Assembly (NCBI GenBank): GCA_048939995.1
Contig: JBHLOY010000001.1
Coordinates: 96,001 to 160,000, forward strand
DNA length: 64,000 nucleotides
Direction of reading: 5' to 3'
DNA from: Promethearchaeota archaeon
Lineage (GTDB): Archaea; Asgardarchaeota; Lokiarchaeia; Sigyniarchaeales; SOKP01
Shown here one piece after another: positions 1 to 64,000 of this stretch (positions are counted from its first letter, which is position 1; each line of letters opens with the position of its first letter). Position numbers and translations under genes: made by a program. The notes beneath the pieces were generated by a model, which was given only the letters and a program-made list of their open reading frames with translations, had not been told where the DNA came from and did not search any database.

Positions 1-839
1 CTTAATCCAGCTTCTTCTCCTGCAAAAGATACAAGAATGACTTTAGTATTTAAAGGATATATACTTTTATTTTCAACGAGAGATTTTCCTATTCCTATTA
101 GAATAGCAGCTCCCGATAAATTGTCAACAGCTCCAGGAACAGGTTGATAGCTATGAAAAAATATATAAACAAATCCTATTGGAGTAAAAGCTAAAAAAAA
201 AATTCCAAAAGAGAAGAATAAAATCTCGAATTCAAATGTTAAAAATTGAAATATCATTTTGATAATAAGAATAATAAATATTATCGCTACTCCAAAGTAG
301 CCTAAATTAATTATAATTTGCCCAATTCGACCTAAATAATAGAATGTATTAAACTCAAACGCAGAATCATGGTGAGCAGAAAAGATTATGGTATTCTTTA
401 TTTCTTCAGAAGGATTCATAATTCCTATTATATTTTTTGACTTCTTTTTTGGAAAAAGGAAATCAAAAGCTTCATAATATTTCATCACATTTAGAATGAA
501 GTAACAAATTGCTACTGTAACCAGTATAAGCGCAATAATAATGAACAATATACTATAAAATGATTCAATTTGCCAAATATTTATATCAATTAATAATGAA
601 AACCAATATAAAACAATTGCAATCAAAACTGAAATCGCACCATAGCGTATTCCACCAAGAAAAGCATGAGGATGGCTAATATATTCCTCTTGATAAACAT
701 TATCACAGAATTTTTTAAATTCCTCTTCTATTTTATTGCCTGCCATTATTTCTTGTTCTGTTCCAGATTCTCTTGGCCCAATCTCAGTACAGACGTCTTC
801 AATAATTTGATACATATACTTATTTAACTCTTTATTCAT
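1..839 (-). CDS. M28/M20-family metallopeptidase with transmembrane insertions (runs off window start; not in ORF track)
   Basis: Manual translation from ATG 839 (alternative 848): MNKELNKYMYQIIEDVCTEIGPRESGTEQE... then IIFSAHHDSA, PGAVDNLSG, SFAGEEAGL zinc-binding motifs, with hydrophobic segments between. Confidence 0.8.
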   Translation of the reverse strand, partial: MNKELNKYMYQIIEDVCTEIGPRESGTEQEIMAGNKIEEEFKKFCDNVYQEEYISHPHAFLGGIRYGAISVLIAIVLYWFSLLIDINIWQIESFYSILFIIIALILVTVAICYFILNVMKYYEAFDFLFPKKKSKNIIGIMNPSEEIKNTIIFSAHHDSAFEFNTFYYLGRIGQIIINLGYFGVAIIFIILIIKMIFQFLTFEFEILFFSFGIFFLAFTPIGFVYIFFHSYQPVPGAVDNLSGAAILIGIGKSLVENKSIYPLNTKVILVSFAGEEAGL

Positions 840-880
840 TACTATCATCAAGTTTTTCCATCTTTTCCAGAAATTAAAAT

Positions 881-1405
881 TTATTTAATTTTTTTAAAAT
901 TATATTGCTTCTCCTTTTTTTCATTTAGTTCAAATAGATTATTTGAAGTAAATGTTTCAATTATTTCGTTTTCTCTCATATGATGATCATCAAAAGATAA
1001 AATGGAGTCGGGTTTTAAAACGCGAAGAAATTCTTTCAAAATACATTCTTTATCACCAATCCCATGTAATACATCAAAACATATAACTACATCAATAGAA
1101 TTATCCTCAATGTTTGTTTTACAATTAGTTTGAATAGTTTCTATATTGTTTAAATGTTTTTTTTTTGCTTTTTTTTCAACTTTCTCAATTGCCAATGGAT
1201 GAATATCTGCAGCAAATACTTTACCGGAACCTCCAACTTTTTCTGCAGCGACTATTGTATAACTTCCAGGTCCACATCCATAATCAAGTACAAAATTTCC
1301 CGCTTTAATTCCTGCTTTCTCAACTTTTTCTAGGGGAGGATGAAATTTGTCTCGAATTCTAAAAAGAAAGCTCATTCCACGAAAATCTAGATTCAATTTC
1401 TTCAT
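881..1405 (-). CDS. Class I SAM-dependent methyltransferase
   Basis: VLDYGCGPG motif I, AADIH, SIDVVI, RVLKPD. Confidence 0.85.
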   Translation of the reverse strand: MKKLNLDFRGMSFLFRIRDKFHPPLEKVEKAGIKAGNFVLDYGCGPGSYTIVAAEKVGGSGKVFAADIHPLAIEKVEKKAKKKHLNNIETIQTNCKTNIEDNSIDVVICFDVLHGIGDKECILKEFLRVLKPDSILSFDDHHMRENEIIETFTSNNLFELNEKKEKQYNFKKIK

Positions 1406-1512
1406 TTTCTCTCTACTAAAATATTATTTTTTTATAATATTAATTTTAATTTTCAGAGCAAGTGAAAACTCTCCTAGAAAAATATATGAATCTTTGTTTA
1501 ATTAGAAGAAGT

Positions 1513-1953
1513 ATGAACCAAATGGATAAGGTAATTACTTTTTTTAGTCATGGTCATAACTGCTCTCAAACGATACTTAAGGCTTATGGTCCAAAATATG
1601 GTATTAATGAAAATTTAGCATATAAAGTAGCGAGTGCTTTTGGAGGAGGAATTGCGAGAACTGGAAATACATGTGGAGCAGTTACAGGGGCTTTAATGGT
1701 TATAGGTCTAAAGTATAGAAATTTGGATATTGAGGATCAAGAAAATAAAGATTTTACATACGAGGTTGGGAAGACTTTTATTGATCAGTTCAAGAGTATT
1801 AATGGAACAATTATCTGCCGAGAGCTTCTTGGTTGTGATATCAGCACTCTAGAAGGAAGAGATAAAGCTGAAAAAAACAATTTATTCGATGAATTGTGTC
1901 CAAAATTTATTAAAAGTTCTGCAGAAATATTAGAATCTATTTTAGAAGAATAG
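1513..1953 (+). CDS. C_GCAxxG_C_C family putative redox protein
   Basis: NCSQ...FGGGIARTGNTCGAVTG...IICRELLG...LCPKF pattern; ATG 1513 preferred over GTG 1462. Confidence 0.85.
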   Translation: MNQMDKVITFFSHGHNCSQTILKAYGPKYGINENLAYKVASAFGGGIARTGNTCGAVTGALMVIGLKYRNLDIEDQENKDFTYEVGKTFIDQFKSINGTIICRELLGCDISTLEGRDKAEKNNLFDELCPKFIKSSAEILESILEE

Positions 1954-1962
1954 CAAGGAAAA

Positions 1963-2406
1963 ATGAAAAACCTCTCAACTGATTTAATAAAACAAGTTAA
2001 GGATTTATATTCTGAGTACGATGCTAAGGAAAAAGTTGGAATATGCTTCAAGCTTCAACGAGAGAAAAATCCTTTAGATATTATTGGAGTATTAGAATTC
2101 CTAAAATATAAATTGAAATTATGGGGTAATTCAAATTTATTCTATTATCAAGGAAAACTCTTTCTTGACGATTATATTCTTGTTGTGGGATCAAATTATT
2201 TACAAGAAGCAAAGGACATTATAATGTTTATCTTTCTTAAAGAAATCTTAGAAAAAGAAGATTTTAGCATTTTAGAATATTTAAAAAATAATCTTAAGGA
2301 CTATTTAGATAAAGAAATATCTAAAGGTTTAGTTAAAGGATATCCCAATGATTCTAAGTTGGAAAAAGAAATTATTAATCATATTAAAGAATTGATAAAT
2401 GATTGA
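1963..2406 (+). CDS. Hypothetical protein
   Basis: 147-aa ORF tightly packed in a + strand run. Confidence 0.6.
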   Translation: MKNLSTDLIKQVKDLYSEYDAKEKVGICFKLQREKNPLDIIGVLEFLKYKLKLWGNSNLFYYQGKLFLDDYILVVGSNYLQEAKDIIMFIFLKEILEKEDFSILEYLKNNLKDYLDKEISKGLVKGYPNDSKLEKEIINHIKELIND

Positions 2407-2424
2407 AAATATTTCTTATAAAAA

Positions 2425-3279
2425 ATGAATCTCAACATTAAAGAATTAAAAGAAACAGATATCACAAAAGGAATAGAAGTTGTCTATTCATCTTTTGGTA
2501 GAAACATCACCAAGAATCAAATAATTGATGAAAAACGAAATTGGAAGAAGATGATGAAACAAAATTTCGGGAAATTTATCGTTTCTGAAGTAAATGAGAA
2601 TATAGTTGGTATCGGTGGTGTGTTTTTTTTTGGGAATGTATGTAGTTTTGGTTATATGGCTGTATTACATAATTATAGATGGAAAGGATTAGGAACCAAA
2701 ATTTTCGGAAAACTATTTGAAACGGCAATTGATGTGGGATGTAAGAAGATGATTCTTTATGCTTCACCGTTAGGAGAACCAATATATAGAAAATTTGGAT
2801 TTATAAAATCATACTATGGTTCAATGTATAATTTACCAAAAACTATCCCAAATTTAGATTCTACAGATAAAAAAGTTAAATTTTTGAATCATCTTCCGAA
2901 TTGGCTTTTAGATCTTGATAAAGAAGCTACAGGGTTTGACAGGAAGGAATATTTAAAATTGTTGATAGATTTAGGTTCGAAAGTTTTTGTTATTGAAAAA
3001 GAAGCTTTTGGGTTTTTATCAAAAGTGTTAGACAATTTACGACTGGGGCCATTAATATCAAAGAGTTTGGATCCTGCCTTAAAGATTATGGCGAAAAGTA
3101 TAGAATTACAAGCTAATCAGATTATTTTAACAGAACATAATAAACTTCCTAAAGAGATATTTGATGTAATTAACTTAACGAGGGTTGAAAATGGATCAAA
3201 TTTGAGAATGATATATGGTGATAAGATATTAGAAAGCTTGGATTTAGTATATGCAACTGCTACTTTTGCTAAAACATAG
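2425..3279 (+). CDS. GNAT N-acetyltransferase (YitH-like C-terminal domain)
   Basis: YMAVLHNYRWKGLGT acetyl-CoA motif; ASPLGEPIYRKFGF; LRLGPL. Confidence 0.8.
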   Translation: MNLNIKELKETDITKGIEVVYSSFGRNITKNQIIDEKRNWKKMMKQNFGKFIVSEVNENIVGIGGVFFFGNVCSFGYMAVLHNYRWKGLGTKIFGKLFETAIDVGCKKMILYASPLGEPIYRKFGFIKSYYGSMYNLPKTIPNLDSTDKKVKFLNHLPNWLLDLDKEATGFDRKEYLKLLIDLGSKVFVIEKEAFGFLSKVLDNLRLGPLISKSLDPALKIMAKSIELQANQIILTEHNKLPKEIFDVINLTRVENGSNLRMIYGDKILESLDLVYATATFAKT

Positions 3280-3287
3280 TTTTTAAG

Positions 3288-3920
3288 GTGACATCTATTA
3301 GTAATAAAATTAAATGGAATAATCGGTTAATATTTGTACTTAAAATAATTTGTGTCTTCTTACTAGTTCCGTTTGTTGGTACTCTACTTCATGAATTAGG
3401 ACATTATGCAGTAGCAATATTAAGTGGATATCAAGCTCAAATTCATTTTAATTATACTACATCTACAATTCCTGCCTTTAGCGAACCATTACTCTACTTT
3501 ATTTTTATTTTAGGAGGACCTATTTCAACATGGATGCTGTGTTTAATTCCTTTTGCTATATTATTAATACTATACAATAAAAATAGTAAAAGAGAAATTC
3601 TACACAATCAATTTCTGAATAAAGGTTTTATTGTACTTCTTTTTTTCGTTTCTATGGCTGGGAGGTTCATATTCACTGCAATAACCTATATAATCACCCG
3701 ATCTAATGCAATTGATGAATATAAAATGGCAGATTACTTTAATATATATCCCGAAACATTTTTAATTTTATTTTTAGTTGTAAGTTTAATAATCTTGATA
3801 ATTACAATTTATAAAATTCCCACAAATTATCGTTTATTCACTATCTTAGGAGCTCTTTCTGGTGCTACCGTAGGATACTTACTGTGGAACAATCTTATAG
3901 GCCCTCTTCTATTGCCCTAA
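3288..3920 (+). CDS. Membrane protein with HExxH motif (M50-like zinc metalloprotease)
   Basis: LLHELGHYAVA in a TM helix, LGGPIST, multiple TM segments. Confidence 0.6.
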   Translation: MTSISNKIKWNNRLIFVLKIICVFLLVPFVGTLLHELGHYAVAILSGYQAQIHFNYTTSTIPAFSEPLLYFIFILGGPISTWMLCLIPFAILLILYNKNSKREILHNQFLNKGFIVLLFFVSMAGRFIFTAITYIITRSNAIDEYKMADYFNIYPETFLILFLVVSLIILIITIYKIPTNYRLFTILGALSGATVGYLLWNNLIGPLLLP

Positions 3921-3974
3921 TTTATTATATATTATAAATAAAAAATTTAAAGTTTTTTTAGCCAATATTCAATT

Positions 3975-4244
3975 ATGGTTTCATTAGGGAAAAGAATTAA
4001 TTTAGCTGAAAAAGTTATTTTATTCACGGGTATTTTACTTATTATTTTATCTTTTATCAGTGAATTTAATTTTCACTATTTCCAAGGATTTATGCCTGAT
4101 TTGATAGATTCCGCTATTTTTTGGAGAGCAGAAGCCACTGAAGTGTTTAATTCTATGAGTTTTCTCTTAATAGGGATTAGTTTATTGATAACTGTGTTTT
4201 TAATATCGAGGAAAAGACATAAAGGTAAATTTGAAAATAATTAG
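3975..4244 (+). CDS. Small two-TM membrane protein
   Basis: Two hydrophobic helices, basic C-terminus. Confidence 0.5.
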   Translation: MVSLGKRINLAEKVILFTGILLIILSFISEFNFHYFQGFMPDLIDSAIFWRAEATEVFNSMSFLLIGISLLITVFLISRKRHKGKFENN

Positions 4245-4254
4245 CAGATTTCTT

Positions 4255-5628
<1,374 letters not shown>

Positions 5629-5670
5629 TTATTATTCTTTATCAGCTAAGTATTGTATAAATAAACAATA

Positions 5671-5883
5671 TTGATCACCCTTCATAAGGTGTTACGTGGA
5701 TTTAAGAGAGTTGCTTTAAAACCAAAAGAAACAAAAACCATATCAATTGAAGTAATGAAAAAAGATTTAGCTTGGTACAATCCTAATAATAAAAAATGGG
5801 AAGTTGAGGATATCAAATATACTATTTACGTTGGATCTTCTTCAAATAATGAAGATTTACTCACTACACAGATATCTTTATAA
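5671..5883 (+). pseudogene. Remnant C-terminal Fn3-like domain of a GH3 beta-glucosidase
   Basis: KVLRGFKRVALKPKETKTISI...DLAWYN...WEVE..YTIYVGSSS matches the GH3 Fn3-like tail; no catalytic domain upstream. Confidence 0.7.
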
Positions 5884-5921
5884 TGAAATAATTTTACTTC
5901 TCATTTATTTTTACAAAGAAG

Positions 5922-6320
5922 TCATTTTAAGGGAGGAGGTCCTTTTTTAATGCGAGCTTTGATTTTATTCAAATCAGGTGTAGTCCAGTTTGATTCGATC
6001 CACCAAGTAGCTCCAGCTTCAGCAAAAGGTCTAATAATTGATTCTGTGGTGCCTAAATCATCCATCAGTGTTTCGCCTTCAACGATTATGTCAAATGGTG
6101 AGTCTACAGTCCGATTCTTTTTAATATAATCTTTTATTTCTCGTATACATTCTGGCGTAATATCCTCGAACTTGCCTTGTTTGTATTTAATCGTAGGAAT
6201 TAATCCATCATATTTCAATGCTCGTTGCATGGATTTATTATAAGGTCACGCACCTACCACCCAAATTGGTATTCTTGGATTTTGAATTGAATTTGGAGGG
6301 GGATGTCGCTTAAAGAATTC
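5922..6320 (-). pseudogene. Truncated luciferase-like (LLM) flavin-dependent oxidoreductase
   Basis: PPPNSIQNPRIPIWVVGA*PYNKSMQRALKYDG...AEAGATWWIE; in-frame TGA at 6246-6248, N-terminal part missing. Confidence 0.75.
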
Positions 6321-6378
6321 TCCGCATTATCTTTCCGCTTCTTGTTTTAGGTAAAGCGTCGGCAAATTGAATGACATC
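6310..6378 (-). pseudogene. 22-codon remnant of an acetyl-CoA synthetase C-terminus
   Basis: Translates DVIQFADALPKTRSGKIMRRIL*, against DVVQFADELPKTRSGKIMRRIL in the intact Acs at 23771-25753. Confidence 0.85.
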
Positions 6379-6389
6379 TAAAAAATTAC

Positions 6390-7361
6390 TCAGATATCAT
6401 CTGGTAAAAATAGAATGAATAGACAACAATCATCACCTTTCATCAGAGTTTTCGGTTGTTTAAATCTTACTTTAGGATTCCAAGCAGGATGATCCCACCA
6501 CGCATAGTCTGAGTGGCAATGAATTTCATAGCCGATTTCAGGAAATCCCAACTCGCGCCAAATTTCAGCATATCGACAACCTGTTATTTTATTTACAAAA
6601 CGATTATTCGTTGCTTCTACTGTTTCAATATCTTGTAATCCATATGCTTCATTATTCTCCCATCCTTCTTCATTTATTAATTCTTCCCATTTAGCAAAAT
6701 CTTTTAAACTTTCAGGATTTAGATTAAATCTATCAAATGATTCAAGATCTTCTTTTCTTCTTTCTTCTCTGGACTCTTCTGCCATGTTAAGAACAGCATT
6801 GAAATATACTTCCCACAATTCATCTCTATATTTATTGTAGAGTTTTGGTAATACACGAGCTAACCCCTCAATCTTTCCTTTTAAATGAATTTCATTATGC
6901 TTAATTTTCATTTTCTTTTCATAATCTATAATATAGTTATAGACAAAATCCCAATTACCTTCAAATTCTTTTAGTATAATACTTAAACATCCTAATTCCA
7001 AATGTAGTTCATTATCATCCCATCGATCACCTATTCCTGCGAGAAAATTATACTTCTTTTTTATTTCCTTTATAATTTTAAGACGTTTTGTTTGAGTTTC
7101 TCCTAAATACACATCACCTTCAGGAAATCCTTCTTGATCCAACCATTCTTTTGTGAAATCTATGGTAAAGTTTGGTCTTGCACCAATATACACAATTTTA
7201 TAATGATTTGATAAAGTGTTTAAATAAGTTACACTATTAGGTACCGGTTTATCTTTGAGGATGGCTTCTCGTGTATTAAATTCTAGTGATTCCACTCCAT
7301 AATGATGTCTCTGCCTTGTATCACAAATAGTCCCATCAATAAAAACTAAAATTGATTTCAT
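6390..7361 (-). CDS. HAD-like domain fused to an L-2-amino-thiazoline-4-carboxylate hydrolase-like (V4R-related) domain
   Basis: N-term VFIDGTICD...YIGAR...GIGDRWDD; C-term GCRYAEIW...CHSD...TLMKGDDCC; ATG 7361. Confidence 0.65.
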   Translation of the reverse strand: MKSILVFIDGTICDTRQRHHYGVESLEFNTREAILKDKPVPNSVTYLNTLSNHYKIVYIGARPNFTIDFTKEWLDQEGFPEGDVYLGETQTKRLKIIKEIKKKYNFLAGIGDRWDDNELHLELGCLSIILKEFEGNWDFVYNYIIDYEKKMKIKHNEIHLKGKIEGLARVLPKLYNKYRDELWEVYFNAVLNMAEESREERRKEDLESFDRFNLNPESLKDFAKWEELINEEGWENNEAYGLQDIETVEATNNRFVNKITGCRYAEIWRELGFPEIGYEIHCHSDYAWWDHPAWNPKVRFKQPKTLMKGDDCCLFILFLPDDI

Positions 7362-7476
7362 TAGATCTATATCGATTAACTTTTTAATCAATTTTTCGTT
7401 TTATTAAAGCAATTTCTACAAGAAATGGAAAAAATGAAAAGATTAATATAGCTAATAAAATAGAATTTGTATAAAG

Positions 7477-8913
7477 ATGTCATACAAAGAAAAGATTGTC
7501 AATAAACTAAGAAAGGGTTATTCTCCTATAGAAGTTAGCCCAAAGGATGAGCTTACCTCCACTTTTAAAAATATCTTTAAGCCTATTGTAAATAGAAAAG
7601 ATTTAGACTTTTTTCTTGACCTTTTCGAAACTAATGATGTAATTCTAAGGGCTTGGAGTTTCTTAGGGATATATTATATTTTAAAGGAGATCAAAATTGA
7701 GCAAACAGATAAGCAATTAAGAATTCAAAATATCGTTTTAGAAATCTTAAATGATAAAAGAGAAGTATATTATTACGGGGGTTCAAGTGAGATACACACT
7801 CCTCTAAGAGAACACCATGTTAGGAGAATTTGTGAATTAAATAATACTCTAATCTTAAAACCTGTCCTTGAATATTGCGAATCGTATGAAAGTGAAATAG
7901 ATAATGTTATAGGAGAACTATTAGAAAATATATTAGCTAATTCAACAGATCCAACAATAGAACCGCTGATTCTAAGATATGCTAAAAAAGTTAGTAAAGG
8001 AGACTATAACTTAAAATCTCATATAGTTAAAGCTTTTGAAAAATTAGGTCAATCTGTTGAATTGAAAGAAAAGGGCTCTATCACGGAATTATTTAAGAAT
8101 TTTTTAGTTGAAATTAAAGAGCACAATAAAAATGATCAGGATACTTTGACCAACAAATTACAGCTTGAAAAGAATATTTTTAGAGCGGCAGCTGTATTAG
8201 ATCTCCCTTTTGAAAATGAGACTTTAGATTTTATAAGTTCATTAAAATATCCTTTTGATTCTTTAGAGCAAATCGCTAAAAAATATAAAAATAATGACAA
8301 ATTTAAAACGATTCTTTTAAACAAGTTAGCTGAAAGCAGTAATGCTCGGTTAATAACTGATATTCTCATGGCAATTTTAATATTGAAAGAAAATATTGAT
8401 AACTGGAAGGAATTAATTATTGACAATATGCAAAAATATCAGATTATTGATGGACCACTTATTGTAGAAATGCAAGAAGCTAATCTCTTAAATGAAAACA
8501 TGATAATTAATTTTTTTAACTCCGGAGATAATTGGTGTTTGAATTTTATTCGAGAATTTCTGGTGAACAATTCTGAAATCCTTGATAATTGGCAGAGCTT
8601 AAAAAATGAATTCATAAAAACTTTGGAATTATTCGAGAAAACAGAAAAAAATTTGGAAAAGAAAAAAGAATTAATCTTAAAGCTTATCATAGATTTAAAA
8701 AAAGATGATCTAGTTAAATATTGCCTCGATAATTTTTTATTTTTTAAAGATGAGAATTTAAAGAAATTATCACTCTTTCCAATCCTAAAATTTGGAGAAG
8801 AAAGCTTATTACTCAAACTAAAAGAAGTAATGATAACTGATAAAGAAATCGCAAAATTTGTAAGGAATTTTTGGAACAGATTGGAGAGAAATGAATGGAA
8901 ATTTTTTTATTGA
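7477..8913 (+). CDS. Hypothetical alpha-helical (HEAT-like) protein
   Basis: 478-aa ORF, Leu/Glu/Lys-rich, DVILRAWSFLGI HEAT-like segment. Confidence 0.6.
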   Translation: MSYKEKIVNKLRKGYSPIEVSPKDELTSTFKNIFKPIVNRKDLDFFLDLFETNDVILRAWSFLGIYYILKEIKIEQTDKQLRIQNIVLEILNDKREVYYYGGSSEIHTPLREHHVRRICELNNTLILKPVLEYCESYESEIDNVIGELLENILANSTDPTIEPLILRYAKKVSKGDYNLKSHIVKAFEKLGQSVELKEKGSITELFKNFLVEIKEHNKNDQDTLTNKLQLEKNIFRAAAVLDLPFENETLDFISSLKYPFDSLEQIAKKYKNNDKFKTILLNKLAESSNARLITDILMAILILKENIDNWKELIIDNMQKYQIIDGPLIVEMQEANLLNENMIINFFNSGDNWCLNFIREFLVNNSEILDNWQSLKNEFIKTLELFEKTEKNLEKKKELILKLIIDLKKDDLVKYCLDNFLFFKDENLKKLSLFPILKFGEESLLLKLKEVMITDKEIAKFVRNFWNRLERNEWKFFY

Positions 8914-8915
8914 GT

Positions 8916-9563
8916 TTACTCATGAATAATTAGTATTTCAGGAGTTATTGAAGGATAAAGTATTCCTAATTGTTTCCAAAAGTCAATAAATACCCATTCA
9001 TTCCCTAGTGGATACTGATCTGCTTCATGAGCTTTGCTAAATTGATAATCAAGTCGATTTTCTGAATTGAATTGCACGAAGTAGGGTTCTATAATCTTCT
9101 CTTCAGTATCAAAATAAAAAGCTATTTTTTTAATGTTCCCTTTGAATGATTGCCAATCTCCTTTTTTCTCATATTCCTCTGGATATGAACAAAATTGATC
9201 TACTTGATTACCATTAAAATATACGTAATGATACCAGACGTCAGAATCATATACTTCGATTAAAGAAACAAGGGTTTGTAATTGAATTGACGTAAATTTA
9301 CAGATTTCTTTCTCTTCAAAATGACAATTATTATAAATAACTACAGACCAATTATTTTGCATTGGATAAATTGCTGTCATCGAAATTGGCTGACTGATAA
9401 TATCATGAATATCAAAGTCTTTTTTTTGTTTAGAATCTATCCAATCAGAAAAAGACATAATTCTAGTAACCATATTAGCACGAGCCAAATATGACTTAAT
9501 TGAAGCTGTGATTTCAATTGGAGTCTTATTTTTTACTGCTGAAACAAAAAGAAATAATCCCAT
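8916..9563 (-). CDS. Hypothetical protein
   Basis: 215-aa ORF with normal composition. Confidence 0.6.
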   Translation of the reverse strand: MGLFLFVSAVKNKTPIEITASIKSYLARANMVTRIMSFSDWIDSKQKKDFDIHDIISQPISMTAIYPMQNNWSVVIYNNCHFEEKEICKFTSIQLQTLVSLIEVYDSDVWYHYVYFNGNQVDQFCSYPEEYEKKGDWQSFKGNIKKIAFYFDTEEKIIEPYFVQFNSENRLDYQFSKAHEADQYPLGNEWVFIDFWKQLGILYPSITPEILIIHE

Positions 9564-9654
9564 ACAACTAATTTCTATATACTACTCCAATCTTTTATAA
9601 GTTAACTATTTTAACTTATTCTTCTACTATTCAATCATCAGATAAAATCGAATT

Positions 9655-11679
9655 TTATTTCCTTAATTTTAAAAATCTGGCATTAATAGCAACAATCACC
9701 GTACTTAAAGACATAAGAATGGCTCCAATAGCAGGATTTATTAATATTCCAAGACTAAATAACACTCCTGCAGCTAGAGGAATCGTGAATACGTTATATC
9801 CCGTAGCCCAGATAAGGTTTTGAATCATTTTTTTATAGGTCGCTTTACCAAATCCTATTAAAGAAGTCACATCTTTTGGATTACTATTTACTAAGATTAT
9901 ATCAGCAGTTTCAGCAGCAACATCAGTACCAGATCCAATTGCAATTCCAACATCTGCTTGAGCTAATGCAGGAGCATCATTAATTCCATCACCAGTCATT
10001 GCTACAAATTCACCTTTAGATTGTAGCTCTTTAATTTTTTCTAACTTTTCATGAGGAAGCACTTCAGCATAATATCCATCAAGATTCAACTCCTCTGAGA
10101 CTGTTTTGGCAGTTTTTTCATTGTCTCCTGTTAACATCCAACATTTAATACCCATAGACTTTAATTTCTTAATAGCATCATGAGATTCTTCCCGGATTTG
10201 ATCTGAAAGACTAATAGCACCAATTAACTTATTCTCACCAAGGATTACAAATACAATAGTATCTATTGGACCCCGTCTCATATTTTCAGGGGTAGGAATA
10301 TTCAGTTCATTTAGATAGTTTGGACTAATAACGCTAACCATCTCTCCATTGACAATTCCTTCAACTCCCTTACCTTTAATAGCTTTAAATTCTGTGGGGG
10401 ATTCCAGAGAAAGATTCATGTTGTGTGCTTTTTCAACAATTCCTTTAGCAATTGGATGTTCAGAATTTTGTTCTAACGAAGCAACTATTTGAATAATGTT
10501 CTGTTCGTTATAATTATGATTAAAAGATTGTACAACATTTACACCGAAAGTTCCTTTTGTCAATGTTCCAGTTTTATCAAATACTATAGTGGAAATTTTT
10601 CTAGATGCTTCAAAAGATGTACGATTTCGAATCAATAATCCACTTTTTGCGGAAAGGGAAGTAGAAATTGCAACAACTAATGGAATCGCTAACCCAAGTG
10701 CGTGTGGACAAGTAATAACCATCACAGTAGCCATTCTCTCTATTGAAAAATTAAAAGATTCTCCCAATAACAACCATGTTAGTAATGTAGTAAATCCAAC
10801 AGTCAATGCTATAACAGTGAGCAAAAAGGCAGCTTTATCAGCAAGTCTTTGGGTATTTGATTTAGAGGCCTGTGCGTTTCTCACTAAGTTAATAACTTTT
10901 GATAAATATGAATCTTCTCCTGTACTTTCTACTTGAATCTCAAGAGACCCATCTCCATTAACAGAACCACCAATCACCTTGTCTCCGCTTTCTTTTTCAA
11001 CAGGTACTGATTCTCCTGTTAACATAGACTCATCAATATAGCTCGAACCATTCAGAATTAAGCCATCAGATGGTATTTTCTCACCAGGTCTTATCAAAAC
11101 CTTATCTTGTATTCTTAATTTACTAATCTCAACATCCACAATCTCTCCATCTCTCATTAAATGGGCTGTTGATGGCATTAGTTCCACTAACTTCTCCAAT
11201 GCTCTAGAAGCTCCTAAAACTGATTTCATTTCAATCCAATGCCCTAAAAGCATAATATCTATCAATGTTGCTAATTCCCAGAAAAATGGAGTTCCTTCTA
11301 ATCCTAAAATTGTTGCAGCACTATAAATGTATGCAACAGAAATAGCCACGGCAATCAAAGTCATCATTCCAGGAGCTTTTTTCCTTAATTCATCTATAAT
11401 TCCTTTAAGGAATGGCCATCCACCATAAAAGAAAATGAAAGAAGCCATAATCAGAAGAATATAATCTAAACCAAGAAAGCTAAAACTAAATCCTAGCCAA
11501 CCCTGTATTGTGGGAGATAATATAAGAATGGGAACAGTGACGATTAAAGAAACATAGAATCTTCGTCGAAACTCTTTTATCATCATTCTATGATGAGCGG
11601 ATTGATCTTTATGGCTTTTATGTTCTGTCTTATTCGATACGTGAGTATTATGAGAATGCATTCGATGATTATTTTTCAA
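9655..11679 (-). CDS. copB: CopB-type P1B-3 copper-transporting ATPase
   Basis: His-rich N-terminus, TGES, CPH motif, DKTGTLT, SEHP, GDGIND, YN and MSLST in TM7/8. Confidence 0.93.
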
Positions 11680-11759
11680 TTCTTTTATTAATATACCTTT
11701 TTTAATATTTTAAAAATATTTTATTTATATTTTAGAATTAATTAGATTGAAAAATAGTT

Positions 11760-12725
11760 TTAATCTAATCCTATTTGTTCAATTACATTTCTCAGCTTTT
11801 GAGCAGAATTTTTTAAATAATATTCTTCCTCCGAATTTAGATCAAGTTTTAGTACACTTGATACACCTAATTTATTTAAAATCGCAGGTAAACCTAAATA
11901 AACATTGTTTATTCCCAAATAATCTCTTACTAGGGATGAAACAGGTAAAATCGTATTCTCATCATGTAGAATTGCTTGTGTTATTTGGGCAAGAGCTAAA
12001 CCAATTCCATATGATGTCTCACCTTTCCGTTCAATAATCTTATTTGCTGATGTTTTTACTTCTACAAATATCTGATTCAATTCTTTTTCATTATCGCAGA
12101 ATTTCTGTTTATTACAGTTTAAGCAGTAATCTTTAATTAATATACCTGCAAACATAGCACTACTCCAAACTGCTAATTCAGTATCTCCATGCTCTCCGAT
12201 AATGTAAGCATGAATATTTTGAGGATTTATATTACACTTCATTCCTAAAAGGTATCTAAACCTAGCTGTGTCTAATACAGTACCAGATCCAAAAACTTCA
12301 TTTTCAGACTTTTCTGAAAATTTATAAGTTGCATACGATAATATATCAACGGGATTTGAGACAATTAAAAATTTTGCAGAGGGAGTTATATACATTATCT
12401 CTGGAATAATCTTTTCATATAATTTTATATTATCCTTAATCAAATCAATTCTTGTCTCGTTAGGGCGCTGATTTCTTCCAGCAGTTATTACTACTAGGTC
12501 TGAATTCTCAATATCAGAATAATCACCAGCCTCAATTTTTACTGGTAATACATAAGGACCTGTATGGGATAAGTCCATTACTTCACCTTCTACCCGTTTT
12601 TTATCAATATCGACCATCACAATATGACGTACTAATCCTTTAATTATTAAAGCGTAAGCAAATCGAGTACCAACATTCCCGCATCCAATAATAGATATTT
12701 TTGGTTTCAGATTAATCATTTTCAA
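11760..12725 (-). CDS. ldh: L-lactate dehydrogenase
   Basis: IIGCGNVG, TAGRNQRPNETR (Gln at the LDH specificity position), VSNPVD, GTVLDTARF, GEHGD. Confidence 0.85.
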   Translation of the reverse strand: MKMINLKPKISIIGCGNVGTRFAYALIIKGLVRHIVMVDIDKKRVEGEVMDLSHTGPYVLPVKIEAGDYSDIENSDLVVITAGRNQRPNETRIDLIKDNIKLYEKIIPEIMYITPSAKFLIVSNPVDILSYATYKFSEKSENEVFGSGTVLDTARFRYLLGMKCNINPQNIHAYIIGEHGDTELAVWSSAMFAGILIKDYCLNCNKQKFCDNEKELNQIFVEVKTSANKIIERKGETSYGIGLALAQITQAILHDENTILPVSSLVRDYLGINNVYLGLPAILNKLGVSSVLKLDLNSEEEYYLKNSAQKLRNVIEQIGLD

Positions 12726-12885
12726 TACCCCTTTATATTTCTTTTATAATTATTTTATTTTTAAAAGTATGTCTAGTTATTTTATGAAATCCAATTTGAT
12801 TTTTTATATTCAAGTTCTTGATATATTCATAATTTTAAACCCTTTATGTTATATTTCAAAAAAGTTATTAATGAAAAGAAATACA

Positions 12886-12920
12886 TTTAAATATATATGA
12901 TGCAATATATACTTAAAGGT
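12886..12920. promoter_or_regulatory. Putative copper-regulon operator/TATA site A
   Basis: TTTAA-ATATATAT-GATGCA-ATATATAC-TTAAAGGT; TATA-like boxes on both strands; matches sites at 13957 and 18679. Confidence 0.6.
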
Positions 12921-12968
12921 ATATACCCTCAAAAAAAAGAAAAATTAAATAAAAAAAGAGGAAGAATT

Positions 12969-13079
12969 ATGAATAAGAATGAAGAAAAAGAGCAAGAAGA
13001 TAAAGAAAAAATGGAACATATGCATGAGCATAAAGATAAAAAAGAAATGGAAAATATGCACAAACATCATGATATGTAA
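12969..13079 (+). CDS. 36-aa His/Met-rich putative metal-binding peptide
   Basis: MNKNEEKEQEDKEKMEHMHEHKDKKEMENMHKHHDM; GAGG SD-like sequence upstream; TATA 83 nt upstream. Confidence 0.55.
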   Translation: MNKNEEKEQEDKEKMEHMHEHKDKKEMENMHKHHDM

Positions 13080-13286
13080 TCCCATGAAGATAATGAGTTA
13101 AAAAGTTAATCTAAAAATTTTATTTTTTTTGAACTTTACTTCGGCTTAAATAATCAATTGGTTTTAAAATATTCTCCAAAGTTGATTAGAATGTACTTAT
13201 TCTAACCTTTTTCTTCGAGTTAAAAACACAATTTATGAAAAATCGTTAAATTTAGTTTAACATAAAAAAAAAAGTATTCGTAATAG

Positions 13287-13613
13287 TTATATAGTGCTTC
13301 CACAGAAGGGACAATACTTTGATGTCTCACTATCTACTTTTTCTCCGCAATTTGGGCAGAACTGCGTAGTACTATATGAATTTTCTACATCATTTTTAAC
13401 TGAAGTATTTTTTTGATAATCCTGATCGGCTATTTTAGAATTTTTATCAATATTTTCTTCGCTATGATTTCGAGATAGAAAATACAATAGAATTAAAACC
13501 ACAAAAAGAAAGAGAAGCCCTCCTAAAAGTAAATATATCCATCCATTTGGACCCAAATCCATCATATGATTCATATAATCATAACCATTATCCAAAATTA
13601 TTAACTCACCCAA
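13287..13613 (-). CDS. Single-TM protein with N-terminal MNHMM motif and C-terminal zinc ribbon
   Basis: YMNHMMD, TM helix, FCPNCG...YCPFCG. Confidence 0.7.
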   Translation of the reverse strand: MGELIILDNGYDYMNHMMDLGPNGWIYLLLGGLLFLFVVLILLYFLSRNHSEENIDKNSKIADQDYQKNTSVKNDVENSYSTTQFCPNCGEKVDSETSKYCPFCGSTI

Positions 13614-13627
13614 TAATTATGTAAAGT

Positions 13628-13912
13628 CTATTCCCTTTTAGCTATTTCACTTGATTGCCTTTGATTGTAATTTCCTCTGATAATTAGATAAAGAACTAGA
13701 CCAAAAATATTAAAAATCAAAGCAATTATTAACCATACCTCAGAATTAATGATTCCCCTTCTTACAGCATCCCTGTGAACGTAATAGGCAATAATGACGC
13801 TAGTTATTATATAAAGACTCATTCCAAATATCATTATTAGCCATGAAAATGGACCAAATTTAGCAAACCACCAATCCATCATGTGCAAATCTCCATACGT
13901 ATTGAAATACAA
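13628..13912 (-). CDS. Small membrane protein (PLDc_N-like) with HMM motif
   Basis: DLHMMDWW, YVHRDAVRRG, WLIIALIFNIFGLVLYLIIR; GAGGT SD upstream. Confidence 0.7.
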   Translation of the reverse strand: MYFNTYGDLHMMDWWFAKFGPFSWLIMIFGMSLYIITSVIIAYYVHRDAVRRGIINSEVWLIIALIFNIFGLVLYLIIRGNYNQRQSSEIAKRE

Positions 13913-13956
13913 TTTAAGACCTCTTGTTTGACTTTTTATTGTAATATAATCTTAGG

Positions 13957-13988
13957 ATATATATGTAATAGTATATATTTAAAAGTTG
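13957..13988 (-). promoter_or_regulatory. Putative copper-regulon operator/TATA site B
   Basis: ATATATAT-GTAATA-GTATATAT-TTAAAAGTTG upstream of the 13912 gene. Confidence 0.65.
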
Positions 13989-14071
13989 GTATTATTAAAT
14001 ATTATGATTATCAAGTATCATGATCTAAAAATTTGGCAAATATTTCTGTCTTTAAAACAGGTAGGAAATCA

Positions 14072-14695
14072 TCATTTGGTGCCAGTAGCTATATAGTAGG
14101 AAGTTAACAATCCGGATATTTCTACTTTTGTTACATTCTTTAAGTATTGCCTCATTTTCTTCCAAGTTTCACGGGTTACGTCTTGATATGTGATTCTGAA
14201 TAGTAATTTATATATGGGATTTAAAATTACACCCTTATTCCCAGTAATGAGCTGAAAATCTAAAACAACATATTTTCCACCTTCTTTTAAGAATTCAATA
14301 GAGTTTTTCAACGAGATATCATAATCTTGAATAGATACCATCGCCCAAGTACAAAGAATAGCGTCTACTTTCTCATTCAGCTTAAAGTTTGAAGCATCCT
14401 TTTTAAGAAGACTTATGTTCTGCCATCCAAATTTGATCAGCCTATCTTCAGCTTTTTTTAACATTTCTGGAGAGTAATCCAAAGCTAAGATTTTCCCTTC
14501 CTTTCCTATTTTTCTTTCAAGATATTCAAAATTAAGACCTGTTCCACAAGCGAGATCTAGAACAGTTTCACCTTTGTTAAGTTCTAATTTCTCAACAGCT
14601 TGTTCACGAAACATTGCATCATAGCCTACTACTGAAAGTAAAATATCCCATATTTTTGCCCATCTATCCCAAATCTTGAGGTAATTATTTGTCAT
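14072..14695 (-). CDS. Class I SAM-dependent methyltransferase (UbiE-like)
   Basis: VLDLACGTG, ALDYSPEML, LKEGG. Confidence 0.85.
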   Translation of the reverse strand: MTNNYLKIWDRWAKIWDILLSVVGYDAMFREQAVEKLELNKGETVLDLACGTGLNFEYLERKIGKEGKILALDYSPEMLKKAEDRLIKFGWQNISLLKKDASNFKLNEKVDAILCTWAMVSIQDYDISLKNSIEFLKEGGKYVVLDFQLITGNKGVILNPIYKLLFRITYQDVTRETWKKMRQYLKNVTKVEISGLLTSYYIATGTK

Positions 14696-14739
14696 TAAGC
14701 ATTCTGGATATAAAATATTTAATTATACTTTTTTAAAAT

Positions 14740-15297
14740 TCAAATAAAACGTCTAACTTCTCTACAATATATATCATATTCCTCTTTAAATTGCTCTTTT
14801 AACCATGGCTCTTCTGTAAAAGGAGTAAGGAAATTCCACAATATTCCTAAAATACCTGTTATCAAAGTAAAAAAAGAATTGGCAAGAATTATCAATCCGG
14901 CATATAATATTATATCAGCTAAATATTGGGGATTTCTTGAATATTTGTAAGGACCATCTTTGATTAATTTCCCTTTTAATCCAAGAGTTGAGTGAACACT
15001 TAAAGTTCTCACACCCCAGATAAGAATAAATAATCCAATTACGATTAATGATATTCCTATTGGGTAGCGAAACCAGTGTATAAAAATGAAATTTTTCCAG
15101 TCTAAAACGCTCAATATGATTGTTCCTACGAATGAGATGATTGTGACAACCCAACTGATCCAAAATTGCCATGATTTTTTACTGGGTGGAGGCCAAATTC
15201 TATATTTTGGCATGATTAATGTAAATATCAACCCTCCCACAAGCAATATGCTTGCAGTAAGAGTTATTATAAATATAATTATCGTTATAATTCCCAT
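14740..15297 (-). CDS. ICMT/PEMT-family membrane methyltransferase
   Basis: LIKDGPYKYSRNPQY, EEPWL..F.EEY..YCREVRRFI. Confidence 0.85.
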   Translation of the reverse strand: MGIITIIIFIITLTASILLVGGLIFTLIMPKYRIWPPPSKKSWQFWISWVVTIISFVGTIILSVLDWKNFIFIHWFRYPIGISLIVIGLFILIWGVRTLSVHSTLGLKGKLIKDGPYKYSRNPQYLADIILYAGLIILANSFFTLITGILGILWNFLTPFTEEPWLKEQFKEEYDIYCREVRRFI

Positions 15298-15302
15298 TAT
15301 TG

Positions 15303-15647
15303 TTATTCCCTCCTATTCTGAACGCTTTTTTTTCTGCACTCCCTCTTCATATCCTTTTCACTTAATAATCCATTATTCTCTAAGGGGATATTGAGTTCAA
15401 TTTCAGAACTTCTTATTTTTCTCATGAGTTGTCTAAGACCATAATCATTAAATATCAATTCTAGAAAATTCTGATATAGCATCTTAAGATTATCCATACA
15501 TAATTTAATAAACAGATCATTTTCTTTAGAATCCATAATATTTAGAATTGCTTGAAGCCCTTTTATGGCATCCTTAATATTTTCAAAGTTATTAATTACT
15601 TTTTCAGTCGATTCCATTGAAAATTTTGTAATTATAATAATTTTCAC
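15303..15647 (-). CDS. Hypothetical helical protein
   Basis: Overlaps the stop of the upstream Cys-rich gene; the start may be the downstream ATG (MESTEKV). Confidence 0.55.
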   Translation of the reverse strand: MKIIIITKFSMESTEKVINNFENIKDAIKGLQAILNIMDSKENDLFIKLCMDNLKMLYQNFLELIFNDYGLRQLMRKIRSSEIELNIPLENNGLLSEKDMKRECRKKSVQNRRE

Positions 15648-15892
15648 ACCCCATCTAGTTTAGATTGATTGGAATTGACCAATTTAGCTATTTTGGTTTC
15701 ATAGATTGAAAGACATCTGTAGCAACAGAAATATGAAATTTTTCCATATTTATCTCTATATCTTGGTGCCGATAGATAAGCTGGAATTCCCATACCACAT
15801 AATGTACAAGATTCATGTATATCTGCATCAGATCTTATAACTTTTCTACAAATGGGACATAATTTTTCTTTCAAAAATACAACACCTTTCAA
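15644..15892 (-). CDS. Cys-rich TRASH/YHS-like metal-binding protein
   Basis: CPIC...CTLCG...YFCCYRC. Confidence 0.65.
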   Translation of the reverse strand: MKGVVFLKEKLCPICRKVIRSDADIHESCTLCGMGIPAYLSAPRYRDKYGKISYFCCYRCLSIYETKIAKLVNSNQSKLDGV

Positions 15893-15931
15893 GCATTTTA
15901 ACTTAAAAAATTAAAAAAAATATTTTTATTA

Positions 15932-16099
15932 TTAAATAATACTCATTTGGTGACCACAGTGCTCAGGGATGGGTTTAGTTCCACAGTGAGATCCCATCCA
16001 ACAAATCAATTTATCGCCTTCTTTATGCATAACTACACCACAATGTTGTGGTATATCCATTTCATAACCACACATAGAACATTTTAACTTTTCCATCAT
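15932..16099 (-). CDS. 55-aa Cys/His-rich miniprotein (two CxxC...HCG..M repeats); not in ORF track
   Basis: MMEKLKCSMCGYEMDIPQHCGVVMHKEGDKLICWMGSHCGTKPIPEHCGHQMSII*; GAGGTG SD; starts 21 nt after the copA stop. Confidence 0.8.
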   Translation of the reverse strand: MMEKLKCSMCGYEMDIPQHCGVVMHKEGDKLICWMGSHCGTKPIPEHCGHQMSII

Positions 16100-16120
16100 A
16101 ATACACCTCTTTTTTTAATT

Positions 16121-18622
16121 TTAATTACTATAATTTGGAAGTATTTTTGACCTGCGAAGGAGATTTGCATTAGATACTACCGTTATCGAACTTGTAGCCA
16201 TAGCTATTTCCGCAATCAGTGGATGAGCTAATCCTAGCATGGCAGCTGGTAATGCTATTAAATTATAAAAGAATGCCCAAAACAAATTTTGTTTGATTTT
16301 CTTAAAAGTATTTTTTGATAATTTTATTGCTGAAATGACTCCAGATAAGTTTCCACTAACTAATGTAATATCTGCTGATTCAATAGCGATATCTGTTCCA
16401 GTGCCAATTGCTATTCCTACATTAGCAGCCGTTAAAGCAGGAGCATCATTAATTCCATCACCTACCATAGCTACTTGTTTTCCACTCTCTTGTAATCTTA
16501 GAATCTCATTTACTTTTTCATCTGGTAACACCTCCGCTATAACTTGTGAAATACCTATTTTTTTTGCAATTGCTTCTGCTGTACGTTCATTATCTCCTGT
16601 TAACATGACGGTTTGTATTCCAAAATCTTCCAATTCTTTAATAGCAGGTATTGAGTCCTCTTTGATTGTGTCTGCTATTGCTAAAATTCCAGCTAATTCA
16701 TTATTAACTGAAACTAAGATCACCGTCTTAGCCTCGCTTTCTAAGGTTTCAATTTTATGATTATAACTTTTATAGTCAATATCATTCTCAATCATCAATT
16801 TCTTACTGCCTATAAGAATTGATTTTTCAGCACTTAAGGCAATTTTTGCTTGAACACCCTTGCCTGTCAAGGATTCAAAATTACTAATATTGAATAAATC
16901 AAAATTATAATCCTTTGATTTCCTCAAAATAGCATCTGCTAATGGATGTTCAGATCCAGCCTCGACGCTTGCAGCATATTTCAGCACCATTTCAGTTGAG
17001 AAATTCTCTGTTGTAATTATGTCAGTCACTTCAGGTGTTCCTTTTGTAATAGTTCCGGTTTTATCAAATACAATAGTGTTTATTCCTCGTAAAGTTTGGA
17101 TAGCCTCACCATGTCGAATGAGAATTCCATGTTCCGCACCCATCCCACTCCCAACCATTAATGCTGTGGGAGTTGCTAATCCAAGAGCGCAAGGGCATGC
17201 TATAATAAGTGTAGCTATTAAAGTTAAAAACGCAAGAGTTATAATGTTTAGACTAGGATCCACCCAAGGTATAAATTGTTGTACCGCAGCTAAAATTGAC
17301 GTTAAAGGCAAAAATATCCAAATTATGAATGCGACTACAGCAAGAAGCAAAACCACTGGCACAAAATAACTTGTAATTCTGTCTGCAAATTTCTGTATAG
17401 GAATTTTTGATCCTTGAGTTTCTTCCACCAATTTAATAACTTGAGACAAAAATGTATCTTCACCGACTTTAGTGGCCTTCACTTTCAGTAATCCTCTTTG
17501 ATTAATTGTAGCTCCAATTACTTCATCTCCAACTTTCTTCTTAACAGGCATCGACTCTCCAGTCGCCATTGATTCGTCTATAGCACTTTGGCCCTCAATA
17601 ATGATTCCATCTGTAGGTATTTTTTCTCCTGGTTTTACAATCATAATATCATTTTCTTTTAGCTGTTCAATTGGTATCTCAACTTCTTTTCCATCTACTA
17701 AAATAAAGGCACTTTTTGCTCCAAGCTCTAGTAATTTACGAATTGCTTGGGAAGCCCTTCCTTTAGCTTTAGTTTCAATATATCTTCCTGTTAGATGAAA
17801 AGTCATTATCATTGCAGCTACTCCTGAGTAGTTGAAAAGAGGTGAAATATAGGATAAAGGACCGGTTATAAATGCCGAAATTGTTCCAAGAGCAATTAAT
17901 ACATCCATATTTGCATTAAGATGACGCACAGCTTTAAAAGCTGAGATGTAAGTACTGTATCCCACTATAAATAGGGGAAATAAGGATAACAGGATTATTC
18001 CGAAATTATATATGAATTCATCTGGCCAATAAATCCCTCCAATCATTTCTACAAGCATCCAACCAATTATAGGTACTGTAAAAATCCAAGAAATTAACAT
18101 TCTTCTTTTAGCAATTCTATATTTTTTCTCTTCTTGTTCTATCTCACGATCATATTTTGACTTTCCTGAAACTTTTTCTTCAATATCCAAAGCACGGTAT
18201 CCTGTATTATTTATTATTGCAAGCATATCATCATATCCCAATTCATCTGTATCATATACAATCGTGGCTTTTTCTGTCGCTATATTTACAGTTGCACTTA
18301 TTATACCTTCACTTTTCTTAAGTGCCGATTCTACAGTTTGAGCGCAAGATGCACATGTCATACCTTCAATTTTTACGACAATTTTAGTTGAATTTGGTAT
18401 CGCTCCATAACCAGTGTTATTCACAATTTCTATAATTTCTGATTTTTTTATTATCTTAGGATCGTAGGTGAAATAGGCTTTTTCAGAGGCTAAATTAACA
18501 TTTGCATCTCTAATTCCTTCATGCTTGCTAAGTGCTTTTTCGATAGTCTGAGCACATGATGCGCAATGCATTCCTTGTATGTTTAGAAAGGTTACTTTTC
18601 CTTCTTCAACTTTTTCTACCAT
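16121..18622 (-). CDS. copA: CopA-type P1B-1 Cu(I)-exporting ATPase
   Basis: Two GMxCASC HMA domains, TGES, CPC, DKTGT, SEHP, GDGIND, YN, MATSS. Confidence 0.95.
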
Positions 18623-18678
18623 TTTTTCTTCCTTTGTCCATTAATTTTTAATTAAATTTTAAAAAATATTATTCTGAG

Positions 18679-18710
18679 ATATATATGGAGGAGTATATAT
18701 TTAAATGTTG
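18679..18710 (-). promoter_or_regulatory. Putative copper-regulon operator/TATA site C (copA promoter)
   Basis: ATATATAT-GGAGGA-GTATATAT-TTAAATGTTG; minus-strand TTTAAATA starts 83 nt upstream of the copA ATG. Confidence 0.7.
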
Positions 18711-18808
18711 CTATTTGAAAATATATATTTATAAATTATAACAACAATTATTAATACAATGAATTTCTATTATTAAACCAAGAAATACGAAATTAAGGAG
18801 TTTTTTAA

Positions 18809-19246
18809 TTGAGTGATACTATAAAAATTCAAAATCTCACAAAATTTTATACCATAACGTTATTAAAGTCAAAAAAATCGGTTAGTGGGTACTATATTTT
18901 AAAACAACTCAAGTCGGATTTAGGGATAACTGCAAGTCCAACATATATATACAACTTCTTGAATAAGCTTCAAAAAGAAGGATATATTGAACCCACCCCA
19001 AATCCCAAATCAAAAAAGTCGAAAGGATTTCAATTAACTTCATTAGGGAATGAATTTACTGAGCATATTTTTCAACGTTTTAGTAATTTAATAGAAGCTG
19101 CTATAGAATCAAAATTGGAAGTTTGTGCAAGCTGTGGAGTAAAATTGTATAATGATTTTCATACTGAAAAAATTGGAGCAAAAGAGATGAAATTTTGTTG
19201 TATACACTGCGCAAAAGCATATAAAAATTCTCATCAAAAGAAATAA
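18809..19246 (+). CDS. PadR-like wHTH transcription regulator with C-terminal TRASH domain
   Basis: SGYYILKQL...SPTYIYNFLNKLQKEGYI...FQLTSLG; CASCG...FCCIHC; divergent from copA. Confidence 0.85.
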   Translation: MSDTIKIQNLTKFYTITLLKSKKSVSGYYILKQLKSDLGITASPTYIYNFLNKLQKEGYIEPTPNPKSKKSKGFQLTSLGNEFTEHIFQRFSNLIEAAIESKLEVCASCGVKLYNDFHTEKIGAKEMKFCCIHCAKAYKNSHQKK

Positions 19247-19278
19247 TTTATCTTATCCTCTATTCAACAAATTTAGCT

Positions 19279-20241
19279 TTATTCTTGATTATAATTAAGG
19301 GCAAGAATTATTGTTGAAAAATTTCTTTTGAATCCTACTTTAGAATATAATTTATGTGCAGGAACATTTTCCAGTGCCACATCTAAATTTATATATTTAT
19401 AACCTTCTTGTTTTACCTTTTCTAAGCAGTAGAGTAATAGTTTTTTTCCTAAACCTTTCTTGCGATAATCTGGAAGTAACCCAAAAGAATTAATTTGTAC
19501 ACCATTTTTGAAGGGGCGTAATATTAAGAATCCAATAATTTTTTCGTTTCCAAATAATATTGAAGAATTGTTAATCATAATTTTTTCTATGTTAAACCAT
19601 TCAGTTGCTACAGTATTTTTTAATTCATTATTTAAATCTAAATACATTACATCTTGGCTATTTTCATATATTTTTTGAGACACAGTAATTAATTCATCAA
19701 TATCTACATATTTTATAGTTTTAATTTCGATCTTTTCAGAAAACGATAATGGTTCAACTTTAATTGTATCTAAATCTAAACTCATTGAGACTTCTTCCAT
19801 TACTTTATAAAAACCTGATGCTTCATACCATCTAATGTATCCTTGATACCTTTTCTTATCTTTATCATGCTCCATTGGAAAACATATTTCAAATCGGATA
19901 ATATCGTTTTCCTCACCATATTTAATAGCTTCGTCTATTAATTTTTGCGCAATCTTATCTTCATGAATATTAGGTAAAACTGTAGGTTGCCATTCCCAGA
20001 TGATACCAAATTTTGGATAACTAGTACATAATAAAAGCAGGCCCATTAGTTCGTCATTAGAATATGCATAAAATATGATGAATCTATAAGAATTTCTAAG
20101 TTCATCTAGGTCTCTTCTGATTACCTCAATGGTTATAGATTCATTGATTTCACGTCGATCATAATATACTTTGAAAATAAATTTAGATAGTGTTTCAATA
20201 TCCACTTTTTCATCCAAAAGTTCGAATTTGATATCTAACAT
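19279..20241 (-). CDS. Tandem-domain GNAT acetyltransferase
   Basis: GLLPDYRKKGLG, LDVALENVPAHKLYSKVGF. Confidence 0.8.
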   Translation of the reverse strand: MLDIKFELLDEKVDIETLSKFIFKVYYDRREINESITIEVIRRDLDELRNSYRFIIFYAYSNDELMGLLLLCTSYPKFGIIWEWQPTVLPNIHEDKIAQKLIDEAIKYGEENDIIRFEICFPMEHDKDKKRYQGYIRWYEASGFYKVMEEVSMSLDLDTIKVEPLSFSEKIEIKTIKYVDIDELITVSQKIYENSQDVMYLDLNNELKNTVATEWFNIEKIMINNSSILFGNEKIIGFLILRPFKNGVQINSFGLLPDYRKKGLGKKLLLYCLEKVKQEGYKYINLDVALENVPAHKLYSKVGFKRNFSTIILALNYNQE

Positions 20242-20390
20242 TGCTTTATTATGATAATAATATGAGATTTAGTATTTAATCTATTAAATCATCCTGATAA
20301 TAAAAAAAGTAAAGAAATAAAGCAAATTAAAATTAAAGAAAAAGTAAAAAAGTAAGAATAGTAAAAACAATATAATAAAAGAAAATTTAT

Positions 20391-21404
20391 GTGAAAGTTA
20401 TGGTTGAGTTTGAAATATGGAAACTTTATAAAAGCATGCTATATAGTCGCTTTTTTGAGAATGCTGTGAAAGATTTATGGGAAAAGGGAAAGATTTCCGG
20501 TGAAATGCATCTTGGAACAGGAGAAGAAGCTATTATAGCATGCGTAGTTTCACATTTAGAAAAGGGGGATGCTATAGCAGTTGACCATCGCGGAACAGCA
20601 GCATTTATAATACGAGGAGTTGATCCAGTTTTGTTATTATTAGAATTTTTAGGTCATCCTAAAGGGCTCTGCGCTGGGCAAGGAGGCCACATGCATCTCT
20701 TTTCAAAAGAACATTTGATCGCATCATCAGGTATTGTGGGGGCATCAGGTCCAGCAGCTACAGGATTTGCTTTAGCTTTAAAATACAAAAAGCAAAGAAA
20801 TATCGCTGTTGCATTCTTTGGAGAAGGTGCAATGAATCAAGGTATGATGCTTGAGTCAATGAACTTAGCTTCTGTTTGGAATTTACCTGTCCTCTTCGTC
20901 TGTAAAGATAACAATTGGGCAGTTACTACAATTACAAATGAAGTTACAGGAGGTAATTTAATAGATAGAGCAAAGGGTTTTGGCATTGAAGGATATGAAG
21001 TTGACGGGAAAGATTTAGAAGCAGTTTGGAAAGTAGCAAACGAAACAATCTCCAAAATACGTAATGATGATGGACCTAAGTTTATTCATGCACATTGTGT
21101 ACACACAGAAGGTCATTTTCTTGGGGATCCACTACTCAGATATTATCGAAATCCTAATCTGTTAACAGAAGTTGCTGATTCTCTTAAAGAGTATGCTGGG
21201 AAAAATTTAGATGAGATTCTTTTATTGTTACGGAAAATAGGGGGTCAAACTAAGAAAAAACTAGATCCTATAGCTGATGTTCAGAAAAAGTTGAAGAACG
21301 AACAAGATCGCCTTAGACAAATAGAACAAGAAGTAACAAAGGAAGTTGAGCAGTCAATTAATAGAGCATTAGAAATTTTTGAAGGAGGGATGAAAAATGG
21401 TTAA
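20391..21404 (+). CDS. TPP-dependent 2-oxoacid/acetoin dehydrogenase E1 alpha subunit
   Basis: HLGTGEEA, GQGGHMH, GIVG, FFGEGAMNQG...DNNW TPP motif, EGHFLGD. Confidence 0.9.
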   Translation: MKVMVEFEIWKLYKSMLYSRFFENAVKDLWEKGKISGEMHLGTGEEAIIACVVSHLEKGDAIAVDHRGTAAFIIRGVDPVLLLLEFLGHPKGLCAGQGGHMHLFSKEHLIASSGIVGASGPAATGFALALKYKKQRNIAVAFFGEGAMNQGMMLESMNLASVWNLPVLFVCKDNNWAVTTITNEVTGGNLIDRAKGFGIEGYEVDGKDLEAVWKVANETISKIRNDDGPKFIHAHCVHTEGHFLGDPLLRYYRNPNLLTEVADSLKEYAGKNLDEILLLLRKIGGQTKKKLDPIADVQKKLKNEQDRLRQIEQEVTKEVEQSINRALEIFEGGMKNG

Positions 21405-22410
21405 AATGGGATTCGCACAAGCAATAGAAAGTGTAATTGCTAAAGCTATGGAAGAAGATGAAAATATTATTATTATGGGAGAAGATGCTCATGGATTACG
21501 ATTAAATCTTTTTGTTCGATTTGGAAAAGAAAGAGTGAGGTCTGCACCTATAAGTGAGAGTGCGTTTGTGGGTGCTGCAGTCACAGCTGCAATGGCAGGA
21601 CTACGTCCCATTGTAGAAATTATGTTAGTGGATTTCGTTGGTGTAACAATGGATGCCATCCTTAATCATGCAGCAAAAATAGCATTTTTTTCGGGAAATA
21701 AATGGAATGTTCCAATAGTTATAAGAACTGCTTGTGGTGGTGGCTATGGTGATGCTGGACAACATGAACAGAGTTTATGGGGTTGGCTAGCACACATACC
21801 TGGGCTGAATATTGTCATCCCATCCAACCCTGCAGATGCAGGAGGCTTGATGCTCTCTTCCATATATGAAAATAACCCAGTAATTTATTTTGAACATAAA
21901 TTGCTTGCAGACTACTGGTTAGACTCTATGGGAAGCGGTGGTAGAACCACAGTTTCTTATGATGTTCCAGAAAAAGGACTAGAAGGAGAAATACCTGATA
22001 AATGGGAACCAATCCCTTTAGGTAAACTGAATCGAATGAAGGAAGGAAGTGATATCACCCTAGTTAGCGTTGGAGTTGGGGTTCACCGTGCTTTAGAAGC
22101 AGCTAATAAATTAGAAGAGAAAGGTATTTCTGCTGAGGTTTTAGACTTAAGGTGTGTGGTTCCATTAGATGTAGAAGGATTGAAGAATTCCGTAGAAAAA
22201 ACTGGAGTACTTTTAATAATTGATGAAGACTACAAAAACTTCGGACTTTCTGGAGAAATCTGTGCGATGCTTCTAGAAAGCGACATCTCATTTAAATTCG
22301 GTCGTGTTTGTACTGAAACTACCATCCCCTATTCAAGAGATTTAGAAGACCAAGTACTACCGAATACAAAAAGGATTATGAATGAATCACTTAAAATTTT
22401 AAAGAGGTAA
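21397..22410 (+). CDS. 2-oxoacid/acetoin dehydrogenase E1 beta subunit
   Basis: MGED, PISESAFVG, GLRPIVEIM, GQHEQS, EVLDLR; overlaps the alpha gene. Confidence 0.9.
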   Translation: MVKMGFAQAIESVIAKAMEEDENIIIMGEDAHGLRLNLFVRFGKERVRSAPISESAFVGAAVTAAMAGLRPIVEIMLVDFVGVTMDAILNHAAKIAFFSGNKWNVPIVIRTACGGGYGDAGQHEQSLWGWLAHIPGLNIVIPSNPADAGGLMLSSIYENNPVIYFEHKLLADYWLDSMGSGGRTTVSYDVPEKGLEGEIPDKWEPIPLGKLNRMKEGSDITLVSVGVGVHRALEAANKLEEKGISAEVLDLRCVVPLDVEGLKNSVEKTGVLLIIDEDYKNFGLSGEICAMLLESDISFKFGRVCTETTIPYSRDLEDQVLPNTKRIMNESLKILKR

Positions 22411-22436
22411 AGACTAGAGATTTCTTCATCCGTTTA

Positions 22437-23576
22437 TTAAAATATATCTTTTCCACAAACTGGACAAAATTTATGCCCTTTAGATAATTTATACCCACAA
22501 TACTGACAAATAAGCTCTTTTTTAGGTTCTTTTTCCTTAATGATTACTCTTTGAGCTTGAGGTGCAGGCTTTATATCATCAGGCGGTTCGGGTGGTTTGT
22601 ACACATAGGGATATGGAAATCGATCATCTCTATCATCGGGTGGTGGAGGAGGCTTGTAACCATACAAAGAACCTAATAAATCATCGTCTCTATCATCCTT
22701 ATCAAATTCATCCATAATTTTTTTCGCTTTTTCAACCATTTCTTTTTCTGCAGGGTTTAACCTTACATTATTAGGTACTTCTACCTTTGGGGGGTATATA
22801 AATGACACATTGAGATGTTTTTCAATAAGCTCTTTTATTCCTCTAAAGTCTCTTATATTTCCATGAAACTCTTCAATTAGCTTCCCATAGTATTTATAAA
22901 TATCGTAAACTAATAACTCGACACCATGAATAAAATCTTTTGAGGGTGATTTTTTCATGATTAAAATGAGGCGAATATTTACAAATTCAGTCATTATTAT
23001 TATTGAATCTTTATAAGGGATTTGTATCGTTTTAGACTCTCTATCAGCAGAGATTTCTGAACCAAAAGCACGAACGGCTTGTAGAAAACCCGATATTAAA
23101 GTGGGGTCTAGCTCTTTTTCCTCAAAGGATTGGGAATGTAAATCGATTCCGGTTTTTGAATGCAGTACGATTATATATTTTAAATTCATAACATCATTAT
23201 ATTGTTCTATAAATGTTTGTAGCTTGTCTCTTTTACGAGATTCCCTCTTCTTAAACACTACATAACTCGAGTAACCTATAGCCACACCGCCAATAATAAT
23301 ACTTCCAATTATTATAAGTAACGTGAAATCTGGTGGTGTTATGGTAACGTTATTTGCGATGTTCCACTCTGTAGAGACCAAACCCAAATTAAATGCTTGC
23401 GCACTTAATTCTGTACACTTCATATTGGATGATTCTTTAATGGCAAACTTGTTTTGAATGGTTAAAGGTATCCCATTAGGCTGAGTTTTCAATAATATAA
23501 TATTATTTGTAAAAATCATAAAGAAGAGTAATAAACCAATGATAAACAAACCTGTTTTTTTCAAGTCTTGAGCCAT
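22437..23576 (-). CDS. Membrane-anchored protein with longin/roadblock-like domain, Pro-rich repeats and zinc ribbon
   Basis: Signal/TM, second TM, IIVLHSKTGIDL...DPTLISGFLQAVRAFGSEI, YKPPPPPDD/YKPPEPPDD, CQYCG..CPVCG. Confidence 0.65.
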   Translation of the reverse strand: MAQDLKKTGLFIIGLLLFFMIFTNNIILLKTQPNGIPLTIQNKFAIKESSNMKCTELSAQAFNLGLVSTEWNIANNVTITPPDFTLLIIIGSIIIGGVAIGYSSYVVFKKRESRKRDKLQTFIEQYNDVMNLKYIIVLHSKTGIDLHSQSFEEKELDPTLISGFLQAVRAFGSEISADRESKTIQIPYKDSIIIMTEFVNIRLILIMKKSPSKDFIHGVELLVYDIYKYYGKLIEEFHGNIRDFRGIKELIEKHLNVSFIYPPKVEVPNNVRLNPAEKEMVEKAKKIMDEFDKDDRDDDLLGSLYGYKPPPPPDDRDDRFPYPYVYKPPEPPDDIKPAPQAQRVIIKEKEPKKELICQYCGYKLSKGHKFCPVCGKDIF

Positions 23577-23770
23577 TTTACTACCATATCTTAAATATTA
23601 TGTCATTGCATTCGAACTCAAGTAATAATAAGGATAAAATGTTATATAACTCTATTTTTTAGAATAGTCTGTATTTTAAAGTAGTAGAAATCACTCTTAT
23701 TCTATAAATATATACCAAAATAAACGAACTCAGGATTAATTTAATAAAAAATAAAAAATAATAATTTCAG

Positions 23771-25753
23771 TTAAGCTGTTTTTACATCCATCTTTTTGCG
23801 TTCTTCTATAAGCTGTTCTACGATTTCTGGATTAGCTAAAGTCGTGACATTTCCAACATCTCCACCTGTCGCAATTGCCTTCAGAATTCGCCGCATTATC
23901 TTGCCACTCCTTGTTTTCGGTAACTCGTCCGCAAATTGTACTACATCTGGTTGAAATACCGGACCAATCTCTTTCCTAACATGCATTCTAATGTCCTTAG
24001 ATAACTTTGCAGACTTTTCAGCTCCTTGGATTAGCGTTACGAATGCCCAAATCGCCTGTCCTTTTATCTCATGTGGAAATGGTGCAACTGCGGCTTCAGC
24101 GACTTTAGGATGGCTTACGATCGCTGATTCAACTTCCATTGTCCCAATTCTATGCCCGGATACTTTTATGACATCATCAAGTCGACCAAGAATCCAATAA
24201 TAGCCATCTTCATCTCGCCGAGCTCCATCCCCTGTATAATAATACCCGGGATACTTATTGAGATAGGTGGATTTAAAACGTTCCGTATCACCCCATACGT
24301 CTCTTAGCATACCTGGCCAAGGTTTAGCTATCGCAAAGTATCCACCTTCATTTGGTTCAGTGATTTCTTCTCCTTCAAGATCAAATATCACAGGTTTTAT
24401 CCCGAGAAAGGGTAGGCAGCAAGAACCTGGTTTTGTTGGAGTCGCAGTAGCGATGGGAGTCATGATAAAGCCTCCTGTCTCTGTCTGCCAATAAGTATCT
24501 ACTATTGGCGCTCTCTCTTTGCCAACCACCCGATGATACCAAGTCCAAGCCTCGGGATTGATTGGCTCGCCAACGGTTCCTAAGACTTTCAGTGAATCTA
24601 AATTATGCTTTTTAACTGGATCATCTCCGTATCTCATTAATGCTCTAATTGCCGTCGGGGCGGTATAGAAATGAGTTACCTTATGACGTTCTACAATATC
24701 CCAGAATCGATCTACTTCGGGGAACGTAGGAACTCCTTCGAACATAAGAGATGTTGCTCCATTAGCTAATGGTCCGTAAACGATGTATGAATGCCCAGTA
24801 ATCCAGCCAATATCTGCAGTACAATACCAAACATCTCCGTCTTGATAATTGAAAACCACTTTATGGGTATAGGAGGTATATAGGATGTATCCTGCGGTAG
24901 TGTGTTTAACACCTTTTGGTTTACCGGTGGTTCCGCTCGTATAGAGAATAAAGAGAGTGTCTTCAGAATCCATATGTTCTGGTTCACAATCTTCACTCAT
25001 ATCTTTGATGAAGTCTGAATACCAAATATCTTTACTGGTATGAGATACTTCATTTCCAGTTCGTTTAACAACAATAACATGCTCAATGGTGGGTACATCA
25101 TCAATAATTTGGACTACATCACTCATTTTAGGATAGAATTTACCTGCTCTAACGGTTTCATCACTAGTAAACAAAAGTCTTGAATTAGAGTCATCGATTC
25201 TATCCTTTACAGCTTCTTTAGAGAATCCACCAAAAACAATTGAATGAATGACGCCAATTCTTGCGCAGGCTAACATTATAATGGCTAATTCAGGGATCAT
25301 TGGGAGCCAAATTGTGACCCTATCACCTTTCTTTAGACCATTTTTTTTCATAGCATTTGCGACTTTATTAACTTCCTTTAATAATTCATTGTAAGTGTAT
25401 TTCTTGACTTCTCCTGGAGCATCAGCCTCCCAAATTAGCGCAACTTTATCACCATTCCCATTTTTTACGTGTCTATCTAAGCAATTATATGCCACATTAA
25501 GTTTTCCCCCAACAAACCACTTTCCTGGGAATAAGTCTGTCTCTTCCCATACTTTTTCATAAGGTTTAAACCAATCGAGTGATTTAGCTTGTTCAGCCCA
25601 AAAATCTTCCATGTTTTCAATAGATTTGTTGTATAACTCTTGATATTCCTTAAATGACATTCCAGTTTCAGCAAATTTCGAGTTTAACTTAACAGGATCG
25701 AAAACACGAGTTTCAATAAGTATACTTTCCATCTTTTTATCTTCTTCTGACAT
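23771..25753 (-). CDS. acs: AMP-forming acetyl-CoA synthetase
   Basis: YTSGTTGKPKG, TADIGWITGHSY, DTYWQTETG, GRLDDVIKVSGHR, PKTRSGKIMRR. Confidence 0.95.
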   Translation of the reverse strand: MSEEDKKMESILIETRVFDPVKLNSKFAETGMSFKEYQELYNKSIENMEDFWAEQAKSLDWFKPYEKVWEETDLFPGKWFVGGKLNVAYNCLDRHVKNGNGDKVALIWEADAPGEVKKYTYNELLKEVNKVANAMKKNGLKKGDRVTIWLPMIPELAIIMLACARIGVIHSIVFGGFSKEAVKDRIDDSNSRLLFTSDETVRAGKFYPKMSDVVQIIDDVPTIEHVIVVKRTGNEVSHTSKDIWYSDFIKDMSEDCEPEHMDSEDTLFILYTSGTTGKPKGVKHTTAGYILYTSYTHKVVFNYQDGDVWYCTADIGWITGHSYIVYGPLANGATSLMFEGVPTFPEVDRFWDIVERHKVTHFYTAPTAIRALMRYGDDPVKKHNLDSLKVLGTVGEPINPEAWTWYHRVVGKERAPIVDTYWQTETGGFIMTPIATATPTKPGSCCLPFLGIKPVIFDLEGEEITEPNEGGYFAIAKPWPGMLRDVWGDTERFKSTYLNKYPGYYYTGDGARRDEDGYYWILGRLDDVIKVSGHRIGTMEVESAIVSHPKVAEAAVAPFPHEIKGQAIWAFVTLIQGAEKSAKLSKDIRMHVRKEIGPVFQPDVVQFADELPKTRSGKIMRRILKAIATGGDVGNVTTLANPEIVEQLIEERKKMDVKTA

Positions 25754-25839
25754 AAAATTTCACAATTTTGAATTTCTATTTTTTTACATGATTTACAAGT
25801 TTTTTTAATTTTAAAAATGAATTAAAGCTTTTTGTTCGA

Positions 25840-25866
25840 TCTTATAACACTTAAGACGTTATAAGA
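25840..25866. promoter_or_regulatory. Inverted repeat between divergent acs and the CoA-transferase-GNAT gene
   Basis: TCTTATAAC-acttaagac-GTTATAAGA, perfect 9-bp arms. Confidence 0.5.
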
Positions 25867-26028
25867 CCATCAAAAAAGGAAATTCTAAATAATTTTTAAA
25901 CATTTTATTTATAAATAATATATAAATTAGTTTGTTGAGAATTCAAAAAAAGTTAAATGAATACAGAAATAAATAATAGAAATATAGAACTCTTTAGTAA
26001 CAATTAGGATTGATATTTTTTATTTAAA

Positions 26029-27939
26029 ATGGAAAAAAAAGATTTATTAGATAAAGATTGGCGAAATAAATGGAAGAATAAGGAAATTACGGTAGTAGAG
26101 GCAATCAAAAAAATTATACCTGGAAATCGTGTCTTTATCGATACAGCATGTTCTGAGCCCCAAGCTCTAACCAATCAATTGATAAAATCTTCTGAGAGTT
26201 TATTAGATACGGAACTTATTCATTTTTTAACAATATTTCCCGAGAAGTACTTTAAGGATAAAGCAGAAGATTTATTTAGACATAATGCTTTTTTTATCGG
26301 AAAAACATTAAGAGAAGAGATTAATAAAGGACAAGCAGATTATACACCAATTTTTGCCAATGAAATTCCTTCTCTATTCGTAACTGGAAGAAAAAATTGT
26401 GATGTAGCACTCATTCAAGTTACTCCCCCTGACAGAAACGGTTTCTGTTCTTTTGGTACAAATGTAGATGTTGCTAAACCGATTGCTAAATCAGCTTATA
26501 TTACAATCGCAGAGATTAATCCCCAGATGCCCAGGACCTTAGGAAATAGTTTTATCCACATGAAGGAAATAGATTTTTATGTATATAATGATACTCCATT
26601 ATTGGAATTTCATTTTAAGGAGAAAAATCCAGAAGTAATGGATCGTATTGGGAGAAATGTCGCTGATTTAATTGAAAACAAGTCAACAATACATATTGGT
26701 AATGGCTATTTACCTAATGCTTGTTTGAAATATTTGATGAATAAAAAAGATCTTGGAATGCATAGCCATTATATCACAGATAACATAATACCCTTAATTA
26801 AAAATACCGTTTTAACCTCAAGAAAAAAGAACTTTCATCCTGAGAAGATTGTCACTAGCTTTGCATTAGGTACCAAGAAATTATTTGATTTCATCGATAA
26901 CAATCCATATATTGAGTTTTATCCATCAGATTATGTATGCAACCCCAAATATATTGGCATGAATAAAAAAATGGTGTCAATAAATCAAGCCTTACAAATA
27001 GATTTGACTGGACAGGTCAATGCCTCTACTAAAGGATATGATTTTTATTCTGGAATAGGAGATACTGTTGATTTCATGCGCGGTGCGGCATTTTCTAAAG
27101 GAGGAAAACCGATAATTATATTACCTTCAACAACAAAGAATGGAGAACAATCTACAATAGTAGCTCATTTGGATGAAGGAGCAGGAGTTATGTTATCTCG
27201 AGCTGATATCCATTATGTAGTAACTGAATGGGGTCTAGCGTATTTACATGGTAAAACCATAAGAGAACGAGTTCTTGAATTAATTTGTATTGCCCATCCT
27301 AAATTTCGTGAACAATTATTGGAACATGCTAAGAAACTAAACTATGTCTATTCCGACCAAATTTTACCTTGTGATGAAGATGGTAAAATTTGTCGATATC
27401 CAATTGAGTATGAAACCTCATTCACAACTCGAGACAATATAAAAGTAAAGATAAGACCTGTAAAGCCTACAGACGAGCCTTTATTGAAAGAGTTGTATTA
27501 CTCGCTTAATGAAAGGGATAGATACTTAAGATTTTTTGAAATTAGAAAAGAATTTACTCATTCAAGAACACAGAATGAAGTTAACATTGATTATAATAAA
27601 ATTTTTTCTATAGGGGCATTTGTAGGAGATATTGGAAAAGAGGAGATGGTAGGAAATGCGGCTTATTATTTGAATCCTAATAATAATATGGCAGAATATA
27701 GTTTTTTGGTAAGAGAGAACTATCGAGGAAAAGGTATTGGTTCTTATTTATACCATGCTTTAATAATCATTGCTAAAGAAAAGGGAATAAAAGGTTTTTT
27801 TGGAAATATACATGTCCAGAATAAAAAGACAATTCAAATTATAGGGACCGGTGGTTATACAAAAATAACTCCACCCGAGGAAGGAGAAAAAGAATTATTT
27901 TATGAAGTCTTTTTTGATAAAGAAAATTCAATGGAATAG
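26029..27939 (+). CDS. Acetyl-CoA hydrolase/transferase-like domain fused to Pat-like GNAT acetyltransferase
   Basis: DVALIQVTPPD, INQALQIDLTGQ, SKGGKPII, VVTEWG; IRPVKPTDE...YLRFF...YRGKGIG. Confidence 0.85.
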   Translation: MEKKDLLDKDWRNKWKNKEITVVEAIKKIIPGNRVFIDTACSEPQALTNQLIKSSESLLDTELIHFLTIFPEKYFKDKAEDLFRHNAFFIGKTLREEINKGQADYTPIFANEIPSLFVTGRKNCDVALIQVTPPDRNGFCSFGTNVDVAKPIAKSAYITIAEINPQMPRTLGNSFIHMKEIDFYVYNDTPLLEFHFKEKNPEVMDRIGRNVADLIENKSTIHIGNGYLPNACLKYLMNKKDLGMHSHYITDNIIPLIKNTVLTSRKKNFHPEKIVTSFALGTKKLFDFIDNNPYIEFYPSDYVCNPKYIGMNKKMVSINQALQIDLTGQVNASTKGYDFYSGIGDTVDFMRGAAFSKGGKPIIILPSTTKNGEQSTIVAHLDEGAGVMLSRADIHYVVTEWGLAYLHGKTIRERVLELICIAHPKFREQLLEHAKKLNYVYSDQILPCDEDGKICRYPIEYETSFTTRDNIKVKIRPVKPTDEPLLKELYYSLNERDRYLRFFEIRKEFTHSRTQNEVNIDYNKIFSIGAFVGDIGKEEMVGNAAYYLNPNNNMAEYSFLVRENYRGKGIGSYLYHALIIIAKEKGIKGFFGNIHVQNKKTIQIIGTGGYTKITPPEEGEKELFYEVFFDKENSME

Positions 27940-27988
27940 ATAATCACAATTTTTATCTTTCTTTTTAAATTTTTATACTTGAAAATAC

Positions 27989-28801
27989 ATGAGATTTAGG
28001 TATACTGATTATCATATTCATTCTCGTAATTGGAGTACAGATGTTAGTGAAGATGGACCAATTTTTGCAGACTATATTAAGATTGCGGAAGAAGAGCGCA
28101 TAAATATTTGCTTTTTGGAACATTTTGAACTTTATTATGTTGAAAATGATAAAAAAAATCCCTTTTATAATGGCAGAATTAATGATTACTTAGAGGAGAT
28201 AGATATTCTCAAAGAATCCTATGATTTTATACTTGGAGGCCTTGAAATTGAGTATTATAAAGATAAAGAGATCGAATTAATGGAATTTATGGATGACTAT
28301 GGTAAAGAATTAGATTTCATTGGAGGTTCAATTCATGAATGGATTATTGATTATCCTATAACAAATAGGGATAGATTAGAAGATTTGACTAAAAAATTAA
28401 CTATAAAACAAATTATTGATGACTATTTCGAAGTCTTTAAAGACATGATTAATTCTAAAATCTTTAAAAATGTGTGTCACATAGATACAATATTTCGCTA
28501 TATTAATGAGAATGATATAAAGCCTACAGAAGATTGTGATACATCAGATGAGAGAATTTTAGAATTAGGGCGTTCATGTATTAATAATAAGATTCAAATT
28601 GAATATAATCTGTCAGGTGAAAGATTTTCTCTAGGGCGAACCTTTCCTTCGAGAAATATAGTAATGAATCTCTTAAAAGAAGGAGCATCATTTTTTGTTG
28701 GTTCAGATTCTCATTCAATAAAACATTTCAAAGATCAAATCCCAAATGTTATAAAAGCATATGATTTAATTAAGTCATTTCAGAGATTAAAAGGATTTTA
28801 G
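27989..28801 (+). CDS. PHP-family phosphoesterase (histidinol-phosphatase-like)
   Basis: DYHIHS, LEH, GLEIEY, GSIH, CHID, GSDSH. Confidence 0.85.
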   Translation: MRFRYTDYHIHSRNWSTDVSEDGPIFADYIKIAEEERINICFLEHFELYYVENDKKNPFYNGRINDYLEEIDILKESYDFILGGLEIEYYKDKEIELMEFMDDYGKELDFIGGSIHEWIIDYPITNRDRLEDLTKKLTIKQIIDDYFEVFKDMINSKIFKNVCHIDTIFRYINENDIKPTEDCDTSDERILELGRSCINNKIQIEYNLSGERFSLGRTFPSRNIVMNLLKEGASFFVGSDSHSIKHFKDQIPNVIKAYDLIKSFQRLKGF

Positions 28802-28807
28802 CATATA

Positions 28808-29521
28808 ATGGAGTCAAAAGAGTTTTTAAATCGATTAAATCAATGGGATAAAAGGTTTATTTTAAGATATAATGGAATAGGAGGAAAAGGATTTACATAT
28901 ACCTTAAAACTTATATCTTTTACTGGACGAGAAACTATTTGGTTAATCTTAATGGTGTATTACCTATTTATTTGGTATGATCCCTATGTATTGGCTCATA
29001 TAAGCATAACTTTTTTAATTGGGCTCATTATTATTACTCCCATAAAAAGAATATTTAATCGATCTCGACCATTTGAGCAATTAGAAAGTATCAAAATTCT
29101 GGAGAGGAAGCCCACCTCAAGAAGTTTTCCATCTTGGCATGCTTATAACGTTACATCGCAAGGATTGTTAATTGGTTATCTGTTGAATTCATTATTTATA
29201 ATGATCCTGTTTCTTTTATTTGCTGTAATCGTTGGGTTCTCAAGAATTCAACTAGGCGCTCATTATCCTAGTGATGTTATTTTTGGATATGTTATAGGAT
29301 TAATCGGGTTTATGATATCAGTATTTCTGTTTTCACCATTATTTTTTGAATTAATTAAGCTTCTAGAGATGATTATACCATTTGAAATACAATATTTTAG
29401 AATTAATCCTTGGTTATTTGAACATATTTGGTATATTATTTTGTGTATAGGAATGTTTTGTTTAATATTTGTTATCTCTAGTTATAAAATTTTAAAAAAT
29501 TTCTTTAAAAATAGGGCTTAA
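28808..29521 (+). CDS. PAP2-family membrane phosphatase
   Basis: KRIFNRSRP, SFPSWH, SRIQLGAHYPSDV. Confidence 0.9.
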   Translation: MESKEFLNRLNQWDKRFILRYNGIGGKGFTYTLKLISFTGRETIWLILMVYYLFIWYDPYVLAHISITFLIGLIIITPIKRIFNRSRPFEQLESIKILERKPTSRSFPSWHAYNVTSQGLLIGYLLNSLFIMILFLLFAVIVGFSRIQLGAHYPSDVIFGYVIGLIGFMISVFLFSPLFFELIKLLEMIIPFEIQYFRINPWLFEHIWYIILCIGMFCLIFVISSYKILKNFFKNRA

Positions 29522-30741
29522 AGATTAAGTCTTTTTTTCTTATCAAAAAGTTGTTTTAATTCATCAAGAACCTTCAGTCGAGAATCAGCTGGATTAACTC
29601 GTGCTTGTCTTTGATCAGGGTTAGCTATGCTAATTGGAATTCCACTTTGAGCAACTTGAAATGCTCCACTCTCAATTGCTCTCAATCTACTGTCAAGATC
29701 ACTTAATTGTTTCGATATACTTTCTGAAAGGCGAATTACAGCATTCATTGTTTCTTCCAAAGTTTTACCTAAGCCTTCTACTTTTCTTAAAGTTGGATTT
29801 GTTAATGAATCCGTAGTTTTCATAACATCTTTAATATATTTTGAAAATTGAGGTTCATTTGATATTAATGAGTAAATAGATGTAAGATAAGCTTCATAAT
29901 CAAATCCAAATTGATTCATTAATGTGTTAATATTATCCTTTAACAATTCTATGCTCAACAGGATTTCAGGTTCAGTTTTTATATCTGGATCTACCTTATG
30001 AATATAAATTACAATAAATGGATTTTCTTCTAAAGTTAATAACACATTTAATATTTCTTCAAAATATTCAAAAGACTCAGCAAATCTTTCTGAATCTTGA
30101 ATATCAATAACATATATTAATAGATCTATTTGAAGGAAATAATATTCTGGGTGTTTTAAATATTTATTACGATATTGTTTTTGACCCCCCATATCCCATA
30201 TAAAAACATCAAGTGCAGATTCTTCGGTTTTTATAAATTGACGCTGTACCCCTTTGGTTGGTTTTAGATTTACTAAACCAGTTATCCCCAATTTTCCTCC
30301 GTATTTAGATAATATGGCAGTTTTACCAGCATTATCTAACCCGATGATCATAATCTTTTGAGCTTTTTTTTCAAAAATCTCTTTATCTTTTGCATTAATT
30401 ATTATAGAACTAATAGCAATAGCTTTCTTTAAGTTTTTTTCGAACTCAGGGTAATTTTGTTTTAGATCCTCAATTATCTTGTTAATTTCTAATTGATCTT
30501 CAACACTTTTCTTATTTATAGTTTCAAAGGGATCTTCTTTATTAATTTTTGAGAGTTCTTCGATATTTGTGACATTAAAAATTTCTTCTAAGAATTTAGA
30601 GATAATTTTATCAAAGAATTTAAAAGAATGAATGGGTAATTGCCTTATATCATCCATAGTGGTTAATTTACTTATTTTGGCTTCTTTAGGGTCTAAGAAT
30701 CTCGAAAATATATTAATAATATTTGAAATATCTGTTGACAT
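29518..30741 (-). CDS. Multidomain Arf/Rag-like small GTPase
   Basis: GLDNAGKT, PTKG, WDMGGQ, HKVD, TSIY; extra N-terminal domain and C-terminal coiled coil. Confidence 0.85.
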   Translation of the reverse strand: MSTDISNIINIFSRFLDPKEAKISKLTTMDDIRQLPIHSFKFFDKIISKFLEEIFNVTNIEELSKINKEDPFETINKKSVEDQLEINKIIEDLKQNYPEFEKNLKKAIAISSIIINAKDKEIFEKKAQKIMIIGLDNAGKTAILSKYGGKLGITGLVNLKPTKGVQRQFIKTEESALDVFIWDMGGQKQYRNKYLKHPEYYFLQIDLLIYVIDIQDSERFAESFEYFEEILNVLLTLEENPFIVIYIHKVDPDIKTEPEILLSIELLKDNINTLMNQFGFDYEAYLTSIYSLISNEPQFSKYIKDVMKTTDSLTNPTLRKVEGLGKTLEETMNAVIRLSESISKQLSDLDSRLRAIESGAFQVAQSGIPISIANPDQRQARVNPADSRLKVLDELKQLFDKKKRLNL

Positions 30742-30948
30742 TGTCTTTTTTGCTCCTAATTTTAAATATTAGTAGTTTTGATAAATTTTTATTATTATCT
30801 ATTTACTTTTTATGATAATAGTTAAATATTTAAGATTTAAATTTTCACTACCGATTTAAATTAATTAAAATTTAAATATCTGATTTATTTTAAATACTAT
30901 ACACTAGAATAAAAAATTCCAATAAAAGTATGTATTAATCCAATATTT

Positions 30949-31857
30949 ATGCCATCAAAATTTGAAGAAGATAACTTTTTTGAAGAAGATGTTGAACAGT
31001 GTTGTGATTCCCCGAAAATCAGTGAGGAAGATGGCTTTAACGTTTGTTTAAATTGTGGTTATGTATATAGTAGAATACTGGATGATTCACCAAGAAGAGC
31101 ATTTACTCAAGAGGAAATTCAGAAAAGAAAAAGCAACGAACGTGTTTATAGCCCTATAGGACCCAGAACTATCATCCGGGGAAGTCGTGATGCAAGGGGA
31201 ACATTACTTAGTCCAAAATTTAAATCAAAGTTTAATAGATTAGCCAAAATTCATCGGTCTTTAACTACGAGTTATGAACGGAATCTATGGATTGCTTTAC
31301 CAAATCTCCAAAGATTGCAAAAGCGATTAGGAATCCCGGATACGGTTGCTGAAGATGCTCTACGGATTTATACTCAAACTGTTAAGAAGAAACTGACTAT
31401 GGGAAGAAGCATTGATACGTTACTCTCAGCTTCAATTTTTTGCGCTTTACGTGTTCATGGTATTCCTAGAACTGTAGAAGAAATAACAAAAGTGGCCCAA
31501 ATTCCCAAAAAAAAAGTAATAAAAAGTTATAGATTAATTCTCATGGAAGTTTTACCTAATTTAAATTTAAAAGTCCAACATTTCTCACCAGATCGGTACG
31601 TTGATAAGTTTAATGACGAATTAAAATTATCTATGCAATGTAGAAATGTAGCGGTAAAAATTATTGAGAATGCGAAGGAGCATGGATTTAATTCAGCTGG
31701 GAAAGATCCAAAAGGTATTGCAGCAGCGGCAATTTATATTGGATCAAAAATTTGTAATGAAAATAGAACGCAAAAAGAGATAAGTAAGCTAGCTCGCGTA
31801 ACTGAAGTAACTTTACGAATGAGAGTTAAAGATCTAATGAGATATGCGGACATTTAA
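30949..31857 (+). CDS. tfb: Transcription initiation factor IIB (TFB) paralogue
   Basis: Zn ribbon CC...CLNCG, two cyclin folds (GRSID...PRT, GKDPKGIAAAAIY, TQKEI...VTEVTLR). Confidence 0.9.
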   Translation: MPSKFEEDNFFEEDVEQCCDSPKISEEDGFNVCLNCGYVYSRILDDSPRRAFTQEEIQKRKSNERVYSPIGPRTIIRGSRDARGTLLSPKFKSKFNRLAKIHRSLTTSYERNLWIALPNLQRLQKRLGIPDTVAEDALRIYTQTVKKKLTMGRSIDTLLSASIFCALRVHGIPRTVEEITKVAQIPKKKVIKSYRLILMEVLPNLNLKVQHFSPDRYVDKFNDELKLSMQCRNVAVKIIENAKEHGFNSAGKDPKGIAAAAIYIGSKICNENRTQKEISKLARVTEVTLRMRVKDLMRYADI

Positions 31858-31877
31858 TTTTTATTAAATTTAATGAA

Positions 31878-34800
31878 TTAAAGTTCTATGTGTTTTAGTT
31901 TATTCTCTTCCTTGAATAAAGGTAAAACTTCTAACATTTCATTTATTGGGGCTAAATATTTCTCAAGTTTATTCTCTACCACTTCTGAAATGAAATTTAT
32001 TAATTTAATATAAAAAGTTTCTTCTACCAATCTTCTATTTAAACCGAGAGAATTAAGAAACTTTTCTATCTTTAACTTGATATTACTTATTTGTTCCTTA
32101 ATTTTTATTAAAGCTAATCCATGGAGCAGGACTAACAATGAGCTTATATTAAAATCCTTCTTTTCAGAGATAGATATAGCACGATTTAAATATAAATCAG
32201 CAGCAAGTTTAAAATCTTCATTTTCTAATGCAGTTAGGATATCTTCATAATAATATTTTCTCATAACAGTGCGTTTCTTTAAAAAAGCTCCTTTTTCTCT
32301 CATAATTTCTGATTTTGTTTGTCGTAGATTAGCAAGATTTTGTTCAAGTTGTACTGAAGCAATGGTTTGTTGTCCTATTTCTTTTCTTGAAATTCCTGCT
32401 GTTTCCTTTTGCAAAGAGATTTCTTCAGGTATTAATGATTTTATATATTCACTTTCTGGTCCAAATAGGGCCAGCTTTTTAATCAAACCGTTCAAAATAA
32501 TTTCTACTAATTCATTTAAATCATTTTCCATTGCAAAAAATAACTCTTTTAGAATGTTGACTTCTGGTAAATCTTCAATTTTAGAATCATATTTTTCTAT
32601 TTTAGTTAAATTATCATAAAATGCAGTTTTAGCACTAATAATATCTATCGCTTTAATTATTAATAGGGATCCTATTATAAGGCTAACTGTTGCTTGTTTA
32701 TAAAATTTTTTTTCCATTAATTGGGGGATAATATTAATATAATCTGTTGCTGCTTTTTGGTATTTTTTATTTAAAAGGTCTTCCAAAGCATGCCTCCAAT
32801 ATTGATTTTTCATTAGTTTTCTCTTTGCAATGTCAGATTTTTCTAATTGGATATTTTCAACCAATTTATTGACTTTTTCCTTTAATTTATCTATTTCGAC
32901 TAAACTGTTTATAATAGCTTTGCTTATTTCCACAGTTTTATCTTTCTCTAAAAGTTCTTCTTCTTCTCTAAATAAGGGTAAATTTTCAAAGAAATTTACA
33001 TAGTCTTTAAGATTGAAACTTTTTAGTAGCTTGTTTAAATCGATAAGATATTCAATTAATGTGATTGAAAATGTTTCTGACAATAATCTAACTAAGTTTG
33101 GAAATTTTTCTTTGATTCTTTTTAAAAAAGGCTCAATTAAAGCAAATTTATCTTGTTTAATTAAGATAAGAGCAATTATCGCTAAGGATACTCCAGCTAG
33201 GTTATATTGTCTTATGTTAATTAATTGGTTAACGCTCTCTTCATATTTTTCAATGGCTTTATCATATTCTTCAGATATCAGGAATTTTAAAGCCTCGTCA
33301 AAATATGCTCTTTTATATGCTTTTCTTTGTCGAAGTTCGTTATGACGATCTATTAAAGCATCTCTTGCTTTCTTTTCAATAAAAGATAATCTTTCTTTTA
33401 GAGCTTCTTTCTTGAAATCTTCTTCTGCCTTCCTAATCTCAATTGCACTCTTTTCAGACTCTAACTTCTCGATTTTTTTATTGATTTCTACTTTAATTTT
33501 GCTATCATCAATTCGGTCATTAATAGCATGAGCTCCCGATAAATTTCCAAATTCAATATATCTTTCAGCGATGATCTTATAGATTTCATTAAGATCAATT
33601 TTTATATTTTCTAAATAGGCTAGGGAAATTTCTGATGCTTTATTTACTAAATTCAATGTTTGTTCGATTCCCGGCACTGTTTTTTCAGATTCTAAGATTT
33701 GAAGGGCGTTTGACTTTATCACTTCAACAAATTCTTCTGCAATGGTTTGTGCTTGTTCATATAGTTCTTGATCTCTATATATCTTTATTGAACTTTCAAA
33801 AATTCGTTCTAATTCCTGATATTTTTTTTCTTTTTTTATTTCCTTTAATTTTTTAATAATAATTTGAAAATTTTTTATCAAGTATCTCTCTTTTGTTGTT
33901 TCAGATAACTCTGTAAATATTGGAAAGAATTGGTTCATAAATTTTCCCATTAGTAGGGTATCAAGTGATTTTCCAAGCAATTCTTCTTGAACTTCTTCTT
34001 TTCCGATACTTTTCATTAAATCTGCTTGAAATCTTATTCTTTCAGCTGCTTTGATGAATTCATTACTCTCGATTAGTATTTTAGCTTCCTTAATTATCTG
34101 CTCATTCATATTTGTTATTATTTTCGATTCTTCTTCAACAAATTCCTTTATAACCTTGACTGCGTTTTCAAGATTCTCTTGTATTTCCTTTCTCTTAAAT
34201 TCCTTAGCCTCTTCCTCTATTTTTTCCCTTAACATGGTTAATTGCTTCTTTACTGATAAAGAATTTAACTTGTTCATTAAATCAGTAGCCGACCCAAAAT
34301 TTAGCTCGTTAAGAAAAATCTTAATTAATTCCTCTAATAATTTATCAAGGTTGGCCTTTTTTACTCCATAAGATTCCCATAGATTTTCTATCTCATCATA
34401 GGTATATTTGGCAGCATAATTGTCCTTTTCTTTAATCTGTACTTCTAAAAGTTTAATAAGTATATCTACTTGCTTATAGGTAAACTTCTCTAAAAGATCA
34501 AAAAGCCCTTCTCTTTGATAAACTGTTATTGCCTTATAGATTTGATCTTTTGCCTCAATTAATTTTTCATTTTTAACTAAAAAATTAGCAGCAGCTATTA
34601 ACTTATCATCAATCTCGTTTAAAATCGTAAGAACGTTATTATGTGGCAAGCTATTTAGAATTTTAAAAGAGTTTTCAACCTTACAAGCAGATATCCATGA
34701 ATTGATTGCCAATTTAAAGGTTTCATTACTAAGTTCTATATCTTTTAATTCTAACGTTGCCCATTGAGCTGCTGCTAAATACTGTTTAGCTGCAGATTCA

Positions 34801-35594
34801 AAATCTCTCTTATTGAATAGTTTATTTCCCTCTAAAATGATTGATTCAGCATATAATTTTTTAAAGTTTTCAGATTTCTCTTTATCTATATTACTTATAA
34901 TTTTCGAGGCTTCTAAATATAAATTTACTTTTGAAAAGAGTAGAGCAGCTTGCTCACTAATGACATAAAATTCAGTTTTATTAAAAATATCCGCAATCAT
35001 AGCTGCTTTTCGAATAGTCTGAGCGGCATAAAAATACTGTTGCCTTTCAAAGTACAAATTTGCTAATAAGATAAAAATTGGAAATCGCATCCAAGCATTT
35101 TCAATATTCAAGGGTGTATCCCCAGTTATCATCGCTAAACATAGACATTGAAGGGGTTGATAAAACTCTTTTGGGGAAACATTGACAAAACCTTCTAATT
35201 GAGGATATTTTAACCATAAATTTTCAAGTAATTCATTTGTCGAGATGGGAATTATCCCATCAGGATTATAATATAATATAACCATGGGAATATCTCTTTT
35301 TACTGAATCAATAATTGGAAGAATTAGATCAAAATATTCTAATTCCTCGTTGTTTTGTGGATTTAGAAAATATATTATACCATCAGCCTCTGGAAGAATA
35401 TCATCAAAGTTGGTATTTATCATATCACAGATGAGATCAACTTCTAAATCGCAAACATCTTCAAACACGTTAATTTCATTATACCATAATAAAATATTGT
35501 CTTTTTCTTCACCATTCTCAATAAATGCATTAGAAATGAAATAGGGAGTATATTCCACATTCCCTAAAATTAATATCTTGAAAATATAGCGCAT
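31878..35594 (-). CDS. Large protein: degenerate small-GTPase-like N-terminal domain plus TPR/SNAP-like alpha-solenoid
   Basis: YIFKILILGN start and ADGIIYF strand but no GKT; long helical repeats. Confidence 0.7.
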   Translation of the reverse strand: MRYIFKILILGNVEYTPYFISNAFIENGEEKDNILLWYNEINVFEDVCDLEVDLICDMINTNFDDILPEADGIIYFLNPQNNEELEYFDLILPIIDSVKRDIPMVILYYNPDGIIPISTNELLENLWLKYPQLEGFVNVSPKEFYQPLQCLCLAMITGDTPLNIENAWMRFPIFILLANLYFERQQYFYAAQTIRKAAMIADIFNKTEFYVISEQAALLFSKVNLYLEASKIISNIDKEKSENFKKLYAESIILEGNKLFNKRDFESAAKQYLAAAQWATLELKDIELSNETFKLAINSWISACKVENSFKILNSLPHNNVLTILNEIDDKLIAAANFLVKNEKLIEAKDQIYKAITVYQREGLFDLLEKFTYKQVDILIKLLEVQIKEKDNYAAKYTYDEIENLWESYGVKKANLDKLLEELIKIFLNELNFGSATDLMNKLNSLSVKKQLTMLREKIEEEAKEFKRKEIQENLENAVKVIKEFVEEESKIITNMNEQIIKEAKILIESNEFIKAAERIRFQADLMKSIGKEEVQEELLGKSLDTLLMGKFMNQFFPIFTELSETTKERYLIKNFQIIIKKLKEIKKEKKYQELERIFESSIKIYRDQELYEQAQTIAEEFVEVIKSNALQILESEKTVPGIEQTLNLVNKASEISLAYLENIKIDLNEIYKIIAERYIEFGNLSGAHAINDRIDDSKIKVEINKKIEKLESEKSAIEIRKAEEDFKKEALKERLSFIEKKARDALIDRHNELRQRKAYKRAYFDEALKFLISEEYDKAIEKYEESVNQLINIRQYNLAGVSLAIIALILIKQDKFALIEPFLKRIKEKFPNLVRLLSETFSITLIEYLIDLNKLLKSFNLKDYVNFFENLPLFREEEELLEKDKTVEISKAIINSLVEIDKLKEKVNKLVENIQLEKSDIAKRKLMKNQYWRHALEDLLNKKYQKAATDYINIIPQLMEKKFYKQATVSLIIGSLLIIKAIDIISAKTAFYDNLTKIEKYDSKIEDLPEVNILKELFFAMENDLNELVEIILNGLIKKLALFGPESEYIKSLIPEEISLQKETAGISRKEIGQQTIASVQLEQNLANLRQTKSEIMREKGAFLKKRTVMRKYYYEDILTALENEDFKLAADLYLNRAISISEKKDFNISSLLVLLHGLALIKIKEQISNIKLKIEKFLNSLGLNRRLVEETFYIKLINFISEVVENKLEKYLAPINEMLEVLPLFKEENKLKHIEL

Positions 35595-35783
35595 TTTAAT
35601 CTATTTTTTCTTTCCTATAATTATTAGGATGTATTAGAATGTATTTCAAATTAACTATAAAAGAATGAATAGAAATTAACTTAACAAATCTTTAAAACTA
35701 TTATAATTATTAAAAATTATTAAATTAATTTTTCCTTTTATTTATCTAATATATTTATCATTTGCAGTAATAGGGATTTAATA

Positions 35784-36449
35784 ATGACTTACATCGAACG
35801 CAATTCGCATATAGTTGAAGCACGAATGATTGAACAAATGGAGAAGTCTTTTAAGTTAGGAAGAGAATTAATAGATACTGAATTAGATACTGGGATCCTC
35901 AATTTCATTGTCAAACCATTAGTAAAAACTTTTTATGATTATTGGACTCAAAATGACGCTCGATATGGTACATTAAAACAGATTAAAGTGACTCTAGAAG
36001 CGGGAAAAAGATTGATAGTTGATAAAAATTCTAAAGATGATTTCAATAATGTAATAGAAGAGCTTTTTCCTAAATATCTTAAAGCAGATCAAACTACACA
36101 TCAATGTAGAAAATCTCACAAAAATTACAATAAATTGGTTGAGATCACAAGAAAAACTTTTATTAATTATGTAAAAGAAGTTACCACATTTTTGGAGGTT
36201 AAAGAAGAAGTTAAAGATTACGGTGATCTGTGCAGAATGGCGTTCACTACCAAAGAAAACGCTCAAAGGAATTTGATAAGACAATTAGATTACACGGATG
36301 AGGCAATAAGTTTAATTGAAGAAGATCCAAGTATTCTAAATATACCTGTGGCTAAAAGAATTATCGTAAAAGTTTTACGGAAAGGGTTTGAACGAACAAG
36401 GAAAGAATTCATGCAAGCCTTAAATGATACTTATAATCAAGAACATTAG
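35784..36449 (+). CDS. Hypothetical protein, paralogue of 36554-37213
   Basis: Clear end-to-end similarity with the neighbouring ORF. Confidence 0.75.
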   Translation: MTYIERNSHIVEARMIEQMEKSFKLGRELIDTELDTGILNFIVKPLVKTFYDYWTQNDARYGTLKQIKVTLEAGKRLIVDKNSKDDFNNVIEELFPKYLKADQTTHQCRKSHKNYNKLVEITRKTFINYVKEVTTFLEVKEEVKDYGDLCRMAFTTKENAQRNLIRQLDYTDEAISLIEEDPSILNIPVAKRIIVKVLRKGFERTRKEFMQALNDTYNQEH

Positions 36450-36553
36450 AAATATTAATTTTTTATGAATCTTTTTAAATCTTATAATCTATAATAATTA
36501 CCAATCTATGGCATTTATGGAGTTTAACAATAACTTGGAATTGAAATATTAAA

Positions 36554-37213
36554 ATGAGTTATTTAGAACGTAACTATTTGATTTTAGAGGAAAGAATGAA
36601 AGAACAGACCGAAATCTCTTTAAATTTTGGAAAATCTTTATTAGATAGCGAGTTAGATTTAGGGATATTAAATGTTGTTGTTAAACCAGTTGTTAAATCT
36701 TTTTATCAATATTGGGGTAAAGATGCTCGAAAGGGTACATTAGAGCAAATTAAAGTAACTCTAAATACTGCTAAGGCACTTATAGAAGATGGTAATTATT
36801 CAGAAGAAAAATTTAATCAACTAATTGATAAAAATTTCATTATCTATCTTCAGAATGATCAGACTGATCGTCAGTGTAAAAGAGATCATAAGAATTATCG
36901 TAACTTAAAAGAAATTACAAAGAATTGCTTTATTACACAAGTTCAAGAGAGTATTTTACTTCTAAACGTTAAGGAAGATAATGTAAAAACTTATGATGAG
37001 TTATCCCGAGCTGCATTTAAAACAAAAGAAAAAGCATTTAATGCTTTAAAAAGACAGTTAGATTTTAATGAGGCCGGTATAGAAATAGTGGAAAAAGATC
37101 CTTCCATTCTAAAAGTACTAGCTGGTAAAAATATAATCTTAAAGGTTCTTCGTAGAGGGTTCGAATTAACAAAGGAAAATTTACTAGAGGAATTGGATAC
37201 AATATTTAATTAA
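36554..37213 (+). CDS. Hypothetical protein, paralogue of 35784-36449
   Basis: Shared YxERN, ELDxGILN, GTLxQIKVTL, DQTxxQC..HKNY, RQLD, KVLRxGFE. Confidence 0.75.
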   Translation: MSYLERNYLILEERMKEQTEISLNFGKSLLDSELDLGILNVVVKPVVKSFYQYWGKDARKGTLEQIKVTLNTAKALIEDGNYSEEKFNQLIDKNFIIYLQNDQTDRQCKRDHKNYRNLKEITKNCFITQVQESILLLNVKEDNVKTYDELSRAAFKTKEKAFNALKRQLDFNEAGIEIVEKDPSILKVLAGKNIILKVLRRGFELTKENLLEELDTIFN

Positions 37214-37234
37214 AAAATTAAAAATGGTTAAACT

Positions 37235-38812
37235 TTGGATCATTCAATAAATAATGAAGAAAAGAAAAATCATGACCAAAATGATTTTAAGCGTAAGTTT
37301 TTTGTGAATATCTTTATTGAAATTTTTATTATTATGTGTTATTTATATGTATCAGAGCTTTTTGGTTCTATTTCCACCCCTTTTATTACATCTCACAATT
37401 TTTCAGTGAACTTTAGTTTAACTTTATTTATATTTTCTTTCTTTTCAGTATTAGCAGGTTCTTTGCATGGATTTATTTCTGGTTTTATAAGTGAATTATT
37501 ATTTCAATTATCTTTCTATTCCTCCATTCATTTGGATTGGATAATAATAATTTCATTATATGGTTTAATTTGTGGATCTTACCAATACAAACCATTAATA
37601 TATAAAAATCCTAAAAAAATATTGAATACAATTTTCATTTTAATTATTTCTTCTTTAATCGCTTTTTTAGTAATCATTTTCTTTCAATTCATCTTAAATA
37701 TAGGTGTAATTAACTTTTATGTTGTTCTGATTAATTATGGTGTTAAATTCTTAATTTTGGCTTTAATTTCTGTAGTTTTTTTTATCCCGATTTTATTATA
37801 CATATATGATTGGTATTTAGCCAAGGAAGAACGACACGTGTATAATTTGATTTTAACTCACCATCCAATCTCCGCTAGTGACCATACTTTTTATTTAAAA
37901 TTTGGAAGAACAAAAATTTATTTTTGTTCTAGGTGTTCGGGTGTAATTATTGGAGGGATAATCGCAGTATTTTTTTTCCATTTAATAGATTTGATTTTTA
38001 ATATATCGATTAGTCCTGAAATTGCTTTAATTCTAGTAATTTGCATTCCTATTCCCGGTTTGATAGACTGGGGTACCCAAAGACTACTATTGAGAAAAAG
38101 TACGACTTCTTCAAGACTGCTAACGGGATTTATAATTGGTATTGGACTTAATTTAATTAATTTTACTTATAAATACTATTTTATAACCATAACAATTATT
38201 GCAGTATATTTTTCTGTTCTTTTCTTATTAATGTTTTTTGGATATAGAAAGGAATTAAAAAAATTTCGTGAAGAACTAAATTCTGGTTATTATACAAGTG
38301 AATATAATATTATTTTTATTCATGGACTCGAAAGTTCTGGTAAAGGATTTAAAGGGAGGTATTTAAAATCAATATTTCCAAATATTCTTACACCAGATTT
38401 CAAAAGTTATGATTCTAAACAAAGTCTAAAATCAATATTATATGAAAGAATGATGCAATTAAATACTATTTTAGAGGAACAAAATAATTGGATAATTATA
38501 GGATCCAGTTTTGGAGGATTAATGGGTGCGTTATATGCCTTGCAGAATCCAGAAAAAGTTGAGCGCTTAATCTTATTCGCCCCATTTTTAGTAGAGGAAG
38601 AATTAATAGATATGAAATTAGAGCCAATCCGAATTCCTGTTATTGTATATCATGGCAAAAATGATGATGTGGTTCCAATAGATGAAGTGATGGCAAGAGC
38701 TAAAAAGTTGTTTAGAAATCTTGATTATAATATAGTCGACGACAATCATTATCTTCACTCCACTCTCAAACAAATAAACTGGAGAGATATGTTCACGCAA
38801 TTTAATTTATGA
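37235..38812 (+). CDS. Fusion: ECF S-component-like TM region, DUF2085-like domain and alpha/beta hydrolase
   Basis: Many TM helices; THHP...FCSRCSG...LIDWGTQ...RLLTG; HGLESS, GSSFGG, HGKNDDVVP, DDNH. Confidence 0.7.
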   Translation: MDHSINNEEKKNHDQNDFKRKFFVNIFIEIFIIMCYLYVSELFGSISTPFITSHNFSVNFSLTLFIFSFFSVLAGSLHGFISGFISELLFQLSFYSSIHLDWIIIISLYGLICGSYQYKPLIYKNPKKILNTIFILIISSLIAFLVIIFFQFILNIGVINFYVVLINYGVKFLILALISVVFFIPILLYIYDWYLAKEERHVYNLILTHHPISASDHTFYLKFGRTKIYFCSRCSGVIIGGIIAVFFFHLIDLIFNISISPEIALILVICIPIPGLIDWGTQRLLLRKSTTSSRLLTGFIIGIGLNLINFTYKYYFITITIIAVYFSVLFLLMFFGYRKELKKFREELNSGYYTSEYNIIFIHGLESSGKGFKGRYLKSIFPNILTPDFKSYDSKQSLKSILYERMMQLNTILEEQNNWIIIGSSFGGLMGALYALQNPEKVERLILFAPFLVEEELIDMKLEPIRIPVIVYHGKNDDVVPIDEVMARAKKLFRNLDYNIVDDNHYLHSTLKQINWRDMFTQFNL

Positions 38813-38844
38813 ATTTAGTATGTTATCATAAGAGTTAACGTTTA

Positions 38845-38882
38845 AAAAATTGGTCCTAAAAATTGGTCTCCAATTTTTTTTT
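38845..38882 (+). terminator. Hairpin plus T-tract after the 37235-38812 gene
   Basis: AAAAATTGG-TCT-CCAATTTTT then a T run; AAAAATTGGTC is also duplicated directly. Confidence 0.45.
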
Positions 38883-39001
38883 AATTCAGAAAATATATAT
38901 TTTATTTATATAAAATAGTATCTCTAAAACGATCGATTAGTCTGTTTTTAAAAATGAAAAAAAAATAAATTCAATTATAAATATATTAGTGTGATATTCG
39001 G

Positions 39002-40654
39002 ATGGTTAAAGAAAAATTATTTGTATGTCGTGAGTGCGGATTTGTATTTCCTAAGGAATTGTCTGAACTCATTGAGTCCAGAACTCAAGTTTACTGTGAA
39101 AGTTGTGGTACACCATTTTCCTTAGAGGGAATTACATTTAAACAACCAGAATTAAAATATCCTAAAAAGCCTATTTTAAAATCTCCGACATACCTAATAA
39201 CTGATAAGAGTAAATCAAAATTAAGTGAAGCTATTAAGAAATTCAATAAGTTTGCTTACTTGCCCATTTTGATATTCTCCGGCATTTTTATTGGTTTTTT
39301 ATTTGAGATATTTATTGATCCAAATAACTGGATTAACATTCTAATTAGTCATTTATCTCTTGGTATAGCAGGATTATTAATAGTTGTATATGACATTAAT
39401 TATATTTCACCCAGAATTGAATCAGAGAAATATGATGAGATCTTATTAGATGCTTTTTGTTTCGGTATATTGGGTTGTATTATTTTTGGTGTAGGGGTTC
39501 TTCTTTTGGTAAAGGGGATTTTAATAATTATCTATGTGATCTTAAATTCTAAAGAAAAAACATACAAAGTTTACAATTTTGGGCTAAAATTAAAGAATTC
39601 ATTAAATGAATTTTCTGCTAAAGCGGGAATAATAATTGCTTTTATGGTTCTATATAGATTCGCTCTAATAAACTTTGATGCTAAATTTATAATAAATATA
39701 GTTGATTTTATTTCTCAGAGAATTAGTAGTTTGGATCAATGGGTAGCATTTACAATTATCTCGATAACCTTAGCAATATATTGCTTCATTCCATTCTTAG
39801 TTCTTATTATTGATACGCGAAGAAGAGAGAAAATTAGAGAGAAGATATTAATCTCATTTAAAATGGCAATCGGTACGATTATCTTAGGAATTTTTGGTAC
39901 GATCTTTTTCGCCATAGGAATTTTCATTTTATTAAAAGGGATACTAATGTTTTTCTTAGCTGCTGGAAAACCAGCAGATTATTCAAAATTTCAAGAAGCT
40001 GTTGGTATGAAAGAAGTTAAGTATCCGGAAGATAGAAAGGAAGAAAAGCCTGAAAAATTAATCCCTAAGGAAGATTATATTATTCCTAAAGAAGAGAAAG
40101 TTGAAAGTTTAGAAGAGTTACGTGGAGTAGAATCAAAAGTGGAGTTACCCGATAAAGAAGTCGAAGAAAGCCCTATTACTAAAGTAGATGAGAAATCTGT
40201 TCAGATCGAAGAAGAGGTTATTAAAGAGAAAGAACCCATAGAAATTGAATCAGTTACGAAAGAACCAGAAACAGATGTAGATAAATTAAGGCTCCACGAT
40301 TCTTTACTCCCAGTAAAAGATGAAAAGGATAAAAAAGTTGTTAAGGAGTACTTCTCGAAAATCTTTACAGTTCTATCAAAGGAGATTAGAAGGCAAATAA
40401 ACGACCTCAAAATACCTAAAAAAGAAAAGAAAGATATTCTAAAAGAATTAGCTTTCTTAACGAAAGAGGAACAAGCTAAATATATTGAAGGTTTAGTAGA
40501 GATATATAAAGAACTTCCAGAAAAGTTAATCGAAAGAATTAAGAAACTTCCAAATGTGAAACCTCAGCATTATAACAAGATTATTGAACAATTGAGATAT
40601 ATGAATGCAGAGGAACAAGTTAATTTTATACATTTTTTAGAGGAAAATGCGTAA
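39002..40654 (+). CDS. Zinc-ribbon membrane protein with acidic cytoplasmic tail
   Basis: CRECG...CESCG, about 6 TM helices with internal duplication, Glu/Lys-rich linker. Confidence 0.7.
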   Translation: MVKEKLFVCRECGFVFPKELSELIESRTQVYCESCGTPFSLEGITFKQPELKYPKKPILKSPTYLITDKSKSKLSEAIKKFNKFAYLPILIFSGIFIGFLFEIFIDPNNWINILISHLSLGIAGLLIVVYDINYISPRIESEKYDEILLDAFCFGILGCIIFGVGVLLLVKGILIIIYVILNSKEKTYKVYNFGLKLKNSLNEFSAKAGIIIAFMVLYRFALINFDAKFIINIVDFISQRISSLDQWVAFTIISITLAIYCFIPFLVLIIDTRRREKIREKILISFKMAIGTIILGIFGTIFFAIGIFILLKGILMFFLAAGKPADYSKFQEAVGMKEVKYPEDRKEEKPEKLIPKEDYIIPKEEKVESLEELRGVESKVELPDKEVEESPITKVDEKSVQIEEEVIKEKEPIEIESVTKEPETDVDKLRLHDSLLPVKDEKDKKVVKEYFSKIFTVLSKEIRRQINDLKIPKKEKKDILKELAFLTKEEQAKYIEGLVEIYKELPEKLIERIKKLPNVKPQHYNKIIEQLRYMNAEEQVNFIHFLEENA

Positions 40655-40670
40655 AAAGTAATGAATTACA

Positions 40671-41555
40671 ATGTCTCTTGAAAGAAAAAAGGAACCAAAA
40701 GAAACTAGGAAAGAAGAAATCTTACAGGAAAGTAAGTTTAGACGCCTAGATTTTACTCCTCTAAAAGAAGAAGAAAAGAGGGAAGTTCCCCCCCAATTTG
40801 ATGAATTAACTGAAATTGAGAGAGATGTTTTAAAAATCGCAAAGAATATTTTAAAATTAAAAAGATATGATGCAGATTTTGATTTAGAAATCGAAACAGA
40901 AGCAGAGCTACAGAAATATCCCATAATTGAGAAGTTATATGCCAAATGTATAGCAAAATTAGCATATAAAAAAGGATATAGTAAAGAGGATATATTTTTA
41001 GCTATAAGGAGTTTAGAAGATAAAACTTGGATTGTCACAAATGAAAGAAGAACAAAATTAGAAATTCTAAATAATGAAAAATTAGTTTCCATCCTAAATT
41101 TTATTGAATCTAATCCCGGCATTCATGCAAGGGATGAAAAAGTCGAAAAGGAATTAGATATTACAAGAACCCCTTTTTTGAAACATATTATGACCTTAGA
41201 GCGATTCAAACTTATACGTTCAAAAAAGATTGGAAAATCATTACATTATTTTGTGGTAGATATTCCAGAGGATTTTGATGAATTAAAAGTGATTTTTACA
41301 AACCCTCTAATTACGGATATTTTAGAAGAATTCGTTAAAGATGAGACCGTGTCAATATCTAGAATCGGTGAAATTCTTGATGTCTATTCTGGAACTATTC
41401 AATATCATATTAAAAAGATGAAGGAGATAGATTTAGTGAAATCTAGCAAAGATCAAAAAAATCAAACTATTCATATCGTAAACATTGAGTTACTAAAGAA
41501 ATACAATAATATCTTCAAGGAACCCGATTTTTCAAAATTACTGGATGGCTTATGA
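40671..41555 (+). CDS. Multi-wHTH transcription regulator-like protein
   Basis: ILNFIESNPGIH...HIMTLERFKLI; ISRIGEILDVYSGTIQYHIKKM. Confidence 0.7.
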   Translation: MSLERKKEPKETRKEEILQESKFRRLDFTPLKEEEKREVPPQFDELTEIERDVLKIAKNILKLKRYDADFDLEIETEAELQKYPIIEKLYAKCIAKLAYKKGYSKEDIFLAIRSLEDKTWIVTNERRTKLEILNNEKLVSILNFIESNPGIHARDEKVEKELDITRTPFLKHIMTLERFKLIRSKKIGKSLHYFVVDIPEDFDELKVIFTNPLITDILEEFVKDETVSISRIGEILDVYSGTIQYHIKKMKEIDLVKSSKDQKNQTIHIVNIELLKKYNNIFKEPDFSKLLDGL

Positions 41556-41563
41556 ATTGTTCT

Positions 41564-42436
41564 TTAAATTAAAACTGATTTTATCTTGGGTAAAGAGCTT
41601 ATCAGTATTTTTATGGCAGTTTCAATCCCTTTCTCCATGTTAGGATGCAATTCATTCGAGTGGAGTAAATCATATTCAGGATGTCCTGGTAAATCTGAGA
41701 TTGAAAGGATTGATGCTGTCTTAAGATTGTATAACATTCCCAGTAAAAATAGTATAGATGATTCCATGTCTATTACCTTAACATTAATTGAATCCAAGAC
41801 TCTTACAAATTCGAAAGTTTCACAAAATAAAGCATCCGTTGTCCAGAGATCTGCTTCAATTGCTTTGATTAGAGAATTAGCTTCTCTTAATAATATTTCA
41901 TTTAAGATCTGATTAGGTTTAGAAATAAAAATTGTCTGATTGCCAGTAATAACATTTTGAATAGAAGATAAAGGATTGTTTATTGATTCTAATTGGTTTA
42001 CGATGCTTGGATTTGTACGGATATATTGTGGACTAGTTCCATCATCGCAATAAGCCAATCTTGGTATTACTATATTCCCTACTTCAATAATATCTTCTGT
42101 GTTTACAACTCCTCCACAGATATCGACTCTAATCACTATTTTTGCTTTAGATCTTTTTAGACATTCAATAACAAGAGCAGTATTGGGGCATCCCATTTGA
42201 GATCTTATTATGCTCACTTTTATTCCATTTAGAAAGCCATTATAAACTCTACCATGTGTAACTTTATTTTGTAGTTTTTGAATTAGTTTTTTCATTACAA
42301 TTTTTGTAGCTGGTAAAATAACAATTTCATTAACATTAGAGGAGGCTGTTTCTAAAATCATTCTCACGATTTTCTCATCAACACTAACAAATTTTAATCC
42401 AAAATTTAGTATCTCACTTTTTATTTTATTAAACAT
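41564..42436 (-). CDS. Nucleoside phosphorylase (PNP/UDP family)
   Basis: MGCPNT, IRVDICGG, DDGTS, WTTDALF, IDMESS, SISD. Confidence 0.8.
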   Translation of the reverse strand: MFNKIKSEILNFGLKFVSVDEKIVRMILETASSNVNEIVILPATKIVMKKLIQKLQNKVTHGRVYNGFLNGIKVSIIRSQMGCPNTALVIECLKRSKAKIVIRVDICGGVVNTEDIIEVGNIVIPRLAYCDDGTSPQYIRTNPSIVNQLESINNPLSSIQNVITGNQTIFISKPNQILNEILLREANSLIKAIEADLWTTDALFCETFEFVRVLDSINVKVIDMESSILFLLGMLYNLKTASILSISDLPGHPEYDLLHSNELHPNMEKGIETAIKILISSLPKIKSVLI

Positions 42437-42605
42437 TATTTATTCGATTTATATATTAATTAGATTTTAATTATATTTTATAAGCGGCTTGCTAATTAGA
42501 TTAGGACTTATATTTCTTAATAATAATTTTTAATATCTTAATAAAATACATTACTCTATAGTTATAAATTAGTAGGATACGTAGAATTTTAGGTGCCTCC
42601 TTAAA

Positions 42606-43895
42606 ATGAAAAAACAATTCATTGTCGATAATGAAATAACAAATGAATTCGTCGAAACTTATACTAAAACCACTTATCGAATAATTGGGCCACATAGACA
42701 TACAGCAATTAAACCATGCCATTGGTTAGAACAACGATTAATGACAGGGAGAGATAATAGGAATTGTTATAAAGGAGTATTTGGAGTTAAGAGTCACAGA
42801 TGCTTGCAGAATACACCATCATTACCTTTCTGTAATCATCAATGTGTTTTTTGTTGGAGAGACATTGAAATAGGGAGCCTTGGAAGCGAATTTATTGTTG
42901 AACCAGATGATCCAAAAGAATTAATTGAAGAAATGATTCGTCACCACCAAGATATTATTACTAATCACCTCCCATTAAGAAGATATTTAGAAAATTATGA
43001 AATTATGATTGATCTTCTTTATTATATACTAACGGAAAACTCTCAACAAAACATGAACTCACTTTCCAATTCTCTTCAAATAAGCAAAAGTAAGCTTGAA
43101 AGAGCAATAAACCTGTTAAAAAACCAAGAGTTCATAAGACCAGTTAATTCCACCTTAAAGAGTTTTATTTTAGATCAAGAGATTTCGTGTTGTATAGATT
43201 CCAGAGAAGAAGTTGAAATTTTAATTAATAGAGAGTTAACTTCTCCTGATGATATCATGCAAGCTCATAGTGAAGCAATGTATCCAAATCATGCTGCCAT
43301 ATCTTTAGATGGTGAGCCATTATTGTATCCCTTGATGAGTGATCTTATTAAAGAATTTAGAAATGAAAAAATGACCACATTCCTAGTAACTAATGGTACT
43401 CTACCAGATAAGTTAGAAAATTTAATGTCATTACCTAGTCAACTTTATCTTACTTTACCAGCCCCTAATGAAAAGCTGTACAAAAAAATTTGCCGTCCAA
43501 TGATCAAAAATGGTTGGGACAGCATCAATAGAAGTTTAGAGCTATTAGATTCATTATCTTGTAGAAGTTTAGTGAGATTGACAGCTGTTAAGGATTTGAA
43601 TCTCAATGAGAGTTTTATTAAAGATTATACAAAACTAATCGAAAAAGCAAATCCAAACTTTTTTGAGTTAAAAGGTTTTACTCTACAGGCTAAAGCACTT
43701 ATGATTAAAGATAGGCTTAAGACTGATACGCATATCCAGAATTTTTTCCCAGATTACGAATATTTACAAGAAATCGCCCATAAATTTGAATCAATCGGTA
43801 ATTTCCCGTTAATTTACACCAATAAAGCAAGCAGGGATTTCCTTTTTGCTGTTAATTGGAATAAAGATGAAGATCCTTCAATTAAAATCCCATAA
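42606..43895 (+). CDS. taw1: 4-demethylwyosine synthase Taw1/TYW1 (radical SAM) with internal insertion
   Basis: HTAIKPCHW, CYK..FG..SHRCLQ.TP, CNHQCVFCWR, HAAISLDGEP, TFLVTNG, ELKGF. Confidence 0.9.
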   Translation: MKKQFIVDNEITNEFVETYTKTTYRIIGPHRHTAIKPCHWLEQRLMTGRDNRNCYKGVFGVKSHRCLQNTPSLPFCNHQCVFCWRDIEIGSLGSEFIVEPDDPKELIEEMIRHHQDIITNHLPLRRYLENYEIMIDLLYYILTENSQQNMNSLSNSLQISKSKLERAINLLKNQEFIRPVNSTLKSFILDQEISCCIDSREEVEILINRELTSPDDIMQAHSEAMYPNHAAISLDGEPLLYPLMSDLIKEFRNEKMTTFLVTNGTLPDKLENLMSLPSQLYLTLPAPNEKLYKKICRPMIKNGWDSINRSLELLDSLSCRSLVRLTAVKDLNLNESFIKDYTKLIEKANPNFFELKGFTLQAKALMIKDRLKTDTHIQNFFPDYEYLQEIAHKFESIGNFPLIYTNKASRDFLFAVNWNKDEDPSIKIP

Positions 43896-43904
43896 ATCCA
43901 TTAA

Positions 43905-44552
43905 TCATTTTAAACTAGCTCGTTTTCTAAGGAAGAAGTAAATAAACTGATTTAATTTGCCAAAATTAATTTTTTTCAAAGCAGAAAATTCTAAAAAAGG
44001 TATTTTATATTTATTTTCATCTCGAAGATAATCGTCAAGATTAATTAATTCTATTCCAAATTCTTTAGCACCTTCGATTAATAATGATATAATCTGTTCT
44101 TTATCTCTATTGGATATTTTATCTATCTTATTAATAATTAATAGAAGTGGAATCTCAAATTCACTTAAAAATTTTAGTAATTCAAAACTCAAGGGAATAC
44201 TTTCTTGGCTTTTCACAAAATATTTACGGAGTTCATCTTCAATTCTTAATATATTAACTACCACCAAGCCAAGAAAATATTCAAAATAATGATTCTCTAT
44301 ATGAATCACTATTTGTTTTTTAATATGTTCTTCCCGCCTTTGACTAGATCGTTCCATATAGCCAAATCCGGGTAAATCAACAATCGTATAAGGAAGATCA
44401 GGTTGGGTAATTCGTTTGATTAGCAAGGTACTGCCAGGCTTTTTACCTGATTTACCTTTATATTTACTAGGTTGGGGTATCAAAAGTTTCGTTATTGCAC
44501 TTTTTCCTACATTTGAATTTCCAATGATTAATAGTAAAGGTTTATCTCTCAT
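43905..44552 (-). CDS. engB: EngB/YihA-like GTP-binding protein
   Basis: GNSNVGKS, KPGST, DLPGFGY, NKIDK, FSAL. Confidence 0.8.
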   Translation of the reverse strand: MRDKPLLLIIGNSNVGKSAITKLLIPQPSKYKGKSGKKPGSTLLIKRITQPDLPYTIVDLPGFGYMERSSQRREEHIKKQIVIHIENHYFEYFLGLVVVNILRIEDELRKYFVKSQESIPLSFELLKFLSEFEIPLLLIINKIDKISNRDKEQIISLLIEGAKEFGIELINLDDYLRDENKYKIPFLEFSALKKINFGKLNQFIYFFLRKRASLK

Positions 44553-44569
44553 AAAATAAGTAAAGTTAG

Positions 44570-45469
44570 TTATATATCCTTAAAATCTTCTTTGAGAAAA
44601 TCTGAAAATATTTTCTTTTTTTCTTCCTCCTCTATAACAGGTTTAGTTATTATTGGTTCTCCTGCTTGTTCTAACAACTCCTTCAATACTTTTACTCCTA
44701 TATTTACTTTAAATTTTCCTCCACTTAGAAACCGAACTACTTGTTTTTCATTTAATGTTAGCCTTAAAATATAACCTAATCCAAAATAAAACTGATGTTC
44801 AGGTATAGGATCAATTGGGCTTTTGCTTGTGTTTTCTTTTAAAATGTCATACAATAATTCTTTACTAGCTATATGATCTTCCGCTTGAAAGACCAAATAA
44901 TGTAGTGCATGGTACCAGACTTTATCCTTTTTTTCTTTTATATAATCCAGAAACTTTTCTGCGGTCACTACTTCCTTTTCTTCCTTGATTCGCCTTTCTA
45001 AAAGCTCTTGTTTGATTCGTTCTTCTAAATCTGAAGATATTATCGATACAGATTGATCCTTTGTTTCACTTGCTTCTTCAGTTTGTTCCTTTTTAACAGA
45101 TTCAATCGCTTCTCGCATATCTTGTAATTCTTCAAAGGGGATTTCTTCCAAATCTGAGAAATCTGAAGCCATCGCTTCCCTTTGAGATAAATATTCATCT
45201 AACTGTCCACTATCAGCTTCTGGTTGAGTTTTTAGCTCTTCAACAATATCTAAATCAGTAATTTCATTAGCAGAAGTTGAAGCCATTTCTTTTACTTTAG
45301 AGATAGCTTGTTGTATATCTTTTAACTCTTCAAGATCAATATCATCTAAATCGGAAAAATCACTTTCGAGGTTTTCCATTTCAGAAAAGTATACCTCTAA
45401 ATCATCTTTTTTGGGCTTTCCCTCCTCTTCTTCTAACTTATCTTCATCTTTGTTTTGATTTTCAGGCAT
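44570..45469 (-). CDS. Acidic hypothetical protein with duplicated helical motif and wHTH-like C-terminus
   Basis: SDFSDL...EELxDxxxAI repeated twice. Confidence 0.65.
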   Translation of the reverse strand: MPENQNKDEDKLEEEEGKPKKDDLEVYFSEMENLESDFSDLDDIDLEELKDIQQAISKVKEMASTSANEITDLDIVEELKTQPEADSGQLDEYLSQREAMASDFSDLEEIPFEELQDMREAIESVKKEQTEEASETKDQSVSIISSDLEERIKQELLERRIKEEKEVVTAEKFLDYIKEKKDKVWYHALHYLVFQAEDHIASKELLYDILKENTSKSPIDPIPEHQFYFGLGYILRLTLNEKQVVRFLSGGKFKVNIGVKVLKELLEQAGEPIITKPVIEEEEKKKIFSDFLKEDFKDI

Positions 45470-45653
45470 AATTCAATAAATAAGAAGATAATGCTATGAA
45501 ATCTTAAGGATCCTTAATATTAATAATATCTCTTTAATTCTATAAATTTTAAGATTCTTATAATGAAGAATTATTTTCCATTATGGATTAAAAAACTAAA
45601 TTTAATACAATAAAAATGATTAACTAGATATACCACAAGATAGTGAATTCTAA

Positions 45654-46202
45654 ATGGATGAAATTAAATTCAAAATTGTAGTTATTGGAGATGCGGCGGT
45701 AGGAAAAACTTCATTAATAAGAAAGTATACTAAGGGTGATTTTCAAGAAGACTATATTGCAACGCTTGGAGCCCAGTTTACTCAATATGAAGAGAGAATC
45801 GAGAATGTCAACTTTAAACTAATATTTTGGGATATAGCTGGCCAAGAAGTATTCGAACAAATGCGTAAAAAATTTTACTCTGGAAGTAAAGGTGGAATTA
45901 TTGTTTTTTCACATTCTCCCGAACAACAAAATAGTTTTAGAAATGTAGATAAGTGGCTTTCAGAAATCCGAAAGAATTGTGGAAAAATTCAAATAATATT
46001 ATTTGGAAATAAAATTGATTTGGTGGATGAAAACGAATTGCGCAGAAATGAGAATTTAGACTGTTCTGATCCGAACGTAGAGAAATATGTTAAAGATAAT
46101 GATTTCTTAGGATATTATAAAACAAGTGCATTAACAGGTCAAGGAGTGTACGAAGCTTTTTACGCATTAGCAAAAAGACTACATTCTTTAAAAAATCATT
46201 AA
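45654..46202 (+). CDS. Rab-like small GTPase
   Basis: GDAAVGKT, YIATLG, WDIAGQE, GNKID, TSAL; no C-terminal prenylation Cys. Confidence 0.9.
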   Translation: MDEIKFKIVVIGDAAVGKTSLIRKYTKGDFQEDYIATLGAQFTQYEERIENVNFKLIFWDIAGQEVFEQMRKKFYSGSKGGIIVFSHSPEQQNSFRNVDKWLSEIRKNCGKIQIILFGNKIDLVDENELRRNENLDCSDPNVEKYVKDNDFLGYYKTSALTGQGVYEAFYALAKRLHSLKNH

Positions 46203-46242
46203 AAAAGTAAATATTGTAAAAGAAACAGTAAATTTAAAAAAT

Positions 46243-48495
46243 TTAAGTACGTTTATAGATAAACCTTTCCCAAGATTTTGTGGATGGCATTTCTTCGGGC
46301 ATACCTTTACGTTTTCTGATCTCCAAAATTAGATCTTCTTCTAGAGAGGGAGGAACTTTTTCAAAATTTTTGAATTCATAACCAAAGAAGGCTCGTCCTT
46401 GAGTTGAACTTCTAATTTCATCAGCTATACCCACAATTTCAGCAGCAGGAATCTGTCCTTGAACTCTTACATATTCTCCTTCTGGGATGACATTATTAAT
46501 TCTACCCCTATGTTTACTGATGATTGAGCTTATAGATCCTTCCGTACCTTGAGGTGTTTTTACATCTATTTTTTGTACTGGCTCAAAGAGATGTGGATCG
46601 GCATTTAGCATCGCAAGAGAGAGAGCAGAGTATGTCATAGCTGCTGTTTGGGCAAATTGTGTATGACGTGGGTCTTCGTGAATTACTAAATCTGTAAACA
46701 CAGCTCTAATACCCATTGCTGGTTCTTTTGCTATAATACATTCATCAATCCAATTTCTAAAGGAACTGATAAGATCATTTTTAATTCTATCAAATCTTTG
46801 TAGACCTGTTGCTCCATTTACGAGTAGATTCCCTTTATATACATCAATAATACGTCGTGCTTCTTTTGCATCCCAACCTGCTTTTTCTCTTAATATTTGA
46901 GCACGTTCTTTTTCGTCTTGTAAATCAGTAATATATCCTTCATCAATTAATTCTTCTGTTTTATCATCTAGAGGTTCAACATATAAGATGATTCGATTAT
47001 GTGCGTTAGATGATTTTGTGTTAAACTCTTTACTTCGGTGAGTGATTTTTTCTCTATAAACTATAATAGGTTCTCCAATATCAATCTGAACTTGGTTATT
47101 AATTCTTTTGGTAAGGATTTCAATCTGTAATGGATCGATCCCACTCAAAATATACTCCATTGATTCTTTATTTAATCTAAATTCGGCAGTTGGATCAGCT
47201 TGTAGCCATTTATTGACAACTTCACCTAATTTAGCTAGTTCCTGGGCATCTTTAGCTTTAACACTTCTTGATACAACCGCTTTACAAGCATAATGTATCT
47301 TCTCAAACGTTGGAATTTTTGAAATATCTTCCTTATCTTTCGGAACATTATCAGCATGAATGAAGGTCTCACCTGATGGACAAATAAATCCATATAGAGC
47401 AAATAAGTTGCCTGCTGGAACTCTTGGAATATCTAAAATATCTGTAATTTCCATTACCCCTAATCTTTTAACTCTATTTGAAGTACGGCTTCCGAGAAGA
47501 TAAATACTATCTGTCTGATCGAAAGTTCCTGAAAAAACACGACCAATTAAAGTAGCTTGATAATTTCGTTTGGGATCTAAGAATATCTTCGTAATCATAC
47601 CATATAATGGCCCTTTTGGATCACTTTTTACAAGTGCCTGACCAAGTTCTGAATTTAAATCTCCACCCCAAAGATGAGGAATTCTATACTTCGATGCTGA
47701 GATTGGATCTGGTAAATGATCAACAACCATTCTTAGCATTGGTTCATCAAGAGGGAGGTTATCTCTTAGCCATTGAATATCACCTTCGTTATATTTTTCA
47801 AAAACGGTTACCGGGGTTAGACCTTTTTCTTTTAGAATCTCGTAGGTAAACCCCCAGCCATGTTTTGCTGATCCAACGGCCACACTATTTTTAGCGAAGT
47901 CAACTCCCCAGTCTGATCCCTCAGGTCTTACTTTTTTAATCAGTTCATTCACTTGGCTTGTAATTTCGTCTATCTTTGCGTATGTATCTTTTGGGCTTAA
48001 TTTTAATTCACTTATTAATCTATCAACCTTATTGATAAAAAGTACAGGTTTGCAATATTCTTCTCCAACTGCAAGACGAATATTCGTCTCCGTTTGAGTC
48101 ATAACCCCTTCTAATGCATCAACTAAAATCATAGCTCCATCACTACCTCTTAAAGCTCGAGATACCTCTCCAGTGAAGGAAATATGACCAGGAGTATCAT
48201 TCAATTGGAGGATATATGGCTCATTATCATCAGGATTTCTTTCATCTCTAAATGCTAATAAAACAACACTGGTAAAAATCGTAATACCTCTTTCTTGCTC
48301 TTCATCATCTGAGTCCGTCATTTGGAGTTGTCCAGCATCTTCTGGACGCATAAGACCAGCTCGTCGTAATAAGTAATCGGTAGCAGTGGTTTTTCCATGA
48401 TCGATATGAGCAGTTATACTGAATATTCTTTTCTTCTCATATGAACCAGAAGTCACCAGCTTCGCGATTTCTTCCGGATTCTTTACTTTAACCAT
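46243..48495 (-). CDS. fusA: Archaeal elongation factor 2 homologue (possibly the aEF-2p paralogue)
   Basis: AHIDHGKTT, EQERGITI, DTPGH, NKVD, RSSTQGRA; diphthamide loop reads HEDPRHTQ. Confidence 0.88.
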   Translation of the reverse strand: MVKVKNPEEIAKLVTSGSYEKKRIFSITAHIDHGKTTATDYLLRRAGLMRPEDAGQLQMTDSDDEEQERGITIFTSVVLLAFRDERNPDDNEPYILQLNDTPGHISFTGEVSRALRGSDGAMILVDALEGVMTQTETNIRLAVGEEYCKPVLFINKVDRLISELKLSPKDTYAKIDEITSQVNELIKKVRPEGSDWGVDFAKNSVAVGSAKHGWGFTYEILKEKGLTPVTVFEKYNEGDIQWLRDNLPLDEPMLRMVVDHLPDPISASKYRIPHLWGGDLNSELGQALVKSDPKGPLYGMITKIFLDPKRNYQATLIGRVFSGTFDQTDSIYLLGSRTSNRVKRLGVMEITDILDIPRVPAGNLFALYGFICPSGETFIHADNVPKDKEDISKIPTFEKIHYACKAVVSRSVKAKDAQELAKLGEVVNKWLQADPTAEFRLNKESMEYILSGIDPLQIEILTKRINNQVQIDIGEPIIVYREKITHRSKEFNTKSSNAHNRIILYVEPLDDKTEELIDEGYITDLQDEKERAQILREKAGWDAKEARRIIDVYKGNLLVNGATGLQRFDRIKNDLISSFRNWIDECIIAKEPAMGIRAVFTDLVIHEDPRHTQFAQTAAMTYSALSLAMLNADPHLFEPVQKIDVKTPQGTEGSISSIISKHRGRINNVIPEGEYVRVQGQIPAAEIVGIADEIRSSTQGRAFFGYEFKNFEKVPPSLEEDLILEIRKRKGMPEEMPSTKSWERFIYKRT

Positions 48496-48662
48496 TAAAA
48501 GTTCACATTAAGTTAATTCTAATTGATTTAAAATGTTGCAATTGTGAAAAAAAATATGTCAAATCATAAAAATTTTATGTTTTGATTGTATAAATTTGAG
48601 ATCGTTAGAAAATGAAATCAATTTGAATCAACAAAAACTAAAAAAAAGATAAAAATATAATT

Positions 48663-48974
48663 TTAGTCAGAAATGCGTTCTAATTTGAAACAAACAGGTC
48701 GTATTCCGTCTGGACACGCTGTATAGATCATATTCTCTCCAGTCCAAGTAGGAAAGCCCCCACCACGTTGCAAAATAGACACATTTTTATATAATCCAAA
48801 CCAAGCATGATGACAAAAGCCTTCCGGCATATTTGCTGTTTCATCAACAAGAAATTCTCTTCCTTCAGTCATCCCACATTTCTTTATAGGGGTTCCATCA
48901 GGCCGGATAAACTCATAACCGAGTACATCTTCAGGACCAAATTGTTTCACAACTGTGATTTTTACTTTGTTCAC
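48663..48974 (-). CDS. TIGR04076-family protein
   Basis: VKITVV, C, PEGFCHHAW, CPDGIRPVCFKLERI. Confidence 0.8.
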   Translation of the reverse strand: MNKVKITVVKQFGPEDVLGYEFIRPDGTPIKKCGMTEGREFLVDETANMPEGFCHHAWFGLYKNVSILQRGGGFPTWTGENMIYTACPDGIRPVCFKLERISD

Positions 48975-48981
48975 GATTTTC

Positions 48982-49296
48982 TCAAAACTCCTTAATTCTT
49001 TCTAATTTAAAGCAAACTGGTTTTCTTCCATCTGAACATGAAGTGTGTTGGGTTCCTTCCTCATGCCCATAAAAGTTTCCATTAAAATATAGCACAGATA
49101 AGTCTTTATAAATATCTCGCCATGCCCAACCGCAGAATCCTTCTGGCATTTTCTCGATATGCTCCACTATAAATTCTTGACCTTCATCAAAAGCACTACA
49201 AGAAGTGATCTTTGTACCTGATGTGGAGAATATATCATGCCCAAAAACATCAATTGGGTTGAACTTCCTAACAACAGTAATCTTAATTTTTGACAA
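48982..49296 (-). CDS. TIGR04076-family protein
   Basis: IKITVV, C, PEGFCGWAW, CSDGRKPVCFKLERI. Confidence 0.8.
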   Translation of the reverse strand: MSKIKITVVRKFNPIDVFGHDIFSTSGTKITSCSAFDEGQEFIVEHIEKMPEGFCGWAWRDIYKDLSVLYFNGNFYGHEEGTQHTSCSDGRKPVCFKLERIKEF

Positions 49297-49405
49297 ACCG
49301 ATAGTTCACCTTTAATTTGAAGTATTTAAATTAATGATTTTTGTTAATATATAGTTTATATTCTTGAACTTCATTCAAGTTTAGAACTGAAAATGAAGAA
49401 AAAAA

Positions 49406-50857
49406 TCATAGAGCCAAAATATAATTTTTCAAGACATAGATAGTTCGTTTAGCACTTCTCGATTTCGCTTCAAATGAGATTGAAACATTTGTAACTTCTA
49501 AATTCTTAGGCATCTTTTCTTTAACAAAATTTTTAATAAAAAATAAAAAATCAACATATTCTCTTTTTGTTTTAACCCATAAATAATGATCTTTTTTAAT
49601 AAAGTCTGGATTTTTTTGTTTAAATCGTTCAGCATGGATTTTCGAAGCCAAAGGAGGTCCTCTTCTTAGAAAAGCTTCGGATATTCTTGGTTTTTCACAA
49701 TAAATAGCCATATTATATTCATTTATCTCTTCTTCGAAATATATTTCAAACTCAATCTGTCCAAACCTATCTTCATGAGTAAACTCTTTTTCTCCATTAG
49801 CTTTAATGCTATTTCCTAAAGAATATAATTTATCGCGATTAATGGTGTAATGTATTTCTTGGTTTTTATTTTTCAATTCGATGATGTAAATGTTTGAAAG
49901 AAATGAATCCTTTTTATTTGAAAGGATTTCTTCAGGTATGGGAAAAATCTGAAACAATTGTTTACTAGGATTTTTTAGAAATTCTAGAATTTTATAATTG
50001 CAATATTTATAGGCTTGTTCTGAAATAGCTGAAGCCACATTTCTATTTTTATCAATAGGATCTATGATAATAAAATAATCATTTTGAAAATGAGTAATTT
50101 CATTTAACTCATCAGAAGGACGCTTAAAATAATCTAAAGGTTTATTCCTTAGAGAATCAAAGTTATTAAACACATTTATTAAAGACTTCAAGTAATAAAT
50201 TAAAAGTTCAGCACTATAGCCAAAAAAACCCATTTTACCGATGACACTTTTATCTCCATAACAATAGCATGCTTTAAAGAATTGTTTTAATAATCTTACT
50301 TCATCTTTTTGAGTATTTGATAGATTTTCCCTAATAAATTTACCATGCCAAGGAGATCTATCAACAGCTGTTATTGGTCCGTTCTGTTGTATATAATCTA
50401 AATCTAAATTGAAATAGAGCACAAGATCAATTTTAATTTTTAGATTATCAGTAAAATAATCAACAGAAACATAGGGGTGTTCAGCATAAAGTAATTGAGC
50501 ATTCTGAAATTCTTTATGGGTTAGTGATTTAATAATCCATTCTTGGCAGAGTTTTAGGAAATCTTTTTTTGATTCACTTTTTAATCTATTTTTTGTTAAG
50601 CCTTGATATTTTAATTTATAAAAATTGTAATCTAAGCCAATAAAAAGATCAATATCATAATCTCCCTGCAATTGAGTCTGTTTAATTCCAGTAGATCCTT
50701 GAGCTTCTATACTAGTATAATGGATATTTTGCTTTCTCGCAGTTTTAGATAGTAATTCTTTTAATTTGATGGTGATAGCGTTAGTTATTTTAATCTCATT
50801 CTCTGTAGGGGTGATTTCCTTAAGTATCTGTTCAAACACTGCTTTAATTGAATTCAT
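49406..50857 (-). CDS. cca: Archaeal class I CCA-adding enzyme
   Basis: GS...T.L.GDYDIDLF, YAEHPYV, TAVDRSPWH, GFFGYSAELL, IDPIDKNRNVASA, GPP. Confidence 0.9.
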   Translation of the reverse strand: MNSIKAVFEQILKEITPTENEIKITNAITIKLKELLSKTARKQNIHYTSIEAQGSTGIKQTQLQGDYDIDLFIGLDYNFYKLKYQGLTKNRLKSESKKDFLKLCQEWIIKSLTHKEFQNAQLLYAEHPYVSVDYFTDNLKIKIDLVLYFNLDLDYIQQNGPITAVDRSPWHGKFIRENLSNTQKDEVRLLKQFFKACYCYGDKSVIGKMGFFGYSAELLIYYLKSLINVFNNFDSLRNKPLDYFKRPSDELNEITHFQNDYFIIIDPIDKNRNVASAISEQAYKYCNYKILEFLKNPSKQLFQIFPIPEEILSNKKDSFLSNIYIIELKNKNQEIHYTINRDKLYSLGNSIKANGEKEFTHEDRFGQIEFEIYFEEEINEYNMAIYCEKPRISEAFLRRGPPLASKIHAERFKQKNPDFIKKDHYLWVKTKREYVDFLFFIKNFVKEKMPKNLEVTNVSISFEAKSRSAKRTIYVLKNYILAL

Positions 50858-50921
50858 TGATTTAAGAGGTTAAATTTTCTAATTAATAATAAACTTCTAT
50901 TTTTTTTTTAATTTAATTATT

Positions 50922-51644
50922 TTAACCTTTGATTGTGCTAATTGAGATTTGAATTTCATTATAAAATTCTTTTATATATGCCCGAATTAATTTAGCTTTT
51001 GATTCAATTTCTTGTTTATTACTCCCAACCCCTTTAATCTCATCTAAACGTTCCATCCAGAATCCTTTATAAATATGTTCAGAGTCTTGGAACTTGATTT
51101 CCAATTCTTGGCAAAGCAATTCAATGTTTTCTTCAATGACTTCATTTATTGAAGTGTTTAAAACAATTGTAACCATAAGAATTTCCTTATTCCCCCAGGA
51201 CCAATCAGAATCTATTTCGAAATAGTAATTCATCGAAGAGAAAAATACCGTTTGATAAGTAAAAAATTTTTCTTTTATTGCTGGTTCAATGAGATTACTT
51301 GCATTGTATTTTTCTCTCTCGGTAAACACATCTTCTGGGTATGAATAAAAAATAAGTGGTCCTTTTTTCCTATGAAAATATGTAATTATAACTCCTAATT
51401 TTGATGATACTTTTGCTTCTGGAATTAGAATTAGACTGTATGAAGCGTCCGGATTTATTAATTTGTCTTCGAGATATACTTTACTTATTGTAAATTTAGC
51501 TCCATTCTTATGTACACGAATCATTTGACTTCTGAGTCCTAATCCTCCATATTTTTTTGCTTCTAAAATTATCCTATTTCTATCTTTTTCGTGCATTATT
51601 TCCATTTCATGAAATGAAATAAATATTATCATATTTAAATGCAA
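50922..51644 (-). CDS. Hypothetical protein with uDENN/longin-like domain
   Basis: GVIITYFHRKKGPLIFYSYP pattern; NYYFEIDS...GNKEILM. Confidence 0.55.
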   Translation of the reverse strand: MHLNMIIFISFHEMEIMHEKDRNRIILEAKKYGGLGLRSQMIRVHKNGAKFTISKVYLEDKLINPDASYSLILIPEAKVSSKLGVIITYFHRKKGPLIFYSYPEDVFTEREKYNASNLIEPAIKEKFFTYQTVFFSSMNYYFEIDSDWSWGNKEILMVTIVLNTSINEVIEENIELLCQELEIKFQDSEHIYKGFWMERLDEIKGVGSNKQEIESKAKLIRAYIKEFYNEIQISISTIKG

Positions 51645-51707
51645 CGAACATTTAAATGAAAAATAAATGAACAGAAAGTGTACAATAGAGAAAATAACTT
51701 AGATAGG

Positions 51708-53516
51708 TTACATCCCCCACCAGGGATGGTTAACTTTTCTCATTAAGATAACAAACTCTCTTAATGCTTCTTTTTGATCTGAAGTCAACTCATTAGTAAA
51801 TTTACCCATGAGTTGTCTCACATGAGATTCTGGAACGTTCACATATAAAGTTTCATCTTTTCCAATGTCTTTTCCTATCTCAATACCACGAATAGAAATA
51901 GCTACTTCAGAATCTCTAGTAGCTTTCTCTATAGTTTGACCTTTGTCTTGAATTTGATGAACTCGTCTAACTTTTTTGCCAGTATCAGTTACTAAAGATA
52001 CTTTTGGATATAAAGTACCCGCTTCTACATGTACTCCAAATACTGCAGGATCAGAATTTCTAAAGATATATTGCGGCATCATTTTAAGTTTCGCTGGCAA
52101 AATCAATTCGCTAAGTCCTTTAGCAGTATCCTCCGCCCTTCTTGTTTCAGCATATGCTATATACTCTTCTAATAGACGATATATTACATCATTAGTAAAA
52201 ATTCTAATATTATCAATATAGGCTTCTTCTTTAGCTTCAGGTAATATCGCGACATTGAAACCTAAAACAGCAGCAGAATATGGATCAAGATGCTTTACAA
52301 TATTTGCATTTATGATATCCTCCTTTTTAATGGATCCGACATCGGCAATGCTTATTTTAACACCGTTTTGAGTAAAGTGATTATTTAAGGCTTCAAGAGA
52401 TCCAAGTGTGTCTGCTTTTAACACAACTCCTGCTTTTTCTGTCTTTATTCTAATGCTTTGTACTTCATCTTCAATTTGTCTATAGATAATTTCTTCCTCA
52501 GAAGGACTGCCAATACCTCTTAGTGGTGATCCTGCTACTACATCATCAATATTAGGTGCTAAAATCTTTACACCAGCAGCTGCACTTACCATGTCCTCAG
52601 AATCAAACCTCTGACGAGGGTCTCTAATTTCATCTAATGGTTTTGGTCTTAATAACGCCCTAACTTTTGATTTAACTGGTTTTTCTAAACCACCTACTAT
52701 AAATTCATCTCCCTTATTGAGAATTCCATCGTAGATTAATACATCTAAGGTTACCCCTTGTCCTTTTTCTTTCTTTACTTCTAGAACCACTCCTTTCGCA
52801 GGACCTTCAGAAAATTTAAGATTCTTAGTTAAATACTGTTGAACTAAACCCATTAAGATCATCAGTAATGTCGATATTCCTTCACCGGTTTTAGCACTTG
52901 TAGGTATTATTGCTATTTTTTTAGTGAAATCTTTAATTTTATCGTATCTATCAATACCCTTAAAGCCCTCTTCTAGAAAGTTTCCCATTATTTGTAAAAT
53001 TTTCTCATCTAAATACTCCTTAACATGTGATTTTTGAGTATTATATGAATCAAGAAAATCAGCATCTTTTTTTGATTTCCATCCAGAAATTCTATCAATT
53101 TTATTGGCTGCAATTATAAAGGGTGTTTTCCTTTCTCGGAGTATTCTCACAGATTCCCACGTTATAGGTTGTGTTCCAGCAGTAACATCAATGACTAAAA
53201 TTGCGATATCAGCTACTGCACCACCTCTTCTCCTTAAATTTAAAAATGCCGCATGTCCAGGAGTATCTACAATGAGTATTCCTGGAAGTTTTATAGTTTT
53301 TTCAGCAAATTCCTGTTTTGATTTTTTAAGAAATTCTTTAATATCTTCAGTTGGGAAATAAGATGCCCCAATATGTTGAGTTATGCCTGCTGCTTCTCTC
53401 TTTTGAACTACCGTACCTCGAATATAATCAAGAAGTGATGTTTTTCCATGATCTATATGCCCTAGGATGCACGCTATAGGGGCTCGTATAGCCTTAGATT
53501 CTTCGATTTCTGTCAT
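51708..53516 (-). CDS. infB: Translation initiation factor aIF5B (IF-2)
   Basis: IRAPIACILGHIDHGKT, GITQHIGA, DTPGH, NKID, KADTLGSLEA, FRNSDPAVFGV. Confidence 0.95.
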   Translation of the reverse strand: MTEIEESKAIRAPIACILGHIDHGKTSLLDYIRGTVVQKREAAGITQHIGASYFPTEDIKEFLKKSKQEFAEKTIKLPGILIVDTPGHAAFLNLRRRGGAVADIAILVIDVTAGTQPITWESVRILRERKTPFIIAANKIDRISGWKSKKDADFLDSYNTQKSHVKEYLDEKILQIMGNFLEEGFKGIDRYDKIKDFTKKIAIIPTSAKTGEGISTLLMILMGLVQQYLTKNLKFSEGPAKGVVLEVKKEKGQGVTLDVLIYDGILNKGDEFIVGGLEKPVKSKVRALLRPKPLDEIRDPRQRFDSEDMVSAAAGVKILAPNIDDVVAGSPLRGIGSPSEEEIIYRQIEDEVQSIRIKTEKAGVVLKADTLGSLEALNNHFTQNGVKISIADVGSIKKEDIINANIVKHLDPYSAAVLGFNVAILPEAKEEAYIDNIRIFTNDVIYRLLEEYIAYAETRRAEDTAKGLSELILPAKLKMMPQYIFRNSDPAVFGVHVEAGTLYPKVSLVTDTGKKVRRVHQIQDKGQTIEKATRDSEVAISIRGIEIGKDIGKDETLYVNVPESHVRQLMGKFTNELTSDQKEALREFVILMRKVNHPWWGM

Positions 53517-53601
53517 TATTAACTCCAAGTAAAATTAGTTTCTTTCAATTAATGATCTAAATGTTCTTTATAATATAAAATAAGATATAAGTTAATTTAG
53601 G

Positions 53602-56472
53602 TTAATTGTGATTAAGATGTTGTTTAAGATATTTTCCAGTATAACTTTTCTCATCATTAATTATTTCCTCTGGAATACCTTCAGTTACAATATAACCCCC
53701 TTTTTCTCCTCCTTCAGGACCTAGATCAATGATATAATCAGCTGATTTTATTATATCCATATTATGTTCAATAACTATTACTGTATTCCCTTTATCAACT
53801 AATTTTTGGAGTACATTTAATAAGAATTGAATATCATACATATGTAGACCTGTTGTTGGTTCATCTAATATATAAAGAGTATTCCCTGTACTTGTCTTTC
53901 TTAACTCTCTAGCAATTTTTAATCTTTGAGATTCTCCACCACTTAATGTTGTAGATGATTGGCCTAGTTCTAAGTATCCTAATCCCACATCTACAACTGT
54001 TTTTAATGTTCTCTTTAATTTTGGAAAACTATCGAAAAATTCTAGGGCTTGAGTAAACGTCATTTCCAATACATCAGAAATTGTTTTTTCGCGATAAGTA
54101 ATTTCTAAAGTTTCAGCATTATATCGTTTTCCTTTACATAAATCACATCTTATAAATACATCGGGTAAAAAATACATCTCCTTGAGGATATAACCAGTAC
54201 CCCTACATTTTTTGCAATGTCCCTTTTTCGTATTAAAACTAAATCTCCCTTTCTTATACCCTCTTACTTTAGCTTCAGGAAGCCCGGCAAAAATATCTCT
54301 AATATAATCCAATGCTTTAGTATATGTTGCAGGTACCGAACGTGGTGTTCTACCAATTGGAGATTGATCAATATTTATAATTTTATCAATTTTTTCAAAG
54401 CTTTTTATTTCTTTAAAATCTCCAGTACTCATTCTTGAACTTCTCTTATTTATTAAATTGTGAAGCCCTTTAAATAAGCAATCAATAATTAAACTGGTTT
54501 TACCTGCCCCAGATACTCCTGTAATACAGGTGAACACTCCTAAAGGAATGTTTATATTAATATTTTTTAAATTATTTTCTCTAGCACCTAAAATTTCAAT
54601 ATATTCATTATTAATTTGCCTTCTTTTTCTTGGTAGTAAAATTCTCTTTTTTCCTGAAAGATATTCACCCGTTAATGTATTTGAACTTAAAATTGTATCA
54701 ATAGGACCTTCAGCTACTATTTCTCCCCCTTTCTCACCTGCTAATGGTCCTAAATCAATTATATGGTCTGAATTACGCATAATTGCTTCATCATGTTCTA
54801 CAACAATGACCGTATTTCCTAAATCCCTTAGTTTTTCTAACATTTTGATTAAGCGATCAATATCCCTCTGATGGAGCCCTACACTTGGTTCATCTAAAAC
54901 ATATAGTACTCCGACTAGACTTGAACCAAGCTGGGTGGCTAAACGAATTCTTTCTGCCTCTCCTACAGAAAGAGTATCTGATCTTCTACTTAATGTAATA
55001 TAATCCAATCCAACGTTATCTAAAAATGAAAGTCTAGCTGATATTTCTTTTAAGACTTCCTTGACTATTGCTTTTTGAACTTCGTCAAGTTCTAGTTCAT
55101 TGAAAAAGATAATAGAATCAATAACGGATAAGTTTGACAGTTCTGCTATATTTAAATCATTAATAGTTACTCCTAAGCTCTCTGGTTTTAATCTCTGCCC
55201 ATTACATTGCGGACAATTCACTTTGTTCATAAAACTTTCATATATCTCTCTTGCCCATTCTGAATTAGTTTCCATATACCTTCTCTGAAGCCAGGGAATA
55301 ATTCCTTCGAAGGATCTAACTACATTCCAAGAAGAGGTCTTTATATCATTATTATTATACCCATTATTTTCACTTTTAAAATGAAATTCAATAGTATCAT
55401 CACCAGTGCCAAACAAAATTTTATTTAATTTTTCTGGATCAATATTTTTAATCTTGGTTTTATTTGTATCAAATCCATAATATTTTGCAACTTGCTTTAA
55501 TAATTGCCAAGAATAACTGGTTAATGACCCAAATCCAGGGATATCTCTTATTGGAGTCTCTTGAAGAGGAACATTTAAATCGTCTCCTAATATTAATCCA
55601 TAATCCAATTCCATAACAGTTCCTAATCCACTACAATATTTACAGCTACCATGAGGAATATTAAAGGAGAACATTTTATGATCTAATTGTGGAATAGAAA
55701 TACCACAATCAACACAAGCAAGGTGCTCTGAATATACTTGCTCTCCTTTGCCAAGTACTTCTATTGCTACAATGCCTTCAGTCAAACTCAATGCTGTCTC
55801 TATTGAATCTGCTAATCTCGCCCTGATATCTTTTTTCATTATCAGCCTATCAACTACCACCTTAATATTATGTTTCACATTCTTATCCATTGATATTTCT
55901 TCATCTAACGTATATTGAATATTATCAACTTCTACTCTAAGATACCCTTGCTTTTTGAGGCTCAGCAATAACTCTTTATATTCTCCTTTTCTATCTCGAA
56001 TAACTGGAGCCTTTATTATAAATTTTTTATTTTCAGGAATTATTTCCAGTACTTGGTCTATGATTTGTTGAGGCGTTTGAGGTTTGATTTCTTTACCACA
56101 ATTAGGACAATGTGGAATTCCAACATTTGCAAACAGTAATCGATAATAATCATAAATTTCAGTTACAGTCCCTACTGTACTTCTCGGATTTTTAGATAAG
56201 GCTTTTTGTTCAATAGCTATTGCTGGAGACAATCCTTCAATAGAATCAACATCTGGTTTATCCATTTCACCTAAGAACTGCCGAGCATAACTTGATAGTG
56301 ATTCCAAAAATCTTCTTTGTCCCTCAGCATATAATGTATCCATAGCTAAACTGGACTTCCCACTACCACTGATTCCTGTAATCACAACTAATTTATTACG
56401 AGGAATTGTGACATCAATATTCTTAAGGTTATTCTGCCTTGCTCCTTTTATAATAATAGAATTGTTATTCAT
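53602..56472 (-). CDS. uvrA: Excinuclease ABC subunit A
   Basis: GARQNNLK, GISGSGKS, zinc fingers, LDEPSVGLH, second ABC domain LSGGESQR. Confidence 0.97.
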   Translation of the reverse strand: MNNNSIIIKGARQNNLKNIDVTIPRNKLVVITGISGSGKSSLAMDTLYAEGQRRFLESLSSYARQFLGEMDKPDVDSIEGLSPAIAIEQKALSKNPRSTVGTVTEIYDYYRLLFANVGIPHCPNCGKEIKPQTPQQIIDQVLEIIPENKKFIIKAPVIRDRKGEYKELLLSLKKQGYLRVEVDNIQYTLDEEISMDKNVKHNIKVVVDRLIMKKDIRARLADSIETALSLTEGIVAIEVLGKGEQVYSEHLACVDCGISIPQLDHKMFSFNIPHGSCKYCSGLGTVMELDYGLILGDDLNVPLQETPIRDIPGFGSLTSYSWQLLKQVAKYYGFDTNKTKIKNIDPEKLNKILFGTGDDTIEFHFKSENNGYNNNDIKTSSWNVVRSFEGIIPWLQRRYMETNSEWAREIYESFMNKVNCPQCNGQRLKPESLGVTINDLNIAELSNLSVIDSIIFFNELELDEVQKAIVKEVLKEISARLSFLDNVGLDYITLSRRSDTLSVGEAERIRLATQLGSSLVGVLYVLDEPSVGLHQRDIDRLIKMLEKLRDLGNTVIVVEHDEAIMRNSDHIIDLGPLAGEKGGEIVAEGPIDTILSSNTLTGEYLSGKKRILLPRKRRQINNEYIEILGARENNLKNININIPLGVFTCITGVSGAGKTSLIIDCLFKGLHNLINKRSSRMSTGDFKEIKSFEKIDKIINIDQSPIGRTPRSVPATYTKALDYIRDIFAGLPEAKVRGYKKGRFSFNTKKGHCKKCRGTGYILKEMYFLPDVFIRCDLCKGKRYNAETLEITYREKTISDVLEMTFTQALEFFDSFPKLKRTLKTVVDVGLGYLELGQSSTTLSGGESQRLKIARELRKTSTGNTLYILDEPTTGLHMYDIQFLLNVLQKLVDKGNTVIVIEHNMDIIKSADYIIDLGPEGGEKGGYIVTEGIPEEIINDEKSYTGKYLKQHLNHN

Positions 56473-56520
56473 ATCATATCCCTTTTTTATTATATTTACG
56501 ATTAATGAAAAGTTTCATGC

Positions 56521-58521
56521 TTATACCGCATAATCTTTTTTATATTCTTTGATTTTGTCTCTCAAGTATGCCGCATCTTCAAATCTAAGTTCTTTAGCAG
56601 CTAAAAACATTTTATTTTCTAAATATTGGACTATTAACTCTATATCTCCTTCGCTTTCCAATTCTTTAACTTTTTCTTTTACTATCTTTTTTAGTCTTTT
56701 CACTTCTTTTTCTTTATATTCCTGTTCTTCAGAGAGAGAATTTAGGATATTCTTTCTTATAGTTTGTGGTGTGACATTGTTCTCTTTGTTAAAATTCTGT
56801 TGCTTTCTTCTCCTTCTATTAGTTTCGTTAATCGCAGCCTTCATTGCTGAGGTAATTTTTTCCGCATATAATATAGCTCTCCCCTCAACATTTCGAGAAG
56901 CTCTACCAATAGTTTGAATTAATGATCTTGTATCTCTTAAAAATCCAAGCTTATCAGCATCTAAAATAGCTACTAATTTGACTTCAGGTAAATCAAGACC
57001 TTCTCTTAAAAGATTTATTCCAACAACTACATCAAAAGTTCCATCTCTTAATTGTCTTAAAATGTCAAATCTTTCCACAGTATCAACCTCTGAATGAAGG
57101 TATGAAATCTTAATTCCTAATTCAGAATAATATTCAGCAATATCTTCAGCCATTCTTTTAGTTAAGGTAGTTATTAAAACTCTTCCTTTACTATCCATAA
57201 CTTTTCTAATTTCACCTAATAAATCATCAATTTGATTCTTTGCTGGACGAATTTCAATCTCAGGATCTACTAATCCTGTTGGTCTAATAATTTGTTCTGC
57301 TGAAATTCCTTGAGACTTTTCAAGTTCCCACTCTCCTGGTGTCGCACTCATTAATATAATGAATTTAATTTTACTCTCCCATTCTTCAAACGTAAGGGGT
57401 CTATTATCATAAGCACTAGGAAGTCTCCAGCCATATTCGACCAGGTTTTTCTTACGAGAACGGTCTCCACCAATCATTCCATGGATTTGGGGTATTGTAA
57501 TGTGAGATTCATCAACGACAATCAAAAAGTCTTCTGGAAAGTAATCTATTAAACACATAGGAGGAGAACCAGGAGGTCTCCCATCTAAGTGCCTAGAATA
57601 ATTCTCAATACCTTTACACCATCCCATTTCTCTCATCATTTCCAGATCAAATTTTACTCTTTTTTCTATCCATTGAGCTTCAGGATACCTCTTTTCATCC
57701 ATAAATTTCTTTATTTGTTGTTCTAACTCTTCTTCTATCGATTTTAGTGCTTTCACTTTATTTTCCTCAGGAATAATAAAGTGGGTGGCTGGAAAAATTC
57801 TACAATTAGTAAGTTCCTTTATAATTTCATTAGATATAGGATGGATTTCTTGAATAGACTCGATTTCATCTCCAAAAAGGGATATTCGAATAGCAGTTTC
57901 AAGATATGCTGGAAAAATGTCAATTATATCTCCTCTTACTCTTACTACGCCTGGTCGAAACTCGATGTCCTTCCTCTCATAATTCATTTTAATAAGGCCT
58001 CTAATAATATCTCTTCGATTAATTCTTTGAGACACATTTAAAGAGATTGAAACTTTCTCCCATTCCTCAGGTGAACCTATTCCGTAAATACACGAAACTG
58101 TAGCTACAATGATAACATCATTTCTGGTTCTAATAGCATGGGTAGCAGCAAGTCGAAGACGTTCAATCTCCTCATTTACACTGAAATCTTTTTCGATATA
58201 CTGAGCTGTGACTGGCAAGTATGCTTCAGGTTGATAATAGTCATAGTAACTAACAAAATAATGGACTGCATTTTCAGGAAACAGTTCCTTTAATTCATTA
58301 TAAAGTTGTGCCGCGAGAGTTTTATTGGGAGCCATAATTAATGTGGGTTTCTGTATTTCTTGAATAATATTAGCTATAGTGAAGGTTTTTCCAGTCCCAG
58401 TTGCTCCTAATAAAGTCTGGAATCGTTTGTTATTTTTAATACCTTCTTTAAGGGCCTCGATGGCCGATGGTTGGTCTCCTTGTGGAGTGAATTCAGATTT
58501 TATGTTAAAACTAATACTCAT
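56521..58521 (-). CDS. uvrB: Excinuclease ABC subunit B
   Basis: GATGTGKT, FVSYYDYYQPEAY, DESH, GINLLREGLD, QTIGRA, FEDAAYLRD. Confidence 0.97.
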   Translation of the reverse strand: MSISFNIKSEFTPQGDQPSAIEALKEGIKNNKRFQTLLGATGTGKTFTIANIIQEIQKPTLIMAPNKTLAAQLYNELKELFPENAVHYFVSYYDYYQPEAYLPVTAQYIEKDFSVNEEIERLRLAATHAIRTRNDVIIVATVSCIYGIGSPEEWEKVSISLNVSQRINRRDIIRGLIKMNYERKDIEFRPGVVRVRGDIIDIFPAYLETAIRISLFGDEIESIQEIHPISNEIIKELTNCRIFPATHFIIPEENKVKALKSIEEELEQQIKKFMDEKRYPEAQWIEKRVKFDLEMMREMGWCKGIENYSRHLDGRPPGSPPMCLIDYFPEDFLIVVDESHITIPQIHGMIGGDRSRKKNLVEYGWRLPSAYDNRPLTFEEWESKIKFIILMSATPGEWELEKSQGISAEQIIRPTGLVDPEIEIRPAKNQIDDLLGEIRKVMDSKGRVLITTLTKRMAEDIAEYYSELGIKISYLHSEVDTVERFDILRQLRDGTFDVVVGINLLREGLDLPEVKLVAILDADKLGFLRDTRSLIQTIGRASRNVEGRAILYAEKITSAMKAAINETNRRRRKQQNFNKENNVTPQTIRKNILNSLSEEQEYKEKEVKRLKKIVKEKVKELESEGDIELIVQYLENKMFLAAKELRFEDAAYLRDKIKEYKKDYAV

Positions 58522-58646
58522 AGGATGAATCACAAATCAGAAAGATGTTATAAACTAAGTATAAAATGAATATATAACTAATAAGACTACAAATATTCTA
58601 ATGTAGCATAATTTATGATTTTTATGAAATAGTGAAAAATAAAAAT

Positions 58647-61600
58647 TTAAGCTATCACGATTTCTTGATGGGTATCTTCAGCCCCTTCCATAGAACGAGC
58701 GGTTATTATTAACTTATCTCCAGTAATAATACTTCCGGGACTTAGTCCCAGAAATGTTTCAACATCTGTAAGTGAAATTGTAATAGTGATAAAACCACCA
58801 GAGTTTTGTATTTCAAATGAACTTCCATCTATAAAGCTGAAATTTGTTAATCGTACGTAAGTATTATTTATGTATACTGAATCTAAGGTAACATTTAATA
58901 ATCCGTTGTTTACAATCTTGATAACTAGCTCATCATCGCTTCTATCTGCCTCTGTAGTAATATCATCAATATTTATATTAAAATTAGTCGAATTAACGTA
59001 AGCATTAAATGTTGCAAAAGAGACTGCAGTAGTATTAGTGGTTATCTTTATATCAAATGTATTTGATGCATTTATTTTGAAATCTTGAATATTAAATGAA
59101 ACAAGTGCACATTCTTGAAAATCTAAATCAACATCTCCATAAATAAAGTTTACATCCGTTTCAAAAGATAATATGCTAGTTTCATTTATGTAAAGGTTAC
59201 TTAACCTAACGGGTTCTACTCCTGTATTTTTTATCAAGATTTGGCCAGTTTCATTCGCAGCTATAAAAGAGGCTTGTGTACCAAGAACACTCTTTATGAT
59301 CTTAATATCTGCTGAACTATTTACGCTTCGAATAAAACCAACATCCGCTGCTTTTATAGGTCCATCGAATGATGCAGACACAACTATACCAATGTCTTCA
59401 TTTACATCAACATCGAAGTAATCTGAAACAATGACCTTTATTGTTTTCTCTTCATTTGGGAAGATATTTACTTTCTTAGGATAAAAATTAACTTCATCGT
59501 CTGCAGTCCAAGCATCAGTTTGGGTTAAATATACTGAACCAATAGCCATAATTAAGTTCCCAGTATTTTTTATCTTAATATTCAATAATGTCGTTCCGTT
59601 ATCATAAGTATATGCATAGGTCTTATCTAACTCAATTGGGATATACTTCCTCAGAGAACTAGATGAAATAACTGATGCTTCTGGTGAAAGTATTCTATAT
59701 CGTGGTAAAAGGCTTATATCATAGTTCTCAGAATTAGGCACCATCAAGACCTCATCTTTTACCCCACCAGGGGTGATGACTCCAATTTTATGCACTTCTC
59801 CAAAATCAAGATCAAATGGAAAAAATTTGAGATCTGTAGTTATTTTAACATATGCTTTCTGTCCAACATTTAATATAGGAGAACCTTCTAAATAGATTTT
59901 TTGTGTAAAAATATTCTCTTCTGAATCAGCATAAAAATCATCTAAGATTACTACAGAATCACCAGTGTTTTCAACCTCAAGATAAATTTCTGCTTGATCT
60001 TCATTAATCTGTAAGACTTTACTGTTTAGTTCATTAATTTTAATCTTACTTGGCACAGCTTCTTTTACAAAGAATTTCTTAGTGGTATTGGAAAATGCAA
60101 ATGTTCTACCTTCTAAAGCTTCAGAATATGCTATTACCGAAATATTTACCACATCATTCTTCTCAAAAGGATTGCCACTTGACTTAATATCAACCCAAGC
60201 TAAGTCTTCCTCACCAGCAGGTATGATATCGGTATCCAAACCCTTTCCAAGATAATGATCATAAGAGATACCATTTATTAAAACACTTCTAATTTCCAAA
60301 TCCTTGGAACCTGTATTCTTGAGTTTGAAAGTGGCATATCCGGTGTCAAAGACTTCTGGATCTTTAATCTGGAACGATGATTCTAATGCTGTATAATCTA
60401 ATTTAAATAGTTTAACAAATCCACTTCGAGAGAAATACCATGGTATAAATACTTGAGAAAAGTATCCTCCATTTTCTGGGATACTATTAACCCAAAAATC
60501 TCCATCATTATCCTTTCTTACATTATTAATTTGGTTTCGATAATAATCTTCGAAGGTTTGAATGTTATCGCTAGAAATGGGGGCGGTTGAAACATTCCAA
60601 AACATTAATCGCACCACTTGAGACTGAAACCATAACTTTGTAGGACGTCCGGAGGTTTCATTATAAATCTCATCCTCAACAAATACTGAATTTGGACCCC
60701 AATTGTCTTCTTCTAATCCCCAACTTTTATATCTCTCGTAATGGTCATTACAGATACGCATCATCCAAGGCCATTTTCCTTCATCTCCGCCTAATTGGTT
60801 AAATAGATATCCGAAATAGACTAATACGTAATCTGCTTTCAGAAGTTTCAATATTTTAGCACTATAAATTTCATCTGATTGCATCAATGCCATACCAGTT
60901 AAACCTATTCTGGTTGAATTAATTGTCCCGTTATCATTTACCGTGGTCATATTTCCGATGGGGGTTATCCAGTATCCATAATCCCACCAACTGACAACAA
61001 CAGTCGAGCCTGGTAAATTTGTTTTCATCCAAGTAAGCGATTCTTCCCAATCGTGATAATAACCTCCAGGAGCTAGTTGACTTTGTCCTAATTGCGTAGC
61101 TGAATAATTTGAAGCGTGCCAGACTTGTGCAAGACACATAATTCCTACAATAAAGTATACAGCTACAACTTCACCTCTACCGATCATCTGTTTCACTTGT
61201 CGTTTTCTTTTTCTACTTATACTAATACGTTTTTCTCCAATGAAACTTCCAAATATTTTCAGTACATTCACTAACCCATATGCACCGACTATGCTAGCTG
61301 CAGGTGCAAATAATAAAATTATACGAATCATGCTCCCTGTAAAATAAAACAAAAATAAAACAAATATTATCAATAAGATATCAACTGCTTGAGATCTTCT
61401 GAATAAAAAGAATAGACCAAGAGGTATTAGCATTAGTGGAATTAAAGTATTATAATAAAATACACTCCATGAGCTTGGTGCATGTTCAGCTACAGATGCT
61501 GTAAGATGAAACGCATCCCGTAATAATGGGCTAAGAACACTCTGTAATCTCTTGCCGAATCCAAAAGGAATTATATCTGGGGCGATCCAAACTATTATTG

Positions 61601-62564
61601 CAAGAATTAGTATAGCTGGTATTAGTCCCCATTTAACTAAATTTATTAGTTTATTATAAAATCGAGGATATTGATTCCTCTTAATATGGATATAATGATA
61701 AACTACTAGAATAATTGCAAATAAAAAAGTACCACCTAATACAATGTTTGTAAAAAATGAGCTAAATTTAAAATTAGTGTACAACATAAAGGTAAGCAAT
61801 CCCATTCCAATCACCCCTGAATAAGCGATTAAAACGTTTGGAGTGTATTTTTTCGTAATGATTAGAATAAGAACGGTAATTGGTATTAAGTAATAAAGAA
61901 AATAATAACCACCCCAACCAAGGGAAAGATAACCTAAAAATAATCCTCCTAAAAGAGCATGGGTGATTTTACCGGTTCGGATTGCCTTTACAAAAAAATA
62001 AAGTGTCATGATAGTGGCAAAAACCCCGATAGTTTCATTATCAAAGAAGCCAGCAACTGTACGTTGCATATAACCAGGATTAAAGGCAAGGAAAAATGCT
62101 GCAACTAAACCCAGTTGTCGATTTAAGGTTTCTTTTCCCAATAAATACATGGCAAAAACAGTCAATCCCCCCATAAAAGCAGGGAAGTAAAAGCATATAT
62201 CGTATAGAGAGAGTGGTATTCCAATGGAATTAAAAAAGTTATAAATTATTACTACTGTGAAGGTTAGTCCAGGTCGTAAATTAAATCTATCAAATCCTTG
62301 AGGAAACCAACTTTTATAGTCGTGCCAATTGAAGTATTCAAACAATGAGTGTTGGGAAAGATATTCTGCATTATAATATTGAATCCATGGATCAAATGCC
62401 TTAATTAAATTATTACCTAGATAAACAGGAGATAACCTAATTACGATTGCTAGTACAATAACTAAAAGGAGAGCAATAAAAAGCAAAACATTCTGAGATT
62501 TAATAGTTACACCTGCTCTGAAACGATCCTTTAGATTTCGGAGTGATGATAAAATTTTAGGCAT
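58647..62564 (-). CDS. aglB: Oligosaccharyltransferase STT3/AglB with long C-terminal extension
   Basis: FDPW, GFFDNE, SVAEH, WWDYG, DNGT, DEGKWPWMMRI. Confidence 0.92.
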   Translation of the reverse strand: MPKILSSLRNLKDRFRAGVTIKSQNVLLFIALLLVIVLAIVIRLSPVYLGNNLIKAFDPWIQYYNAEYLSQHSLFEYFNWHDYKSWFPQGFDRFNLRPGLTFTVVIIYNFFNSIGIPLSLYDICFYFPAFMGGLTVFAMYLLGKETLNRQLGLVAAFFLAFNPGYMQRTVAGFFDNETIGVFATIMTLYFFVKAIRTGKITHALLGGLFLGYLSLGWGGYYFLYYLIPITVLILIITKKYTPNVLIAYSGVIGMGLLTFMLYTNFKFSSFFTNIVLGGTFLFAIILVVYHYIHIKRNQYPRFYNKLINLVKWGLIPAILILAIIVWIAPDIIPFGFGKRLQSVLSPLLRDAFHLTASVAEHAPSSWSVFYYNTLIPLMLIPLGLFFLFRRSQAVDILLIIFVLFLFYFTGSMIRIILLFAPAASIVGAYGLVNVLKIFGSFIGEKRISISRKRKRQVKQMIGRGEVVAVYFIVGIMCLAQVWHASNYSATQLGQSQLAPGGYYHDWEESLTWMKTNLPGSTVVVSWWDYGYWITPIGNMTTVNDNGTINSTRIGLTGMALMQSDEIYSAKILKLLKADYVLVYFGYLFNQLGGDEGKWPWMMRICNDHYERYKSWGLEEDNWGPNSVFVEDEIYNETSGRPTKLWFQSQVVRLMFWNVSTAPISSDNIQTFEDYYRNQINNVRKDNDGDFWVNSIPENGGYFSQVFIPWYFSRSGFVKLFKLDYTALESSFQIKDPEVFDTGYATFKLKNTGSKDLEIRSVLINGISYDHYLGKGLDTDIIPAGEEDLAWVDIKSSGNPFEKNDVVNISVIAYSEALEGRTFAFSNTTKKFFVKEAVPSKIKINELNSKVLQINEDQAEIYLEVENTGDSVVILDDFYADSEENIFTQKIYLEGSPILNVGQKAYVKITTDLKFFPFDLDFGEVHKIGVITPGGVKDEVLMVPNSENYDISLLPRYRILSPEASVISSSSLRKYIPIELDKTYAYTYDNGTTLLNIKIKNTGNLIMAIGSVYLTQTDAWTADDEVNFYPKKVNIFPNEEKTIKVIVSDYFDVDVNEDIGIVVSASFDGPIKAADVGFIRSVNSSADIKIIKSVLGTQASFIAANETGQILIKNTGVEPVRLSNLYINETSILSFETDVNFIYGDVDLDFQECALVSFNIQDFKINASNTFDIKITTNTTAVSFATFNAYVNSTNFNINIDDITTEADRSDDELVIKIVNNGLLNVTLDSVYINNTYVRLTNFSFIDGSSFEIQNSGGFITITISLTDVETFLGLSPGSIITGDKLIITARSMEGAEDTHQEIVIA

Positions 62565-62710
62565 ATTTTTAATTTAAATTCTTTTATTTTAAATACTAAT
62601 TTCAATATGAAATTAGAAATTAAACTTAGATATAAAAAAAATCCTTATCATTAAAAGATTATTTTTTAATATATTAAACGGTCTTGATATTATAACAAGA
62701 TATCAATTTA

Positions 62711-63556
62711 ATGAATTTTATGTCATCAAAAAAGAGAAAATTTCTTTTTAAATTCTATTATATTGGATCAAAAAAATTTTATGGATCTCAGAGACAAATA
62801 AATTTTCCGACTATTGAAAGTTATTTAATTGAAGCTCTGTTAAATAAAAAATATATAACTGATGTTAATACAGCTAATTTTGATGTCGCAAGTAGAACTG
62901 ATAAGTATGTCTCTGCCAGAGGAGCTGCTTTCTCAGTTATAATAAATAAAAAACCAATACTGATGGAATTAAATTCTGAATTACCATATGAGATTGGATT
63001 ATGGGCATATGCTCACGTTCCCTTTGACTTCTCTTCAAGGTTTGATGCCTTATATCGTTATTACAAATATATATTACCTTTAGGAAGCAGAACCTCTCTC
63101 AATATTTCCCTTATAAGGAAGGCATGTAAAATACTCGAAGGAACTCATGACTTTAAAAATTTTGCGAAGAGAGAAAAAGATAATATAAACACAATAAGAA
63201 CATTAAACATGGTTTCAGTTAATGTAAAGGAAGATTATTTAATTTTAGGTTTTAAAAGTAAATCTTACTTAAGACAACAAGTTAGAAGAATGGTTAAAAA
63301 ATTAATTGAGGTTGGGATGAAAGAGCTTGAACTTGCTGAATTTTTAGAGTTATTTAATACCTCTAAAAATATTTCGTACCAACCAGTCAATCCAGAAGGA
63401 TTGATATTATGGGATATAGTCTATAATAATACTCATCAATTTGTGATAGATCCAGCTTCAAATAAGAGAATGATTCGATATTTTCATCAAAGAGAAGAAG
63501 AAAGTGATCTACAGAAGATTTTATTTCATGTCTTGCAACATGACAATATTGGCTAA
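62711..63556 (+). CDS. truA: tRNA pseudouridine(38-40) synthase
   Basis: FYGSQRQ, SRTDKYVSA, RYYKY, GTHDFKNF, SYLRQQVR. Confidence 0.88.
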   Translation: MNFMSSKKRKFLFKFYYIGSKKFYGSQRQINFPTIESYLIEALLNKKYITDVNTANFDVASRTDKYVSARGAAFSVIINKKPILMELNSELPYEIGLWAYAHVPFDFSSRFDALYRYYKYILPLGSRTSLNISLIRKACKILEGTHDFKNFAKREKDNINTIRTLNMVSVNVKEDYLILGFKSKSYLRQQVRRMVKKLIEVGMKELELAEFLELFNTSKNISYQPVNPEGLILWDIVYNNTHQFVIDPASNKRMIRYFHQREEESDLQKILFHVLQHDNIG

Positions 63557-64000
63557 AAGCGCTTTTATTTGAATCTCTTCTGTAGCCCCTTGGCTTATAC
63601 GGTATTCAAATTCAGCTAAAAGTTTAGAAAGTTCTATTTTCATATCTTCAGATATATTTAAATCGTAAATCTCCCTATGCATACTTTTAATAATATTTAT
63701 CCCTGAAAGCCCATACTCTTCAACTATATCATTTAATAATTTTATTGAGAATTCTAATTGACCCTGAATAGCAGTTTGAAGTATATTTATTATTCGTTCA
63801 TGAGGAACCTCTCCAGCAACTCGAAATACAATATTCTGATCGAGTTTTCGAGAAATAGTGGAGCAAGATTGTAAATAATTTATTCCCCTTCTACAATCGC
63901 CTTTAGAAACATCCACTAATGCCTTCAAGCCATCGTCAGTTATTGTAATGTCTTCTTCTTTCGCTATATATCTTAATCGATCTTTAATATCGTCACTGGG
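63521..64000 (-). CDS. rfcS: Replication factor C small subunit (C-terminal part; 5' end outside window)
   Basis: RLRYIAKEE..ITDDGL..L...SKGDCRRGINYLQ...EYRISQGATEEIQIKALLA; frame is open to the window edge. Confidence 0.88.
   Translation of the reverse strand, partial: PSDDIKDRLRYIAKEEDITITDDGLKALVDVSKGDCRRGINYLQSCSTISRKLDQNIVFRVAGEVPHERIINILQTAIQGQLEFSIKLLNDIVEEYGLSGINIIKSMHREIYDLNISEDMKIELSKLLAEFEYRISQGATEEIQIKALLANIVMLQDMK

Follow-up and report, generated by a model that had tools for sequence, protein, structure and literature searches.

A candidate PadR-TRASH copper regulator and its probable palindromic, TATA-fused operator in a Promethearchaeota copper-gene cluster

The copper-gene cluster and its shared promoter element

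The window analyzed here, a stretch of 64,000 nucleotides from a Promethearchaeota archaeon, contains a cluster of copper genes in which three promoter regions carry the same palindrome. The genes and sites are the following (positions count from the first base of the window).

9655-11679, minus strand: CopB-type ATPase with a CPH motif and a His-rich N-terminus, divergent from site A
11760-12725, minus strand: lactate/malate dehydrogenase (ldh), divergent from site A
12886-12926, plus strand: site A, a TTTAAATA box (12886-12893) joined to three half-sites that recur every 14 bp, ATATATAT (12891-12898), ATATATAC (12905-12912) and GTATATAC (12919-12926)
12969-13079, plus strand: 36-aa Met/His-repeat peptide with KEMEHMHEH-type repeats and an AGAGGAA Shine-Dalgarno sequence
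13287-13613, minus strand: second gene behind site B, for a 108-aa protein that combines an N-terminal HMMD motif with a single transmembrane helix and, at the C-terminus, a zinc ribbon
13628-13912, minus strand: first gene behind site B, for a membrane protein of 94 aa that has two helices and an HMMDWW motif at its N-terminus
13957-13983, minus strand: site B, TTTAAATA (13976-13983) fused to ATATATAC-TATTAC-ATATATAT
14072-16099, minus strand: genes tightly after copA, namely a 55-aa Cys/His miniprotein (15932-16099), an 82-aa Cys-rich protein (15644-15892), a 114-aa ORF, a PEMT-type methyltransferase and a SAM methyltransferase
16121-18622, minus strand: copA, a predicted P1B-1 copper(I) exporter with two GMxCxxC HMA domains and CPC, YN and MxxSS motifs
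18679-18705, minus strand: site C, TTTAAATA (18698-18705) fused to ATATATAC-TCCTCC-ATATATAT
18721-18728, no strand assigned: extra half-site ATATATAT
18809-19246, plus strand: 145-aa regulator with a PadR-type winged helix (residues 10-76), a long helix (78-102) and a TRASH-like module, divergent from copA

A perfect inverted repeat of 22 bases, ATATATAY-N6-RTATATAT, forms the candidate operator and occurs at 12891 (spacer GATGCA), 13957 (GTAATA) and 18679 (GGAGGA). Its general form is ATATATAC-N6-GTATATAT with the TTTAAATA TATA box fused on one side, and at all three sites this box is oriented toward the downstream gene. A preliminary description of this DNA had reported these positions, spacers and fused boxes, all of which were recovered. 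It was also right that site A has TATA-like boxes on both strands (TTTAAGTA on the minus strand), that sites B and C resemble each other (78% identity across 60 nt), and that the first T of the box lies 71 nt before the HMM-motif gene (TTG at 13912). The 83-nt distance between box and ATG that it had singled out is correct for copA (18705 to 18622) and for the peptide gene (12886 to 12969), but as a fixed functional feature it was rejected as a coincidence, the orthologous peptide genes having distances of 75 and 66 nt.

The predicted CopA scores above the cut-offs of TIGR01511 and TIGR01525 and shows the P1B-1 copper signature, with CPC (the TM6 motif) at position 476, YN (TM7) at 786, MATSS (the MxxSS motif of TM8) at 808 and the sequence GMxCASC in both HMA domains. 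The genes that follow copA are probably the tail of its operon; their order is the same in the related locus L035, and nearly all relatives have the 55-aa gene after copA. The 36-aa peptide, for which a Pfam search gave no match, is a candidate cytoplasmic copper-binding peptide. Its orthologues of 40 aa (L033:2652-2774) and 44 aa (L036:448-582) contain two to three MEHMHE repeats and stand behind the same operator, in both loci with the triple half-site layout of site A. The 94-aa membrane protein falls in no Pfam family above cut-off, and an equivalent of site B precedes its homologues in 12 related loci and in two further genomes, where the site lies at a contig end. In relatives, the gene immediately downstream of the operator is most often a homologue of the 108-aa protein (24 of 59 site clusters).

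A PadR-type winged helix joined to a TRASH-like module

The gene divergent from copA had been described as encoding a PadR-TRASH protein, and the computations support this assignment. The PadR family (PF03551) matches residues 18-83 at 33.3 bits (cut-off 27), and a profile of 13 orthologues matched PadR-family PDB chains first and almost exclusively (best E-value 1e-7). The AlphaFold2 model (mean pLDDT 90.7) places helices at residues 10-21, 27-38 and 44-56, a wing at 60-76 and a further helix at 78-102, and its closest PDB folds are LmrR and PadR (TM about 0.7 normalized to target, 19-28% sequence identity). Neither profile nor fold searches gave an Lrp/AsnC-family match. The C-terminal module, C106-x2-C109-x20-C130-x3-C134, follows the TRASH pattern C-x2-C-x19-22-C-x3-C, and 56 sequences show no variation at C106, C109, C130, C131, H133 and C134. 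The Pfam models PF24273 (TRASH) and PF11494 (Ta0938) reach 20.8 bits (cut-off 27) and 17.5 bits, respectively, and marks of these two families are present on several orthologues in a precomputed table. The protein is predicted to combine a winged helix of LmrR-like fold with a TRASH cysteine motif.

Distribution of the palindrome in the genome and among relatives

In the source genome (3,754,348 bases, 30.5% GC) the palindrome matches only at these three sites, all within 6 kb of copper genes, with 0 matches expected and none in 100 dinucleotide shuffles of the window. A position weight matrix made from the sites of relatives gave the same picture: only the cop-locus sites exceeded 20 bits, site B was the best match of the genome (23.3 bits), and a third-order Markov genome yielded nothing above 18 bits. 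The only further matches were C31:44011 (19.1 bits), which is 16 nt away from where an 828-aa secreted protein starts, and C17:107216 (15.7 bits); both were rejected as regulon members because neither is copper-related or conserved. The palindrome-TATA element is real and is specific to the copper cluster.

Among related Promethearchaeota, the palindrome lies 70-143 nt upstream of the regulator gene in 44 of 44 loci (regulators 56-81% identical), which are species-level loci of kin genomes and thus not 44 independent tests. The preliminary description had proposed matrix scans and a de novo motif search, and the motif is conserved ahead of orthologous cop genes. De novo counting found the dyad ATATA-N8-TATAT in 41 of the 44 upstream regions, whereas no dyad exceeded 8 of 44 in the AT-richest control windows. 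Across 59 sites, themselves chosen by the motif, half-sites are near-invariant and spacers variable, and the TTTAA flank, which is outside the search pattern, is kept in 46-55 of them. Most sites have a spacer of N6 and hardly any an odd one; the counts for N4, N8 and N10 match AT-register slips of the same sites. Nearly every site neighbors copA, copB, HMMDW genes or the regulator. Exact sites occur in 10 of the 11 genomes with a close regulator orthologue (the source genome included), and in the eleventh, G003, the cop locus contains a site with one mismatch; all sites in these genomes are in the cop locus save two identical copies in G012. Near-complete genomes that lack the regulator have no sites or only (AT)n runs.

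The palindrome also parts company with copA where the regulator does. It is absent, at up to two mismatches, from 18 copA-o55 loci without the regulator, among them the second copA of the source genome (contig C7), and it accompanies the regulator across two copA types, about 41% and about 80% identical to the copA of the window. These patterns support the view that the palindrome follows the regulator rather than copA, and they make it very probable that the palindrome is the docking site of the neighboring PadR-TRASH protein. Upstream of more distant PadR-TRASH homologues (36-41% identity), a related palindrome, ATATATC-N6-9-GATATAT, is found in Bathyarchaeia, Thorarchaeota, Woesearchaeota and Hydrothermarchaeales.

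Promoter geometry and proposed mode of action

At each site the palindrome stands between the TATA box and the start codon and overlaps the box. Archaeal core promoters have their TATA box about 25-30 bp before the transcription start. The shortest distances from the palindrome end to a start codon are 31-34 nt, including a Shine-Dalgarno sequence, a spacing compatible with a start site just after the palindrome. The choice of TTTAAATA as the working TATA box is tentative because TATAATA, a second TATA-like element 14 bp upstream of it, is conserved as well; upstream of 2,187 long ORFs, TTTAWATA is broadly distributed (20-100 nt), so that the start site cannot be fixed from it. If TTTAAATA is the working box, the palindrome would span about -25 to -4 and overlap the last 3 bp of the box together with the region where RNA polymerase loads.

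We put at roughly 0.7 the probability that a dimer of the PadR-TRASH protein on the palindrome shuts the three promoters and that Cu(I) relieves the block. An LmrR-like winged-helix dimer would occupy the palindrome and, given its position over the end of the box and the polymerase loading region, would therefore keep three promoters shut, those of the Met/His peptide, the pair of HMMDW membrane proteins and the copA operon; with its three half-sites, site A may take two dimers. Cu(I) filling the C-terminal TRASH cysteines would then make the protein lose its grip or change shape, and the promoters would fire. Known TRASH regulators are activators in some species and repressors in others, so the regulatory mode is read here from the operator position; with the palindrome placed after the TATA box and before the expected start site, copper-relieved repression is the likeliest mechanism. 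What we infer is that the protein binds the site, that it does so as a dimer, that it represses and does not activate, and that its ligand is copper.

The same protein and palindrome could instead work through a copper-dependent activator, or a dual regulator, that stays bound and remodels the promoter when copper binds, a mode proposed for Pyrococcus CopR and for bacterial MerR/CueR. CopR-type TRASH regulators activate copA in Pyrococcus and Saccharolobus and remain bound with copper (the Pyrococcus protein is bound with and without it), so that release on copper is no safe default. Operators of the MerR type also lie inside the core promoter, and extra half-sites at 14-bp steps could support higher-order complexes. 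However, archaeal activators usually bind upstream of the BRE, where the Pyrococcus cop motif is also found, whereas here the site lies between TATA box and start codon; characterized members of the PadR family such as PadR and LmrR, whose fold is matched here, are ligand-released repressors. We consider this reading unlikely.

A different factor, such as another transcription factor or a special TBP/TFB pair, could read the palindrome in these cop promoters, with the PadR-TRASH gene as a co-inherited neighbor. Alternating AT half-sites do resemble TATA boxes, and inheritance of the whole island could explain the co-occurrence. This is improbable: the motif is missing from regulator-less copA loci even within one genome and goes with the regulator across both copA types, each half-site has an inner C/G and the N6 spacing is strict, which is more than a TATA box would have, and the palindrome is shifted in distant regulator homologues. 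Chance matches in AT-rich, low-complexity DNA, or recently duplicated promoter copies devoid of regulatory meaning, would suit the low GC content and the B/C identity but are hardly credible against the empty shuffles and Markov genome and the conservation of the site, with variable spacers, across the 44 species-level loci. An origin from a mobile element or long repeat was rejected: no terminal repeats were found, the only repeat being the promoter-sized B/C similarity. An Rfam search of 9000-20500 for RNA elements in the leaders gave no match at E-values up to 0.1.

Relation to known regulators and wider meaning

The archaeal CopR/CopT proteins (Pyrococcus furiosus PF0739, Thermococcus onnurineus TON_0836, Saccharolobus solfataricus CopR) resemble the regulator described here in being small, in having a C-terminal TRASH cysteine motif, in being divergent from copA with a shared promoter region, and in serving a small local copper regulon. 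They differ in scaffold: that class has an Lrp/AsnC-type HTH with a RAM-like oligomerization domain, and CopR is an octamer that wraps about 150 bp, whereas the present protein has a predicted PadR/LmrR-type winged helix. The preliminary description had not recognized its motif as a known archaeal box, and indeed the semi-palindromic Pyrococcus motif TTNNCAWWWTGNNAA, from which CopR activates copA, lies directly upstream of the BRE, whereas ATATATAC-N6-GTATATAT lies downstream of the TATA box and overlaps it.

PadR subfamily 2 (LmrR of Lactococcus lactis; PadR of Bacillus subtilis, PDB 5x11) has a similar winged helix with a long C-terminal helix, and the genes it controls, adjacent or divergent, carry a palindromic operator within their core promoter. 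In this subfamily the long helix forms the dimer, the dimer binds an inverted repeat of the ATGT-N8-ACAT type, and a phenolic acid or drug bound in a pocket at the dimer interface releases it. We know of no member that has a TRASH metal-binding domain or has been studied on an archaeal TBP/TFB promoter. Archaeal repressors such as MDR1 of Archaeoglobus, also metal-responsive, and Phr and LrpA of Pyrococcus bind between TATA box and start site, an operator position which implies that recruitment of TBP/TFB or of polymerase is blocked; they belong to unrelated protein families with unrelated operators, and the likeness is one of promoter logic only.

The regulator-operator pair is a variation on the archaeal cop regulators, and a literature search, conducted largely outside subscription journals, found no account of PadR-TRASH regulators. 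With less confidence than in the mechanism itself, we favor the broader reading that PadR-TRASH proteins are a second, multi-phylum class of archaeal copper sensor, distinct from Lrp-type CopR, which read alternating-AT palindromes that are built into the core promoter with one half-site sharing bases with the TATA box (ATATATAC-N6-GTATATAT here, ATATATC-N6-9-GATATAT in the Thor-, Woese-, Bathy- and Hydrothermarchaeal relatives) and govern a regulon of unstudied copper-handling proteins. If so, the regulon would point to HMMDW membrane proteins, the MEHMHE-repeat peptide and the 55-aa Cys/His miniprotein as copper handlers; the operator marks three small uncharacterized proteins as copper-linked. 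The candidate sensor would also mean that archaeal copper sensors were assembled at least twice, on an Lrp and on a PadR scaffold, from the same TRASH module. The 145-aa protein and its 22-bp site form a conserved candidate pair on a eukaryote-like TBP/TFB promoter, directly testable with recombinant protein, in the Asgard group, whose gene regulation is almost unknown.

Additional half-sites and the copB-ldh genes

Site C is upstream of both divergent genes, 56 nt from the copA ATG and 104 nt from the regulator start. The extra half-site at 18721-18728, on the regulator side, is 28 bp (2 x 14) from site C and adjoins a TTTATAAAT box; it may be an autoregulatory contact, a possibility to which degenerate extra half-sites at 14-bp steps on the regulator side in relatives lend slight weight.

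Membership of copB and ldh in the regulon is uncertain. Site A is at least 160 nt from the ldh start, and no operator stands directly before copB at up to two mismatches. In L033, copB is likewise divergent from the triple site.

An operator confined to the copper locus

The pattern ATATATAT-N6-RTATATAY occurs at window positions 12891 (site A), 13957 (site B) and 18679 (site C), exactly where the preliminary description had placed its three copies of the palindrome, and has no match in 100 dinucleotide shuffles of the window. The genome-wide scan proposed in that description was run with this pattern on the whole assembly (38 contigs, 3,754,348 bases, 30.5% GC), in which the window is C11:96001-160000, and returned the same three sites only. 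All three have one orientation toward the gene that they face, TTTAAATATATAY-N6-ATATATAT, and 60 nt of sites B and C align at 78% identity. The elements of the locus are as follows:

9655-11679, minus strand: CopB-type ATPase, His-rich at its N-terminus, with a CPH motif
12919-12926: third half-site of site A, at the same 14-bp step as the other half-sites
12969-13079, behind site A: 36-aa Met/His peptide with KEMEHMHEH-type repeats
13287-13912, behind site B: 94-aa and 108-aa membrane proteins with a common N-terminal HMMD(W) motif
15932-16099, directly after copA: 55-aa Cys/His/Met-rich miniprotein
16121-18622, minus strand: copA, whose P-type ATPase product carries two HMA domains and the copper(I) signature CPC, YN, MxxSS
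18809-19246, plus strand: the PadR-TRASH regulator gene, divergent from copA

When re-measured, the distance from the first T of the box is 83 nt to the copA ATG, 83 nt to the ATG of the 36-aa ORF (the His-rich peptide) and 71 nt to the TTG of the 94-aa ORF (the HMM-motif gene), the same spacings as first reported. The opposite strand of site A bears a TTTAAGTA box, which bears out the claim of TATA-like boxes on both strands.

Conservation of the palindrome in relatives

Absence of the motif before orthologous cop genes had been named as evidence against the operator. Instead, among the relatives compared (Promethearchaeota, Loki-type Asgard archaea), the palindrome precedes the regulator start by 70-143 nt in 44 of 44 regulator-bearing loci, whose regulators are 56-81% identical. 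In a motif-blind count of dyads over these loci, the top dyad was ATATA-N8-TATAT (41/44), followed by ATATA-N10-TATAT and TATAT-N10-ATATA (40/44 each); these three leading dyads are parts of one palindrome. In the AT-richest window of each locus, used as a control, no dyad exceeded 8/44. The spacer varies among the 59 distinct sites, position 8 is only C or T, position 15 is only G or A, and 46-55 of the 59 retain the TTTAA flank, which the search did not specify. Six-base spacers dominate and odd spacers are nearly absent, with the counts of N4, N8 and N10 consistent with a two-base register of alternating AT. Nearly all site clusters adjoin the regulator, a homologue of the 108-aa protein (24), copA (16), a homologue of the 94-aa protein (12) or copB (2).

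The operator follows the regulator

The motif follows the regulator and not copA. With up to two mismatches allowed, there is no site in eighteen loci that carry copA and the 55-aa miniprotein but no PadR-TRASH gene beside them; among these is the second such pair of the source genome (G000, contig C7:42350-44503), which has neither a PadR-TRASH gene nor an operator. Operator and regulator together adjoin two types of copA, about 41% and about 80% identical to that of the window.

The proposed scan of related Asgard genomes was carried out with the exact pattern on 41 genomes (the source genome and 40 relatives), and here too the sites go with the regulator. Of the 11 genomes that encode a close regulator orthologue, 10 contain exact sites, and in the remaining one (G003) the cop locus contains a site with one mismatch. 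Where a near-complete genome lacks the regulator, the scan gave no exact sites, or (AT)n runs only. The apparent exceptions, G006 and G022, have sites before homologues of the 94-aa protein at contig ends, and their regulator is probably unassembled. In the 11 regulator-bearing genomes every site belongs to the cop locus, apart from a pair of identical copies in G012 (L094:25-46 and L091:4001-4022). One of these precedes a 266-aa secreted protein and the other a 75-aa ribbon-helix-helix-like ORF, possibly lineage-specific members of the regulon.

The operator is real, conserved, specific to the cluster and tied to the PadR-TRASH regulator. More distant homologues of the regulator (36-41% identity) occur in Bathyarchaeia, Thorarchaeota, Woesearchaeota, Hydrothermarchaeales and other Promethearchaeota, where they mostly adjoin copA and are preceded by ATATATC-N6-9-GATATAT or close variants. 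In L079, L080, L082, L083, L085 and L088, this palindrome upstream of the regulator gene is a shifted version of the window operator, and none of the 18 regulator-less copA loci has it. Judged from these few sequences, operator and regulator look to co-vary across distant homologues.

A PadR protein with a TRASH module

The PadR-TRASH identity first given to the regulator holds for its PadR match, which is above the Pfam cut-off, and for its cysteines, but the TRASH-type Pfam models score below cut-off. The cysteines, C106-x2-C109-x20-C130-x3-C134, match the TRASH definition and are invariant in this pattern across 56 sequences. A PDB search with a profile of 13 orthologues places PadR-family chains first. 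In the AlphaFold2 model (pLDDT 90.7), a winged helix leads into a long helix (residues 78-102), and a small beta module with a helix follows; the closest PDB folds are LmrR and PadR. Structurally, the regulator belongs to the PadR family and has gained a TRASH module. In public databases its homologues are labelled simply PadR family, helix-turn-helix or TA0938 family, and no description of a PadR-TRASH regulator was found in the literature searched, whose coverage excluded most subscription journals.

Promoter layout and proposed mode of action

Should TTTAAATA serve as the TATA box (at about -30 to -23), the palindrome would span about -25 to -4, and transcription would start at a conserved T-A step 4 nt after it. 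Among the 59 target promoters, the end of the palindrome and the start codon are at their closest 31-34 nt apart, with AAGGTGG as the Shine-Dalgarno sequence, which fits this assignment. Conservation across the 59 orthologous sites extends to a TATAATA-like element, 14 bp further upstream than TTTAAATA; were it the working box instead, the palindrome would lie over the start site. Under either assignment, the operator position is of the repressor type. Known PadR-family proteins are repressors released by ligand, and for this reason we favor repression by the regulator, which Cu(I) bound at the TRASH cysteines would relieve.

A TAARRTAATA-like stretch after the palindrome is conserved at the same sites. 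These extra elements lie at -18 to -11 and +25 to +34 relative to the palindrome (for instance, within 18665-18724 and 13943-14002) and are candidates for a second TATA box, a divergent promoter, an initiator or a leader.

As proposed, the system would operate much as the archaeal CopR/copA switch does, although it lacks two features that define CopR, an HTH of Lrp type and a box located upstream of BRE; the missing box agrees with the preliminary description, which did not recognise the motif as a described CopR/CopT box. Among TRASH regulators of the CopR type, those of Pyrococcus and Saccharolobus activate and that of Thermococcus represses. The domain swap is by itself unsurprising; the regulator-operator pair gives unusually clean access to the control of transcription in Asgard archaea.

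Small proteins and history of the locus

The Met/His peptide has no family match. It is kept, with the triple half-site ahead, in both of the nearest loci that reach that far (L033:2652-2774 and L036:448-582). In all three loci it has two or three MEHMHE(H) repeats and no signal sequence, and it is a candidate cytoplasmic copper buffer. The HMMD(W) motif of the two membrane proteins precedes the first transmembrane helix, and a zinc ribbon ends one of them; they match no Pfam family above cut-off, with a faint PLDc_N-like signal only. Their homologues are the most frequent genes immediately behind the operator across the 44 relatives. The 55-aa miniprotein also has no family match, and a homologue follows copA in nearly all Promethearchaeota loci examined, with or without the regulator.

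With copA of another family (Harpocratesius group) the window copA shares 60-62% identity, but with same-genus copA only about 41-46%, so the cluster may, on these sequence relationships, have been acquired laterally as an island or represent an old paralogue. In the window, ldh separates CopB from site A; in a close relative (L033), CopB directly adjoins the triple site. An 18-aa remnant there (L033:2469-2522) matches the C-terminus of lactate/malate dehydrogenase, which suggests that ldh was lost in this relative or inserted in the window.

Follow-up and report, generated by a model that had tools for sequence, protein, structure and literature searches.

The regulation of acetyl-CoA synthetase (Acs) through lysine acetylation is a textbook example of feedback control in metabolism. 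At one locus of a Promethearchaeota archaeon, a member of the Asgard archaea, which are relatives of eukaryotes, acs is divergent from a gene whose product joins a CoA-transferase-like domain to a GNAT acetyltransferase domain, and we asked what such a fusion does beside acs. The window that we analyzed is a stretch of 64,000 nucleotides (assembly GCA_048939995.1, contig JBHLOY010000001.1, forward-strand positions 96,001 to 160,000; GTDB lineage Archaea; Asgardarchaeota; Lokiarchaeia; Sigyniarchaeales; SOKP01); all locus coordinates are window positions, and the locus studied spans 23771 to 27939. Our preferred reading, to which we assign a probability of roughly 0.55, is that the fusion is a Pat-type lysine acetyltransferase in which the GNAT domain is the working enzyme and the N-terminal 430 residues are an accessory pseudoenzyme with a regulatory and/or docking role. 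It is probably an undescribed kind of regulatory module that shuts Acs off by lysine acetylation.

The minus-strand gene of the pair (23771 to 25753) encodes a 660-residue AMP-forming Acs, the presumed target, which scored 956 bits against TIGR02188 (cut-off, 725) and 988 bits against NF001208. It is the sole true Acs in the genome, where the next ligase in rank shares 31% identity with it and at least 15 further AMP-forming ligase paralogues are encoded. The preliminary description had noted that this neighbor keeps the acetylation-site lysine, and we found the PX4GK motif as PKTRSGK at residues 612 to 618, with Lys618 encoded at 23900 to 23902 (minus strand); according to reviews, this lysine is acetylated by Pat/AcuA enzymes in other Acs proteins. 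Candidate erasers are also present in the genome, as three Sir2 and four HDAC-type genes. A divergent intergenic region of 275 bp (25754 to 26028) separates acs from the gene for the 636-residue fusion (26029 to 27939, plus strand). Within it lies an AT-rich, TATA/BRE-like block, TTTAAACATTTTATTTATAA (25895 to 25914), which occurs once in the window and is almost unchanged in 11 orthologous spacers, the rest of which aligns poorly; this block is probably the shared promoter region of acs and the fusion gene.

The N-terminal part of the fusion (residues ~9 to 436; 26053 to 27336, plus strand) is AbfT-like. Pfam searches identified PF02550 (residues 9 to 188, E = 2e-28) and PF13336 (residues 281 to 434, E = 5e-61), the two-domain acetyl-CoA hydrolase/transferase fold of the family I (4-hydroxybutyrate) AbfT/Cat2 enzymes, and a phmmer comparison with solved AbfT structures gave gap-free alignments (E = 5e-112). 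This half is 37 to 47% identical to AbfT/Cat2 and RipA (3GK7, 3EH7, 2OAS, and 3QLI). The AF2 model of the fusion (pLDDT 90, pTM 0.86) matched AbfT in Foldseek with target-normalized TM scores of 0.92 to 0.95, and by this model the CoA-transferase fold is kept despite the losses of motifs. The score against TIGR03948 (butyryl-CoA:acetate CoA-transferase) was 252 bits, below the equivalog cut-off of 675.

The preliminary description had also reported that catalytic motifs are altered, and the alignments with AbfT/Cat2 upheld this: the Glu that forms the glutamyl-CoA thioester, the GxGG(Q)xDF loop, and QxGIG, all family I features, are absent from the fusion. At residues 243 to 248 (26755 to 26772), GMHSHY replaces G(I/V)H(S/T)EM, and His247 (codon 26767 to 26769, plus strand) falls, gap-free, opposite the catalytic Glu of GIH(S/T)EM, which is residue 238 of Clostridium aminobutyricum AbfT (3GK7) and corresponds by offset to E249 of RipA. 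ENKSTIHIGNG (residues 216 to 226; 26674 to 26706, plus strand) takes the place of EDG(S/A)T(L/I)QxGIG, with HIGNG opposite QLGIG and the substitutions D217N, G218K, and Q222H. Cys304 (26938 to 26940, plus strand) replaces the conserved Asn of DYVN(D/N)P, and SGIGDTVDF (residues 341 to 349; 27049 to 27075, plus strand) replaces SGxGGQxDF (SGxGGQVDF in the AbfT alignments), with Gly345 of the oxyanion loop changed to Asp here and to Asp or Glu clade-wide. Of ~120 close homologues that share at least 74% identity, none has Glu at position 247, where His or rarely Tyr, Leu, or Phe is found, and all carry D or E where the fourth Gly would be, so these substitutions are not peculiar to one gene. When we defined 63 family-conserved positions (at least 85% conserved among 86 live domains), the dead domain retained 54 of them; six of the nine changed positions are clear motif substitutions (D217N, G218K, Q222H, E247H, N304C, and G345D/E), four of which fall in the three known catalytic motifs. 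With the nucleophile, the oxyanion loop, and further residues of the active site gone, the N-terminal domain is, as far as sequence can tell, catalytically dead.

The C-terminal half begins with a linker (residues 437 to 470; 27337 to 27438, plus strand) carrying a Pat-like YPxxxE lead-in, followed by a GNAT domain with an RPVKPTDE...RYLRFF signature (residues ~471 to 625; 27439 to 27903, plus strand; PF00583 at residues 526 to 602, E = 5e-10). Its motif A, RGKGIG (residues 566 to 571; 27724 to 27741, plus strand), fits the R/Q-x-x-G-x-G/A definition given in a review for the acetyl-CoA pyrophosphate-binding loop. The best solved relatives are PatZ (9it0, E = 9e-15), the GNAT of Streptomyces lividans PatA, Mycobacterium tuberculosis Pat, and Sulfolobus Pat, as expected from the likeness to Pat claimed in the preliminary description. 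Glu556 (27694 to 27696, plus strand), the presumed general base, aligns with E809, the catalytic Glu of SePat/PatZ, and is invariant in 12 Asgard fusions and kept in nearly all of 80 fusion loci. Mycobacterial Pat was the top GNAT-covering NCBIfam model, at 54 bits far short of its cut-off of 460. Taken at the level of sequence, this half is a Pat-type GNAT, homologous to Pat, with catalytic Glu and motif A intact.

It had been proposed that the locus holds a convergent version of the Pat switch built on a different pseudoenzyme. The accessory domain does differ, an NDP-forming acyl-CoA synthetase-like domain of ~700 residues in Pat being unrelated to the AbfT-type family I domain of ~430 residues in the fusion, but the GNAT is homologous rather than convergent, sharing with Pat/PatZ of Salmonella enterica and Escherichia coli (9it0 and 9isq) both the catalytic Glu and the YPxxxE...RP...RFF lead-in. 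In both proteins a large N-terminal domain derives from an acyl-CoA-handling enzyme and has lost catalysis, and Acs is the known target of Pat and the presumed target of the fusion. The CoA-transferase fold at the N terminus sets the fusion apart from type I Pats, and Pat is a tetramer for which allostery has been measured, whereas the fusion is known here from its sequence and a predicted model. Its layout is also that of the type III Pats (cAMP-Pat of M. tuberculosis and M. smegmatis, actinobacterial ACT-Pat, and the NADP+-sensing MxKat of Myxococcus), in which a ligand-binding domain of 300 to 400 residues or less is N-terminal to an Acs-acetylating Pat-type GNAT; the fusion GNAT matched the MtPat structures with an E value of 3e-7. 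In the type III enzymes, however, this domain is a classical sensor of small molecules (cNMP-binding, ACT, or Rossmann), and in the fusion it is an enzyme-derived pseudoenzyme. In the AcuA/AcsA system of Bacillus subtilis, the acetyltransferase gene is likewise divergent from acs and its GNAT product responds to acetyl-CoA by inactivating Acs at the catalytic lysine, but AcuA stands alone, belongs to another GNAT subfamily, has AcuB and AcuC as partners, and lacks a CoA-transferase domain. The type IV Pat of Sulfolobus solfataricus (3F8K; E = 5e-7 to the fusion GNAT) lacks an accessory domain and is known to act on Alba. What separates the fusion from AbfT/Cat2 and RipA is the added GNAT and the absence of the catalytic Glu, Q222, N304, and the oxyanion GxGG. 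We found no paper describing a CoA-transferase-GNAT architecture, and published acetyltransferase classifications (types I to V) list no regulatory domain derived from a CoA-transferase.

Fusions with this architecture make up a large family that spans Bacteria and Archaea. They are common in anaerobic Bacteria and in Archaea, including acetate-dependent Methanothrix and Asgard archaea, and most members of the family keep the catalytic residues. These live fusions, annotated as acyl-CoA hydrolase/GNAT superfamily N-acetyltransferase, are 40 to 52% identical to the fusion studied here, are sometimes acs linked, and retain Glu, GxGGQxDF, and QxGIG; one is a paralogue in the same genome (L002). 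Glu has been lost in 33 of 80 family representatives, with at least 18 state changes. In a family that is large and mostly live and that has lost Glu repeatedly, the dead form represents a derived condition of an uncharacterized acetyltransferase class. The origin that we propose is that a live fusion was duplicated within one Asgard lineage to yield the dead copy, which would have taken or kept the acs-linked site, with the live paralogue elsewhere in the genome. The dead state is old, as a homologue only 51% identical (P0123) has H222 and D345 in common with the dead clade and also lacks the Glu.

In the mechanism that we propose, abundant acetyl-CoA, another short acyl-CoA, or a CoA species would occupy the remodeled former transferase active site and stabilize an active arrangement of the GNAT, which would then acetylate Lys618 of the divergently encoded Acs and block acetate adenylation, and a sirtuin or HDAC-type deacetylase encoded in the genome would undo the modification. 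Three links in this scheme are inferred: the identity of Acs as the substrate, the retention of CoA-species binding by the dead domain, and the control of the GNAT through that binding. Pat/PatZ offers a precedent, being controlled by an inactive acyl-CoA-binding domain that also helps shape the Acs pocket. With its altered GxGG and newly gained charged residues, the dead domain might no longer be able to bind CoA.

In 16 genomes that carry both dead and live paralogues, the ratio of dead-domain to live-domain dN was 0.97 and amino acid identity was 0.83 versus 0.84 (dN/dS values are rough because dS is saturated). In the same comparison the dead domain had no frameshifts and a mean identity of 83% across genera. 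The GNAT of the dead copy is more constrained than that of the live paralogue (ratio, 0.76), and its linker evolves ~1.8 times faster. Purifying selection thus acts on the dead domain as strongly as on the live paralogue, and the domain is not decaying, which fits a retained noncatalytic role. Such a role might be that of a scaffold, with the dead domain serving only for dimerization and Acs docking and the GNAT responding solely to its own acetyl-CoA site. Selection is strong over the whole domain and not merely a pocket, the high pTM suggests a fixed interdomain arrangement in the model, the regulatory domain of PatZ directly forms part of its Acs-binding site, and the oxyanion loop, a thioester contact in live enzymes, is altered here. 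Against this, the replacement residues H222, C304, and D/E345 are fixed or covary in the clade (N225/Y227 pair with D345, and F225/D227 with E345), which looks as if a site had been maintained and not as if a cavity had been filled in, and the GNAT of genus g4 looks functional without any platform. We regard a pure scaffold as the strongest of the alternatives, though a distinctly less probable one than an accessory pseudoenzyme with a regulatory role.

A check of other genomes, as the preliminary description had advised, found the dead copy beside acs in all 16 that could be assessed (directly divergent in 9 and with unrelated genes inserted in 7), and the live paralogue near acs in none of them. 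It is rather unlikely, in our estimate, that this adjacency is historical and that the GNAT acts on chromatin proteins, a small molecule, or AMP-forming ligases other than Acs. The adjacency is partly inherited and does not amount to many independent observations, since the block acs/fusion-PHP-PAP2/GTPase/TFB (seven genes) is syntenic across the window's own family; the inserted genes, the many ligase paralogues, and the many substrates of PatZ also favor historical adjacency. However, the acs-fusion pair outlives the block, remaining where PHP and PAP2 are lost (L053, L066, and g4), and every acs-bearing genome found in the window's family has the dead copy or a GNAT-only derivative. The derivative is that of genus g4, in which residues ~55 to 456 are deleted and an intact GNAT open reading frame, of GNAT-only build like Sulfolobus Pat, is still divergent from acs, so the domain is dispensable in at least one lineage. 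Five genomes lack both acs and the dead copy, and one of the five keeps the live paralogue. The association with acs also recurs in unrelated clades with different arrangements: the fusion is divergent from an MFS-acs pair in Asgard family f7, convergent with acs in f16, and acs linked in 9 of 73 other loci, mostly bacterial (Planctomycetota [Pirellulales and Sedimentisphaerales], Anaerolineae, Actinomycetota, Kiritimatiellae, and one uncultured archaeon). All of these acs-linked fusions retain the catalytic motifs, so the acs link needs no dead domain and is not defined by the pseudoenzyme state. A metabolic link, in which the transferase frees acetate and Acs recycles it, could account for part of the association.

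Still less probable is a rewired enzyme, in which the carboxylate has moved from position 247 to 345 and the domain still forms an acyl-enzyme or hydrolyzes acyl-CoA. Position 345, which we take to lie in the loop beside the nucleophile, is invariably acidic in the dead clade and P0123, an unrelated fusion (P0139) pairs a Glu-to-Gln change with GIGD, and selection equals that on the live enzyme. However, Asp and Glu swap freely at 345 (21 versus 20 in our sample), which would be unusual for a positioned nucleophile, His, Tyr, Leu, or Phe at 247 could give no assistance, and the oxyanion Gly, the next Gln, Q222, and N304 are all gone together. That the transferase half is a dying leftover of duplication and the GNAT alone matters is very improbable, since the deletion in g4 and the frequent losses of Glu, which would favor decay, are outweighed by the equal dN of dead and live domains in the same genome pairs, the intact reading frames, the 54 retained positions, and the persistence of the dead state to 51% identity.

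A broader reading, which we put forward only tentatively, is that the CoA-transferase-GNAT architecture marks a sixth class of prokaryotic protein acetyltransferases, and a widespread one, in which the family I module reads the acyl-CoA/carboxylate balance and the GNAT sets Acs activity accordingly. Live members would sense through a covalent glutamyl-CoA state dependent on the acetyl-CoA:acetate ratio, and dead members through a rebuilt, noncovalent pocket (K218, H222, H247, C304, and D/E345). If the proposed mechanism is true, it would add a new type of sensor, and the series of live, dead, and deleted domains in related genomes would show the passage from enzyme to regulatory pseudoenzyme. 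It would also call for caution before such genes are entered as 4-hydroxybutyrate/butyrate CoA-transferases when the metabolism of Asgard archaea is reconstructed.

The acs gene (23771-25753, minus strand, 660 amino acids) and the gene for the CoA-transferase-GNAT fusion (26029-27939, plus strand, 636 amino acids) are transcribed divergently from a 275-bp spacer, as the preliminary description had it. Judged from sequence, the fusion is best read as a putative Pat-type acetyltransferase for Acs that carries a new kind of accessory domain. Within the spacer, a 20-nt AT-rich block, TTTAAACATTTTATTTATAA (25895-25914), is near-invariant in 11 genomes, while the remaining spacer hardly aligns; this block is likely the TATA/BRE for one or both of the divergent promoters. 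Genes for a HisJ-family PHP phosphatase and then a PAP2 phosphatase (27989-29521) follow the fusion on its strand after gaps of 50 bp and 6 bp, an arrangement that is syntenic in most relatives and has been lost in some that retain the acs-fusion pair. An Arf/RagA-type GTPase (29518-30741) and TFIIB (30949-31857) are Asgard and archaeal hallmarks near the fusion, and the nearest proteins in databases are from MAGs that carry the labels Hod-, Prometh-, Loki-, Thor- or Hermodarchaeota. The window is AT-rich (G+C ~30%), and the genome assembly comprises 3.75 Mb in 38 contigs at 98% completeness.

Pfam divides the fusion into two acetyl-CoA hydrolase/transferase family domains (residues 9-188 and 281-434) followed by the GNAT domain, and the first 436 residues match 4-hydroxybutyrate CoA-transferases among solved structures (E = 5e-112). 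In gap-free alignments, GMHSHY (residues 243-248, nt 26755-26772) lies opposite GIH(S/T)EM, so that His247 takes the place of residue 238 in Clostridium aminobutyricum AbfT (3GK7) and, by offset, of RipA Glu249, which is mutated in entries 4N8K and 4N8L. In alignments to solved structures, HIGNG pairs with QLGIG and SGIGDTVDF with SGxGGQVDF, so both the claimed loss of the catalytic Glu and the claimed alteration of the QxGIG and GxGGQxDF motifs were borne out. The Glu is absent from all ~120 homologues at 74-96% identity, in which the position is mostly His and sometimes Tyr, Leu or Phe. When 41 members of this catalytically degenerate (dead) clade were compared with 86 domains that look live, 54 of the 63 positions conserved in at least 85% of live enzymes were found to be kept. 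Six of the nine changed positions are clear substitutions in conserved motifs (D217N, G218K, Q222H, E247H, N304C, and G345D/E), four of them within the three known catalytic motifs. In an AF2 model of the fusion (pLDDT 90, pTM 0.86), the N-terminal module superposes on AbfT with TM scores of 0.92 to 0.95. Therefore, the fold has been kept and the catalytic apparatus specifically lost. Retention of the fold and of the 54 conserved positions argues for a preserved ligand cleft, and the dead domain may still bind CoA species; that it serves purely as a scaffold is possible, if improbable.

The best solved relatives of the GNAT half (residues 456-610) are PatZ (9it0/9isq, E = 9e-15), the GNAT of S. 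lividans PatA (4nxy), M. tuberculosis Pat, and Sulfolobus Pat, in agreement with its earlier assignment to the Pat type. Glu556 is the counterpart of PatZ residue 809 on the AE(F/Y) strand, RGKGIG (566-571) forms motif A, and the Pat signature, the lead-in YPxxxE...RPVKPTDE...RYLRFF, is present. This half is homologous to Pat, and the suggestion of a convergent version of Pat had to be abandoned for it. The divergent neighbour is the only true Acs of the genome (TIGR02188, 956 bits against a cut-off of 725), with the next ligase only 31% identical to it, and it does keep the acetylation-site Lys, Lys618, in the motif PKTRSGK.

The acs genes of several relatives have in-frame inserts of exactly 30 nt, containing stop codons and a variable hairpin, within conserved motifs, either between YWQ and TETGG or between GEPI and NPEAW. 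These occur at loci L053 (G138:C52), L062, L065, L173 (G144:C2, two sites), L172 (G033, another family), and L175 (G125); the acs of the window has no 30-nt insert of this type. At locus L054 (G104:C50), the acs beside the dead fusion is broken into two frames at residue 505/506, which may reflect a frameshift or another insert. We also found that Acs from L041 and L042, loci of a different Asgard family (f16), is 79-81% identical to the window Acs, whereas that from L046 and L047, loci of g4, a genus that belongs to the window's family, is only ~71% identical, which suggests that acs has been transferred laterally between Asgard lineages.

We searched 151 genomes of the phylum for both proteins. 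The dead orthologue is confined to the window's own family, in which it or a derivative is present in every genome where acs was found, and five genomes have neither. Its linkage to acs holds beyond the genome in hand: the two are divergent in 16/16 genomes with both ends assembled, directly adjacent (185-300 bp) in nine of these and separated by 1.5-2.8 kb of unrelated genes (TPR, ferredoxin, CAAX protease, radical SAM, flavodoxin) in the other seven. In none of these genomes does the live paralogue lie near acs. Because the acs / fusion-PHP-PAP2 / GTPase / TFB block is syntenic across the family, its genomes are not independent observations, and co-loss of the adjacent acs and fusion may reflect just one event or one missing contig. 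It is quite unlikely that the adjacency to acs is merely inherited and that the GNAT has other substrates.

Other clades of the fusion family support the acs linkage independently. In the Asgard family f7, the best fusion is divergent from an MFS-transporter-acs pair in ~18 genomes, and in f16 the fusion is convergent with acs. In a genome scan, a true Acs (at least 53% identity) lies within 7 kb of 9/73 non-dead loci, where we roughly estimate chance expectation at ~1% or less; the nine belong to Planctomycetota (Pirellulales, Sedimentisphaerales), Anaerolineae, Actinomycetota, Kiritimatiellae, and one uncultured archaeon. Since every acs-linked copy in these clades is live, the link belongs to the fusion family as such rather than to its dead form. 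At the f7 loci L043-L045, acs is immediately preceded on its own strand by the MFS transporter gene, which diverges from the live fusion; transporter and acs may form an operon for the uptake and activation of acetate or another carboxylate.

A natural deletion has removed residues ~55-456 from the divergent neighbour of acs in g4. Residues 13-54 survive there as an out-of-frame, stop-containing scar, which leads directly into an intact GNAT open reading frame (~60% identical) beginning at the counterpart of residue 457. What has been maintained is thus the GNAT-acs pairing, and the dead domain is an accessory that is dispensable in this one lineage.

Position 345 is Asp or Glu in all ~120 homologues at 74-96% identity, and the replacement residues of two sub-clades co-vary, HIGNGY with GIGD and H(V/I)GFGD with G(L/I/F)GE. 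Since they are either fixed or co-varying between the sub-clades, these residues look like a maintained site. We consider it very doubtful that the active site has been rewired onto Asp/Glu345, and His247 is ruled out as a replacement nucleophile because its position varies (H/Y/L/F) among close homologues. In 16 genomes carrying both dead and live paralogues, the dead/live ratio of non-synonymous divergence for the domain is 0.97, and mean amino acid identity is 0.83 for the dead and 0.84 for the live domain; dN/dS is roughly 0.06, with dS saturated. Constraint on the GNAT is stronger in the dead copy than in the live paralogue (ratio, 0.76), and the linker alone evolves faster (ratio, 1.8). 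Simple decay of the domain is contradicted by the equal dN of dead and live paralogues and is rejected as highly improbable.

The genome that contains the window encodes a second fusion (L002, 49% identical) with QMGIG, GVHSEV, and SGIGGQVDF intact and a GNAT, and it also has an AbfT-like gene that stands alone (L003). Among 1.8 billion cluster representatives searched, CoA-transferase-GNAT fusions of ~600-660 amino acids form a large family, and a scan of species-representative genomes found them in bacteria (Desulfobacterota, Planctomycetota, Anaerolineae, Nitrospirota, Myxococcota, and others) and archaea (Methanothrix/Methanosaeta, Thermoplasmatota, and Asgard archaea including Lokiarchaeum ossiferum). 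Most members retain all catalytic motifs. The Glu is absent from 33 of 80 fusion representatives, and a FastTree phylogeny of these 80, with motif columns included, requires at least 18 changes between its presence and loss. The excess of Glu loss in fusions (32/78) over stand-alone enzymes (15/62) is marginal (Fisher P = 0.047) and is used only descriptively, since the sample was ranked by similarity to the dead query. Five fusions with an extra N- or C-terminal extension of ~330 amino acids, P0128, P0130 (~960 amino acids), P0154 (1013 amino acids), P0171, and P0195, also lack the Glu and have Val, Gln, Asp, Gly, or Pro instead. In an IQ-TREE analysis of 66 rows, the dead clade and P0123, its most distant dead relative (whose genome was not found among 400 Asgard genomes searched), group with two live clades, that of the paralogue from the same family and one from a neighbouring family (SH-aLRT 98). 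This grouping indicates that the dead form is a duplicate of a live fusion; it is old, since the derived H222 and D345 persist across the dead clade down to 51% identity.

The closest worked-out analogy to the fusion is PatZ, in which an inactive acyl-CoA synthetase-like domain, rather than the CoA-transferase fold seen here, has a higher affinity for acetyl-CoA than the GNAT, brings about cooperative activation, and helps to shape the Acs pocket. In a Pat-type acetyltransferase with the present accessory domain, the CoA-transferase fold would by analogy take over these parts, namely acetyl-CoA binding, GNAT activation, and a contribution to the Acs pocket. The genome has three sirtuin (Sir2) and four HDAC-type genes, whose products could be erasers of the acetylation. 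Outside the window, at C11:356282-358546 of the same genome, a Sir2-family deacetylase gene is convergent with a paralogue for an AMP-forming acyl-CoA ligase. Reviews and the 2025 PatZ structure paper class GNAT lysine acetyltransferases into types I-V, with regulatory domains of the NDP-forming synthetase, cAMP, ACT, or NADP+ kind. We found no description of a CoA-transferase-GNAT acetyltransferase in the literature, a search of limited coverage that does not prove absence, and database names are automatic only (for example, "GNAT family N-acetyltransferase" and "acyl-CoA hydrolase/GNAT superfamily N-acetyltransferase"). The chromosome of Candidatus Lokiarchaeum ossiferum (CP104013, locus L072) encodes a fusion in which Asp replaces the catalytic Glu (GIHSDS) and GGQ reads GGL, with no acs within 7 kb. 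This cultured Lokiarchaeon could be a tractable organism in which to test this class of fusion.
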